The translations under genes were made by a program, and so were the position numbers. The notes beneath the pieces are model-generated. The model saw only the letters and a list, made by a program, of their open reading frames with translations, was not told the origin of the DNA and searched no databases. From assembly GCA_021613535.1 (NCBI GenBank), contig CP075495.1, positions 12,028,001 to 12,092,000 of the forward strand: 64,000 nt of DNA. Reading direction: 5' to 3'. This stretch comes from Adineta vaga (lineage: Eukaryota > Animalia > Rotifera). This document shows positions 1 to 64,000 of this stretch, piece after piece; the first letter of the stretch is position 1; every line of letters begins with the position of its first letter.

Positions 1-2058
1 TATAATCTTATCAGAAATAGATTTATCACTTGAAGAATAAAATCATAATCAAATCTATACTGTCTGATAGAAAAAATAATTCTGATACCTGTATTCAACT
101 TTGCTTATTTCTTTTCCTGTTGAGAACTTTTTATGAAACGAGGGATACCTTGATTATGTTAGTTTATTTTTTTTTGTATGAGATTTAGATGACTTTTACA
201 CAGTAAAATATGTCATCTACATCCGTTCAAATGTAGACGGAGCTCTATGTCAATGTCCCTATTACTCTAATGGCACGTGAACGGAAACAATACTATCATC
301 AATAGACTAACATATAGATTTAATTCAGTTGTCTTACGCACAAAACATATGTGCGTGTGATGCATGCGTTAAATCAATTGAACAAATCTTGTATTTCTCA
401 TGAGATTGAACAATAAGCATTCTGTCAACTATCTTTTGACTTTGTTTTTCTTGAGACAATTTGTAAGCACTATAAATAAGTATTCATTTTACTGATCAGA
501 ACAACTTTCAGTAGAATAGAACATGCTCCAGACATTCAGCAATTGTAGCTAAATATATATGCGTGTGTGTCAATATAAAATAATATGCACTAAATAAATC
601 GTAATCTAATAAAGATTATCTTTAGTTATTCGTATTGAAATCTGATTCTAATTTGATGTGATATATGTTTATAAGATGATCGATGAACAAATATTGGTTT
701 ATTCTGTCACCTTACGCTAACATTTCTTGACAGATTTTTCCGGATGGTTAATAAATCGTTTTCTCTTCTTCTTCTCTTTTTCTTTTCCTATAATTTTTCC
801 GCTTTATTTCGCTTATTTAGCTCATTCTTTCTTGATGATTTTTTTTCTAATTTCGAAAAAAAAGTACTCGAGAACGTGAATTATGTTCATACGCTTTGCT
901 TTCTCGCGTGCGGTAGCAGAAACATCAGCAATGGATCTTATTCGCTCATGTCCTGTGTTCTGCGACATGCAATGAAACATGGGAAAAGAGAAAGAGAAGA
1001 CGACGACGATGGAGAAGAAGAAGAAGGGAAAGAAGAAGACGACAATGCTAAAACCGAAGCTATAGCAGAAGAAGAAGAGCTGGCTTGCCAAGCTCGTCAT
1101 CGCCCGCTATGTCGTCTTTTGTGTTATTCTTTCATGCAATAGAGTTTAGTAGCCAGCTATCCTTTTCTTCCTGATGTGACACAGTAAGAAAGAAGAGAGA
1201 CAGAGAAAGCAAAAGATGAAAGGGGAAGAGAAACGTAGAGTGACAAACGGGTAACTAACAGAGTTGTAGAGAGTGAGAGCACAACAAGAAACAACAATCA
1301 TTTTTATTATGATTATAATTTTGTTCGTTTTATATATACACTCCTCGTTGACGGCCTCTTTCTAAGTTTAATATAGTCTTTCGATCTCTTGTCATTACGA
1401 TATTAATGGTAATAATAATATAAATAAGTGAAGTGATAGTGATCTTCTTCTAGAATAGAAGGTTAAAGGACTTGTAAATATAAAAGCATATTAACAAAAA
1501 AAAGCATCAAAAGAAGACGGAGAGAGATGTATATGAAAAAGGAACATTTTTTTCCATTAATCAATTGAACATCGAATAACAGTAAGTGTGAGAGGATGGC
1601 AGCAATTAGCTCTACTGAACATGAATGAAAAAGAGAGAAAAAAAAGGAATGACACTTTTTTTTCACACTAAGTATGTTCAGTAACTTTCAACAAACAGTT
1701 TTTTTTCTTCTTTTCTTCATCTAGTAATTCATAGTTAACTTACATAGTATTATTGGCAATATTTTTCTTTCTATTATCTCTTTTTCATCAGATGTCAACG
1801 ATAGGAATAAAACAGAAGCCAGCTTCATTTGTATTTGTATAAGATCAACAAAAAAAAAAGAAAGAGAAGATGAAGTGAATTCAAGGTATTTATTTCACTA
1901 ATGACTTCCTTTTTTAAAACTTCTGAAAGCAGTTATTCTCATGATTCGCATATTAGCTTTTTTTTCTATCGTTTCTTTTTTTTGTTCATAACATTCTAGA
2001 TGTAAAAGAAAACATCGATTTCATGTTTTAATACTTCATAGAATATTGCTTACTTATC

Positions 2059-4253
2059 ATGATCCGACGACAATACATCTTAATCGTTTTATTTACGGTT
2101 ATATTTCAAATATTTTTCTCACAAACAAATACTCTTTCATTAAATGAAACAAATTCAAATGACCTATCTACGACAACAATATCAACAACGAATAAATGTG
2201 AACCAGCATCGATTGATGAATTTCCACAGTTATTTTTTACGAATGAACAACGTCGTCAAGGTGGAATTATTGTACATATTCTTCTTATTCTCTATTCATT
2301 TGCAGCAATTGAAATTGTTTGCGATGATTATTTTGCTTCAGCACTAGAAAGAATCAGTTATAATTTCAACTTAAAACCGGTATGTATTTCAAGTTAATAA
2401 GATGCCAACATGCAATCTTATATCTATGTATGTATTTGTAATAAAAGGATGTCGCTGGGGCAACTTTTATGGCATTGGCAACATCAGCATCAGAATTTTT
2501 TACATCGATAGTTGGTGTTTTTTTTGTTAAATCGGATATTGCTTGTAAGTTAATTGCACATTTTTCTTCGTCCCAACTAAAAAAAAGGAAAGTCCTTTGA
2601 TACTCGATGCCAAATAATTTACATAAATATATTTAATTATATGCTTGGGTGAAATAACTATAGTCTATTTTATTTAGATACAGACTATAAACTTAGGAAC
2701 ACTATTTTTCTTCTTCTTGATGTATACTGAATAAAATAGAAGTTTTCCCTTTTGATTTGATTAGAAATTAAATTCGAGAGTTTTTTATTTCTTTTTTAGT
2801 GGGTACCATTCTTGGTTCAGCCGTATTCAATATTCTGTTTGTCATTGCCTTATGTGCACTGATATCAACAAGTGTATGTCAAATTGATGGCTATCCAATT
2901 GTTCGAGACGCTGGTTTTTATTGTATTGCCGTTGCTGTTCTATTCATAATTATATATGATCAACGTGTTTATTGGTATGAAGCATTTGCATTAGTTTTAC
3001 TGTATTTTGTATATGTTGGTATATTAAAATTTAATGATCGTTTTTCACGTCTTATGCGTGGCAGCTCAACGAATCAAAAAACAATGACTGGTATTTCAAA
3101 TGAAGAACATCAAGAACAATTACAGTCTTTAAATAATAGTGTAGAATTAGAACAACATCTCTCAGCACGTGCTCGATCTGTTTCCGAATCTGTTATGATG
3201 AATGCAAATACACATTCAATAACAACAACAAACGACATGAACGATATGAAACAACATGTACCTTATAAACCATGTAAAAAACGTCTAAATGAAACAACAC
3301 ATAATCGAAATATAGTTGCTGATGCAACGGAAATTTTTGATCCATTGAAACTACCCACTAAACGATATAAAATCTTTAAATGGATTATAATGTATCCTGT
3401 TCGTTTATTAATGCATATTACCATACCTGATTGTCGAAAAGAAGTTTTTCATAATTATTATATGCTCACATTTGTAATGTCAACTATTTGGGTAAGAAAT
3501 AATTGAGAGTAGAGAGAAAAAAACTAACAACAAGGACATTTCATGTTTTAAAGACCAACAAAGAATTTCCTTTTTTTTTCTATCTAGAGAAGATAATCAA
3601 TGATGAACATAATTGCTTCTCTTTTTTTATTCCAGGTCGCTGGTCTTGCTTATCTTCTCGTATGGCTTGCTGTCATTGTTGGGTATACTTTGAATATACG
3701 AGATAATATTATGGGTTTAACAGTATTAGCATTTGGTTCATCAATAGAAGAAATTTTTTCTGCTATTGTTATGACACGTCGTGGTCATCCAGAAATGGCT
3801 ATTGCAGGTTCTATCGGCTCGAATGTCTTTGATATTTTAATGGGCTTAGGTATTCCATGGTTATTTCGTAATTTAATGCGTTTTACTTATCAACCACCAC
3901 CAATTGAAACAGTATCGATTATGGGTAGTGAGGCTATAACTTCTTTAACAGTTTCTGCAGATTCTGGCAATGGTATAACAGGTGATATGTTAACATCTAT
4001 GAATGACAATGGACCATTTTATGTTGAAATTCACTCTCGAGGTTTAGTTTATTCAACAATCGTTCTTTTCAGTGCACTTATTATATTTCTTCTTACATTC
4101 TTTGTCAATCGATGTCGTTTAACAAAATTTTATGGTGTTTTTCTTATCATTGTTTGGTTGTCTGTCATCACTGTCATGTGCCTATTTGAATTGAATTTTT
4201 TTGGTTTGGTTCATTTTCCAGCGTGTGCAAGTAAAAGCATAAATACTGTTTAG
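2059..4253 (+). CDS. K+-dependent Na+/Ca2+ exchanger (NCKX/SLC24 family), spliced, about 4 coding exons
   Basis: Signal-like N-terminus; 'IVCDDYF'; alpha-1 repeat DVAGATFMA...GTILGSAVFNIL (exon ~2448-2544 spliced to ~2799); alpha-2 repeat MGLTVLAFGSS...GSNVFDIL with the K+-determining Asp. Confidence 0.93.
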
Positions 4254-4323
4254 AATATTTTCTTTCGTTGTTTGTATTGGTATTTTTGTGAAGTAAAATA
4301 ACAGAACAAAAAACAAATCATAT

Positions 4324-5227
4324 TTATTTATTTTCTTTCCAACAAGATGAAATTGTTGATGTGTTGTTGTTGTTGTTATTATTATTATTTTCATCATCTT
4401 CATAAAACTCCTACAAGAAAAATAATTTAATTGAGCATCGATGCTTATATATATATATATATATCGATCGATAGATTCACAAGAGGGAAAATAGAGGAGA
4501 AGAAGAAAAAGAAACGAAAATTACTTTTTTCCATATCGGAATAGTTGCTTTGAGTTGCTCGATAAGAAAGGAAACGGCGTCCAAAACATCACGACGATGA
4601 GGTCCCGAAACATAAATAGCAACGGATGCTTCACTAATGGGCACGTCACTAATACCCAAAATATAAAAGAAAGACGAAATTAAACATTATTGAAAAGAAA
4701 AGAAAATCGCGACTATGTTATTAATCTCTTTTAAGATTGAGAAAATAATTCAACTTGCAATTTCTTATCTTCTTTTTCCTTTTTCTTGATCGATTTACAT
4801 ATTTCTCTTAATCTATTCTTATTACTCAAGTGTCATTAGCACTAATTCCACATTTCCGTGGTGTTCTGTTTCTTTTCTATGAAAAAAGGATATTTTTAAT
4901 CGTGTGCAAACCCTAAACGATGGCAGATGGCTATATGTTTAATATCTGTGAACCGTCGTCGAGCATCATCACATAATCGATGCAGTTCTTGTAAAGCCAT
5001 CGATTCATAAGCTTCATAGAAAAGACGAGTAACTTGACGACCTTCAAAATTATCTCTTGTAATACCTTTTAAAAGAAAAAAAATAAGATAAACTAGTTAA
5101 TAAATAATCTTTTCAAGTATTCTTGCAAACCAATAAATGATGCGACAGCACCACAGGAAGAAGCAAGAACTTGTTTATACAACTCGTCTAATTGAATTGA
5201 TTGAGTTTGAAGATAAATATAATTCAT
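4324..5227 (-). CDS. MOCS2: Molybdopterin synthase catalytic subunit MOCS2B (MoaE family), 4 exons
   Basis: Spliced translation MNYIYLQ...SCGAVASFIG|ITRDNFEGRQVTRLFYEAYESMA...HRLG|DVPISEASVAIYVSGPHRR...LKATIPIWKK|EFYED...WKENK*; these are MoaE motifs. Confidence 0.93.
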
Positions 5228-5237
5228 TTTTTTTTGG

Positions 5238-5647
5238 TTAACCACCACCAAACGGTGGAAGAAGTGCTATTTCGCTCTGTTCAGTAAATTGAATTAAATC
5301 ACTCTCAAGAAGATATTGTTGATTAACAGCCAAACGAAAAGTATTTGTTAACAGAAACGATTTCAATCTGAGAGAAAAGAAGAATAGAAGAGGAAAACGC
5401 TGAAGATTAAGTTTATTACATCGGACGATGTTCAATGATACGATCGAGTATACTTTGTTGAGTATAGGAAATTGAAGAATCAAAATCAAGTTTTTCACTT
5501 GGTACACCAACTAATTCCCGCAATCGACCAAAATAGATTATTGTGACCTTAAAGAAAAGTCACGATTCCTATTCAATTATTTAACTAATCGAAGCAAATT
5601 ATCCGCTAGCATTTCCTTTCTTATATCCTGACCTGTGTTGTTGACAT
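5238..5647 (-). CDS. MOCS2: Molybdopterin synthase sulfur carrier subunit MOCS2A (MoaD/ThiS family), 3 exons
   Basis: MSTTQ|VTIIYFGRLRELVG...|...LAVNQQY...EIALLPPFGGG*; MoaD-type N-terminal motif and C-terminal Gly-Gly. Confidence 0.92.
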
Positions 5648-5880
5648 TGCATTGTTAGAATTTATCTAGAATTAAAAGTCTGTTGGATAAAACAAAACAG
5701 TTTCTATTCAACTATTCAATTTCGCTAGGAATTATTTTCTTTTGATAGGAAAAAAACAAACAAACAAAGAGCTCACACGAAAAATAGATAAAAAAGAAAC
5801 ATCTCTCGACCTTGTTAATTATTGTTCGTGTCGTACTATTTGGACGGAATTTAGAGAAATAAAAACTCGTGATTAATCAA

Positions 5881-6718
5881 TTAAATAATACGTGATATTT
5901 GTTTGTAAGAAAATGTACGTTGATGATTATTTAAAAAGATTAATCGATCAGTTACAAAATGTCTTAATCGACAGAGAAAACGACATGGACTTGTTTCGAT
6001 CAAATACGTCCACCAATTGGAAAATAAATCCGATAGAGTAAATGGCGGATAACCACCTGAAACAAACGAAAAGTATCTCATATAAATCAATAAATATGTT
6101 ACTATCATTACCATTGATATAGAGAGCAAAACAATATCCATCATAATTTTCACCGTTGATACAATAATAATATGGTAGATGTACGCGATATTGAAAATTT
6201 CTTGATTGATAAAATTGTATCGCTTGTTTATTCGAATATAAAACATGTAAATAAACAGCTTTACATGTCACACGTTTGTGTACCATATTCAATAATTGTT
6301 GTAAAAGAATACCGGCTAAACCTTGTCGTCGATATTCTTTCGCAACACCTAAAATCAATATGTAACAAACAGGTGTTGTTAAAGAAAATGATTTATGTAA
6401 AATTGCTTGATCTTCACGATTACAATTGCCTAACGATAGAATATCAGCAACAACTAAACCAATTATCCGTTGTGTATACGTTTCACATGCAGCTAGAGCG
6501 AAATATTTTGAATCATGTGCTATGTCATCATACCATTTATCAGGATATTCAACTGGAAACCAATCACAACAAAGAGTTTTCACTTCAGATTGATCTCCAG
6601 GACGTAAGAAACGAAATGAAACAGATAGATTGCTATTCGGTAAAATATGTAATTGTTCAATAGAGAAAGTATCGGACGTATTCAGGTTGACTGCTATTGA
6701 TTGAGATGATGTTTGCAT
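5881..6718 (-). CDS. NAA60: N-alpha-acetyltransferase 60 (NatF)
   Basis: LCCDWFPVEYPDKWY, YILILGVAKEYRRQGLA, AVYLHVL, LPYYYCI, YING|GYPP; intron at ~6058-6111; C-terminal amphipathic tail. Start codon uncertain. Confidence 0.92.
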
Positions 6719-7002
6719 ACGATGTTTCGAATGTTGATTTTGATTCGAGCAATTTTCAATAGAGTCGTCCGTGACTAAATACATAGAAATAAAAACGTCT
6801 GAATTATTAATTCACTTACTTGATAGTTTTATAGATTCCTGGAAAATGACGATAATTCGTCGATGATCATCTAAACTAGAAAAAATAAATCAAATATAAT
6901 TCGATGTAAAAGAAATTTTGAATTTTCTAATCTATTTTCATAGTTTAATATACAAAATACAAAAAAAAAGAAATTACATTGATTGACGAAAATAATATCT
7001 GA

Positions 7003-7571
7003 CTAGTTAGCATCAATATGAGTTATCATTGGTAATCGATCACCCGAAAAAAATCGTATTGTCATTGTCGAATTTACACGTTCCATTTCTTGTCCAAATA
7101 CTTTTAAACGTTCATTAAAATCTGTTTGAAGTTGACGTTTTTCGACATCAGTTTGACATTTGTTTCGTCGTGATAATAATTCTCCTGCAGTCATTCGAAG
7201 ACGTTGATTAAGATAATCAGGTGCCAATCGTACTTTGATACAATCACTACCATCATTGATTAAAACTTCTAATTCAAATTCATTTTTAACAACACGTGGA
7301 TTAGCTACCATGGTTGAAAAAGATCCTTTGATAAGAAAATCTTGAAAATCAATAATTGAAGATAAATTTTCTCGTCGAATAATAGATATGTATGTATAAG
7401 GTAGACAGATTTTAATAGTTGGTACAGATGGTTGAACAACAGGATCTGAAGGAAATAGATCATCGTAGGAAAATGATGGAGCAAAGTTTATGTGAGATGA
7501 ACGAGTTTCTTCAACATCTGAAATTAATATAAGTTCTTCAAAATCATCGAATGTGGATGAAATTTGATTAT

Positions 7572-7603
<32 letters not shown>

Positions 7604-8799
7604 GCTGTTGTCAGAGTCGTAGAATAGGATGAAGGTGGATTATAATCAATAGAATTTGATGCCAAATGACTATCATCGTGAATGACACCATCTGCATAAG
7701 CTTGACGAATGAAATCATCCATTTCATCTTCATTTTCATTTCCATGAGACAACTAAAAACATCAGTGATAGAATAGAAGTTAAATAGTTTAATGATAAAG
7801 ATAACGAACCGCTTGATTTGTTTGTATATCAGGTACTGTTGTAGTTGAATTATCTAAACTAATTTGTATATGAACTTTTGTATTTAATCGATTAAATCGT
7901 ATTCGACTTTCATCTAAATGTGACGCTGTTTTTGATCTAAAATATGACAAGCATCACATAATTTGATTAGTTTCATTGATTGAACTTACAATGATGTTAA
8001 TGCTGTTTCGAGCGATGAATTTTTCTCAAATAAATTTTCAGCATAACCACCAAGTATTTGTGTATTTTTCGATGTTAACAGTAACATACCACGACGAAAA
8101 ATGACCGGACCAGAAACAAGAATCTATAGAAAAGAAATCAAATCTTCTCAAAACATTGATAAAATTTACTTTTGCACCAGGTAATATTGTATCTCGGTCA
8201 AGACCATTGATTGATTCATACTCTAATCCTCGAAGAATCGTTTTTCCATCCGTTAAGTCCAAATAGAGAACACGTTTCGGTGGTGGTGGCTAAATATTAA
8301 ACCACATCTTTTTCTTCATTCTGTTAGTCTTCAAAATTACTGCGTAATAATCAGACACACTTACTCACTTTCCATTGTTGAGTTTCTGTTATATCTGTAT
8401 CAATTCGTTCATTATCATTTTGATCACCATGTATATCCATAACTTGACTATAATAAGGTTCTGATATACATAAGATACTATTGATCTATACCATAACAAA
8501 TGGATTTATTTTGTTTTTACAAATACGAAAAGAATTACTTGTAGTGCATATTTTCCAGATAATTGAACTTTTTTCGCATTTAAATCTAAATCATTAGGTA
8601 AACAAGAAGCATCAGCAATCAAAGCAATATCTGTATGAAGCCATTGATTATAAATTTTTTCCAAAGTATAACTATTTGTTAAATCAGCTAATTGAAATTG
8701 ATCACGTAACCAAACTAAACATGCTTGAAGCCATATTGATGGTACATCGAATGAATATTTTGAACGAAATGCACGACGAACATTATCAGTAACATTCAT
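7003..8799 (-). CDS. RMI1: RecQ-mediated genome instability protein 1 (BTR complex), multi-exon
   Basis: N-terminal WLQACLVW...QWLHTDI; OB fold with RVLYLDLTDG...GLEYE..LPGAK; C-terminal PYTYIS...INDGS OB domain. Confidence 0.9.
7570..7610 (-). repeat. (ACA)n trinucleotide repeat encoding poly-Thr in RMI1
   Basis: ttgttgttg... run on the + strand; TTATTTTTTTTTT in translation. Confidence 0.8.
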
Positions 8800-9157
8800 G
8801 ATACTAAAATATTGAGAGAATCGGGGTTTTTTTTGTATGTTTTGTTATTAACATGAATAGGTTTATTTTTGTCAAATAGATTAGAATATACAAGAAGAAG
8901 AAGAAGAAAAACAATTTAAAATGTACGTTTTTTAAAAGAAAACAATAACCAAGAAAACAATGTAAATTCAATGGTTTAATTACTGCGTGATAGAGTTCTT
9001 GAAAAATAGAATTTCTTTTACATTCAATAATCATGGCAAAGTATATATATGACTGTATAGTGTTAAGAATAAAAGCAATTGATTTGTATTGATAAAGGAT
9101 CTGACAAGACGAAAATTTCTTCGATCAATTTTAGCATTTGGTTTTCTTTTGAATCAT

Positions 9158-11256
9158 TCAAGAAATTGGACGTTGTTCACCATACATAATTAAACGTTCG
9201 GGTTCATTAATAAGTTCATCATCATGATCTCGATGTTGACCATGAAATGTTCCGATACCACCACTTAATTGACCGCTTGTTAAAACATTACCTTGATCTC
9301 TTGTTATAGGTTGACTGAAATTAGTTAATGCTAATAAAGCAGAATTATCTGCATCATCAAGTCGACCAATACCGGATGCATCTAACGCTACTGCTAATGA
9401 TGTATGTCCAACATACGGTGTACGATCGATGGAAGTCATCAATGATGTTGATTCAATATTTGATTCATCTTCTTCACTGATCGATGTAATACGATGTTGA
9501 CGTAAATATGAAAAAGTTGTTGGTGAATAACGATGTAAATCGCCAAATTGTTGTTGTTGATATAAATAATTTGATGGAAGTGGATGACCAGTAGTTACAC
9601 CGCAATAATCACGTAAAGAATTAACTTGTGTTGTTAACATATTCATACCAGCACGCATTAAATTACCTGGATTACGTAGTGAAGATACTGTTTGTACACG
9701 CATTGTATTTAAACGTTGTTGACTGGATTCACGAAATGAATGTAGATAAGCAGCTGAACTAGAATATTCGAGAAATTTTCGATTTACATCAATCTGTTTT
9801 TTTTTTATTGAATAAAAGAAAACTTTACGTTTCAGCAGCTTGTCGAATTGTTCCACCAGCATGTTGTACACCATAATTGAATAATTCTGTTGCGCGACCC
9901 ATTGTTTGTCCCATATGTTCACTGACTTGTTGAACACCCAATCGAAGTTTATCACGTACTTGTTCAAGTGTACCACTAATATTGGCTGCTGCCAATGACA
10001 ACCATTGATTTAATTCAAAATTTGGTGGAGTACGTGCAGCACTATTAGGTGCCATAGTTGGATAAATCGGTGGCGTTTTTAAATGATCACCATTGTAATA
10101 TGTACGCTTTAATGTTATACACAATGCACCAGCTACAAGTGCCATAAAAAGTCCGAAACTCATCGTATAGATAAGTTGCCATAGAGCACGATTTTTGACA
10201 TGACTTTCAATATCAAAATTAAATTCATAAGTATATATTCCAAGCATATTTACACCAGAACATGATATACGATTTTGTAAAGCAGCACGTGCTTGTGTGA
10301 CTGATAATTGATTTTCATTAAATGCATGTAATGTATGTTCAGTTCGTGCTGTTAATGGACCAGCTAATGCTGTTATTGTCACATATATTGAATCATCATT
10401 ATGATTAAATGATAATAAATCGATATTAGTTGAATTCATCGATGTTAAATTACCAAAAGGTGTTGACCAAATGATGATCGGTGGTGGTTGTGCATTTATA
10501 GGACAGATCAAAGTAAAAGTTGAAAAACGATAATATGATTGTAAGGAAGTCTGAATAAGATGTGGATCGTAATATGGTGCCATACAATTATTATTTTCAC
10601 TCTAAATTATATAAAAACGAACTTATTTTGATTGATCATCAATTTCATAGACTTACGGCTCTTTGTGGAATATTCGTAGCTTTTTCACATATAATTCGAT
10701 ATTTTTCCATTGTACATTGACAATCAAGTGGATTATAATCCAATTTAATATTTCTATCAATTAATAATTCAGGTAGAATACGTTTAATTCGATTATGTCT
10801 TAAATCAATTTCTTTTAAATTTTGAACATGAATAAAAATTCGTGCATCAAGAATTGTTAATCGATTATTAGCTAATGAAATTTGTTCTAATGCATCTGGT
10901 AAAACAATTGTATCTGAATTAAATTGTTCCAAATTATTTGATTCAAGTATCAATTGACGAAGATTTGATATTGTACGTAATTTCGACGTAAATATCATCG
11001 ATTGAAATTCATTTCGACTTGCATTTAATAAACGAAGTGTCAATGGATAAGTATCAATTTTCAATGTATGTAATCGATGATTGATAAGAAAGAAATTTTC
11101 AAGATATGGATGATTTAAAATACTTTGATAAGTAATATTATTTGATTTAAAATGTGCATCACATATCCATGTTGATGATAATGTTGAATAACATTGACTG
11201 TTAACAACAAGTGGAATGATGTTGATGAAATAGAAAAAAACATAATGAATAAACAT
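9158..11256 (-). CDS. Single-pass LRR + Ig-like transmembrane protein (IGLR-2/LIG-like), about 3 exons
   Basis: Signal peptide; LRRs (LRQLILESNNL, LKEIDLRHNRI); LRRCT (NPLDCQC); Ig-like C..W..C; TM helix; cytoplasmic tail with LEQVRDKLR...QVNSLRDYCG. Confidence 0.82.
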
Positions 11257-11281
11257 CTGAAAAAGAACAAAACAAAGATAT

Positions 11282-11689
11282 TTAAGTTGATTTCAATGAA
11301 ATCAATTCAAGTTTTATTTTTAATAAAATTTCATCAAATTGTATTCGTAATCGTTTCAAAGTTTCAATCTGTTGTTCTTCATTGATTTCATCTGGACTTT
11401 TCAATTGAGTTAATGTCAATTGAAATTCATTTTCGAATTGTTCAAGTTCTTTTCTCAAGAGTAAATTCGAAAAATTTCGTAAACGTAAACGTTCTTTTTC
11501 ATAATTATAATCATAGACTAATGAGTTTATCAATGAATAACCACGAATAAATCCATTTTCAAATGCATCTTGTTCGCTCGATTCCAATCCTTCACGAAAA
11601 CCATCTCTATATCGAAGACTTTCAATCAATTGAACATCATGACGAGCAACAGTAAGATCATCACCTGTCTCATCAAATATATCATCCAT
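11282..11689 (-). CDS. YAE1: YAE1 homolog (Fe-S maturation factor of ABCE1), intronless
   Basis: DIFDE... followed by deca-GX3-like DGFREGLESSEQDAFENGFIRGY, resembling Yae1_N. Confidence 0.8.
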   Translation of the reverse strand: MDDIFDETGDDLTVARHDVQLIESLRYRDGFREGLESSEQDAFENGFIRGYSLINSLVYDYNYEKERLRLRNFSNLLLRKELEQFENEFQLTLTQLKSPDEINEEQQIETLKRLRIQFDEILLKIKLELISLKST

Positions 11690-11747
11690 ATCTGAAATTG
11701 AAAAAAGAACGATGAATATATTCGATGTGTTTTGTTTTTCTCAATTT

Positions 11748-12290
11748 CTAAGAAAAATAATCTTGTAAAAATAATTTGGCCATATTTGATAAACGATTAT
11801 CTTTTGATTGTGAATATCTTTCAATACATTGTCGTATTTCAATTCGTTGTTCTAAATCATGTTTTAATTGTTGATTAAAATCACACAGAAACATTAATGT
11901 TAATATGGAATTTAGAACAATATCGAAACGATTGGAAAATAGACATTTGATTAAAATTGTTGTAATTGAAGGATTTTTTACTAATATTAATTGATTATTC
12001 GTTTGATCAGAACTAAGATTACATAGAGCAGCTAATGCATAATGTACAAAATCATCATCTGTATGCATTTTCAAACAATCAAGTAATAAATCAATGATAT
12101 TTAATTGTCGTAAATGATGATAATTGATAGGATCATAGGAAAAATTAGCAAAATTGGCAAGAATTTGAAGTTTATTTTCATTATTTGTTGATATTTGTTC
12201 ATATTCATTCAATAATTGTTTCAAATATTCCAAACGTCCAACACCAAAACGACCTGTTCGACGTTGTAATGATTTTGGTGTACTAAACAT
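11748..12290 (-). CDS. ARMC7: Armadillo repeat-containing protein 7, intronless
   Basis: GRLEYLKQLLNEY...QILANFANFSYDPINY..LRQLNIIDL. The ATG at 12290 follows an AG acceptor. Confidence 0.9.
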   Translation of the reverse strand: MFSTPKSLQRRTGRFGVGRLEYLKQLLNEYEQISTNNENKLQILANFANFSYDPINYHHLRQLNIIDLLLDCLKMHTDDDFVHYALAALCNLSSDQTNNQLILVKNPSITTILIKCLFSNRFDIVLNSILTLMFLCDFNQQLKHDLEQRIEIRQCIERYSQSKDNRLSNMAKLFLQDYFS

Positions 12291-12523
12291 ATCAATATAT
12301 CTATTACAAAAACAAAAGAAAATTTTCTGAATCAATATTTCTAAATTGAAACAAATAAGAATTCCGTGTAGACTTGACTACAAAAAACAAAGTATTGAGA
12401 TTATTTTTATTGCAAAAAAAAATTGTGACACAAAAAAATGGGGATGAAGGAACAGAGAGAAAATATTTGCAGCACCGTTGACATCTGACAAATGCTGAAG
12501 AATAGAAATAATAAATATAGAAA

Positions 12524-14944
12524 TTAAACTTCAACAGCTGATGAAGATGTCGTTAAATCATTTTCATGATGATTACTGCATATCATCGACGGATCTATAC
12601 ATGAATGATGTCGAGCAGGAGAATTTTTCGTTAACATCACTAGATATAAGAGATGAAATGAATAGCTGTGAAGTTTGTTATTATCTTACTTGAATGATTT
12701 GTATCAGAAAAAAATGAATGAGAAGGAGATTGAAGTGGAGCATTATTTTTATCGACAAAGCCAAATGTTGTTACTGTATTTTGTCGACTTGCTGTTAATA
12801 ATGAATCACCACTACGACGATCAGTACTTGTTTGATCGGAAACAGTTTCATAATCTTCAGGTTCTTCATCGAGTGTTAATTGTGATAGACCTAGCAACAT
12901 AAAAAATTTATGTTTCTCTCAAATTGAAATTTTATCTCATACCTTGTGCATATAAATCTCCAAAGACATAATAACACTGTTCAGAAAATGTTAATTTATG
13001 AACTGTATGACGAATATAACCTGCTTTAAGCATGGATGAAGCATATTTTCTTGCATCATTTCGATTCACAAATCCATCGACATGTTCGAATAACCAATTC
13101 ACCAAATCAGATCCTATGATACATATACATATGTTAATAATCAATGTAAAAGAAGATTTCATTCGAACCAAGAAATGATTTTGGAATAGGTATTTTAAGC
13201 CAAATACGATCACGTATATCAAGACCAGAATCAGGTTCAGCCATAGCTCGAATAATAGTATCCATATCCGAATTAACCGTTAAATTAAGATCAAGACCAA
13301 AACCTATTCGATGGAAATATATATGACATGAAATCGAATCTAACTTGAATTCTTACGTTCATTATCAGCGATTGTATTACTTGTACTTGATATAGTTGAA
13401 CTCATATTTGTTGTTGAATTTACTAATGATTGTCGATGATTAGGTGGATGATGAACTAATAATTGATGTTGAGGATTTTGAAATGTATTTTGTACAGCTT
13501 GAGTATGTGCGAGCCATGAGAGAGGATCAACAGGACGTGCTTGTTCATGACGTGGTAATGAAAAATAACCGCGTGGTGTTGGATCCCAACATTTTGCTAC
13601 AACTAATTTTATAGGACTAAAATGAATTTAATAGAAAAATGAAATTTCCAATTCATTTTGAAGAAAGCAATATACCCAGGTTTTTGAACAGTCTCTCGAA
13701 GGATTTTAACAGCATCATCATTAGATAAACCTTCAAAACTAATATCATTAACTTGAAGTATCATATCTCCAGGTTCAATACGACCATCTTGTGCTACTGC
13801 ACCACTAAAAACAAATATTAATCTTTCTTTTCTTTAATCTCAAGTTGATCATTTTATTGTACCCTTTCATTATTGATCCAACATAAATTCCTCCATCACT
13901 ACCACCTTGTCGGTCACTTTGTCCAACAATACTAATACCCAAAAAATTCACAGAATCTAAATGTTATCAAGTAAGTTATGATTTCAATTCGAAATGAAAT
14001 TTTCAATAGATATACCTAAATTCAATGTTACTGTGATAATATTTAACGTCATTGTTGAATCCGAATTTAGACTACTAAATGATGCAGTCTGAAAGAATAC
14101 AAAATAAATAATATAATGTATAAGATAAGATTTTACTCGATCAAATCCAGTTGGTATTCGATGTTTACGTCGACGAGGACGATTACGCCCATGATATCTT
14201 GATGACATAGCAGTTGAATCAGTAACTGTTGAATATCTAATAAAAGATAAAAAAAAAAGAACATCATTGATATTAAAAAGAAAATACTATTTGATCAATG
14301 AAATCCAACCTATCATCTTCTGTTTCATCTAAAAATGTTGTTGATTCTAAATCACTATTTGGAAATGATGCCAATTCATCATTAACTATTCGCTGGTGTT
14401 GTTGTTGTTGTTGATGTTTGAGAAAATATTTTTCATGATCAGCACTATTCCCTGATGTATAACGTCGACTATTTCGTTGTAATCGTGGTTGTTGAATATT
14501 AAATGAACTATTCGTTGTCGATATTGTCATTGTATCATCTCGATCATGATGATAATGTTTCGATTGTCGACTTCCTCCACCACTTGATGTTGTACTACCT
14601 TCAATCGAAACAAGATAAGCGAGAATACGGTCTGGTGTATCAAATGGTAAAACTTGTTCATCATTGATGATTTCTTCTTTGACTTTTCCAATTGATGGAT
14701 CATTCGTTGCAAAGAAAAATTTATATTTTGTACAATTACGATCCAAAGCATTTTTGAAATCCTTTAAACGCGGTGTAGTTGTTAAATTTAATTTTGTTAA
14801 ATAAGGAGGATCTTGATCATCAATATAGTAAAAAATTTTGATTTCGGAATTGATTGGAGTTGAACTCAACGATGATGATGTTGCTGGTAGTGAAGGAGAA
14901 GAAGATTTCTGATCAGTAGGAGATTTATCCACATTATCATTCAT
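12524..14944 (-). CDS. dsh: Dishevelled (DIX-PDZ-DEP), multi-exon
   Basis: DIX ([13 protein letters not shown]...VKEEI); basic region; PDZ ([10 protein letters not shown]...[25 protein letters not shown]); DEP ([22 protein letters not shown]...[11 protein letters not shown]). Confidence 0.96.
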
Positions 14945-16231
14945 GTTTTTTTTTAAATTTAAAATTCGATTAATTTATTATTATACATTCTGAAAATAAA
15001 AAAAGTCAAATAGTCTGTATTTGAGATCAACAAAACAAGACATCGTAATCGTATCGTATCGTAAAAGAAGATCAGATGACGAACAATGAGCAAGCATTTT
15101 ATCGGCATTACTTTTGACTAATAGAAAAGAGGAATCGTTTCTTTTGCTTACTACACACACACACGCACACAAATATATAGATGTGATATCGTTACAATCG
15201 ATAGATGGCATTAGTCATCAAAATTTTCTTCTCATTTATTTTTTTTTCTCTCAGTGATGATATTGTACACATCTATCGTTATCAAATTAACTAACCATAA
15301 TCAATCTTCTATTCGATAAATGTTATGTCTTACAGAATAAATCTCCGTGACGTATTCAGTTACTTAAGAAAAATCGCGAACTGAAGCAGATAAATGGATT
15401 ATCTAATGAGATCGTAAATGCTAAGCTTGAAGGAAAATAATTACTATTATGCGAACAACAATAATCTTCTTTTCATCATATTTAACAGTAAAAGTTTATC
15501 AAGTGAATGATTTAAAAAATGCTCACAAACATAGTACTATTGAATTTTTAATGGTCATTAATATACAAAAGAACAAATTTAGTTCAGTGAAAATAACAAT
15601 GGATTGAATCTGTCCAACGATATTGTATCATTAAAAACATTTTGTATTGCTATAATTCAGAAATAAATCTGATGTATTACATAATATGAAGACATTGGAA
15701 CACAGTACGTAATAAATGAAGGAGGCGTGGATCGACAAAAGTTGTGATTATGTGTACATTCCAGTGGGGGTCTAGTCGATACTGAAAATGAACAATTCTT
15801 TTGCAATTAATCATGTTTATTGTTATGCGTACTCATTGAATGAACTATTTTCTTTTATGAAAAAAAACTGTTCGTAGAATACGAAATCGATTGATTTCAC
15901 AGTTTGTACTTTTTTTGCAAAACCGAATCGCGTAGTTGAATACATTGAAAAAGTTATCTTATCACAAGACGTACATGTACTATTTAGATTTCATTTGTAT
16001 AAAATATCCATATAATTACAATGACATTTAATATCTATGCATTTTAAATTTATTTCACACATTAAAGAAAAAACGTTAGGCATTTCTATGATAAACTTGG
16101 AATATAAAAATAGAACTCGATGACAGTTTTAACATATGACCACGAACAAAGAACGACATAGAATACTTTTTGAAAGCTAAGTATGCATCATCACAAGTAT
16201 ATAGTAGAAAATGACAATGTCAAGAGACTGA

Positions 16232-17143
16232 TTACGCTGTTCCTTGAGCGGTCATAGTTTGAGGTCGAACTCTTCGATCAGGTTTCTTACACATAATCAT
16301 TTGAATGAATTCTTGACGAAATTCACGAAATGTAGTCATATACAATACAAATGAAAGTATGTAGTACGAATAAAGAAAACTATCAAAGAATTTGAGAAGT
16401 GTTCCGTCTGCTGATGAAAAGAAAGCAAATGCTATACTTGATGGTACAGTCATAAATAAGAAGAGAAATATATTGATCACCAATGTAATAGATATTGCTC
16501 GATGTTGTATTTGTGAATTTTGTAAATGTGTTGTACGACGTAGATTTATTAAATGATATATAACACTACTGTTGAATATGACCATCAATATAAGAGGAAC
16601 AAAAGTGCAAACACCTAAATTAACATAATCCCACAATGGATAAATATCATATAACCAAGAGAGAGCACTAATCGTACCATTTGCTCGATAATAGCAAACA
16701 AAAAGAAAAAAATGAAAATTTAAAGCAAAAAGTATAACTACAACACATCCAATTATAATTAGAACACTTTTTGAACGGTTGAACCATGTTCGATGAAGAC
16801 GACTCATAGATAAATATCGATCGAAAGAAACGAATACACGAAGCCAAGCTGATGATTGACCAGAAAAATAACTAATAAATGAGACTAATTTACATGATAT
16901 TAAAGAGTAACGTAAAATATAAACATTCTGTATTGTTGATAGATAATGATCAAGATTCCATCCATATAACATTAAAATATCAAAAATAGCCATGGCACGC
17001 ATATAATGCAATGTTGGTCGTGTTCTTGTATCCCTAAATTTTGCTCGACAGAGTATAATAAACGTTGTAATATTCAATAAAGTGCCCAGAATAAGTAAAG
17101 TTAATGAATGATAAGCAACTATACGAGCTTCTGTTGATGACAT
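16232..17143 (-). CDS. Intronless rhodopsin-like orphan GPCR (expanded family, copy 1)
   Basis: 7 hydrophobic segments, TM3 C...DRY, family motifs GWNLDHY, SSAWLRVF, QHRAISITL. Confidence 0.9.
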   Translation of the reverse strand: MSSTEARIVAYHSLTLLILGTLLNITTFIILCRAKFRDTRTRPTLHYMRAMAIFDILMLYGWNLDHYLSTIQNVYILRYSLISCKLVSFISYFSGQSSAWLRVFVSFDRYLSMSRLHRTWFNRSKSVLIIIGCVVVILFALNFHFFLFVCYYRANGTISALSWLYDIYPLWDYVNLGVCTFVPLILMVIFNSSVIYHLINLRRTTHLQNSQIQHRAISITLVINIFLFLFMTVPSSIAFAFFSSADGTLLKFFDSFLYSYYILSFVLYMTTFREFRQEFIQMIMCKKPDRRVRPQTMTAQGTA

Positions 17144-19729
17144 TCTTGTTTAAATTATTGGCCTAGAAGAAAAAAATTTCTCTATTCTATTTTAATAAAT
17201 ATGTACACTTCGAAAGATTTACATATCTTTAAAAAGGCTTTTGTACTAAGCATAATGAAATGACGTTTTTGAGATTATATTCAATTTTCAGTTTTATAAC
17301 CTTCGGATGATAAGATGACGCGTTTCTTAATCTTATATGTACTTTTCAAAACAAATATGACTTCGAGAAAAATATATTTATAGAATGATTAGCTTGTTCA
17401 AGATATAATCCCTAAACAATGTTTTATTAATAAAACTCTTTTGAAAATTAGTATCAAAATACTGAATGAACATTTGTAAATGGGTTGTCTCGTAATTGAT
17501 AGATAAAAATTGCAAAGTAGCTTCAATTTTCATCAATAATGGAACGTATTTCTTCAATATATATTTCGCTTCATGAGATATTAATGTACTGCTCTTTGAC
17601 AATTCAATCATGCCTTATTGTTCCTAGCTATATGACAAGTTCTCAGTAATGATCATAACTATATTTGAATCACTTTCTTGCTATTCATGATTTTTTTTAT
17701 GAATAATAACGTCATTAATCTCGGATACAAGTTGACAGAAGCTGCGCATCATACGAGTTTTTAAATACTTTCGAAATGGCATTTCCGCTGTCTGAAAAAT
17801 AATTGTCTAACAAAATTTTAGAATTTTAAGTACATTCTCACATTTCAAGATAATATATTTTCGATATACAAAACACATGAAACCTAGGAATCATAAAGTT
17901 GCGTATTCAAATGAAATCTTATATTTAATATTTGTTTGTTATTTGACGTATTCTTATCAATCATATATTTAGTTTTGATTTATCACGAAACTACGAACAT
18001 CTGCTTTATCCGTTTTTAGTTATATTAATTTGATAATTAACTGTCATATTTTCTTTACTCTCTTTCAAGAAAAAACACCAAAATACTTGTCCAATATCTC
18101 TTTAGGTTTAAATCCATGTAGCTAACTTGATAATAGCTTTTTGAACAATATTTTCTAGTCATAAGATTATCTGAAATGTTCTGTTTAACAATGAACATTT
18201 CCTTTTATTGTTAATTGAAAAGTAAATGTGTGTGAGAAGCAAACAATTTAAAAAGTCATTGCATCTTTCTGGAAACTGTGCATAACGTACTATGGTACAT
18301 TTCATCCCAAGTTGATGGGTTAAGATGGTTTTTCATGATGAACTACGGATATATTCAGCTGATAGTATCTAAGTACCGAATTATAATTTACAAATAAATG
18401 ATTATGGCGTATTAGAAAAAAAAACAAGAGTTGTGCCTCTTTCATCTAATTTATATTTAAAAATTCATTTACCTTTGTCACGTATTATGAAGACTTTCTA
18501 CACTACTTAGACAGTGAATAAAGCAACAGATTTCTATGAATGTAATTCATATAAATTAACATCATTTAGTATTTTTTTAACAATATGATAGAAGCATATT
18601 TAATACATTGTAAAACGAAAACTAATCATATTCTGTAACATTTTAATCATTTGTTCAGTAGGTTTCCTATTTTTATTAGAAAACTTTTTAACTAACGAAA
18701 GGTTCGTTGACTAAGCCATTTTATATATTCTCGTACGAATAAATAGGTATACATTTGTTTGATCATTTACATCATAATTCGTGTTTAAACTTGTGTACTG
18801 TAGAGAGTATTCTATTGAGTCTAAATCAGTTCGTACAATAACTGACATCCTTTTATGTAATTTTGGTGGATAGCATTGCATTTTACTGAAAAGATTTCGA
18901 GAATAATTATTGTTGTAGGCAACAGATATGTACTATACAATATTGAAACTTTAGCAAGATTTTATTAGAAGAACGAATAAATCATTTTCGCACTGAACGA
19001 GCACATCTAATAAGAATACTGATTAGAAAACTAAAATACAAATCAAATCTTTAGAAAGATACATTGTAGTTGTTTAGTATTCAAAGATACTAAGTGATAT
19101 GTTCTTTCTATTGATTAATTGCGATAAAGATGAACAATAGAGTTTTATATTTATTTAGGATGCGCTCATAGTAACTTTTTCAACATTTTCATAAATCATA
19201 TCCGTTTATAATCCTGATGTTCGAAACAATTTTTTTCACAAATTTAGTGTTTAAATAATTTATAAGATTCGTAAAAACACTTGCAAGTTGAAGAAATAAA
19301 TTTTCTCTTACTACAGAGTGTCATCAAGAAAAGCATCTCTTCACTAAATACACTGTCACTCACTATATCTGCGTAATACTTTTAATAAATATATCTTACA
19401 CTACATTGAAATCTATAAGTACCCAAAAAGACGCTCATCGCCCGAGAAATCAAACTTTAATAATATAAAGCAACGAAATTACATGAGAGACGTATTATCG
19501 ACTAAGTAAATTAAACATAATGAATATTATCGGAAAAAAAAATCTATAAATACCATTCTAACACCTCAGGTATGATTAGTTCGGAATTAAAAGTCTTTAA
19601 CATATATTTTATATCATCAGCATACTTTCCGTTCCAACTCGTGTTAATATAAGTTTAAAAGCTAGACCAGACGTTATGTTTATTTTATAGTTCCATTTCA
19701 TAATTGGAATATTCACATTCACTCAAATC

Positions 19730-20699
19730 ATGTCTACCAACAATACAGAAGTGACAGTCAAAAGCAGTGCTCCATCGCAGAAGTTATCATTGTTGCCTAT
19801 TATTCATTTACTCTCGTTGTTATTGGCACGCTTTTCAATTCATTGACCTTTCTTATCTATTGTCGACCAAGATTTCGAGATATAGGAACCAGACCAATAT
19901 TTCATTATATGCGTGTCATGGCTATCTTTGACATCTTGATGTTATATGGATGGAACTTTGATCATTATATTTATCCAATTTATGGATTTTATCTTCAAAA
20001 AATTTCATTAAGCTCATGCAAGTTTTTATCATTTCTCAATTACTTTGCTTGTCAATCATCCGCATGGTTTCGCGTATTTGTTTGTCTTGATCGATATTTA
20101 TCGTTGAGTCGACTCCATCGAACATGGTTCAGTCGTTCTAAAAGCATCTTAATTATTATCACCAGCATCATCATATTTTTTTTCCTCCTTAATTTACACA
20201 TCATTATCTTCGCTTGTCGATACGTTGCAGGTGGTCAAATAAGTCTTGCTTCATCATTGTTTGAAATATTTCCAACATGGGATTATGTCAATTTGGTATT
20301 TTATAATTTCTCACCATTTCTCTTGATGACAATACTCAACAGTGGTGTTATCTATCATTTGATCAATCTTCGACGTACAACAACTTTACAAAACTCACGT
20401 ATTCAACATCGAGCAATATCTTCACATTAGTCATTACTACATTTCTTTTCTTATCTATGACCGTACCATCCACTGTTGGATTTGCATTTTTCTGTTGTGA
20501 TAATATGACTATTTTACGATTATTAGATTGTATATTATACACATATCATGTTTTATCATTTCCGTTGTACATGATTACATTTGATGAATTTCGACAAGAA
20601 TGTATTGAAATGCTTATGTTCAAGAAAGCTGATCAAAGAGTCGGACCTCTGACGGTTACTTTACCTCACAGCTTGAATACAAAATCACGATTGGTGTAA
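19730..20699 (+). pseudogene. Frameshifted copy of the orphan GPCR at 22890 (copy 2)
   Basis: Same ATG and N-terminal DNA as the 22890 copy, but with 1-nt deletions near 19777 and 20420 that split it into ORFs 19843-20430 and 20457-20699. Confidence 0.8.
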
Positions 20700-22889
20700 A
20701 AACTGACCTACTCTTCATTTTTGTCCTTCTTGTTGGATTATTAGCACAGTTAAATATGGTAAAAAATGTTGTAATATATATTCAATCTATATTCTGAGAA
20801 TCATTCCTATTAGTTGTTTATCATATAAATCGTTCGTATATAGATGTTGTATTTGATTGTCTCTTGTGTCTTTACTTGTCAATAAATCGGTATGTTCATT
20901 AAATTGCATTACGTACATTTGAAACTTTAAAATAATCTTTGCCAATGATAAAACAGAAAACCCCATCAATTACTTTTAGAAACTATGTATAAAATAAAAT
21001 TCTTATGATATAGATCTAAAACAACGGAATATTTGTTTGGTCTGTAGAAATATTTGAAAAATTGATAAACAGCTCTCGTATGATAGACAAAATACTTAGT
21101 ACATTGTCATTTTTTGCGAAATATTGTGGTTTATGTGTTCTGCGGTATTTATATCATTTGAAGGATAGATTATATTTTCTCTCGAGTTGAAGTACTTCTA
21201 ATGTCATTTGTACACTCGCTTAACTCGTCGTCTTAAACATATCTTTTATCTACACAAAAGATTTTATCAAAAACATGAATAATTCATTCCCTATCTATTC
21301 AAACTCTCCAGTCTCGATTAACCACTTGACAATGGTTTTCCACGTTGATTTTCGGGAACTAGCTTTAATTCTCTATGAAAACTAGGTTGCAATTATCTGA
21401 AGAAAATTCTATTGTAATAATTATACATATGAATCTTCTTGTTTCGGGATGCTGTAAATGTAATGGAAACAGTCCAAGACTTAGGAGAATTTCATTTACA
21501 TACATTACGATTTGAAAATAAACATTTCATTCATTCTCTCATTTTATCAAATTTCTTTAACAACATCAACATCTTCATTAATAATTGTTCTTTTAACTAA
21601 AAGTAATGCTGATAAAGTATGCATCTATAAAATCCAGAACGTGCTTAATTTTCTGTTCTTCAAAAATAGCAATCAAATTTCGAGAGCAATCTTTACTTGT
21701 CAAAAGCTTTTATTGTTTGAACTTATCTTAATCATACTTTCGATTTCCTCGAAACATTAATGAACTACATGTTAGAGATTTTTATAGATATTCCTTGTTA
21801 CTCAAAAATACAAAGATGAAGATTTGCTATTATTGAACTCAAATATTTTTCTCAATCCTTTTCTCTTTAAAATTTATTTCTCTCATCGTGTCAAAGAATC
21901 CGATGTGTAAAAGATCTGTTCTATGATGTTTCCATATTTTCGTGGAAAAAATATTCCAGATCGGAGAAGTTTTTCTTTTTCTGGTATTTTCCAACCAATT
22001 TCGATTCATTCTCAGTCACAGAAGCATCAGGATCATCGGAAAATTTCGAGGATACCATAGTCTTGGGTATCATTTGGCAATTTTGATATGCGAAGGAATA
22101 GTTGCTCTAAATTTATTCCATTGATAATGAGTGACAATTTAAAAATTAACTATCACAAGCATCTCTGCAGATATATTTAGTCACGAATTATTTCAATGAA
22201 GTTTAGAATTCCTTTATGATTTACATGTTATGAATAATTAATCATTGTTTATTTTATTTCTACAAACTATACAATATATATGTCAAAGAACAAACATCAT
22301 GCGGTCTAAGAATAATATAAATCTGATTTCTAAACATTTCTAGAAGTTGACATATTCGAACGATTAGAAAAGATGATAATCTTCATTATCAATTTAGTCC
22401 ATCTGAACGTTACTTTTACCAAATAAGATTATTCACAATCACAAGAGACACACAAATAGGTAAGATTATCTTGAATTCTTTAAGACCATCTCTATCATCA
22501 GAAACATAGCTATAAATAGATTTTAAAAAACATTTCGTATTCTAAATACAGCTATATAAACGTTTGAGACATATTTATTTTGTACGTACAAATGTTCAGC
22601 TAATATACGTAAGTTCAACTCATCATTGGTTTATCTGCGATTTCTCTAATTGCTAACTGAAGCATATATTTTAATTAAATATGCAGAATGAAATGAGATT
22701 TGAATTATTTCAGATGACATAAAATATTACAACATGTATGAGTTGATTGATGATATACAAGGTGACGAACGTTGTTTTTCCGTAAATCTACTTATATTTT
22801 CTACGCCTATAGAAATAGTTTACTATATATATAGATCATCTTTTTAAATGTACTTCAATATTTGCTTGTATTCGTAGTATCATCTCATC

Positions 22890-23846
22890 ATGTCGACCAA
22901 CAATACAGAAGTGACAGTCAAAAGCAGTGCTCCATCAACAGAAGTTATCATTGTTGCTTATTATTCATTTACTCTTGTTGTTATTGGTACGTTTTTCAAT
23001 TCATTGACCTTTCTTATCTATTGTCGAGCAAGATTTCGAGATACAAGAACCAGACCAATACTTCATTATATGCGTGCCATGGCTATCTTTGACATCTTGA
23101 TGCTATATGGATGGAACTTTGATCATTATATTTATCCAATTTATGGATTTTACCTTCAAACAATTTCATTAGGGGCATGCAAGTTTTTATCATTCCTCAA
23201 TTATTTTGCTGCCGAATCATCTGCTTGGCTTCGTGTATTTGTTTGTCTTGATCGATATTTATCGTTGAGTCGACTCCATCGAACATGGTTTAGTGATTCA
23301 AAACATATCTTGATCATTATTGCGAGCATTGTAACATGCATTTTTCTGCTCAATTTTCACTTCTTTTTCGCTTGTTACTACGATTCAAATGGTCTAATCA
23401 CCGTAAATTCTTTAGTATTTCAGATATATCCAACATGGGATTATGTGAATCTGGTAATTTATAATTTCTCACCATTTCTCTTGATGACAATACTCAACAG
23501 TGGTGTTATCTATCATCTGATCAATCTTCGACGTACATCAACTTTACAAAACTCACGTATTCAACATCGAGCAATATCCATCACATTAGTCATTACTACA
23601 TTTCTTTTCTTAGTGATGACCGTACCAGCTACTGTTGGATTTGCATTTTTCTGTTGTGATAATATGACTATTTTACGATTATTAGATTGTATATTATACA
23701 CATATCATGTTTTATCATTTCCATTGTATATGATTACATTTGATGAATTTCGACAAGAATGTATTGCAATGCTTATGTGCAAGAAAGGTGATCAAAGAGT
23801 TGGGCCTCTGACGGTTACTTTAACTCAAACAGTGGCCACGAAATAA
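22890..23846 (+). CDS. Intronless orphan GPCR (copy 3)
   Basis: 318 aa, 7TM, DRY, shared family motifs. Confidence 0.92.
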   Translation: MSTNNTEVTVKSSAPSTEVIIVAYYSFTLVVIGTFFNSLTFLIYCRARFRDTRTRPILHYMRAMAIFDILMLYGWNFDHYIYPIYGFYLQTISLGACKFLSFLNYFAAESSAWLRVFVCLDRYLSLSRLHRTWFSDSKHILIIIASIVTCIFLLNFHFFFACYYDSNGLITVNSLVFQIYPTWDYVNLVIYNFSPFLLMTILNSGVIYHLINLRRTSTLQNSRIQHRAISITLVITTFLFLVMTVPATVGFAFFCCDNMTILRLLDCILYTYHVLSFPLYMITFDEFRQECIAMLMCKKGDQRVGPLTVTLTQTVATK

Positions 23847-25077
23847 CGTCATGAACGTTGAAAAATACTCTCTAACATCGACAAGTTATTACTATAAAAT
23901 TATTAAAATAATTATATGTTGTGTATATGTTGTAGTTTATTATCTATCTATTTATCTCTCTATTCATTAATAAAAGCAATATTTCAAATACAATTTTACT
24001 ACTGATTTTAGAATAATTTTTTCTCGCTTTGAGGAAATACTAGATGATCGAAGACGGTATTAGTAAAGTTGGTGAAAAGTTTATGAATCGAACCGAATGT
24101 TTCTAATATGGTACCAATAATATAGAAAATAATGACAAAGATATAATTACAATTTATTTGTAAAATGAAGTGTGAATGACTTAAGTTCCATTCAGGACGA
24201 GATGAGTAGATTAGGTATAATTCTATGATTCGCTCATAAATTCGGATATATTCATGAATGTTTCTAAATATGAGTGGACATTCTTAGTACTATAGGTAAA
24301 ATCCATAAAAACAAGTGGTCTAGAACATGAAGTTCAATCTAATTTTGTATTAATGTATGTAATTATCAAGACTTTCATTACAGCTATAAGTCTTCATCAA
24401 ACCTTAACAATGCGATAGATTAAAAATATATGACATAGGAAATAATTTGTTTCGATGATTATCTTCGACGAAGACGTTCCATTGTGAAATATAATATTAA
24501 TACAAGTCTATCTTCGAGCATCATTGGTAGGAAATCAATGTACTTTCAGATATTAGCATATATTGTCAATATTGTGCACATAAAATGATTGATATCCAAC
24601 AAAATAATCTAATGGAATATGTGAAAGAATTTGATCTGATGGTTAGCAGAAAGATATACTCTAGAGAACTTAAAATACTGAACTGTTTTAGTTTTAGTCT
24701 TTCGTCAAACTATATATATAGATATACAAAATAATGTTTTGTATTTGCAAAAAAACACACTATTTTGGACTGGACAGTTATTTAATTATAATTATTAACA
24801 TTTAATTCATCTATCAACAATCAGATACAGATTCCAGAATGAACTACGACTCTCAAATGAATGCATATTGCAAGCACTATAGATCTTTCACATGTCACAG
24901 AAATTAAAAGGATTCTAGAAGTTAGCAGGATTAAATTTTCTTTTTGGCTCTTCTTCTTTCAGTTTCAAGATACTTCAGACAAAATAACGAAGTAGAATCT
25001 ATAGAACTATCCTTATATATATATATCAAAATATTTGTTGTTTTTATTCATATTAATTTACAAACAGGAAGGTTATC

Positions 25078-26070
25078 ATGTTTAAAGGATACCACTATCG
25101 ATCTATTTCTTCTGACCTAACGAATAATACTCAACTGTGGAATAATAATAACACTCCAACAGAAGTGAACGAAACAAAATCAACATTTGTTGCTTATTAT
25201 CCATTTTTTCTAATGATTACTGGCACTATTTTTAATTCCCTAACATGTTTTATATTATGTCATTCATCATTTAAGAAAACAAAGAAACAACCAACTATTC
25301 ATTATATGAGAGTTATAGCTATCTTTGATACGCTCATATTATATGGATGGAATTTTCAACATTATCTTTCGTCTGTATATGGATTTACTCTTGAACGATA
25401 TTCAATTCCATCATGTAATTTTTTTCTGTTTTTCGGGTATTTTACAGTTCAAACAGCAGCATGGCTTCGTGTGTTTGTTTGTCTCGATCGATATTTATCA
25501 TTAAGTCGACTTCATCGAACATGGTTTAGTCGATCTAAGAATGTTATTCTTATCATTGTGACGACAATTATTTTATTTATTTTATTTAATCTTCATTTGA
25601 TGATTTTTGGCTATTTTTATACATCCGATGGAACGATTGATATTAATTCTCAATTATATACAATTTTTCCTCTTTGGAATTATATTAATTTAGTTATTTA
25701 TAATTTTATACCATTATTAACTATGATAATCTTAAATAGTGCATCAATATATCATCTAATCCGTCTTCGTCATACAACAGTAATACAAAATTCTCGTATT
25801 CAACATCGATCAATTTCAATTACATTACTTACTACAACATTTCTCTTTTTAATTATGACTACATCTGCCAATATTCTCTTTAGCTTTTTTCAATCTGTAG
25901 TAGATTCAACTATATTACATTTAGCTGATGGATCTTTATTTACTTATCATATTCTTTCATTTCCATTATATATACTTACATTTAAAGAATTTCGACGAGA
26001 ATGTTTTGCATTAATCACATGCGGAAGGACTACATCAAGAATAGCACCTACGATTAATACACGAACGTAA
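25078..26070 (+). CDS. Intronless orphan GPCR (copy 4)
   Basis: 330 aa, N-glycosylation sequons in the N-terminus, 7TM, DRY. Confidence 0.92.
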   Translation: MFKGYHYRSISSDLTNNTQLWNNNNTPTEVNETKSTFVAYYPFFLMITGTIFNSLTCFILCHSSFKKTKKQPTIHYMRVIAIFDTLILYGWNFQHYLSSVYGFTLERYSIPSCNFFLFFGYFTVQTAAWLRVFVCLDRYLSLSRLHRTWFSRSKNVILIIVTTIILFILFNLHLMIFGYFYTSDGTIDINSQLYTIFPLWNYINLVIYNFIPLLTMIILNSASIYHLIRLRHTTVIQNSRIQHRSISITLLTTTFLFLIMTTSANILFSFFQSVVDSTILHLADGSLFTYHILSFPLYILTFKEFRRECFALITCGRTTSRIAPTINTRT

Positions 26071-26539
26071 CTGTAATTTACTTTAAGAAACAAAGATGAT
26101 GATGACGATTGTCAGTAAATGAACTTTGTAATCAATTTAAAAAGAGAATAATCTTTTTTTTTTAAATATAAATCTTGTATAATGAAAGGCTACTAATGTA
26201 TTCTTTTGTTTCTAATTAACTCATCCTACAAATTGTGAAATGATTAAGAAAAACTACTTTCATATGGAAATCCTGTTATTATTCATATTACATTATTAAT
26301 AATTAAGATGATAAAAGAGAAATCAGTAGAATGAATATAATTAACGTAGCTATCAACAAAGACAAAAGTCGCTGTGTTTTCCAAGATATCTCCTTTTCAC
26401 CCATTGACACTATATGAATTGTTCTCCAGCTTTTCTATTAATTAAATCAACAATCTTTTTTCTCTTCAGTTTGTGTACGTAAAAGAATAATAAAGATTTT
26501 ATTCTTTAAAATACAACTTCCAGTATATATTACATTCTA

Positions 26540-27388
26540 ATGGAATCTACAATTGCAGCCTATTCTTCTTTACTTCTTATGATACTCGGTACGACAATGA
26601 ACATCTTAACATTAATTATTCTATGTCGATCAACATTTCGAAATCTAAGAGTAAAGCCAACAATCTATTATATGCGTGCAATAGCAGTGTTTGACATTTT
26701 AATGTTATATGGTTGGAATTTCGATCATTATCTTTTACCAATACATGGATTTACTATACAACGATTATCAATACCATCATGTCGATTAATGTCTTTTTTA
26801 AATTATTTTACTGCTCAATCATCTGCATGGTTACGTGTTTTTGCCTCTATTGATCGATATTTAATTCTAAGTCGTCCAAACCGTAGATGGTTTATTGATT
26901 CAAGATATATTCTTATTCTCATAGCAAGTATTATCTTAGTAATTGCTTTACTTAATCTACATTTTCTTATCTTCGGTTGTTCTTACGGAGTGAACGGAGC
27001 AATTAGCGTGCATTCATGGTTATTTGCAGTTTATCCTCTATGGGATTTTGTAAATTTAGCTGTCTATAATTGTATACCGTTCATATTAATGATTTTATTT
27101 AATATCGGAGTCATTTATCATCTATTTTATCTACGTACATCAAATGTTATTCAACATTTTCGTGTTCAACATCGATCGATTTCAATAACATTACTTACTA
27201 CAACATTTCTCTTTTTAACCATGACTATCCCAGCAACGGTAGCTTTTGCATTGTTTTCGACGTCAGACTCAATCCTTCTGCGATTTTTGGATAATCTACT
27301 CTATTCATATCATATAACATCGTTTCCCCTATATTTAATTACATTTCGTAAATTTCGACGAGCACTTCTGAAGTTTATTCAACGGTAA
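26540..27388 (+). CDS. Intronless orphan GPCR (copy 5)
   Basis: 282 aa, 7TM, DRY, very short termini. Confidence 0.9.
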   Translation: MESTIAAYSSLLLMILGTTMNILTLIILCRSTFRNLRVKPTIYYMRAIAVFDILMLYGWNFDHYLLPIHGFTIQRLSIPSCRLMSFLNYFTAQSSAWLRVFASIDRYLILSRPNRRWFIDSRYILILIASIILVIALLNLHFLIFGCSYGVNGAISVHSWLFAVYPLWDFVNLAVYNCIPFILMILFNIGVIYHLFYLRTSNVIQHFRVQHRSISITLLTTTFLFLTMTIPATVAFALFSTSDSILLRFLDNLLYSYHITSFPLYLITFRKFRRALLKFIQR

Positions 27389-27581
27389 AACAAATCTTCA
27401 ACGATCTCGATCATTTTCTTACTGTACTAACATGAGAAGTTAATTTGGAATGCTGAAATCTATTTTTAAAAAGAAAAACAAACTATAACAGTATTAATGT
27501 ACAAAAAACCACATCCGAAAGAGAGAGAAAAAAACCACATCAACTGTTCGTTTTTGTTTCTAGAGAAATCAATGCACATCT

Positions 27582-30500
27582 TCACTGGCACATATCAATT
27601 GTAATCGTTCGATTCGATAATGATGAATCCGATAAAGTCCGTTGATTTAATTTTGAATGATTATTTCTCATCTTTCGATGATGTCTTCTTGTTACTATTA
27701 ATGATAAATTATTCATTAATGTGATTGATAAAAACCATCGAAAACGTATCGATTTTCTTCTTTGTTGTTCAAGAATTTGTTTTTCATCAATAAGTAAAAC
27801 ATGTTTTTCACGGCGTCGTTTATCTAATATATTCATATAAATAATTTGTGTAAATGTTATCAATATTGGATGTGTATGTAAAGCTTCAACATAAATATAT
27901 GATTTATACGCTGTATAACCATTATCGATGCTTTCTAAACTTCGTCCAAAGATACTATAATCCAATCTTGGCATATAAAGTATTAGAGCAATTGATGATT
28001 TAAATAAACGTAATATACATGAGAATATACCAAGAAAACAATCGAAGAAAAAATTGAAATAAACAAATAGAAAATAAGCATGACGATTTTCTAATGTAAA
28101 TAAATGAGATTCATCGTCGTCATCATCATCATCATCATTATTGGGTGATGATGTCGATGAATTTGATGAATCAACATAAATTGCTTGATCTAAATTAGAA
28201 AATAAGCGTTTGTTTCAATGGATGAAATTTGTTATTTTTATTACCTTGTCTTTCATTATAAAGATCTTGTTGATTTCGTCGTTGTTTTTCAATATTTTGT
28301 TTTAAATTTCTATGTGATCGTATAACTCTCAAGAAAAAATATTTTGTTAAACAATAAACAATAATATGTTTTAATGCAAATAGAATAATTAATGGTGCAA
28401 GAACTTTCAAAACAATTTTAACTAATAATGGATGAATAAATAGAATTTTGAGTAATAAACATAGAATAAATAATGCATAGTTAATAATAACAAAACCGTA
28501 TGCAAGATAACCAACTTGATAACCTGAATAATGAAATGATCGTTGTAGAATACATGACGATGAAATTGAATCTTGATGTTTTTTTTCATATTTTCCTCGA
28601 TAAAAATTTAACATATCGATTTGATATCGTTTTAAACCAAGAAATAATTGAATGATATAAATAAAAAATGATAATAAACTTGAAATATAGATTTCACGTT
28701 GAAAAGATAAATTTTCAAATGATTTTAATGAAAAATTTAAATTTGTTAAATTAATTAATTTAAGTAAAACATTTCCAGTTAATGTCATAAGAATTTTCAA
28801 TGTAAATGTACTGGAAAATATGACTAAACATGTTAAATAATAGAGAACAAGAAATGAAACCGTATATGTAAATAAGACTAATAATGAAAAACGAAAATAA
28901 GCTCGTGGTTTATAAAATAAATGAATGAAATTAAAACAATTGCTTTCTTCATACAATGTTTGAGTATAGAAATAATAATTTGAACATGATCGTTGACGTT
29001 TCTTATTAATTAAAAGACTTTTTGTATAGTACCAATCATTATCATATTCAATCGATGTTGTATTATATGTTGAATTCGTTGATGAATTCCATCGATCACT
29101 GTTACCTTTACAACGAATGAATAAATGACGTAATGTTAATGTATAAAATCTCGCTATAATATGTCCGAGTGCAACATAATGTGGAAGACATTTCATTAAG
29201 ATATAATGTATTCGTGTAACTTCAATTTGTGTTCGAGTTTTTAAATTAAGTAATGATGTTAATGTTCCGACACAATTTGCTTCGAAATAAACCGATAAGA
29301 GAAGATCACATGTTAGAAAAATTGATGTTAAAAATGTGGATAAAAATGATGGAATATTTAATGATAATAGAATTGGAAAATATCGTGAACCATAAAGAAT
29401 AATTAAACCAAGACGACGAACAAGATCAAATAGAATTCCATGATGTAAATTTAAACTTGATGAAAATAAGATTTCATATAATAATGTTATTAATTGATTG
29501 GATATAATTGCAAAAACAATAACAGTATGAAAACGATTCGTTTTTTGAAAAGGATTAACAATAATTGGAAAAGATAAATTTTGAAAAAAACTTTTCTTCT
29601 TATCCGAATTTATGATTGTATGTATGATAAAAAGAAAGATTGTTAGAAGAAATGATAATGGTAACATAAGAATATTTTGATTCGAATTTGTATTACCAAT
29701 TATTTGACATATATAAGATTTAGTTGATTGATTCTTGTGTGATTTGTCAAGATCTTGATTATAGATAGAACTAGCACGTTGGACACAAATATAAACAAGT
29801 GAGATTCCAGCAACAGTAACTGTTATGAATGATTGAATAAATGTTAATAGACCATCTGTAATAGGTTTTGAACGATGACGTTTTGAAATTTTTGTTTGAT
29901 TTGGACGAGGATTAGGTAATGGAGGTGGAATTCCGGATTTTTTATATTCAGATCGTGGTGATTTTGAAAAAGTGAATAAACGAATAAATTTTCTGTAGAA
30001 TCCTCGAAAGAGACAATCGGATGAATTAGTGGAGATGTATTTATCACTAAATAAAAAAAAAAGATATACAATTGTAATTTAAGTCTTTCGAATGATTTCA
30101 TTTCATAAATGTCGCCTTTAGTCAATCGGCTTATCTTACCTCTGTTCATTTCGTCTTTGTCTTCGACGATTATTTTTATATTTTTGTGATCGTTTACATA
30201 AACAAATAATTATACAAGCTATTGCAATAAATAAACTAGCTGCAATCACTTGTATCGCTTCAGAACTATCTACAATACCATAATATAAAAATCATATAAA
30301 TATTCATTTAAAATTTTTTTTCTTGCGAAATACGTACATATATCACAATAAATTCCATCATAAAGAAACGTACATTCACAATCAAATGTTGTTCCATCAT
30401 TTTTACATACACCATGAATTCCACATTGTTCATTTTCAAAACAATGATCAACTTCTATAGAAAGAATAAGGAGAGTAGAAGAAGATAATAATATTTAATT

Positions 30501-32274
30501 AGAAATAAATACGTACTTATTTTACAAAGTGCACGTTCAGTTTTTGTACATTCTTGTTGCATCAAACCAAATAAAATTGTTGTATCATTCGGTCGTAATA
30601 ATTCGACTTTACCACATGGTTTTTGTTGTTCATAGGGAAAAATAATATTATTCGCAGCAATGACACTTGGTGGAGTTTCAATGAAATTGACTTCACGTCC
30701 ATTTAACCATAACCATGATTCTACAAATATATATATATATAGTACGGGGAAAAAAAGCATCCATTTATTTACTATTTCGATAACTAAAACCAATATAAGC
30801 TCCAAATTCTGTAGCTGATCGGTTGAAATCACCGAGAATTTGTCGAACATAATCAAATTCCGTTTCATCATCAAGTAATGCTAGACCACCTGCATTTTTT
30901 TCTATATTACTATGAAAATGATTTTGACATAAATTATCAGCTTGAGACCATGTTACAGCTTGATTCGTTAATGAATAACAACTACCACGATAAGCAAATA
31001 AAAATACTGATGATGTTGGTCCAAAATTTTGACAGTAGTCTGAAAGAAAATACTGATATTCATTAGTCATTCGATAGAGACAAGTAAATGCGATTCACAC
31101 GTTCAAATATATATATGTATATCTACGTAGTCAGTTGTTAATTATGTATGCATAATTGCACACCGCTTGTCGTTCAAGTGCTAACACAACAAATGAAGGT
31201 GACATTAAATGAGCGGCATGAAGAGTATGAACTATCAATGAGGTGAATCAGAACGGCTCAAAATGCTCTATCTGTTAATAAGCCGTATCCGTATGGAACA
31301 AAGAATGAAAAAGAATAAGAAGTGTAAAAACACACCTTCAGCAATTGTCGATGTCGAGTAGATATTATTGTCCGTAGCATGAGTAATGTTATTTGTATTT
31401 GCCTGATTAACCAGACGCTTTTGTGAAGTATCAGATGGAACAATTGGTGGCTGATAACGTGGATTATTATTTGAAAATTTCGTTTTTAAATTACGATATT
31501 CTGTGAAAAAAAATGAGAATCAAATAGCATGTTCAATAACAAATATGATTAGTTTTAATGTAACATAAACACTCCTGATTGTTCATAAATATCTATTTCA
31601 ATGTATTATGATCTCCTTCTCTTCGGTCTCTTCCAATGGGAATGAATACCACCTGCTATGTTCATCATCTTCAAGGTGCTAGTGGCATTACGATTTGCAT
31701 CTCAAATCATTTTTTTTTCTTGGTCTTGCCTGAAGCTGTTGACATCTCCTTGAAATCATATATCCTCAATTGTCTTTAGGAATTCAATTGATGATTAGCT
31801 TTTCAACATCGTAAATCGATTTATCTTTCGATCATTTGCTCGCTACTTGCTACAGTCGGCCTAGTTTCTAGATGATGATGAATGTGTATAATTGTTTTAT
31901 CATCTCTCCTCGGGCAAGATCAAAACGTTTTCTTCTTTTCTGTTATCTTTCGACTCAAATCATACGACGCTGTCAATATATGTTCTTCAGACATATATCA
32001 CCTTAAGCTCATATAAGACAATATCGAAGTCACTTGACTCACAGACTATCACAGAGGAAAAGATTGTCAGCTACTGAAAAAAGACAACGTATTCTATCTC
32101 CCGAGATAAGAGAACTTATTTATGATACTTACTAGTTGATGCTTTTCGACGAAGTTTTTGAAGAATATTCCCATTAGTATTGGAAGGATCATGCTGAAAT
32201 AATCCATCAGTAGCAATTGATGAAATAATAGATGATAAGATGAAGAAAAGGAAGAATAGAAGGCCGAAATTCAT
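27582..32274 (-). CDS. Signal peptide-C-type lectin-EGF-multi-TM STRA6-like (RBP-receptor family) protein, about 8 coding exons
   Basis: Phase-consistent GT-AG joins from ATG 32274 through CTL (CYSL..TWSQADNLC..YIG..WLWLNG..C), EGF (CFENEQCGIHGVCKN..CECTFLYDGIYC) and a TM, into the 490-aa ORF with STRA6-like YSGYQVGYLAYGF, then a last exon with RLDYSIFGRSLESIDNGY...HPILITF. Confidence 0.82.
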
Positions 32275-35200
32275 ATCTAAAAATGTAGTCACAACATCCA
32301 ATTGTTTAATCTGTATATATATATATATATATGTATGACGTCTCGTTCACGTATATGAATATGCCTATATGAGCAACAACAATCATAATTTTTCTCTCTC
32401 TCTCCTTCTCTTCTCTTCTCTTCTCGCTTCTCTTTCTCTTTCGTTCTTTTCTCTTTTATTTACATACACTGATTGAACAGTATTGACTTCTTTATGTGCG
32501 TGCATGTCTCTTTTTTTTTCGGGACGACTGCGCTTCTTCTCTTTTGTTCCCTTTTTTCTGTGTATTCTAATAATACAAATTACCATATCATAGTTAATTA
32601 TAGTTCATATGTTCAAGGCTAATCACGCGAATTCAAAATTGGCTCTCTATTGTCTTTATTTCTATCAGTAAGAGAATTCAAACTTTTCAATCTCACAGTT
32701 TCTTGTTAATTTGGTGATTTTATTATATTCCGTTGAATGATCATAAAACGATGATGGAGACGCATTTAAAAGTGATTGCACAATAAACAACAATAAGAGG
32801 AAAAGAAATAAGTAGGACCGGATCGTTTTTGAAAGTGTGAATGCGAGAATGGCGATGTCCGAGTAAATATCACGTCTGCTTAACAAAATCTTAAGTCATA
32901 AAAATACGAAAGAAGAAGAAGAAGAAAAAAACTTCATCTCTTTATGTAAATGCTTCTTACTGGCAGCATCTTTTTACGTTTATGCAATAACGCAAGTAGT
33001 TGCTAGTACCGTTCAATTAGATGTTACGACAATATGTACCATCACGTTCGTATACTCAAGTATACTAATAAGAAAGAAAGAATTTTTTTTCTTCTTTTAC
33101 TTCAACTCTATATGTATATATGTCACTTCTTTAAGACATAAAAAGGTACTCGTTTAATTGAATATTCAAGTACTTTATGCTGCTGTTGCCATTACCATGA
33201 TGACAAAATGAACAGTTGTTGTCTTCTTCTTTTTTTTCGGTCTTACGTCATTTCGTGGCAATAATTGAAATAGAAATTGAAGTGAATAGAAAAAATCAAT
33301 GATTGATCATGCACACTTCTCATGACATATCGTTGAGATAAGCTGATGATTAGTAGTGTAGCATGAACGGTATATGAAATTTGTACATACATATAGATGT
33401 CGAAATGTCTTTGATCAAAAGTAATGATAAGGCAAAGTAGTTGATTTCATTTTCTCTCGTTTAATAATTAACGATGATGCCCTTCAAAATCGAATATAGA
33501 CAAAGGGCGGATCGTTCTCAAATCATCACTTAGAAAATGAATGGGTGACAATAATAACACTCGAAAAGAGATAATAGAATTCTTTTGGAATATGATCTTC
33601 GAATGAATGAATGAATGAATGAACATATGAGAATGTTTTAATTGTATCCATGTATTGTTAGACATAATAGTTCATAAAAAACGGCTACTCCTATTGTTGA
33701 CGTAACATTGACTATAGGGGGGCAGTCAACTACTCCGCCCATCCAATGTCTCTCATGAGTATCATTTAACCAGCAGTAAGCAAGTTGGCACACACATAAC
33801 CTCTTGTAATCGGTAAGTGCTACCAGACAACTATTCTTTCTATCCAATATTCCCTCTTCACTTGATGAACGGATCGTTTGTGCATAATAATGCCATCCAT
33901 TTATTTTGTTCGATATTCGTAGGCGCGCGCTTTTGCGTTTGCAAACAAATGAATTACTTCAAGAGGCAAAACATGTATACAGGTGAACGTGTAATTCGAG
34001 AGAGCATACTAGTAGCTGTTCTTGCTAGTGGCAGACAGATACGCCCTCGTATGCATGTATATGTTTGTATGCATACCTCTCTTTATATCATACTCAAGAA
34101 CCTTCATTCTATTAAGCGACGACAACGACAACTAAAGTGCTTGTATAAGTAAACATGAAGTGAAGACTCTTCTCGTTTCGCAGACAACAGAGTAAATAGA
34201 CGATCAACAGACAGACAATCTAGGTCATCATGCTCCTTTAATTTTAATTCTTTTTGTCTTCTTTGGGTTTTTTTTCCTTCTTCTTCTTCTTTTATTCATG
34301 TTAATTGATCAAATGATCATCATTGAATAAAGTCATTTATCACTCTCATCCTCAATCTAACGATCATCACTGTCATTATCTCAAGGACATGATTTTAGAC
34401 ACACGCCTTTTTATATTCATTGTCTTTATAAAGATATTGGACAGAACGTCAATTATTCGAAAGTACTTTATTTTTGCTTGTCAATCAATTCCTCCTTACA
34501 TAACAAGCGCTTATACATATATAAATATATATTTCTATTTCTATATGTATATGCGATGAATGAAGTTCGAGTGATAATCGAAAACAATCCATACAAGCGC
34601 TTGTATTAACTGCTTGACATGTAATCGAAATACATTCCAACACGTTTATTCTTTCTTTCTTTCTTCTTTGTTAGCTTTCGATCATCGAATATATGTGTAT
34701 GAAGATGAATGTACATCGAATCATTCTCATCTAAAGTTAATTCCTGATGTCATGGACGTTACGTGATAGAATAAGTATGTGTACCAAAAGCTCAATCAAA
34801 ACGGACGATATGATCTCTAAAGAAGAAGTCCTTCGTGAATGTAGATCAAATGTACCGCAAACGTATACACACACACCAGACAAGATAACAAGTGCAGCAA
34901 AATAAAGAAAAGATTAATCAGTAGGAGATATTAAAAATAAACAATCAATACAAAAATTTCTGTGATGTCTCGAGGTCATCATTCTTTTCGTCTTACCTGT
35001 TCAAATCCAATAAAATCACATTCAATTATCGTTGATCAATTGTATTGTGATCGTGAAAGTCTTTTTTTGTTCAAATGAGACGAACATTTCCTTTCGTTTA
35101 TGATCATTTGCATCCTACTTCTTACTTCTACTACAATTTAAAACGTCGCTCTTTGTCTTTCCTCTCCTCCTCCTCCTCCTCCTCCATCTCTTCTCTCCCA

Positions 35201-35868
35201 CTCATATTGATGTATGCATACATATTGTATTCATCACAATCACCTATTCGTTATACATATATATATATATATACATATATAGTACATACATACATGTAGG
35301 AGATCAATAATCATAGCGCAGGTAAAAAAAGAGATGGAATTACAGCTATTGTTCCAACATTATATATATATATGTATGTATGTAAGACATATTCTTATGC
35401 AAGCCACCTCCTCATTGTCGCACCTTTTTTTTAAGTTATATTATACAATGATGACGGAGGAGTCTGACGCAGTCCAGCCGATAATCGTCATGTTTGTTTT
35501 ATAATGAGTATAGCCACTGTTTCTCCATTTACATCTACACCCACCTATGGTGTAAACTGTCAGTATGTCTGAAGACATAAAGAATTCGCTTTTTTTCTCT
35601 TTGTATAACATCTCATTTGTTCCATTTATTCATTCAATCTGTCTGTCTTGTATGTCAATCACTTAAATGAGAATAAATTTTCATTTATCATCATTCCTAT
35701 CATAATATATGTGTATTTCAGTAAACACAAAAATAAAACAAAAACAACAAGAGAAGAACAAATAAAAGTTGACATAATGATAATATTATCTATATACAAA
35801 TAATGAACAATACATGTACATATATATATATATAGAAAAATAAACAAATCAAATCAGATAAGCTAGAA

Positions 35869-37306
35869 TTAGTTCAGATCTTTCGGTGCTGCATCGACAA
35901 TACCTTCTGGTCCAATAGCAAAAACTGCATCTGTTTCAGGTAGACATGGACTATCTGCAACATGACATATACGTGAATCACCTTTGCCTTTTTTTAAATA
36001 AAGCCTACAATGAATATTGGAATCAATGATGAAAACTGAAGTTAAATAAACATAAGCTTATTCTTACCGTGTTGTTGATGCATGAGCCATAATATTACCA
36101 CCAATAGGTTTCTTTTGATCACCATACATTGCTTGACCATCGACTTGAGCAACAACTTGATTAGTAAGAATAACAGCAACACCAAACTAATAAGATTTTG
36201 TTATGATAAATTCAATCAATAATAAAAGAAAAATCTATTTGATATGAACAAACCTCATCGGTTATACGTAATAACATACGCATGAATTTTGCTAATTGCA
36301 TTTGCCGATTTGCTAATTCACCACGGCCAGAATAATCAGTTCGAAAAAGTGATGTTGAACTATCAACAATTAATACAGCATATCTATAAAATAATATAAA
36401 ACGAAAGTTTGTTTTCAAGTAAAAATAAATACAGTTTCCTTCTTTTTCTTTACCTTGATTCACACATCATAGCTGTAGCCATGTATAATAATTGAATTTG
36501 ATGATCAGTATTATAAGCACGAGCATAAGCAATATTATCAAGAACATCTTGACCGGAAAGGCCATATCGTTCAGCAATAGCTAACAATCGTTCAGGTCGA
36601 AATGTGCCTTCTGTATCAATATAGATTGCTTTGCCTTCACCACCACCCATATCAATTGGTAACTATAAACATCATCGAATGAAGAAAAAAAAGTGAATGA
36701 TTTTGATATGAAAATTTCAATGATCACTAATCTACCTGACAAGTTACAGCAACTTGATGACATAGTTGACTTTTACCACAACGATATTCACCATATAATT
36801 CAGTGATGGAACCCGTTTCAAAACCGCCTTGTAATTGTTTATCAAGTTCTTTTGAACCTGTTGTTAATTGAATAATTTCGGATCGTTTTTGATGATATTC
36901 CGTAGCTGTTGTAAAACCCATTGGTACTAATTTCGCTGCTTCAGCCTGAATATCATATATTTAGATATTCATCAGATTTGTTTTTCATATATACAAGAAA
37001 ACTTACAGCTAATTTATCAGCTTTTGCATCGCTAATACCTTTCACAGCTAAAAGACTTTTTCGTGGTGCAAAAGCAATCGATTCCACTGTGCAAAATCCA
37101 GCTTCTTGTAGTTTTTTCAAATCAGCATTGCCAATACCACATGATTTATCTAATTTATTGATAGGTGTTGGTCCACCTACATCATTATCCACTGATACAC
37201 TATCATTGATTTGAATAGAAGAATCGGTAACAGTAGTTGCTGGTTGTGCTGAGGCTGTTGTTTCTTTTTCAGCTATGGAATCTCGTGTTTTAGTTTTTGC
37301 TGGCAT
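35869..37306 (-). CDS. RAD51: DNA repair recombinase RAD51, about 6 exons
   Basis: [26 protein letters not shown], Walker [59 protein letters not shown]. Confidence 0.96.
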
Positions 37307-38315
37307 TTTTTTTACAAGAAAAAGGAGATGAAATGTTCTGATGGAAGACTGAACTGAGTTTATATAGCAGAAACTCGATGCACTCAGACAATGACCAACG
37401 GTCGATCTTCAGACAATGAGTAACGAATTTCATCATCTTTCTTTGTTTTTAGTTCGTTCGTTCGTACATACTCAGAAAAGGACTAGTACATCAATTTAAT
37501 CATATTTTTATCTGATTTTTATATATTTGAATGTTTTACGAGGAAGAAAATGAATATTTTTCTTTTCAAAAAATCGTTATAATGAACGGTAGATGTCATG
37601 CATCTCTATGTACATATATTCTAGTTATGATTCGTTCAACCAATCCAATATTTACCGTTTGTAAACGACTTCTAACATTAACTGAAAAGAATTTTATTGT
37701 TTAGCAACAAAATGACAACTGTTGCTGAGCAAGTCTTTCATATCCTATTCTTCCTTTTTATCCATCTTGTTCATAATCATAAGGATCGTTAGACAAGGAT
37801 TGAAATCTCTTTAGAAATGTTTTCTTTTCTATGTATGTAGTACTATTATAGCAGTCTGAAAGAAAGAGTACTTCTAATCAAGTGATAGTCTATCGAATAG
37901 ATTACATTTTATAGATCGATAGAGAATACGATGAAAACGATTTCCTGCAATACCTTTCTTTTCCGGAAACGGACTTTTCTTTGCTTCATTCTTCTTTCAT
38001 CGACATTCATACCTTTGAATAGAACTATTCTTAACCTCATTTTTACGTACTCATTAATGAAGAAAAGAAGTTTGAACTACTCTATCTGTTTCCTTTTCTA
38101 ATACGAATGCATTCTATACATGTGCTTAAAAAGAATTACAGACTAATCTCTCATGCAATAATTCTCTGAATTTCATGCTTTTCTAAGGGTTGAATCTATC
38201 CAAAAAAAAAAGAAGGATTTGTTGGTTTAATAGACAGCTATGTAATTTATTTGATAAATAATGACAAATAATATACAATAATTGACATCTTTGGCTTTTT
38301 TCCTTACTTATAGAT

Positions 38316-39051
38316 ATGACTTCTTCTCGAGTATTTTTTGATGTTTATGCTGATAGTACATCTCTTGGTCGAATTGTTTTCGAATTATTTGATAATGAAT
38401 GTCCAAAAACATGTGAAAATTTTCGAGCATTATGTACAATGGAAAAAGGTTATGGATATAAATCTTCTATATTACATCGTGTGATTCGTGGATATTTTCT
38501 CCAAGGTAAAGAGCTAAATGAATCATTATTGATCTATTATTTGTTTTTGTTTTTTTCAGGAGGTGATTTTACATCGTATGTATTCTTGTCTTTGATTTTC
38601 TATAATATTTCATTTGTTTTTTTTCCTTCTTCTGTCTCTTCTATGATATTAGATACAATGGAACAGGTGTATGTATTTTATATATGAACTAAAGAAATGT
38701 ATGAAATTGTATATCCATTCGTTTAGGGAAAATCGATATTTGGTAAAAAATTTGATGATGAAAGTTTTACGCGAAAATTTACAACTCCTGGTTTATTAGC
38801 AATGGCTAATCAAGGTATAATCATATTAGTTTGTTTTAGAAAAATAATATTATTATTATTTTCAAGGCCCCAATACTAATACATCACAATTTTTTATCAC
38901 ACTTTTACCATGTCCATGGTTAAATGGTAAAAATGTTATATTTGGTCAAGTTGTTGAAGGTTTTGATGTAATTAAACAAGTCGAAACGTATGGAAGTGAT
39001 ACAGGTGTTCCAACACGACGTATTCTTATTCAAGAATGTGGGCAATTATAA
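38316..39051 (+). CDS. Cyclophilin-type peptidyl-prolyl isomerase, 5 exons including two 16-nt microexons
   Basis: [26 protein letters not shown]|GDFTS|YNGTG|[14 protein letters not shown]|[23 protein letters not shown]. Confidence 0.93.
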
Positions 39052-39161
39052 ACAATTTGATTTGTTTTCGTTGCAGTGAATCTCTCTTTTAAATTCACCG
39101 TCCGTTTTCAAATTTATTTCTTCGATTTTGTTTTTTAAATTTAAATATTCAATTATATAAT

Positions 39162-39181
39162 ATGTGTGTGTGTGTGTGTGT
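39162..39181. repeat. (TG)n microsatellite
   Basis: Direct observation of a TG run. Confidence 0.8.
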
Positions 39182-39543
39182 TTCTAGGAGTAAGAAAAGA
39201 AAAAGAGAAATGACATTTAGAGAATAATCAATCGACTGATAAAATGTAAAATATAATTCATTTTATAGGAAAAAAAAAGGAATCTATTATGTGCATAGCA
39301 AATGTAAGAAAAGAGGAAGAGAGTGTTAGACGAGTAGTCTTGCAATATGAACGTTGCATTTCTTTCTAATTTTCTACTTTTTCCTCTTCAAGACGAGAAA
39401 GAGAAAAGGAAAAGAAATACTCGCTATATAATCTGCAAGAATCTTTTTTTTCTTCTTCATTTCTTCTCACAACTTCTAACTTGATGAATAAAACGATTTA
39501 CTTAGTTTACATTCTATAGATTTGCTAACCATTATAAGCAAAC

Positions 39544-41382
39544 ATGTTCTTATTCAACTGGTTTTTACTCATTTTCGGTACTCTAGCATATGCTCAAAGT
39601 ATATTTATGAATTATTATTGTTTACGGTTCATTCTTTCTTTCTTTCTTTCTTATAGATTGTTCCGACTATTATCAGTGTCAATTAGAATTATACGATCAA
39701 CTTCTAATCAAATTTCGTCCATCTATACGTCCAGTTCAAAATAATTCACAGAATATTGCTGTTCGTATTGGATTTTCATTGATAAGACTTGTTTCTGTTG
39801 TAAGTACTCGTTAATTCAATTACAGACAAAAAAAAAAGTCAAAATATTCGATTTCCCCTCTTTAGAATGAAGAAAATTCATTATTAACCGTTCGTGCACA
39901 TTTAAATCAAGTAATTAATTTTAAATTGATTCTTTTCTCTATGAAGTTTCTTTCCGTAGACTTGGAATGCAACAATATTTAGTTGGAATTCAACAGCATA
40001 TTCAAATGTTGAACATTTTCGTGTACCAGCACATCTAATTTGGACACCAAAAATAGAATTAGTAAATCCGTAAGAAAATCATTTTATTGCATTGAATTCC
40101 TATATAATGAAAGTTATGATTATTTAGAAGTACGGATATTGATTTCGAAGCGAATCACTTTGTTAATATTCGATCAAATGGTTTGTGTGAATTATCATAT
40201 TCTACACTTCTGACAATTCCGTGTAATTTTGATCTGAGTGATTTTCCATTTGATCAACAAACATGTACATTTAAAGTAATATTTCATTATTTTCGTATCT
40301 GAAAGTTTCTTATCAATATCGTTTGTTTTTCTAGTTGGGTTCATCACTATATGATATAAAGGAAGTTTCAATAATACAAGCCATCGATTTCGTTATTGAT
40401 GAACCAAGTTTAACGCCAAATGGTTATTATTTTGTATCCAATAGTGTAAAACAGAAAATCGATTATTTTGCTGGTTTCGATCGAAGTTATGATCAAATTT
40501 CAATCGATCTTGGAATTCATCGACGTTCAACATATTTCATTCGATTGATCAATTGGCCTGGATCAATTTTAATGTTATTAACTATAACAATATTTTTTCT
40601 TCCACCAACAGCACCAGAAAGAATTCTCTATGGTAAAAAAAATAAAAAAGACACGCGTATTTTTTTATTTTCTCATCAATTAAATGAAATATTTCATTGA
40701 TCTATCTATATTTAGCTTCATTCTTACTTGTATGCCAATTTCTTCTATTAATTATATTTGCTTTTTGTATTCCAAAACGATTGGGTACGGCATGGCCATG
40801 GATGGGACGTACGATTTTTTATGATATTTGTTTGACAAGCATGACATTAGTATTTTCGGTGTTAGTTCGCATGCTTTCGGATGAAAAATATTTTGCTTCT
40901 GAAAGACCATCAATAAAAATACGTAATGTATGTACAAAATAAAATCTTTATTTTCTTTTGCTTATAAATTTCAATGAAATTTTTAGTTTGTTTTCGGTTT
41001 TTTATCTAAACTTGTTGGATTTAAACGCTTATCGTTTACAACATTACTTGCTAGTCGTGATAAGTATGAAGATTTTCTAGATAATTCAAAGATTTTATTG
41101 CTTTTCTAATCTAGTGAATATGATATGAATGATTCGGCAATGGAACCATTAACATCTGTTTCAAATAATTCTGCTGGAGTTGTTACTGATCCGCAAACAC
41201 TTTCATCGAATATTGTCAATCGAGATATTGGTTTAATTAAACAAAAATTAAGTACATTTACAACTGAACATAATATTCATCAAGAATGGATACTTGTTGC
41301 TCATATTATCAATCGTTTATATTTTCTAGCATATCTATTTTTCTTTTCATTTTCCATTGGACATCATGTATTTTATAAGTAA
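39544..41382 (+). CDS. Divergent Cys-loop ligand-gated ion channel subunit (nAChR-like, non-alpha), multi-exon
   Basis: Signal peptide; RPVQN; IWTPKIELVN; Cys-loop CNFDLSDFPFDQQTC; RRSTYFI pre-M1; M1-M4 with EWILVAHIINRL; no vicinal Cys pair seen in loop C. Confidence 0.88.
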
Positions 41383-41734
41383 TTAAATAAATAATTGAAA
41401 AATATTAATCGTATATTTCAACGGATTATGATTATCAATTTTCTAATCGTAACGCTTGATTTGTTTGTGTGTTTATTTCATTTTTCTTCTTCTTCGTTCT
41501 ATGGAGGTTTTTTTCTCTTCTTCTGTTACCTGTTTTGTACACGTGTAATGCTGTCAATTGATTGAAGTTATTGATATGAAAATAAGCATAAAAAGAGTCT
41601 AGATGTATGTGAGCAGGAAACACAATCAACGAAAAAAATCAACGACGATCAAGGTATACTTATCTATCTGCTATTTTTAATAAAACCTTCAAATCTTATT
41701 AAACTGTTCATTTCTCGTTCAGATTTATCTTCCG

Positions 41735-42361
41735 ATGGGTTGTTGTGGATCAACACAAAAGAAACATGTCAAAAAACCGAAAGCAACTAATATAATTCGA
41801 TTAAATAGTGAAATTAAGTCGGATCTATCGGATGTGATTATCAATGATTTATTAACGCGAACGAAATTTACCAAACAAGAAATTCTCGATTGGTGGCATG
41901 GATTTTTAGCGGATTGTCCAACAGGTTTATTGGATAAAAAGAAATTCATTGAAGTTTATCAATATCGTTATCCAAATGGGAAAGCAAAAAAATTTTGTGA
42001 TCACGTTTTTCGTACATTCAATCCTGATAAGAAAACACATGCTATTGATTTTCATCGTTTTATGTGTGCTATTGATATTACATTGAATGGTAGTACGGAT
42101 GAGAAACTTGAATGGGCATTTACAATGTATGATGTGAATGGTGATGAACGAATATCAAAAAATGAAATGTCAAGTGTTGTTGAATCAATGTTCGATTTAT
42201 TAGGTAAAAGTAAAGTAGGAAATAATAATCCGCGAAAACATGTTGACCATATTTTTTCACGTATTGATGCCAATCATGATAATTATGTTAGCAAAGAAGA
42301 ATTTCTTCGCGGTTGTAAAGCTGATGAACAAATTCGAACAATTTTAGCACCACATTATTAA
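41735..42361 (+). CDS. Neuronal calcium sensor (recoverin/neurocalcin/NCS-1 family), intronless
   Basis: GFLADCPTG, KFCDHVFRTF, EKLEWAFTMYDVNGD, EF4 DANHDNYVSKEEF; MGCCGS N-terminus. Confidence 0.92.
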   Translation: MGCCGSTQKKHVKKPKATNIIRLNSEIKSDLSDVIINDLLTRTKFTKQEILDWWHGFLADCPTGLLDKKKFIEVYQYRYPNGKAKKFCDHVFRTFNPDKKTHAIDFHRFMCAIDITLNGSTDEKLEWAFTMYDVNGDERISKNEMSSVVESMFDLLGKSKVGNNNPRKHVDHIFSRIDANHDNYVSKEEFLRGCKADEQIRTILAPHY

Positions 42362-43847
42362 TGAAAAATTATGATTTAGTATTAAAAAGAAGGAAACTTC
42401 TCCTTCTTCTTTTTCTCTTAGTTTAAACGAAATGAAAGAAAAATTATCGTTTTTCTTCATTCATTTGTATACTTATTTATTAAATCATTCTGAATAAAAG
42501 GTTATTAAGCCATGCATATTTAGTTATACTTCATCAATCATTCTTTTATATCGATTGTCATAGAAATAAAAGAGAGATATTTTTATACTTAGCAAAAAAA
42601 TATATTAATGATACTTTCGATGAATATATACTTGTCAATGATTAAATCTGGTTTTTATGTACTGATACAAACATGAAATGATCTTTGTTTTTCTTCATAT
42701 TTATGGTCAAGGTTTTTAGAAATAGAAAAAGTAATCGGATGCTTTCAATGATCGTTCCATTAAGAAACAGTTTTTGTTTTTCATTCAAGATATAATTGAG
42801 GAAGTTCACCATTTGACATTTTCTTTTAGATCTATCGAAATCGTTGTCATATTAGATGTGCATATGAATATAAAGCATTCAATTATGATATATGACAGAT
42901 TTGTTAGGTATATGAATGAAATATTTCTCTAAGGAAATGAAAATCTAATCGATAGAAAAAGAAAAGAACTCGTATTCACTAGTGTATCAACAATCGTGCT
43001 ATTTATGGAGACGAAGAACAATCATTAAAAATTATGTTGAAAAATTCTATTATCTTAATTACAGAAGAAGATAATTTATATCATGTCAAAGTACTTTTCA
43101 AGAAATAATGAATTGTTAGTCTTTATTAAACTATAATTTAATCATGAATAACAATATTGATGATTATATTATTAGTTTGATTTTTCTTGAGAATTTATTC
43201 GATCTTTTAGCTATTATCATTTGCATTTCTCAGCTAACATTAAGAAATTCTATGCATGTCATCACACTTTTTATTACTCGTCTATTATTTAAACTCTACT
43301 TTTAATATCATTATTTCATCGATGAAAATAAATAAAATTCAATCGAAAAGATCATTATTTCTTGTTTTTCTCTCTGAAATCTCTTCTAACCTTATTCATC
43401 ATCTGACATATTATTGATAGATAGAAATTCTTAATGAGATATCATTAATCAAAAAGAAAACGACGAATATATGATGTACATCAAGAATATTCAAAATGCA
43501 CACTTATATTAATTAGATGAATATTAACAATACTTGAACATGTTGATACGAGAGTAAAATTAGAAACGATAATGTACTTTTATATCAATGTAGATAGCAC
43601 GTAAAATTCTATTAATGATGTTTTAAATCGTCTTTGAAATGAAATCACGTAAAATACATTCATGCAGAAGTTTTATCTATAAATATTCAGTCTCTTATCT
43701 AATTATTCGTCTAGAGTTTAAAAAATTAAAAGAAGGATTTGAGTACTTCAAATAGTTGATGAGAACTAGTCGTTCTTTTTCTTGTCTCTGATTTTACCTA
43801 GTTGTTTTGATAGAAAATATTCTTTTTTCCATCTCATTTCATTCGAG

Positions 43848-44783
43848 ATGTCTATAAATGCAATCTTCAATGAAGAAGTTCTTGTCGCTTATTATTCACT
43901 TAGTGTTACAATCATTGGTACAATATTTAATATGTTAAATTTTATTGTTCTATGTCGATCAAGATTTCGACATAGTAAAACAAGACCAACATTTCATTAT
44001 CTACGAGCTATAGCTATTTTTGATATACTAATGTTATTTGGCTGGAATCTTGATCATTATCTTGCTCCAATTCATGGATTTAAGATTCAAACATTATCCA
44101 TACCATTATGTCGATTTTTATCATTTTTTAATTATTTTGTTTCTCAAACATCAGCATGGCTTCGTGTTTTTGTTTGTTTTGATCGATATTTAATATTAAG
44201 TCGTTTACATAAAACATGGTTTAGTAATTCCAAACATGTTCTTCTTATCATTTGTTTTATTCTTTGTTTTTCATTTGCATTAAATTCAATTTTTTTCATT
44301 TTTGGTTGTTCAATTTCCGTGAAAGGAAATATTCGTGTCGAATCTTGGGCATTTCCTATTTATCCACTATGGGATTATGTTAATCTGACTGTTTATAATT
44401 GTATACCATTTTTATTAATGACAATATTTAATAGTTGTGTTATATATCATTTAATTCGTCTTCATCGTACAAGTACAGTTCAAAATTCACAAATTCAACA
44501 TCGATCAATATCAGTAACATTGGTGATTACAAATTTTCTATTTCTCGTTATGACTATACCTGGAACGGTAATATATGCATTTTTTTATTCGCAAACACAT
44601 ATTACTTTAAGACGATTCTTAGATGGAATTTTATATACATATCATATCATCTCATTTCCATTATATATGATTACATTTGATGAATTTCGAAAAGAATTTA
44701 TTACGATGATGACTTGTGGAATAATCAAACCGAGAAGTGCATCATTGTATGGTACACATCCATATCTGATGAGTACTGTTTAA
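43848..44783 (+). CDS. Intronless orphan GPCR (copy 6)
   Basis: 7TM, DRY, GWNLDHY, QHRSISVTL; first ATG at 43848. Confidence 0.9.
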   Translation: MSINAIFNEEVLVAYYSLSVTIIGTIFNMLNFIVLCRSRFRHSKTRPTFHYLRAIAIFDILMLFGWNLDHYLAPIHGFKIQTLSIPLCRFLSFFNYFVSQTSAWLRVFVCFDRYLILSRLHKTWFSNSKHVLLIICFILCFSFALNSIFFIFGCSISVKGNIRVESWAFPIYPLWDYVNLTVYNCIPFLLMTIFNSCVIYHLIRLHRTSTVQNSQIQHRSISVTLVITNFLFLVMTIPGTVIYAFFYSQTHITLRRFLDGILYTYHIISFPLYMITFDEFRKEFITMMTCGIIKPRSASLYGTHPYLMSTV

Positions 44784-44950
44784 AATTCAACAACTATCTC
44801 GAAAAACATATTTTGAAAATATGTATGTATAAATTGTGATTCTATATTTTATAAATGTAAATAATAAATACATCTATAATTTCAATCAATTGATCAATAA
44901 ATAACAATGAAAAGTCTGGAAAATTCATTGAAAGATTAGTAGTTTATGTA

Positions 44951-45517
44951 CAGTAAAACCTCTCTAATGTGAACACCGTTGAGATCTGGGGAAAACGTTC
45001 AGTATAACGAGGTGATCATAATAGAGGAGGGTCAATGAAAAATTAAGTAAAATAATTGTTTTTTCTTAATTTATCTAATCTTCCATTTACTATTTTGATA
45101 CTCTAAGAACTTCTAATTAAATTAAAGTTGAATATCACATTTTACACATAAACATTATCATCGATTGTCTGACGAAGATCATCTTTCATCTGTCGCTTTA
45201 ACTTTTTATTATGATTAGACTTGTAATTATTAACATATTCACGTTTTTGTTTAAGAATAGTGAATCTTTTACATCTCTTCTTTTTCTTTTCGCGTATCGC
45301 GTCGTCATTTTTTTTTTACGTATATATTCTTAGAACCAATCAAATTCATGACATTCACTTACTCATAGATGGCTATACACTTTTTCTAATTAGCACCCTC
45401 TATTGATGTTTACATTAGCGAAATCAATATGCACAGTCGGTACCATAAAAAAGCGTTCATATTCAGAATGAAGGGGGGTTCACTAAGGACAGGTGTTTAA
45501 TAATAGAGGTTTTACTG
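44951..45517. mobile_element. Non-autonomous pogo/Tigger-type (Tc1/mariner superfamily) DNA transposon
   Basis: Terminal inverted repeats CAGTAAAACCTCT / AGAGGTTTTACTG (13 bp perfect, imperfectly extending to ~27 bp), flanked by TA on both sides; minus-strand transposase-like relic ILKQKREY...KKLKRQMK...IDDNVY at ~45150-45260. Confidence 0.88.
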
Positions 45518-45883
45518 TATCAACAAAATGAAGTTGAAAGTTAGATTACAAATCATTCTTAGTTACATTGAAATATGTATAGCATTAATTCTATGACAAT
45601 ATTTGAATAGTTATTTTTGTTGAATATGCATCACATTGAAGATGAAAGATAAGTTCTTCGAGTACAAAGGTATAGAAAAAAATATATGATGATGTCATGA
45701 ATAAAACGTTGATCCTCAGTACGATTTGATAGTATATTCATGTATTTCGATTAGTCAACCGTAACAAGTATTGTTTTTCTTTTCTGAATATCATTAATAA
45801 ACTATTTTACATCTAAATGTCTTTGTAACTAGATTCAACAAGAAATCAAACTTTATCAGCGCATAATTAAACTGAGAAAAATT

Positions 45884-47720
45884 ATGGAAAAGTTCAATCA
45901 ATTCGAGGCAAAAACGACAGATGCCATTCGTCACCTACCTGATATATTAAATGCCGAACAAAAAGAAAATTTAAAAAAACATAAATATGATAACGAAGGT
46001 ATAACTCTACTTGATCCATGTATGCAAAAATATTGGAATTGGCTGGTTGAATTCTTTCCATTATGGATAGCACCAAATCTTCTCACTATAACTGGTTTAG
46101 TAACACATATTAGTGCAAGTATTTTATTGATGATTCTCACTAATGGTGCTAAAGAAGAAGTAAATCGGTTTGTTTTCTTTAATAGAAATAGTCATTCTTT
46201 TAATTTAGTGTACAAGATGGATGTATTTTCTCACAGGACTTGGCCTCTTTTTCTATCAATCACTTGATGCTATTGATGGTAAACAAGCTCGTCGAACGAA
46301 ATCAGCAACACCATTAGGTGAACTTTTCGATCATGGATGTGATTCTGTTTCAACAGGTAATCTTGTCATCGAACTGATGAATATATTGTCTCTTTCTTCA
46401 TCTGTTTATATATTAGTATTCATCACAGTAGCATGCTGTTGTGCTTTACAACTTGGTGTTTATCCATGGTTGATGTTTTGGTGTTGTATGCTTTCATACA
46501 TCGCTTTTTATTGTGCTCATTGGCAAACATATGTCTCGGGAAAACTTCGATTTGGAAAGTATGCATTGAAACTAATGTTTGTAGTTATAACTCTAATGTT
46601 CATTTAGACTCGATTGTACGGAAGCTACACTCGCATTTATTGGTGTTTATATGATTAGTACGATATCACCTAGTTTCTGGGCTAATAAAGTTTGTATATT
46701 AAAACAACTAATCGTTTTTTATTATTATTATTATTATCATTGTTAAAGGTACCTTTCATTAGTGTTGAGTATCGTGTGATTGTAGGAATATTAATGCTTG
46801 GTTCAACAGTATGGAGTTCAGCTAATAACATTTATACTGCATTGTCACCAGGTATATCTGGAAGAAAGACACCATCGGTATGTATGAATATTAATATTTT
46901 ATTTATTAATAATTTGAATACATCATTTTTATATGAAATAAAGGGTACAAGTGTTATGGTTCCAGCTTGGTCACTAATTGTATTCATAGTACTGACATTA
47001 GTCGCTGCTTATTATTCAAAAGCGCATATACTTGAATTACACACAGCACTATTTCTAATTTGTTATGGTCTTGTATTTTCCAAAATAACCAATCGATTAA
47101 TTGTTTGTTTAGATTTCTTATGTTTTAATTCATTTAAAAATCAATTCTTCTGCGTCTAATAGGTAGCACATATGTCAAAGAGTGCATTTAACACATGGGA
47201 TTCGATTTTCATTGGTGCTATAACTGTCTGTATCAATCAATTATTCGGTTTTTCTTTTGGAGAACATATCTTTCTTTGGGGTTGTCTCGTAAGTTGGATT
47301 ATAATTAAATATTCTTCTTTTTATCATCGAAAGGATATTCTCTCGATAGGAATTTATTTCAAGAATGTCAGAAATTATAAGAATTTATCATACGTAATAA
47401 ATAATCTTGATGATAAAACGACATTGAGAGTCAAATAGTCTATGAACAGTAATTTTAACATGTTTCTTGTTATTGTTTTCTATGACACATACCTACAATT
47501 GTATCCCATATATAACTGCTTTGTTCAGAGTCGTAATTCGGACAGATTAGCTGATTGAATTTCATTTTTTGTAAAATTATTTATTTCTCTATAGATTTTC
47601 AATGTGTACGATTTACTTCGATATGATGCGAAAGTATGTCAAGAATTGTGTGATGCATTTGACGTATATTGTTTTCGAGTGAAACCACTATCAACAACAC
47701 GAAATAGTCAATCTCATTAA
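45884..47720 (+). CDS. Choline/ethanolamine phosphotransferase (CEPT1/CHPT1 family), multi-exon
   Basis: [26 protein letters not shown]; CDP-alcohol phosphotransferase motif [27 protein letters not shown]; last exon 47595-47720. Confidence 0.93.
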
Positions 47721-48677
47721 TTACATCTATCAAAACTTCAACACTCTTCCTTTTTATTCCAGCTTATGATTTATGTTTTTTCTTTTGCATGATATGTCAG
47801 AAATGTTTCAGTTTCTTGAAAAATGATTAATAGTTTTATAATCGAAGGTGCCACTGGTTCTATGTTACAATTATTGGTAAAAAAGACAAATTTAATCAGT
47901 TGATGATTCTTTTTGAACAATAAATTGTTTTGAAATTTTGTTATTCCTGACAATTGTTAAGATATTAGGCATTTTTGAAAGATAGAGATAAACACATAAA
48001 TTATCTTGAAAAAAGATGAATAGTTCTCCTAAGGATTTCTCTACATTTCAGACATTATTTCACATTGTACTAAATATAGAACAAGAAATAACACGTTCAT
48101 TAATATTCTTTTTCGACTAATACCAATATTACTAACATTTCTTTCTCATTATACAAGGTGTTTTATGACACATCATAAATAAATAATTTCTACGAATTAT
48201 TCTGTTGACATCTGTTCCTTAAGAAGAAGTCACGTTCAAAACATGAGGCTTACGTCAAGAATAAACTTGACAAAATAACTCTGCGAATCGATAGATGCAG
48301 GAAGTTGAGATAAAACTGTTACGTTTTCGTTCTTTTAAGATGTTGTTGCATGTCTGAAAAAGACAATGATATATCAGTCGTAGAAGAGTGTATTTTGATT
48401 TAGTTTAATTATAGAGTATTGAAGAAGTTTCCGATGAATCTTAACATTGTATTTCATATTGCGTATATGAAAATAAACGGAAAAAATGTCGAGATGTTGA
48501 GTGAGTCTCTCTTTTCTCTTGTCTTCGAAAGATCATAAGTGTGATAGAAACAAACATCGACACAAAATAATAATAACCATCAATTTCTTTGTTGTCATAA
48601 TAGATATGATCAACAAATATTCTTTTCATCTAACATATAACTAAAACGAGTACATCGAAAGTAAAATCTTCCAAGAA

Positions 48678-49613
48678 ATGTTAATATGGTTTAACAATAA
48701 TACAAATGTATCAACAGAAGATATGGATCAAATGAATATTTTTGCTACATATTATCCATTATTTCTTGTTATAACAGGTACATTTCTGAATTTTTTGACA
48801 TTTCTCATACTTAGTCGACCAATTTTTCGTGAAACCATTCGACGATCAACCTTATATTACATGCGTGCAATAGCTCTTTTTGATATATTGATGTTATATG
48901 GATGGAATCTTGATCATTTTCTTTCTCGAGCATTTCAATTTATGCTTCAAACATATTCAATTCCTACTTGTAAATTTTGTTCATTCTTAAATTATTTCTC
49001 TGCACAAATTTCTGCTTGGTTACGTGTGTCGATTTGTTTCGAACGATATTTAGCATTGAATTCTCCACATCAACTTTGGTTTAATCATTCGAAAAATGTT
49101 CTCATCATTATTCTATGTATTATATTAACATTTACTTTGATTAATTCCCATTTTTTTCTATTCGTCTGTTATTTGAATGATAATGGTACAGTGAATTTAA
49201 ATGCACGTTTATATGAAATCTATCCATTATGGGATTATATTAATCTAGGAATTTACAATTGTATTCCATTTCTTTTGATGACTTTATTCAATAGTAATGT
49301 TATTTATCATTTAATGCGTTTTCGTCATATTAGTACAATTCAAAATGCTCGTATTCAACATCGTTCAATATCAATTACACTTGTTACAACAACATTTCTC
49401 TTTTTAATTATGACTATACCAGCAACTATATCCTATGGTTTTTTCTATGCAACTGCAAGTCATTTTACTCTTCATTTTTTTGATTATATTCTCTATACAT
49501 ATCATATTTCATCGTTCTTTATATATTTAATTACTTTGCGAGAATTTCGAGAGGAAATCTTTTCGTTAATAATACCAAACAGTTGGCATGGAAGGCAATC
49601 ATTATTTCATTGA
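48678..49613 (+). CDS. Intronless orphan GPCR (copy 7)
   Basis: 311 aa, 7TM, ERY, same family motifs. Confidence 0.9.
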   Translation: MLIWFNNNTNVSTEDMDQMNIFATYYPLFLVITGTFLNFLTFLILSRPIFRETIRRSTLYYMRAIALFDILMLYGWNLDHFLSRAFQFMLQTYSIPTCKFCSFLNYFSAQISAWLRVSICFERYLALNSPHQLWFNHSKNVLIIILCIILTFTLINSHFFLFVCYLNDNGTVNLNARLYEIYPLWDYINLGIYNCIPFLLMTLFNSNVIYHLMRFRHISTIQNARIQHRSISITLVTTTFLFLIMTIPATISYGFFYATASHFTLHFFDYILYTYHISSFFIYLITLREFREEIFSLIIPNSWHGRQSLFH

Positions 49614-50062
49614 TTCGTTAAGAAGAATTATGTTTATCCGAACTTTATATCAATGTGAAATTTTATTTTGTCATATTTTGTTTTTGGTCTACGTAGATAT
49701 ATCTTTCAAAGAAAGTCTAAATTGTTATTTTAAACTGATTGTCTTTTGGTTTTCCTTGTTTTCTGTGTTGGTGGGAGTGACATGCATTAAATACAGTAAA
49801 AAAAAGGAGGAAAGAAGAGAAGAGAAGAGAAAAAAGAAAGAAAACCGACTTCACACATTCCAAATGATGAAAATTTTGTTATGGAAACTTAAAGAAGCAA
49901 AGAACAGAAATCTCGAATAAAAAAACAACAACGGTGATCAAATATGAAAGAGAGAAAGAGAAAGAAATATTGCGAATGATAAATTACGCATCTATGTATA
50001 TGTGGATGTAAATATATATGTATAAAGATAGATAAATATTTATAATTAATGTACACAAAAGA

Positions 50063-52741
<2,679 letters not shown>

Positions 52742-52966
52742 AGTTTATATGGAAAACATTACGGAATGTATTGATCTAAAAAATTCTAATCAAATAAAAT
52801 GCCTAAGTTTCCTGAGAGAGAGAGAAAAGTTTTCTTCTAAAAAAATGTATCTTTAAGATCACAACAGACAACTAATTTTCGTATCTATACAACACAAATA
52901 CATATATAATATATACACACATTAAAGTTAAAAACATATATACGGGGAAAAAATGGGAAAAAGAAA

Positions 52967-54119
52967 TTACTCATGAACAATACGTTGATTTAGATTTCGA
53001 TGGAGTGGTTTAATGGCAGCTGAATTTCGTGATAAGCCAACACGAGATGGTTGAGTCGATGGAATAATAATTTTACTTGTTGGAAAACCGACTGGTGTAT
53101 TAGATTTCTTCTTTGAAATATCAGTTGATGTAACTAAATTGATAGAAAAGAGAAATGAAAAATAAAAGTTAATTCGTTGATATTTACCGGATGATTTTTC
53201 TTGAACACGTGTTGTTGATCGAATTGAATTGAGATCGATTGATTTAATTGTTGGCACTTCTGAAAAAAAGCCAGAAAAGATATTAGACTTTTCATTATTC
53301 TGATTTTAATTCGATTTACCTGAAGTTTTTGTTGTTTCTTTTGATTTACGAACTGGTTTCTTTTCAGGTGTTGGTTCTTCTTCATCAATTTCTTCCACTT
53401 CACCCACTTCATCGATACTAGATTCACTTTCAGCGACATCATCATCTATGGTAACATTTACGAATATTACAATTGAACAATATCATATTTTACCTTCTTC
53501 TTCTTCTTCTTCTTCTCGTTTCATTCGTTTACTTTTTGGTAAAGAATTTTCATCCTGTTCATTCGATTCTTTTTCTGTTGTTTTACTTGCTAGAAAAGAA
53601 TAAAATTCATTCTTTCATGATTTATGCGGATGTATTCTTACTATGACTTGATTCTGTTGATTGACTAGTTGTACTTTCATCATCACGATTAACAATTGGA
53701 ATTTCGATTGATACTTCAGTTTCTTTTGAAAGTTTAAGAACTAAATCAAGTTCTTCTTGTTCAGCTTTAGATACTCTAATCAAATATGAAAATCAATGAT
53801 TGAAAACATTTGAAATAAAAACAAACTTTTCATTTCGTTTTCGTGGTGGTTGTCGATTTGAAGTTTTTGTTTCTTTTAGTTGTTTATCTGTTGTTGCACG
53901 AGTTTGTTTTGATTTATCATTTTTAGAAATAAAATCTAAATGAAATCAAAGAAAATAGACTATAACAACTAATAGACAAGATTTTCTCTACCATCATCAT
54001 CATCACCACCACGTTCTGTATATGAGACTGATTTTGCTGAACTACATATTTGGAGAAAGAAAAGAATTATACAAACAATCGAATACATGAATGTTGACAT
54101 ACCGTTTTGCACCGGGCAT
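52967..54119 (-). CDS. RAD51AP1: RAD51-associated protein 1-like, many short exons
   Basis: N-terminus MPGAKRSAKSVSYTERGGDDDDDFIS; EELDLVLKLS motif; low-complexity charged middle; C-terminal RVGLSRNSAAIKPLH resembling the RAD51-interacting RLGLSR..VKPLH motif. Confidence 0.72.
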
Positions 54120-54569
54120 ATTTATTTAAATATCTAAAAAACACAAGATTTCAATAGTTTTTTTTATATGTCAACGTCAAATTATTATGCGTAAGTGAGT
54201 TTGATTTTTTTTAGGAAAATGTCATAAAATGAGTCATATTATTGAGAGGAGAAGAAAAAAGAACCTTTGCAACAGCATATACTGTTGTTAATATATGCAT
54301 CGTGTGAAAAACAATATTGACAATCAACATCACGAATTCAGATATTGATATATTTAGTTAATATCCAAGAATTTCAGATGTTTTTATCTAAAATATATGA
54401 AGAAAAAAGAAACTTTATTATTCATACAAATATCATTCATTTTATTAAATTTTTCTTTATTAAAATAATAAGAAGAAGAACAAATTGATAAATGTAAATA
54501 ATGACTGTATTCAATGAATAATTTTATCGTTTAACAATATCTATTGCCATTTATATATATATATATATA

Positions 54570-55322
54570 TTAATTCGCATTCAAAAATGATGATCCAGGA
54601 GAAATATGTAATAAATCACGAAATTTTTCAGCTTTTATTTTTAATTCATGTGCGCGTTTACGATCTTCAATAAAGCGACGTTCGAATTCTGTCACTTCTT
54701 CTTCACTTTTTGCGCCATAGAAAAAGTCTTCGGCTGTTTCCTGAAATTAAAAAAACAAAATTATCTTTCCGCTCAAGAACTCATATATCAATAAATATCA
54801 CTACGAAAGAGTCTGTTTTGCATACCTCAGTAGCTCGTTCAAGTTCTGATGCTGCCGTTTGTAAAAGTACCCAAGTCATTTCTGGATTGTTTTCACCGAT
54901 TTGTTCTTCTAATAAAAGACAAGACTTTATTTCGGATAAATATGAAATTATTTTACCATATTGTTGTCGAACAAGATTATATTCTTCTTTTGCTTTATTA
55001 AGTTCATCATATACTTCTCGAAGTTTTTCTCGTTCATCTGAGAGTACAGGTTCTTTATCAAGATTTTCGATTGCTAAACGATTTATACTTGTTTTTAAAC
55101 TTTCTTTGATTGTTTCCATATGCTGAATCTAAAAATAAAATCTTCTAAAATGATTGAAATCATTTCAAAGAAAATATCTCTTACTTCATTAAGATTACTA
55201 ATAAATTTGTTGATCTCATCGTGATTATTCACTAATTTTTGTAAATCATCGGAATTTTTCTGACTGATTATATTTCGTACTTCATTCAAACCATTATCAT
55301 GATTTGCATAATAGCCGTTCAT
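54570..55322 (-). CDS. VPS37: ESCRT-I subunit VPS37 (Mod(r) domain), 3 exons
   Basis: DLQKLVNN.., INRLAIENLDKEPVL, LLQTAASELERATE|ETAEDF...FIEDRKRAHELKIKAEK. Confidence 0.85.
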
Positions 55323-56263
55323 AATGTTATTTTGAAAAAAGCAACACTTAAGAGTGAATATTTCTTTGCTTGTTTCGTTCTTTCTCTTCGTTTAAACAAA
55401 TAAAATAGGTCATGATTCATTTTAACTGCACGCCTTTTGCCATTGATGTTTAAATCACCAATCAGAATAGAGAAAGAATTTTTTATCATTTTTATTCTCA
55501 ATTTAAATTAAATAACACATACAATGTGAAAAGAACAAAATTTAGTTTAATTTTATCCATATCGTAGAAACATTCAACAATAACAATAGGATTCTTCTAG
55601 TTTTATCGCAAAAATCAGAATATGGTTCTTCTCATATCAAAGGAACAAAATCATCATCCAATTTTAGTTTGTATCTTCTTGATAAAACCGATATTGAATC
55701 TCGGTTCAAGAGTAACAATTCTTATAATTAGAAATAGTTCATAATTTAACTGCTTGTCAAACTATATTTATTCTGATTGAGATAAAAATAGACTTTTCCT
55801 TTTGCAAAAGAATCCACTCACACACGTCGAAATTTGTGTTTTATTTTTGCATAAACAAGAAAAGATATGTGCCACTGATATTTAGTCAGGCGACTAAGTC
55901 ACGTGAAGAACAATGTTTTACTAATACTACTTGTTTTTTCAAGTATTCACACATTCCATATAGATAGATATATGATCGATTATAATCTATGTTTCAATCA
56001 CACATTTATATGTATATATATATATATAATTCTTGTTCAACTATATATACTTTCAATCGTTTGTTTGTCATGCTGTACTCTATCAGAGTCTATCTCAAGA
56101 GAAAGAATGAATATGGAGGCGATAGCAAAAAAATGTTCTCTAAAATGCCATATATACATGATAATCACATTTTTTCATTCTACTTTTATTTAATATCGAA
56201 TCACAGTGGGTGAATTCGACGTCATATAATTGTTTTTTATAAACAAATTTGAACTCTTTTGCA

Positions 56264-57343
56264 ATGCATAGTTTAATAGTCTCAATAGTACTTTTACTAT
56301 CTTTCTCTATAACTATCGACGTTGATGCAATTGATGACAAACAAAGCTTTTATCCACCATTTTGGCATTTTGTTCCTTCATCTTTAAATGAATTTCCATT
56401 AGTAAATAATTCATTAGCTCCATATCGATTAATTGATCCATGGTTTTATCCTCATAGACTTGGTTTATATAAGATTTTGATCAATGTAACTACATCTTAC
56501 ATGCCGTTTAGTTCATCATCCAATGCATCAAATATTCTCTTTGCATTACCCTCTCAATTGGGTTGGCAATTTAGTTCAAATCGTCTATTTACTAATGGTA
56601 CAATGTATATATCAACGAAAAGTTGGTGGGCATCTGCTAATTATTATCTATCTGTAATACCATTTCTAATTGCAGTGGATATTGGTTTGATAAAAACCGA
56701 ATCATTTCGAATAGTTCAACAAGAAAACTTTTGTACAGACTCTCAACAATGTTTGAAACAAATTCCAAATGCAATGATACAATGGTCTTTATTTTTCTTT
56801 CATCTGCAAAAATCAGCATCATGTTTTGCTAAGGAGAAACTTACGCCACGTCGTATTGATAAATGTTATTTAGGACAAATGTGGTCAGCATATAAAAGTT
56901 CTATTTATGATGGTTTACCATTAGTTCAATCGAAATTAGATTATTTACCATCCAAAGAAGAGAAATTATTTGGTCTTGGTTGGGCAAGATTACTTAATTT
57001 GATTTCTATGACAAGAAAAAATACAAATTTATATGAAACAATTAAAAATCAACGAAAATTTTTACCATTTCGAATGTTACAAGTATCAGATCGATCGACG
57101 AATTCAACCGATTTATCCGATTCCGTAAATAATTCACTGAAAGTTCTCTTTTCATTTCGTTATGATCGATTAACTGTTATTGAACATTTTTGGCAAAAAC
57201 TAACATGCAATTATGAAGGAAGAATCTATGCTCAACAAATATTGGAAGCAATGGCTCTATCGAAATTACTTGCTTTTCATTATTTAGTAAAAGCAACTGT
57301 AAATACATTGGTTTATAATTGTGATTCTTTATCTGATGTTTAA
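56264..57343 (+). CDS. LEG1: LEG1 (DUF781) family secreted protein, intronless
   Basis: Signal peptide; YPPFW, IDPWFYPHRLGLYKILI, NILFALPSQLGWQFSSNRL, SWWASANYYLSVIPFL. Confidence 0.88.
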   Translation: MHSLIVSIVLLLSFSITIDVDAIDDKQSFYPPFWHFVPSSLNEFPLVNNSLAPYRLIDPWFYPHRLGLYKILINVTTSYMPFSSSSNASNILFALPSQLGWQFSSNRLFTNGTMYISTKSWWASANYYLSVIPFLIAVDIGLIKTESFRIVQQENFCTDSQQCLKQIPNAMIQWSLFFFHLQKSASCFAKEKLTPRRIDKCYLGQMWSAYKSSIYDGLPLVQSKLDYLPSKEEKLFGLGWARLLNLISMTRKNTNLYETIKNQRKFLPFRMLQVSDRSTNSTDLSDSVNNSLKVLFSFRYDRLTVIEHFWQKLTCNYEGRIYAQQILEAMALSKLLAFHYLVKATVNTLVYNCDSLSDV

Positions 57344-57710
57344 CAAAAATTGAGTTGATACATCTTGAATATAATTTACATTAATGATTTTGAAAACAAA
57401 ACAACAACAACAACAACAACTGTATTTTACTTATTCTTACTGTTCGATAGATTTTAACTATATTTTTGTTTTGTAATCAGAAAAGAAATATTAGACAGAA
57501 GTTTTATTCTAATATCGATTTAGTTTGCTTTGGATGATATTGTAACATGAAAATAGATTTCTAGTTTGTGAATAGTGAACATTTATTTATTGCTTTTGTA
57601 TATGTATGCGAAAAGAGTTTCAGTTATTGCATAAATATCTATAAAAGGAATGATTAGAAAATAAAGCGAAAAAAAATAGATTATTTTTTCATCTGAATAG
57701 AGTTTTCGTT

Positions 57711-59069
57711 TTAATCTTCAAAGGTATTATTCTTTCTTCGATGTTGATTTTGTTGTTGTTGATGTTGTTTTTTATCATTTGGATTATGTATTAATGCTTC
57801 ACGTATGTATAATTTCTGGTCTGAATTTAATTTTTGTGGATATTCAACATCAAATTCAATGATTAAATCTCCGTATTTATCGGGATTACTCATCAATGGC
57901 ATACCTTGACTTGGTATGCGTTTTTTATAGCCAGGTCTAAAATAAAAATAAGAATTAAGTTAGTCAAAAGAAATCATTTCATTTTTCTAACCGAACAATT
58001 TCATTGATTGGAATATCTAATAATCTTCCATCAAGATGTTCAATATGTAATGTAATTCCAGTTAATGCATGTCCTAAATTAATCTTAGCTGTATGAATAA
58101 GATCGGCATTTTCTCGACGAAAATTTGGATGTGGTTTATCTTTAACTGTAAATACAATATCGGATGGTATATTATTTGGACCTTGATCACCTTCGCCTTC
58201 ATATGTTACTTTTATGCCAGGTAACCAACCACGTTTGACAGTAATCGAAAGAATTTTTTCTCGAATACTCGATGTTATACAATCTTCATTTAAAACCTAG
58301 TATAAAAAATACATGTATTAATCGAGATGGCTTTGTTTCTTTCGTTTTGTCTTTACTCGTCGACTTATTTTGATTTTTTTTATTGCACCATGATAACAAT
58401 CTTCAAGTGAAAGTAAGAGATCACGAACAATTGGCGGATCTTTTTTCTTTCGACCACGACCATCTACACAACCAAAACCTAAACTACGATCTTGTGCAGC
58501 ACTGATATAAAAATCTAAATAAATAAATAAATGCAATTATTGTATTTCACTTTCTTATCTTTAATTTTACCTGCAAAAGGATTGTCTCCACCAAAAAATT
58601 CTCGAAATACTTTATCAGCATCACCATGAAATACATATTCTTCTGACCATTCATTTTCTACACCTTAAAATAGATATACTCATTTCGAATTTATTAGAAT
58701 ATAACAAAATGAAATAAAAACCTGTTGGTACACCACATCGTAGACCTTCTTCACCAAATTGATCATAAATTGCTCGTCTTTTATCTTAATTCAGAATAAA
58801 ATAAATATCTATTGAAGTAATCAATAAACAAAGATAACATACGATCACTTAATATATCATATGCTTCAGCAAGATCATTAAATTTTGAAGATACATTTAG
58901 ATCATTAGGATTTTTTAATGGATGATATTTCAATGCTAATCGTCGGTAACTAAAGAAAATGTATGTGAACAAATTCGAAAACGTCCGTTATGAGATCTTA
59001 CGCTGCTTTTATATCTTTATCCTTTGCACTTCGAGTTAATTGAAGAATTTGATATGGATCTTTCGACAT
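57711..59069 (-). CDS. DNAJB13: DnaJ homolog subfamily B member 13 (axonemal radial spoke HSP40)
   Basis: J domain with HPL in place of HPD; YDQFGEEGL; [12 protein letters not shown]; [23 protein letters not shown]; [12 protein letters not shown]. Confidence 0.9.
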
Positions 59070-59614
59070 TTCTAATCAATATACTTCTTGCAATTGCAAA
59101 ATGAATAACTCTTTTGAAAACAAATGCGCTCTATCTCGTTGCTAGAAAAGAGGAATGTTACTCTTGCCATCAATATCTTCTCTCACATAGCAACGACTTC
59201 ATTGTTATACAGCAAACAAGCGACATCCACAAGGATGTTATATTACATTCACATACTCAATATAAATATAGAAACAAAAGAATTCGACAAGTAAAATGAG
59301 ATTTTATTTATCGACAGGAATTTGATATATTTACAGACTCATTTTAATTGCTTAATGTATTTTTAAAATTATCACAAGTTTTCTTCTTCAAAAAAGAAAA
59401 ATCAAGATATTTTTAATTGTATATTATTAACGAAAGTACTGAAATCGTTCGACATAACAGTATAAGGTTGAAACTTGTTGAATATGTTACTGTAATCAAT
59501 GAAATATCAACGATGGATGAAATTATTATTTTCATTTCGGTTGACCGAAAATAACAAAAATATAATTAGAAAGATATGATCTCTGACTCTCTAGTCTTTT
59601 TGGCATTTCTTTTT

Positions 59615-59645
<31 letters not shown>

Positions 59646-60646
59646 TTCTCCTACTCATTGTTTGTTTTGTTTCGTATGGCCAAAAACAGATCATATCTGT
59701 ATATAGAAGAAAAAAGAACTTCGTTATCAGAACAACATAACCCCATCATCTAATATCGATTATTAAGTAAGTGCGATTAAGAATAATGAATTGAATTTTT
59801 AGTTATTAGTCAACTAAAATCCTGTTTCTTTTCTTTTTTTTTGATAATTATATAGGCATCATAAATCCAAGTCAAGGAATTGTTCTCGAGAGAAATGAGA
59901 AAAGACATTGAGTACTTTATAACTTTACATACATTGTTAGAAAAAGAAATTCATCATCCTTTTACATCACACATCCGATCATTAATCATATTAAAAGAAA
60001 AACGTCATTATTATCACCGGAAACTATTTTTTCTTCTTTCTTTAGAGAGAAAAATCATCTTTCGTTTTCCATCGAACAAGACGCTTAATATATTTTCTAT
60101 TCTTTTGCATACATCTAGTGACATCTATCTTATTTTCTCTCGTGTATATACGATTCTAACAAGAAAGATGATAATAAAACGATCAATTTATTAAAGGAAA
60201 TATTGATAAAAAATAAAATGAGTATTTCTATTCGTTTGACATATCATGTCGAAAGATCAGTTACAAAACAGAGACTTTTTACATAGTTAATGGCGCTTAA
60301 CAACGGCTGCTGATTCGTTCTTTTTCCATCTCTTTCTTTTCTTTCCCTACAACAGAACTGTAGAAATCTATTTGAAATAATTTCATTATTTTAAAATGTT
60401 TTTTTTTTCTTTTTTCTTCTTTTCGTTTAGGTAGATATTGTTTTGTTTCCATATTTGATTCGATCGAGTTAATTATCGAAAATATTTTTTTCCTTACATT
60501 CTAGTCTTCCTCAATCTATTCTTTTCTTGTGTGTATGATTTTCTTAATTAATCGATTATTTATCGAATAAAACAATAACAAACTCAAAAAGCCAATAAAA
60601 AAAAGAAGAAGAAGAAGAGAATCATTTTATTCGAAATAAAAAACCA

Positions 60647-63600
60647 ATGATCGATGGCAATGTTGGAGGGGGTGGTAACGAGACCGATATTATCGGTAGC
60701 GCATCCGAAATTATTAAAGATCGTCTTTATTTCGCCACATTACGTATACGACCTAAATCAACTGTAAACACACATTTTTTTTCTGTCGATGATGAATTTA
60801 TTTATGAAAAGTAAGATTGAAAAAAAAGGAAATAATTCAATTTCAATTATTTATGATTTTTTTTTCTCTTAGTTTTTATGCTGATTTTGGTCCATTGAAT
60901 TTAGCAGTTGTTCATCGATATTGTACAAAATTGAATAAGAAATTAAATGTATAAAAACAAGCAATTAACTGAACGTCTCATTGATAATCTTTCTTTTCTT
61001 GTTCGTATTATTTTAGAATCCTACATTAGGACATAAGAGACTTATTCATCATACAACATTTGATCCAAAGAAACGAGCAAATGCAGCATTTCTTATTGCT
61101 GCTTATTCAGTAAGAAAGAAGTCATTTCTGTTTCCAATCAAGTATTTTTTTTATACATTATTTGTAGGTTATCTATTTGAAACGAACACCTGAAGATGCA
61201 TACAAACCATTAGTGAGTGGTATTAATGCTGTTCATCCATTTTTACCTTTCCGAGATGCATCACTTGGCTCATCATCATATAATCTTACATTACTTGACA
61301 CATTACAAGGACTCTATAAGGTTAAAATCTATTCCATGGATGTTTTATTGTTAATAGTAGAGATGTATCATTTTAGGCAATGCTTCACGGATTTTTTGAT
61401 TTCGAAAATTTCGATTTAGAAGAATATGAACATTATGAAGTAAGTTTTAAATTGAAATATCAAAACAAAAAAAAAGAAAAGTTTCATGTGTCATTTTTAG
61501 AAAGTAGAAAATGGAGATTTAAATTGGATTGTACCTCGTAAATTATTAGCCTTTTCCGGTCCACATGCAAAAAGTAAAATAGAGAATGTATGTTCATATC
61601 TTTAATGTTTTGATATTCTTTTGAATCATCTAATCTTATTTTATTCTTCTTAATTAAAAGGGTTATCCATTACATGCACCTGAAGCATATTTTACTTATT
61701 TTCGTAAACGTAATGTGACTACAATTGTACGTTTAAATAAGAAAATTTATGATGCAAAACGATTTATTGATGCTGGTTTTGATCATTATGAACTATTTTT
61801 TAATGATGGTAGTACACCGAGTGATGCGATTACATTGAAATTTTTGAGTATTGTTGAACAAGCAAAAGGAGCTGTTGCTGTTCATTGTAAAGGTAATGAA
61901 GAGAAAAATAGATTGAATAATTAAAATAATACGTATATTTGCTTTTATCCAATCATTTATAGCTGGTCTTGGTCGAACGGGTACTTTGATCGGTGCATAT
62001 CTAATGAAACATTACAAATTTACAGCAGCTGAAATTATTGCTTGGTTAAGGATATGTCGACCGGGATCGGTTATTGGACCTCAACAAAATTATCTCGAAG
62101 AGTAAAGATTCTCGTTTAGTCATTCATTCATAATGGAAAATGATTGTTTCTAGAAAACAAGCGTGGCTATGGTCATTAGGTGATATGTATCGAATTAAAG
62201 ATCGTCCACGATATATGTCAACTTACGGTATCAATTCTACTATGGATACGACTGGACATAATCTACTTCGATACTCAATAGGAGACTCTAATAATAATAA
62301 TGATGTACGTATTTTATCTATCAAAAGGAATGATTTTTTACTCATAAATGTATATATAGGTCATTTTCAAAGAAGAAAATGATAATGAGATAACACAAGG
62401 TGATCGATTGAATGAAATAAAAGCGCGTCGTATGCAGCAACACCATTCCACAGGACCATCTCATTGGGCTTCTCCAAACGTTAATGTGACGTCGAGTTTA
62501 ACGTAAGATTATTTATTTCTTTTCTTCTCTTTTTCTTGTTTTGATGAAAAGCCTTTCAAATCTAAACTAGTGCGAAAAAGAAGCTTTTGCATGTTTAACA
62601 AAAAATAACTAATCATTTAGATGTAAATATTGTAATAAAACTTATCAGTCATCAGCAACATTGATCAAACATATGAAAAATCAACATACAAATCAATTCT
62701 CCGTTACATGTAATCAATGTATCAACAGATCATTTTCAACAAAAAAAGCTTTACAAATACATCAAAATCGTATGCATAAGAACAATAATGCTATCGCCGA
62801 TGGTGGTGGTACCGCTAGGTACTTGAGATTAGTTTCTAATCGCATGGGTGAATTGTTCATGTTGAAAAATCATGATCATAGGAAAATAGTTGTAATTAAC
62901 TAATCAACAAATTGTTTGGGAAAATTTGGTTTTTACTTTTTATTTGTTGCTCGCTATTCATTTTTATTGCTCGAAAGCTGCTCGTTGAGTGATAGGGAAT
63001 GGGTGTTGTTTGGTGTAAGAGAAATATTTTTTTCTAGTCTGTTCACAAGACCTTTATCGCCAGCAGCAATCACGGATGATGAACATGTAGCACCACTTCG
63101 ACTATACAAGAACCGTGCAGTTACGGCTCCTATCAATATTCATGAAACACATCGATCGACTCTATTTGCTACACTTCATTCACAAAGGTGTTTTCATGAA
63201 AGAAGATTTCAGATTGCCTTTGTCATATATATATCAACTGTCCTTTCGCTTTTATATTTTCAGTTGTTTCATTAGGCATCCTCTTTTTGCCTGTTTGACC
63301 GTGTGTATAAAAACCGTTCCTTTTATGCATGATTTAGTACCTTTTTGGTGATAAAAAATAACAGGCCAACGCTAAATGTTTTCCATTGTTTTATTGATTT
63401 TATATTAAAAATTTGATTTTCTTCATACAGCTTTGATCCATCGTCGACATACAAACGTGCTCAAACAGCATTGATATCAACTGGTAGTGTTCCAATTCAT
63501 AATGTTTCATCATCGATGAGTCCATCGGCTAATCTACGTCGTAGCTATGCACCGGTATCAAATACACCTTCGAACACACTATTGAATTCTAATACACGAA

Positions 63601-64000
63601 AACCTCGTTCTTATATATCTCCATCAGCATCAACAACAAAAACGTAAGATTCTATATAGAGAAATGACATTCTTAGGATCAAACACTTTTATTTAGCAGA
63701 AAAGTATTATTAATGAGGCAGAATAAATAGAATGTTTAAAACATTTTAGTAAAAGATACGTTTATATACGTGATAAAAAAGAAAGTCTAATTGAAAAAAG
63801 AGAAAGATAAATAGATCTTTTCATTATTTATTGACGTTAAAATTTCTCTCAAAATATTCAAAAGACATCTATTAACATAAATAAATCTGTTCTTTTTTTC
63901 TTTGTTCTATAATTGAATTCATTGTATATTCTAGGCCAATGTATTCCAGTGGACGTTATATGACTTCAACATTGAATGATAATATGGGCACAACATTGAC
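60647..64000 (+). CDS. CDC14: Dual-specificity phosphatase CDC14 (runs past the window end)
   Basis: [37 protein letters not shown], catalytic HCKA|GLGRTG-type loop (intron splits it at 61892/61962), [16 protein letters not shown]. Confidence 0.96.

What the first reader, a model, noticed from the sequence alone, without database searches (positions are those of the whole stretch)
4324..14944. Operon-like run of eight co-directional genes with 3' splice acceptors before start codons (candidate SL trans-spliced polycistron)
Seen: dsh, ARMC7, YAE1, LRR-Ig-TM, RMI1, NAA60, MOCS2A and MOCS2B are all on the minus strand. Stop-to-ATG gaps are about 233, 58, 25, 358, 284, 233 and 10 nt. Downstream ATGs are preceded by polypyrimidine-AG: ARMC7 TTGTAATAG-10nt-ATG, YAE1 CAATTTCAG-AT-ATG, LRR TTCTTTTTCAG-ATG, RMI1 ATATTTTAG-TATC-ATG, MOCS2A TTAATTCTAG-18nt-ATG. 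The 25- and 58-nt gaps leave no evident room for a poly(A) region, promoter or upstream exon. Known: SL trans-splicing occurs in bdelloid rotifers, and it resolves operons in nematodes, tunicates and flatworms. Inference: this is a eukaryotic operon of unrelated genes driven from the dsh promoter. Caveat: an AG before the ATG also occurs in isolated genes here, so the short gaps are the stronger evidence.
Basis: partly seen in the sequence, partly recalled or inferred. Interest (0 to 1): 0.85.

Follow-up and report, generated by a model that had tools for sequence, protein, structure and literature searches.

The report
Spliced-leader operon core in rotifer cluster
Eight tightly packed same-strand genes of a bdelloid rotifer keep their order across rotifer families, and RNA data show that at least the middle three (ARMC7, YAE1, an LRR membrane protein) behave like a sea-squirt-type operon cut up by a spliced leader, a gene layout the searched literature does not report for rotifers.

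Summary
All eight ORFs lie on the minus strand, with exactly the stated gaps (233, 58, 25, 358, 284, 233, 10 nt) and acceptors. The genome (100.8 Mb, 6 contigs, 42 rotifer SL genes) looks like Adineta vaga.

- **SL use:** one RNA contig carries the 3' end of the rotifer spliced leader joined directly to the LRR gene's ATG at the predicted acceptor (11258/11257).
- **Other 5' ends:** ARMC7 and RMI1 RNA contigs start at their predicted acceptors.
- **Co-transcription:** ARMC7 and YAE1 lie on one RNA contig in three runs from two studies. It runs from the ARMC7 acceptor to the LRR acceptor.
- **Conservation:** the 21-37 nt YAE1-LRR spacer, nothing but a pyrimidine tract plus AG, recurs in ten bdelloid taxa. 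The whole gene order is kept in Adineta, Rotaria and an unnamed metagenomic bdelloid.

Not shown: one dsh promoter for all eight, any RNA bridging dsh-ARMC7, YAE1-LRR or LRR-RMI1, an SL on YAE1, or any RNA for NAA60/MOCS2. MOCS2A/B is the ordinary animal bicistron.

I read this as a tunicate-like operon core (confidence 0.6); an eight-gene operon gets about 0.15. This scan has already reported similar operon-like clusters elsewhere in this genome.

The parts
14945..16231 (-). 1287-nt intergenic region between an upstream co-directional GPCR gene (16232-17143) and the dsh ATG. It is the only long spacer of the run and the candidate promoter region. An acceptor-like site lies 45 nt before the dsh ATG.
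   Evidence: 7tm_1 for 16235-17143. Promoter function is inferred, not tested.
12524..14944 (-). dishevelled (dsh) gene, multi-exon
   Evidence: Pfam DIX E 7e-17 and DEP E 2e-13 on single exons. An RNA contig of the last exons plus 3'UTR reaches 12308 (X5 record 22).
12303..12523 (-). dsh 3'UTR / dsh-ARMC7 spacer. It holds GTCAGAT (12489-12483), a conserved block CAGATGTCAACGGTGCTGC, and AATAAA at 12411-12406 inside a second conserved block ending TGTAGTCAA (~12378).
   Evidence: The blocks are conserved in Adineta, Rotaria and metagenomic bdelloids. They could be the dsh poly(A) signal or an ARMC7 core promoter; this is unresolved.
12301..12302 (-). acceptor AG before ARMC7 (10 nt before the ATG)
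   Evidence: RNA contigs of X1 and X2 end exactly at 12302 plus one non-genomic letter (records 4 and 16). This fits SL ...GAG joined at 12300. The letter itself was not printed.
11748..12290 (-). ARMC7-like gene, single exon, 180 aa
   Evidence: Pfam Arm E 5e-8. Orthologues named ARMC7 occur in Adineta, Rotaria and Didymodactylos. Single copy in the genome.
11690..11747 (-). 58-nt ARMC7-YAE1 spacer with acceptor TTTCAG (AG 11693-11692), then AT, then ATG
   Evidence: The acceptor YTTCAG/AT-ATG is kept, with TTAAG in L018 and ATT-ATG in L022, in the 13 bdelloid taxa in which it was read; it was not read in A. ricciae L021 and is absent in Didymodactylos. RNA contigs run straight through it in three runs.
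11282..11689 (-). YAE1-like gene, single exon, 135 aa
   Evidence: weak Pfam Yae1_N (E 0.0027, below threshold). 41 bdelloid homologues besides the window's own protein. Single copy.
11257..11281 (-). 25-nt YAE1-LRR spacer: pyrimidine tract plus CAG (AG 11258-11257) abutting the LRR ATG. This is an SL trans-splice site.
   Evidence: X2 contig record 15 starts with CTTACCAAG + AG + ATG, the 3' end of the rotifer SL. X1 record 4 (ARMC7+YAE1) ends at 11256. The spacer is 21-37 nt in ten taxa.
9158..11256 (-). LRR single-pass membrane protein gene, three exons (introns 10602-10656 and 9759-9828)
   Evidence: Pfam LRR_8. Introns are removed in RNA contigs of X1 and X2 but not in the DNA run X11 (table 5).
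8800..9157 (-). LRR 3'UTR and LRR-RMI1 spacer. It holds GTCAGAT at 9105-9099, an AATAAA-containing stretch near 8866, and the acceptor TATTTTAG (AG 8805-8804) 4 nt before the RMI1 ATG.
   Evidence: LRR RNA contigs reach 8861 (X2). The RMI1 contig 5' end computes to 8804 from record positions and bin depths. 8806-8860 carries no listed RNA contig.
7003..8799 (-). RMI1 gene, six exons
   Evidence: Pfam RMI1_N_N and RMI1_C. Five GT..AG introns are removed in RNA contigs.
6829..6872 (-). acceptor (AG 6872-6871) and a 13-codon uORF MIIDELSSFSRNL at the start of the NAA60 leader exon, about 130 nt after the RMI1 stop
   Evidence: The uORF peptide and its position directly behind the acceptor are conserved in A. 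steineri and Rotaria. No RNA contig covers 6700-6899.
5881..6718 (-). GNAT / NAA60-like acetyltransferase coding region
   Evidence: Pfam Acetyltransf_1 E 2e-14
5238..5667 (-). MOCS2A (MoaD/ThiS-like, ends GG) with acceptor AG 5667-5666, 18 nt before the ATG at 5647
   Evidence: ThiS E 0.0032 on the last exon
4324..5227 (-). MOCS2B (MoaE). Its ATG is 10 nt after the MOCS2A stop, with no acceptor in between.
   Evidence: Pfam MoaE E 2e-14 and 7e-8 on two exons. Sequence.

Best explanation
The region is a gene cluster conserved across most bdelloid rotifers. Its core, ARMC7 - YAE1 - LRR gene, is expressed as a polycistronic unit resolved by trans-splicing of the single rotifer spliced leader. 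It has almost no intercistronic DNA, as in Ciona/Oikopleura operons and the SL1-type operons of C. elegans.

Shown:
- The LRR mRNA begins with the SL spliced directly onto its ATG at the acceptor that ends the 25-nt spacer.
- A stable RNA runs from the ARMC7 acceptor through ARMC7, the 58-nt spacer, YAE1 and the 25-nt spacer, and stops at the LRR acceptor.
- RMI1 and ARMC7 RNAs start at their acceptors.

Inferred:
- One primary transcript, started upstream of ARMC7, supplies both the ARMC7-YAE1 RNA and the LRR mRNA. Its promoter is either the dsh promoter or a promoter in the conserved block of the dsh 3'UTR.
- YAE1 is translated from a less abundant SL-spliced form that uses its invariant acceptor.

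dsh upstream, and RMI1, NAA60 and MOCS2 downstream, are abutting SL-accepting genes. They may or may not be co-transcribed with the core. MOCS2A/MOCS2B is the ordinary conserved bicistronic gene.
For: - **SL machinery:** the genome holds 42 exact-pattern SL genes with a GT donor after ...CCAAGAG. The exon matches the published rotifer SL (PMC3795323).
- **SL on LRR:** the X2 RNA contig carries nine unaligned letters, CTTACCAAG, followed by AG and the ATG at 11258-11256. The chance of those nine letters is about 4e-6.
- **The runs are RNA:** X1, X2 and X5 lack all GT..AG introns that the DNA run X11 keeps.
- **Dicistronic contig:** ARMC7+YAE1 lie on one contig in X1 (11256-12302), X2 (11329-12302) and X5 (11275-12209), from two studies.
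- **5' ends at acceptors:** ARMC7 contigs end at the acceptor AG plus one non-genomic letter in X1 and X2. The RMI1 contig 5' end computes to 8804.
- **Spacer conservation:** the YAE1-LRR spacer is 21-37 nt of pyrimidines plus AG in ten bdelloid taxa. The YAE1 acceptor is kept (two minor variants) in the 13 taxa in which it was read.
- **Synteny:** the eight-ORF order is conserved in A. steineri, in A. ricciae as far as its contig reaches (into MOCS2A), in Rotaria sp. Silwood2 and in an unnamed metagenomic bdelloid. The Rotaria upstream flank has no homologue in the window.
- **Rarity:** such tight junctions occur nowhere else in the 64-kb window.
- **Precedent:** the layout meets the Ciona criteria for operons without intercistronic DNA (PMC1488885).
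Against: - All RNA evidence comes from assembled contigs. Contigs cannot prove a single molecule, a true end or a strand.
- The SL letters were seen in one run only, and only 11 nt of the leader.
- No listed contig bridges YAE1-LRR, so the common precursor is inferred.
- No SL was seen on YAE1. A scan of JGI metagenome contigs for SL joined to the conserved YAE1 start found nothing.
- No transcription start data exist, so a promoter for the LRR gene inside the ARMC7/YAE1 coding sequence cannot be excluded.
- In Didymodactylos, the most divergent bdelloid sampled (ARMC7 52%, YAE1 44% identical), the LRR gene does not follow YAE1 and the gaps are 0.46-1.6 kb.
Confidence: 0.6

Rival explanations
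1. All eight ORFs (dsh to MOCS2B) are one operon transcribed from a single promoter upstream of dsh. SL trans-splicing resolves it at every acceptor.
For: - The only long spacer (1287 nt) lies upstream of dsh.
- The whole eight-ORF order is conserved from Adineta to Rotaria, while the Rotaria upstream flank differs.
- RNA boundaries are nearly contiguous. The dsh 3'UTR contig reaches 12308, 6 nt from the ARMC7 acceptor. The LRR 3'UTR reaches 8861, 55 nt from the RMI1 acceptor.
- The NAA60 leader acceptor lies only about 130 nt after the RMI1 stop in three genera.
Against:
- dsh has a deeply conserved 3'UTR with its own AATAAA.
- The dsh-ARMC7 distance grows to 511 nt in Rotaria and about 1.6 kb in Didymodactylos.
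- Gaps of 233-358 nt can hold promoters in a compact genome.
- The conserved block AATAAAAATAA...(~30 nt)...TCAAG could be a TATA/Inr-like promoter for ARMC7.
- MOCS2B has no acceptor.
Confidence: 0.15
2. There is no operon. Each gene has its own promoter, embedded in the 3' part or UTR of its upstream neighbour. SL trans-splicing, used by over half of bdelloid mRNAs, only trims short outrons. The ARMC7-YAE1 contig reflects an ARMC7 3'UTR that overlaps YAE1, or read-through, in a very compact genome.
For: - Over 50% of bdelloid transcripts carry the SL regardless of gene context (Pouchkina-Stantcheva & Tunnacliffe 2005, as cited in PMC1925144).
- Acceptor-like sites also precede dsh, the first gene.
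- No precursor bridging into LRR or RMI1 was seen.
- Operons are not reported for rotifers (PMC7986045).
- In Didymodactylos the same genes are 0.5-1.6 kb apart.
Against: - A 21-37-nt spacer that is only a pyrimidine tract plus AG leaves no room for a promoter, and it is kept in ten taxa.
- The LRR promoter would have to sit inside coding sequence.
- RNA containing YAE1 runs through the whole spacer to the acceptor.
- The block keeps its order where the flank has changed.
Confidence: 0.2
3. Artefact. The SL letters and the dicistronic contig are assembly chimeras, or short chance alignments of contigs from other loci.
For: Several other loose ends in the same table proved to be short chance alignments of contigs from chromosome 1 genes. 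The loose letters at 11055 and 11251 map to C1:6.04 Mb and C1:9.52 Mb with only 19-28 nt shared.
Against: - The SL-bearing contig aligns over 2.27 kb with both introns removed.
- Its nine loose letters match the SL exactly and in register with the acceptor.
- The ARMC7-YAE1 contig recurs in three runs from two studies with 0-4 mismatches over about 1 kb.
- ARMC7 and YAE1 are single-copy.
Confidence: 0.03

Closest known systems
Ciona intestinalis / Oikopleura dioica SL-resolved operons (Satou et al. 2006, PMC1488885; Oikopleura intercistronic regions 23-30 nt as cited there)
   Same: - Unrelated co-directional genes.
- A single SL serves both monocistronic and operon genes.
- Intercistronic DNA is absent or 23-30 nt long.
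- The acceptor AG marks the boundary, and a dicistronic RNA is detectable.
- No canonical AATAAA lies in the short spacer.
   Different: - A different phylum (Rotifera, Gnathifera) and an unrelated SL sequence.
- The SL here lands directly on the ATG.
- Poly(A) addition at the acceptor is only suggested: a contig ends at 11256 with four letters the tool did not print.
- The precursor crossing into the downstream cistron was not seen.
C. elegans operons (SL2-type with ~100-nt intercistronic regions; minor SL1-type without spacer)
   Same: - The wider junctions look like SL2-type spacing. About 75 nt separate the end of the conserved dsh AATAAA block from the ARMC7 acceptor. Fewer than 55 nt separate the LRR 3'UTR end from the RMI1 acceptor.
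- The 25-nt junction looks like the SL1-type.
   Different: No second, operon-specific leader was found. All SL genes found by exon pattern or by intron similarity carry the same exon, or single-base variants of it.
Chaetognath operons (Paraspadella gotoi, PMC12460157)
   Same: - The paper treats chaetognaths as gnathiferans, the group that holds the rotifers.
- Operons there are defined as SL-receiving genes less than 250 nt apart.
- No operon-specific leader is used.
   Different: - The leaders are unrelated, with three in the chaetognath and one here.
- That paper mentions rotifers only in passing as a trans-splicing/operon lineage and gives no rotifer data.
Bicistronic MOCS2 gene of animals (human MOCS2A/MOCS2B; PMC9607355 and others)
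   Same: A MoaD-like ORF ending in GG is followed at once by a MoaE ORF on the same strand (10-nt gap here, overlapping in human). There is no splice acceptor between them.
   Different: Here the bicistron sits at the tail of a conserved SL-accepting gene run. Its transcripts were not examined.

Membership tests
SL-resolved eukaryotic operon (criteria of Satou et al. 2006 for Ciona, PMC1488885) | Member genes lie in the same orientation and are very close neighbours (under ~100 nt between cistrons) | tested here: met
   ARMC7-YAE1 is 58 nt and YAE1-LRR 25 nt, CDS to CDS. For the other junctions the CDS gaps are 233-358 nt. The RNA-covered UTRs leave at most 6 nt (dsh-ARMC7) and at most 55 nt (LRR-RMI1) uncovered.
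SL-resolved eukaryotic operon (criteria of Satou et al. 2006 for Ciona, PMC1488885) | Downstream cistrons are SL trans-spliced | tested here: inconclusive
   Met for LRR: SL letters are joined at 11257. ARMC7 and RMI1 contigs start at their acceptors, but the SL letters were not shown. No SL was seen on YAE1 (contigs pass through its acceptor; one search found nothing). No data for NAA60 or MOCS2A.
SL-resolved eukaryotic operon (criteria of Satou et al. 2006 for Ciona, PMC1488885) | An unresolved polycistronic transcript is detectable | tested here: inconclusive
   ARMC7+YAE1 lie on one RNA contig in three runs from two studies. Contigs do not prove single molecules, and no contig bridges into LRR, RMI1 or from dsh.
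SL-resolved eukaryotic operon (criteria of Satou et al. 2006 for Ciona, PMC1488885) | The 3' end / poly(A) of the upstream mRNA lies at or next to the downstream acceptor | tested here: inconclusive
   X1 record 4 ends at 11256, one base past the acceptor AG, with four unaligned letters that were not printed. X5 record 21 ends at 11275. Raw reads were not available.
SL-resolved eukaryotic operon (criteria of Satou et al. 2006 for Ciona, PMC1488885) | One promoter, with no internal transcription starts | not testable with these tools
   No CAGE, TSS or nascent-RNA data were accessible.
C. elegans SL2-type operon | A specialised second leader (SL2) is used for downstream cistrons | tested here: not met
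   SL genes found by exon pattern (42 copies) and by intron similarity (40 scored matches) carry one exon, plus single-base and one two-change variant. SL genes with unrelated introns would have been missed.
Bicistronic MOCS2 gene | A MoaD-like ORF ending GG and a MoaE ORF lie adjacent or overlapping on one transcript, with no intervening splice acceptor | tested here: met
   ThiS-like last exon ending GG, a 10-nt A-rich gap, then a MoaE ORF. Whether they share one transcript was not tested.

The most novel reading that the evidence does not exclude
A bdelloid-wide operon, older than the Adineta-Rotaria split, runs from dsh (a Wnt-pathway gene) to MOCS2. Within it, 3'-end formation of each upstream message is coupled to trans-splicing at the next acceptor, with poly(A) added at the AG. 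ARMC7-YAE1 persists as a stable, translated dicistronic mRNA. The shared GTCAGAT 3'UTR motif would be part of the processing signal.
Probability: 0.12. Interest if true: 0.8.

Novelty: new member of a known kind. Interest (0 to 1): 0.6.

Why it matters
SL trans-splicing has been known in bdelloid rotifers since 2005. Even so, the papers I could search list operons in rotifers as 'not determined' (PMC2481426) or 'not reported' (PMC7986045).

A junction where the leader is spliced directly onto the ATG, 25 nt after the previous stop codon, conserved in ten taxa, is direct evidence that rotifers use polycistronic transcription. That would add a phylum to the few animal lineages with operons and bear on whether operons follow wherever SL trans-splicing evolves. 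It would also give a second operon-bearing lineage in the gnathiferan group in which PMC12460157 places chaetognaths.

There is a practical side too. It explains fused gene models in published bdelloid annotations: YAE1+LRR and RMI1+NAA60 in A. ricciae, and NAA60+MOCS2 in A. steineri.

Tried and rejected
- **Duplicate (ohnologous) cluster.** ARMC7 and YAE1 are single-copy in the genome, so no internal comparison was possible.
- **More transcript evidence.** The short Logan/ENA/JGI contigs fetched (L014-L018, L022-L025) show no SL, and those that reach a dsh or LRR intron keep it, so I read them as DNA.
- **SL joined to the conserved YAE1 start.** A pattern scan of JGI metagenome contigs gave 0 hits. 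This is uninformative, because the collection may hold no bdelloid transcripts.
- **Divergent second haplotype at 11055-11251.** I rejected this reading of the loose ends. The loose letters belong to unrelated chromosome-1 loci that share only 19-28 nt.
- **Extra small cistron in the dsh 3'UTR.** The ATG inside the conserved block opens ORFs of 11-41 codons, but the frame is not kept between taxa. Rejected as coding.
- **ARMC7-YAE1 linkage outside bdelloids.** In a distant ARMC7 homologue (43% identity, L019) the neighbour is an ANAPC2-like gene, not YAE1.
- **Structured RNAs.** Rfam finds no known RNA family in 3500-16500.
- **Unresolved.** I did not resolve whether the AATAAA block in the dsh 3'UTR is a poly(A) signal or a promoter.

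Full report
**Where the window comes from.** The window is G000:C2:12028001-12092000 of a 100.8-Mb genome in six contigs. It has about 30% G+C and introns of 46-79 nt. The genome holds 42 copies of the published rotifer spliced-leader exon followed by a GT donor. Orthologues at 65-83% identity include named Adineta steineri and A. ricciae (77-83%) and Rotaria (74-75%) proteins, and Didymodactylos at 52%. This looks like a chromosome-level assembly of a bdelloid rotifer, most likely Adineta vaga. The species name is my inference from genome shape and from earlier notes of this scan, not a tool result.

**Observation.**
- Pfam on single exons confirms dsh (DIX, DEP), an Arm-repeat ARMC7-like protein, a weak YAE1 match, an LRR protein, RMI1, a GNAT/NAA60-like protein, a ThiS-like MOCS2A ending in GG, and a MoaE MOCS2B.
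- The stop-to-ATG gaps are exactly 233, 58, 25, 358, 284, 233 and 10 nt, and the acceptors are as quoted.
- The run is bounded upstream by a co-directional GPCR gene 1287 nt away. Downstream it meets a convergent Na/Ca-exchanger gene.
- There are two refinements. The acceptor assigned to NAA60 opens a non-coding leader exon that begins with a conserved 13-codon uORF. MOCS2B has no acceptor.
- A strict acceptor within 4 nt upstream occurs at 1.5% of ATGs in this window.
- A window-wide scan for 'ORF stop, at most 70 nt, acceptor, ORF ATG' returns only the two tight junctions of this cluster plus one artefact.

**RNA evidence (one call allowed, contigs only).** Runs X1 and X2 (one study) and X5 (another study) are RNA. 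All GT..AG introns of LRR and RMI1 are removed in them, and are retained in X11, a DNA run.
1. X2 record 15 aligns from 8861 to 11258 with both LRR introns removed. It begins with nine unaligned letters that read CTTACCAAG in mRNA sense, followed by AG and ATG. That is the 3' end of the leader GGCTTATTACAACTTACCAAGAG (PMC3795323) joined directly to the LRR start codon at the predicted acceptor.
2. X1 record 4 covers 11256-12302 without a gap. It spans the ARMC7 acceptor, ARMC7, the 58-nt spacer, YAE1 and the 25-nt spacer, and stops one base past the LRR acceptor AG. X2 record 16 (11329-12302) and X5 record 21 (11275-12209) show the same dicistronic continuity.
3. The X1 and X2 contigs end at 12302, the A of the ARMC7 acceptor, plus one letter that does not match the genome. 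That is what SL ...GAG would give.
4. Counting record positions exon by exon, X1 record 2 starts at 8804, the G of the RMI1 acceptor. The bin depths of X1 and X2 agree.
5. X5 record 22 carries the last dsh exons and the 3'UTR down to 12308, 6 nt from the ARMC7 acceptor. LRR 3'UTR contigs reach 8861, 55 nt from the RMI1 acceptor.
6. No listed contig bridges dsh-ARMC7, YAE1-LRR or LRR-RMI1. Nothing covers 6700-6899, where the NAA60 leader lies.

Contigs cannot prove single molecules, ends or strand. The SL letters appear in one run only.

**Loose ends that are noise.** The loose letters at 11055 (three RNA runs) and at 11251 (the DNA run) map to unrelated loci on contig 1. They share only 19-28 nt with the window, so they say nothing about this locus. 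The (ATT)n loose end at 12172 is best read as a microsatellite allele inside ARMC7.

**Comparative evidence.**
- The complete order dsh-ARMC7-YAE1-LRR-RMI1-NAA60-MOCS2A-MOCS2B is present in A. steineri, in A. ricciae (to the end of its contig), in Rotaria sp. Silwood2, and in an unnamed metagenomic bdelloid whose YAE1 is only 64% identical.
- In Rotaria the upstream flank (an SF1-like gene on the other strand) has no counterpart anywhere in the 64-kb window. The block has therefore stayed together across at least one adjacent rearrangement.
- The YAE1-LRR spacer measures 25, 28, 27, 37, 21, 32, 30, 35, 33 and 36 nt in ten taxa. It is always a pyrimidine tract ending in AG directly before the ATG.
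- The ARMC7-YAE1 spacer varies from 26 to 218 nt. The acceptor YTTCAG followed by AT-ATG is kept in the 13 taxa in which it was read, with two minor variants (TTAAG in L018, ATT-ATG in L022).
- In Didymodactylos only dsh-ARMC7-YAE1 are linked, 1.6 and 0.46 kb apart, and the LRR gene is elsewhere. By sequence identity it is the most divergent bdelloid sampled (ARMC7 52%, YAE1 44%), so the tight core may have formed after that split.
- A distant ARMC7 homologue outside this group has a different neighbour.
- Published annotations fuse YAE1+LRR and RMI1+NAA60 (A. ricciae) and NAA60+MOCS2 (A. steineri). This is the usual symptom of such packing.

**Mechanism.** The YAE1-LRR junction meets the Ciona description of operons without intercistronic DNA. 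The downstream gene is SL-spliced at an AG that also marks the end of the upstream RNA, and no AATAAA lies in the spacer (PMC1488885). The four unprinted letters after 11256 in X1 could be the start of a poly(A) tail, as in the Ciona '...AGAAAA' ends. I could not check this.

ARMC7-YAE1 appears as an abundant dicistronic RNA. In A. vaga the 58-nt spacer has lost the conserved 3'UTR blocks seen in A. steineri and Rotaria, so ARMC7 may have no poly(A) site of its own. The invariant acceptor suggests that YAE1 is also made as an SL-spliced monocistron. Contig assembly would hide that form, because short SL tips are clipped where a longer path exists.

Only one leader class was found, so there is no SL2-like marker.

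**How far the unit extends.** This is open.
- For inclusion of dsh: the only long spacer lies upstream of it, and RNA coverage is almost continuous down to the ARMC7 acceptor.
- Against inclusion of dsh: it has a 3'UTR with two blocks conserved from Adineta to Rotaria, including AATAAA about 105 nt before the ARMC7 acceptor. The distance to ARMC7 is 511 nt in Rotaria and about 1.6 kb in Didymodactylos. The second block (AATAAAAATAA, about 30 nt, TCAAG) could equally be a TATA/Inr-like promoter for ARMC7.
- For RMI1, the RNA boundaries are compatible with a roughly 50-nt intercistronic region, but no bridging RNA was seen.
- NAA60 and MOCS2A have no RNA data. The MOCS2A-MOCS2B junction is the conventional bicistron known from human MOCS2.

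**Literature.** In the library I could search, operons in rotifers are 'ND' (PMC2481426) or 'not reported' (PMC7986045). No paper combining 'bdelloid' with 'operon' describes one. The chaetognath genome paper names rotifers in passing among trans-splicing/operon lineages, without data.

**Earlier notes of this scan.** The scan has already flagged many operon-like clusters in this same genome, and 142 notes hold the words 'operon acceptor'. Follow-ups read some as tunicate-type operons (s1-505217, s1-482599). Others lacked SL evidence (s1-489470, s1-489431). I treated these as leads only.

**Verdict.** My odds are:
- an SL-resolved, tunicate-like operon core ARMC7-YAE1-LRR: 0.6;
- the full eight-gene, single-promoter operon: about 0.15;
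- independent embedded promoters with SL trimming: about 0.2;
- artefact: about 0.03.

Noticed in passing
window 12483-12489, 9099-9105, 6997-7003 (minus strand): GTCAGAT occurs only five times in the 64-kb window (9.6 expected). Three of the five lie in the 3'UTRs of dsh, LRR and RMI1, 0-52 nt after the stop codon, and each is conserved in A. steineri and Rotaria. It shares the YCAG|AT core of the SL acceptors. Function unknown.
   Followed up: partly
window 6829-6872 (minus strand); L010 15694; L011 16771: A conserved 13-codon uORF (MIIDELSSFSRNL / MTIDDLSSFYKKI / MMIDELSSFPKKT) starts directly at the acceptor of the NAA60 leader exon, about 130 nt after the RMI1 stop. It is a candidate conserved-peptide uORF.
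   Followed up: partly
window 12378-12495 (minus strand): Two non-coding blocks in the dsh 3'UTR are conserved from Adineta to Rotaria: CAGATGTCAACGGTG(G)TGCTGC, and TTTGTGTCACAA..GCAATAAAAATAATCTCAATRCTTT..GTAGTCAA. The ORF opened by the ATG in block 1 does not keep its frame between taxa. Block 2 could be a poly(A) signal or a TATA/Inr-like promoter.
   Followed up: partly
G000 contigs C1, C2, C4, C5, C6 (e.g. C5:9.88-9.93 Mb; L002-L007, L028-L057): SL RNA genes mostly occur as head-to-head pairs about 155 nt apart, with large clusters on contig 5. Besides the main exon there are minor exon variants, for example GCTTATTAAAACTTACCAAGAG. No distinct second leader class was found.
   Followed up: partly
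window ~12172-12190 (ARMC7 coding region): RNA contigs of three runs carry an (AAT)n run (19-25 loose letters) in place of the reference sequence. This is probably an in-frame Asn-repeat microsatellite allele of ARMC7 that differs between cultures.
   Followed up: no
L021 (A. ricciae) 10588-13110 and 13462-16293; L010 (A. steineri) 16250-18689: Public gene models fuse YAE1+LRR, RMI1+NAA60 and NAA60+MOCS2 into single proteins. The A. steineri dsh model also ends one exon early. These are annotation errors caused by the tight packing.
   Followed up: partly
window 16232-17143 (minus strand) and L021 1009-1920, 3913-4824: The intronless rhodopsin-type GPCR upstream of dsh is tandemly duplicated in A. 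ricciae and in the metagenomic bdelloid L024. Further diverged copies lie elsewhere in the window (around 23.3, 25.2 and 26.5 kb).
   Followed up: no
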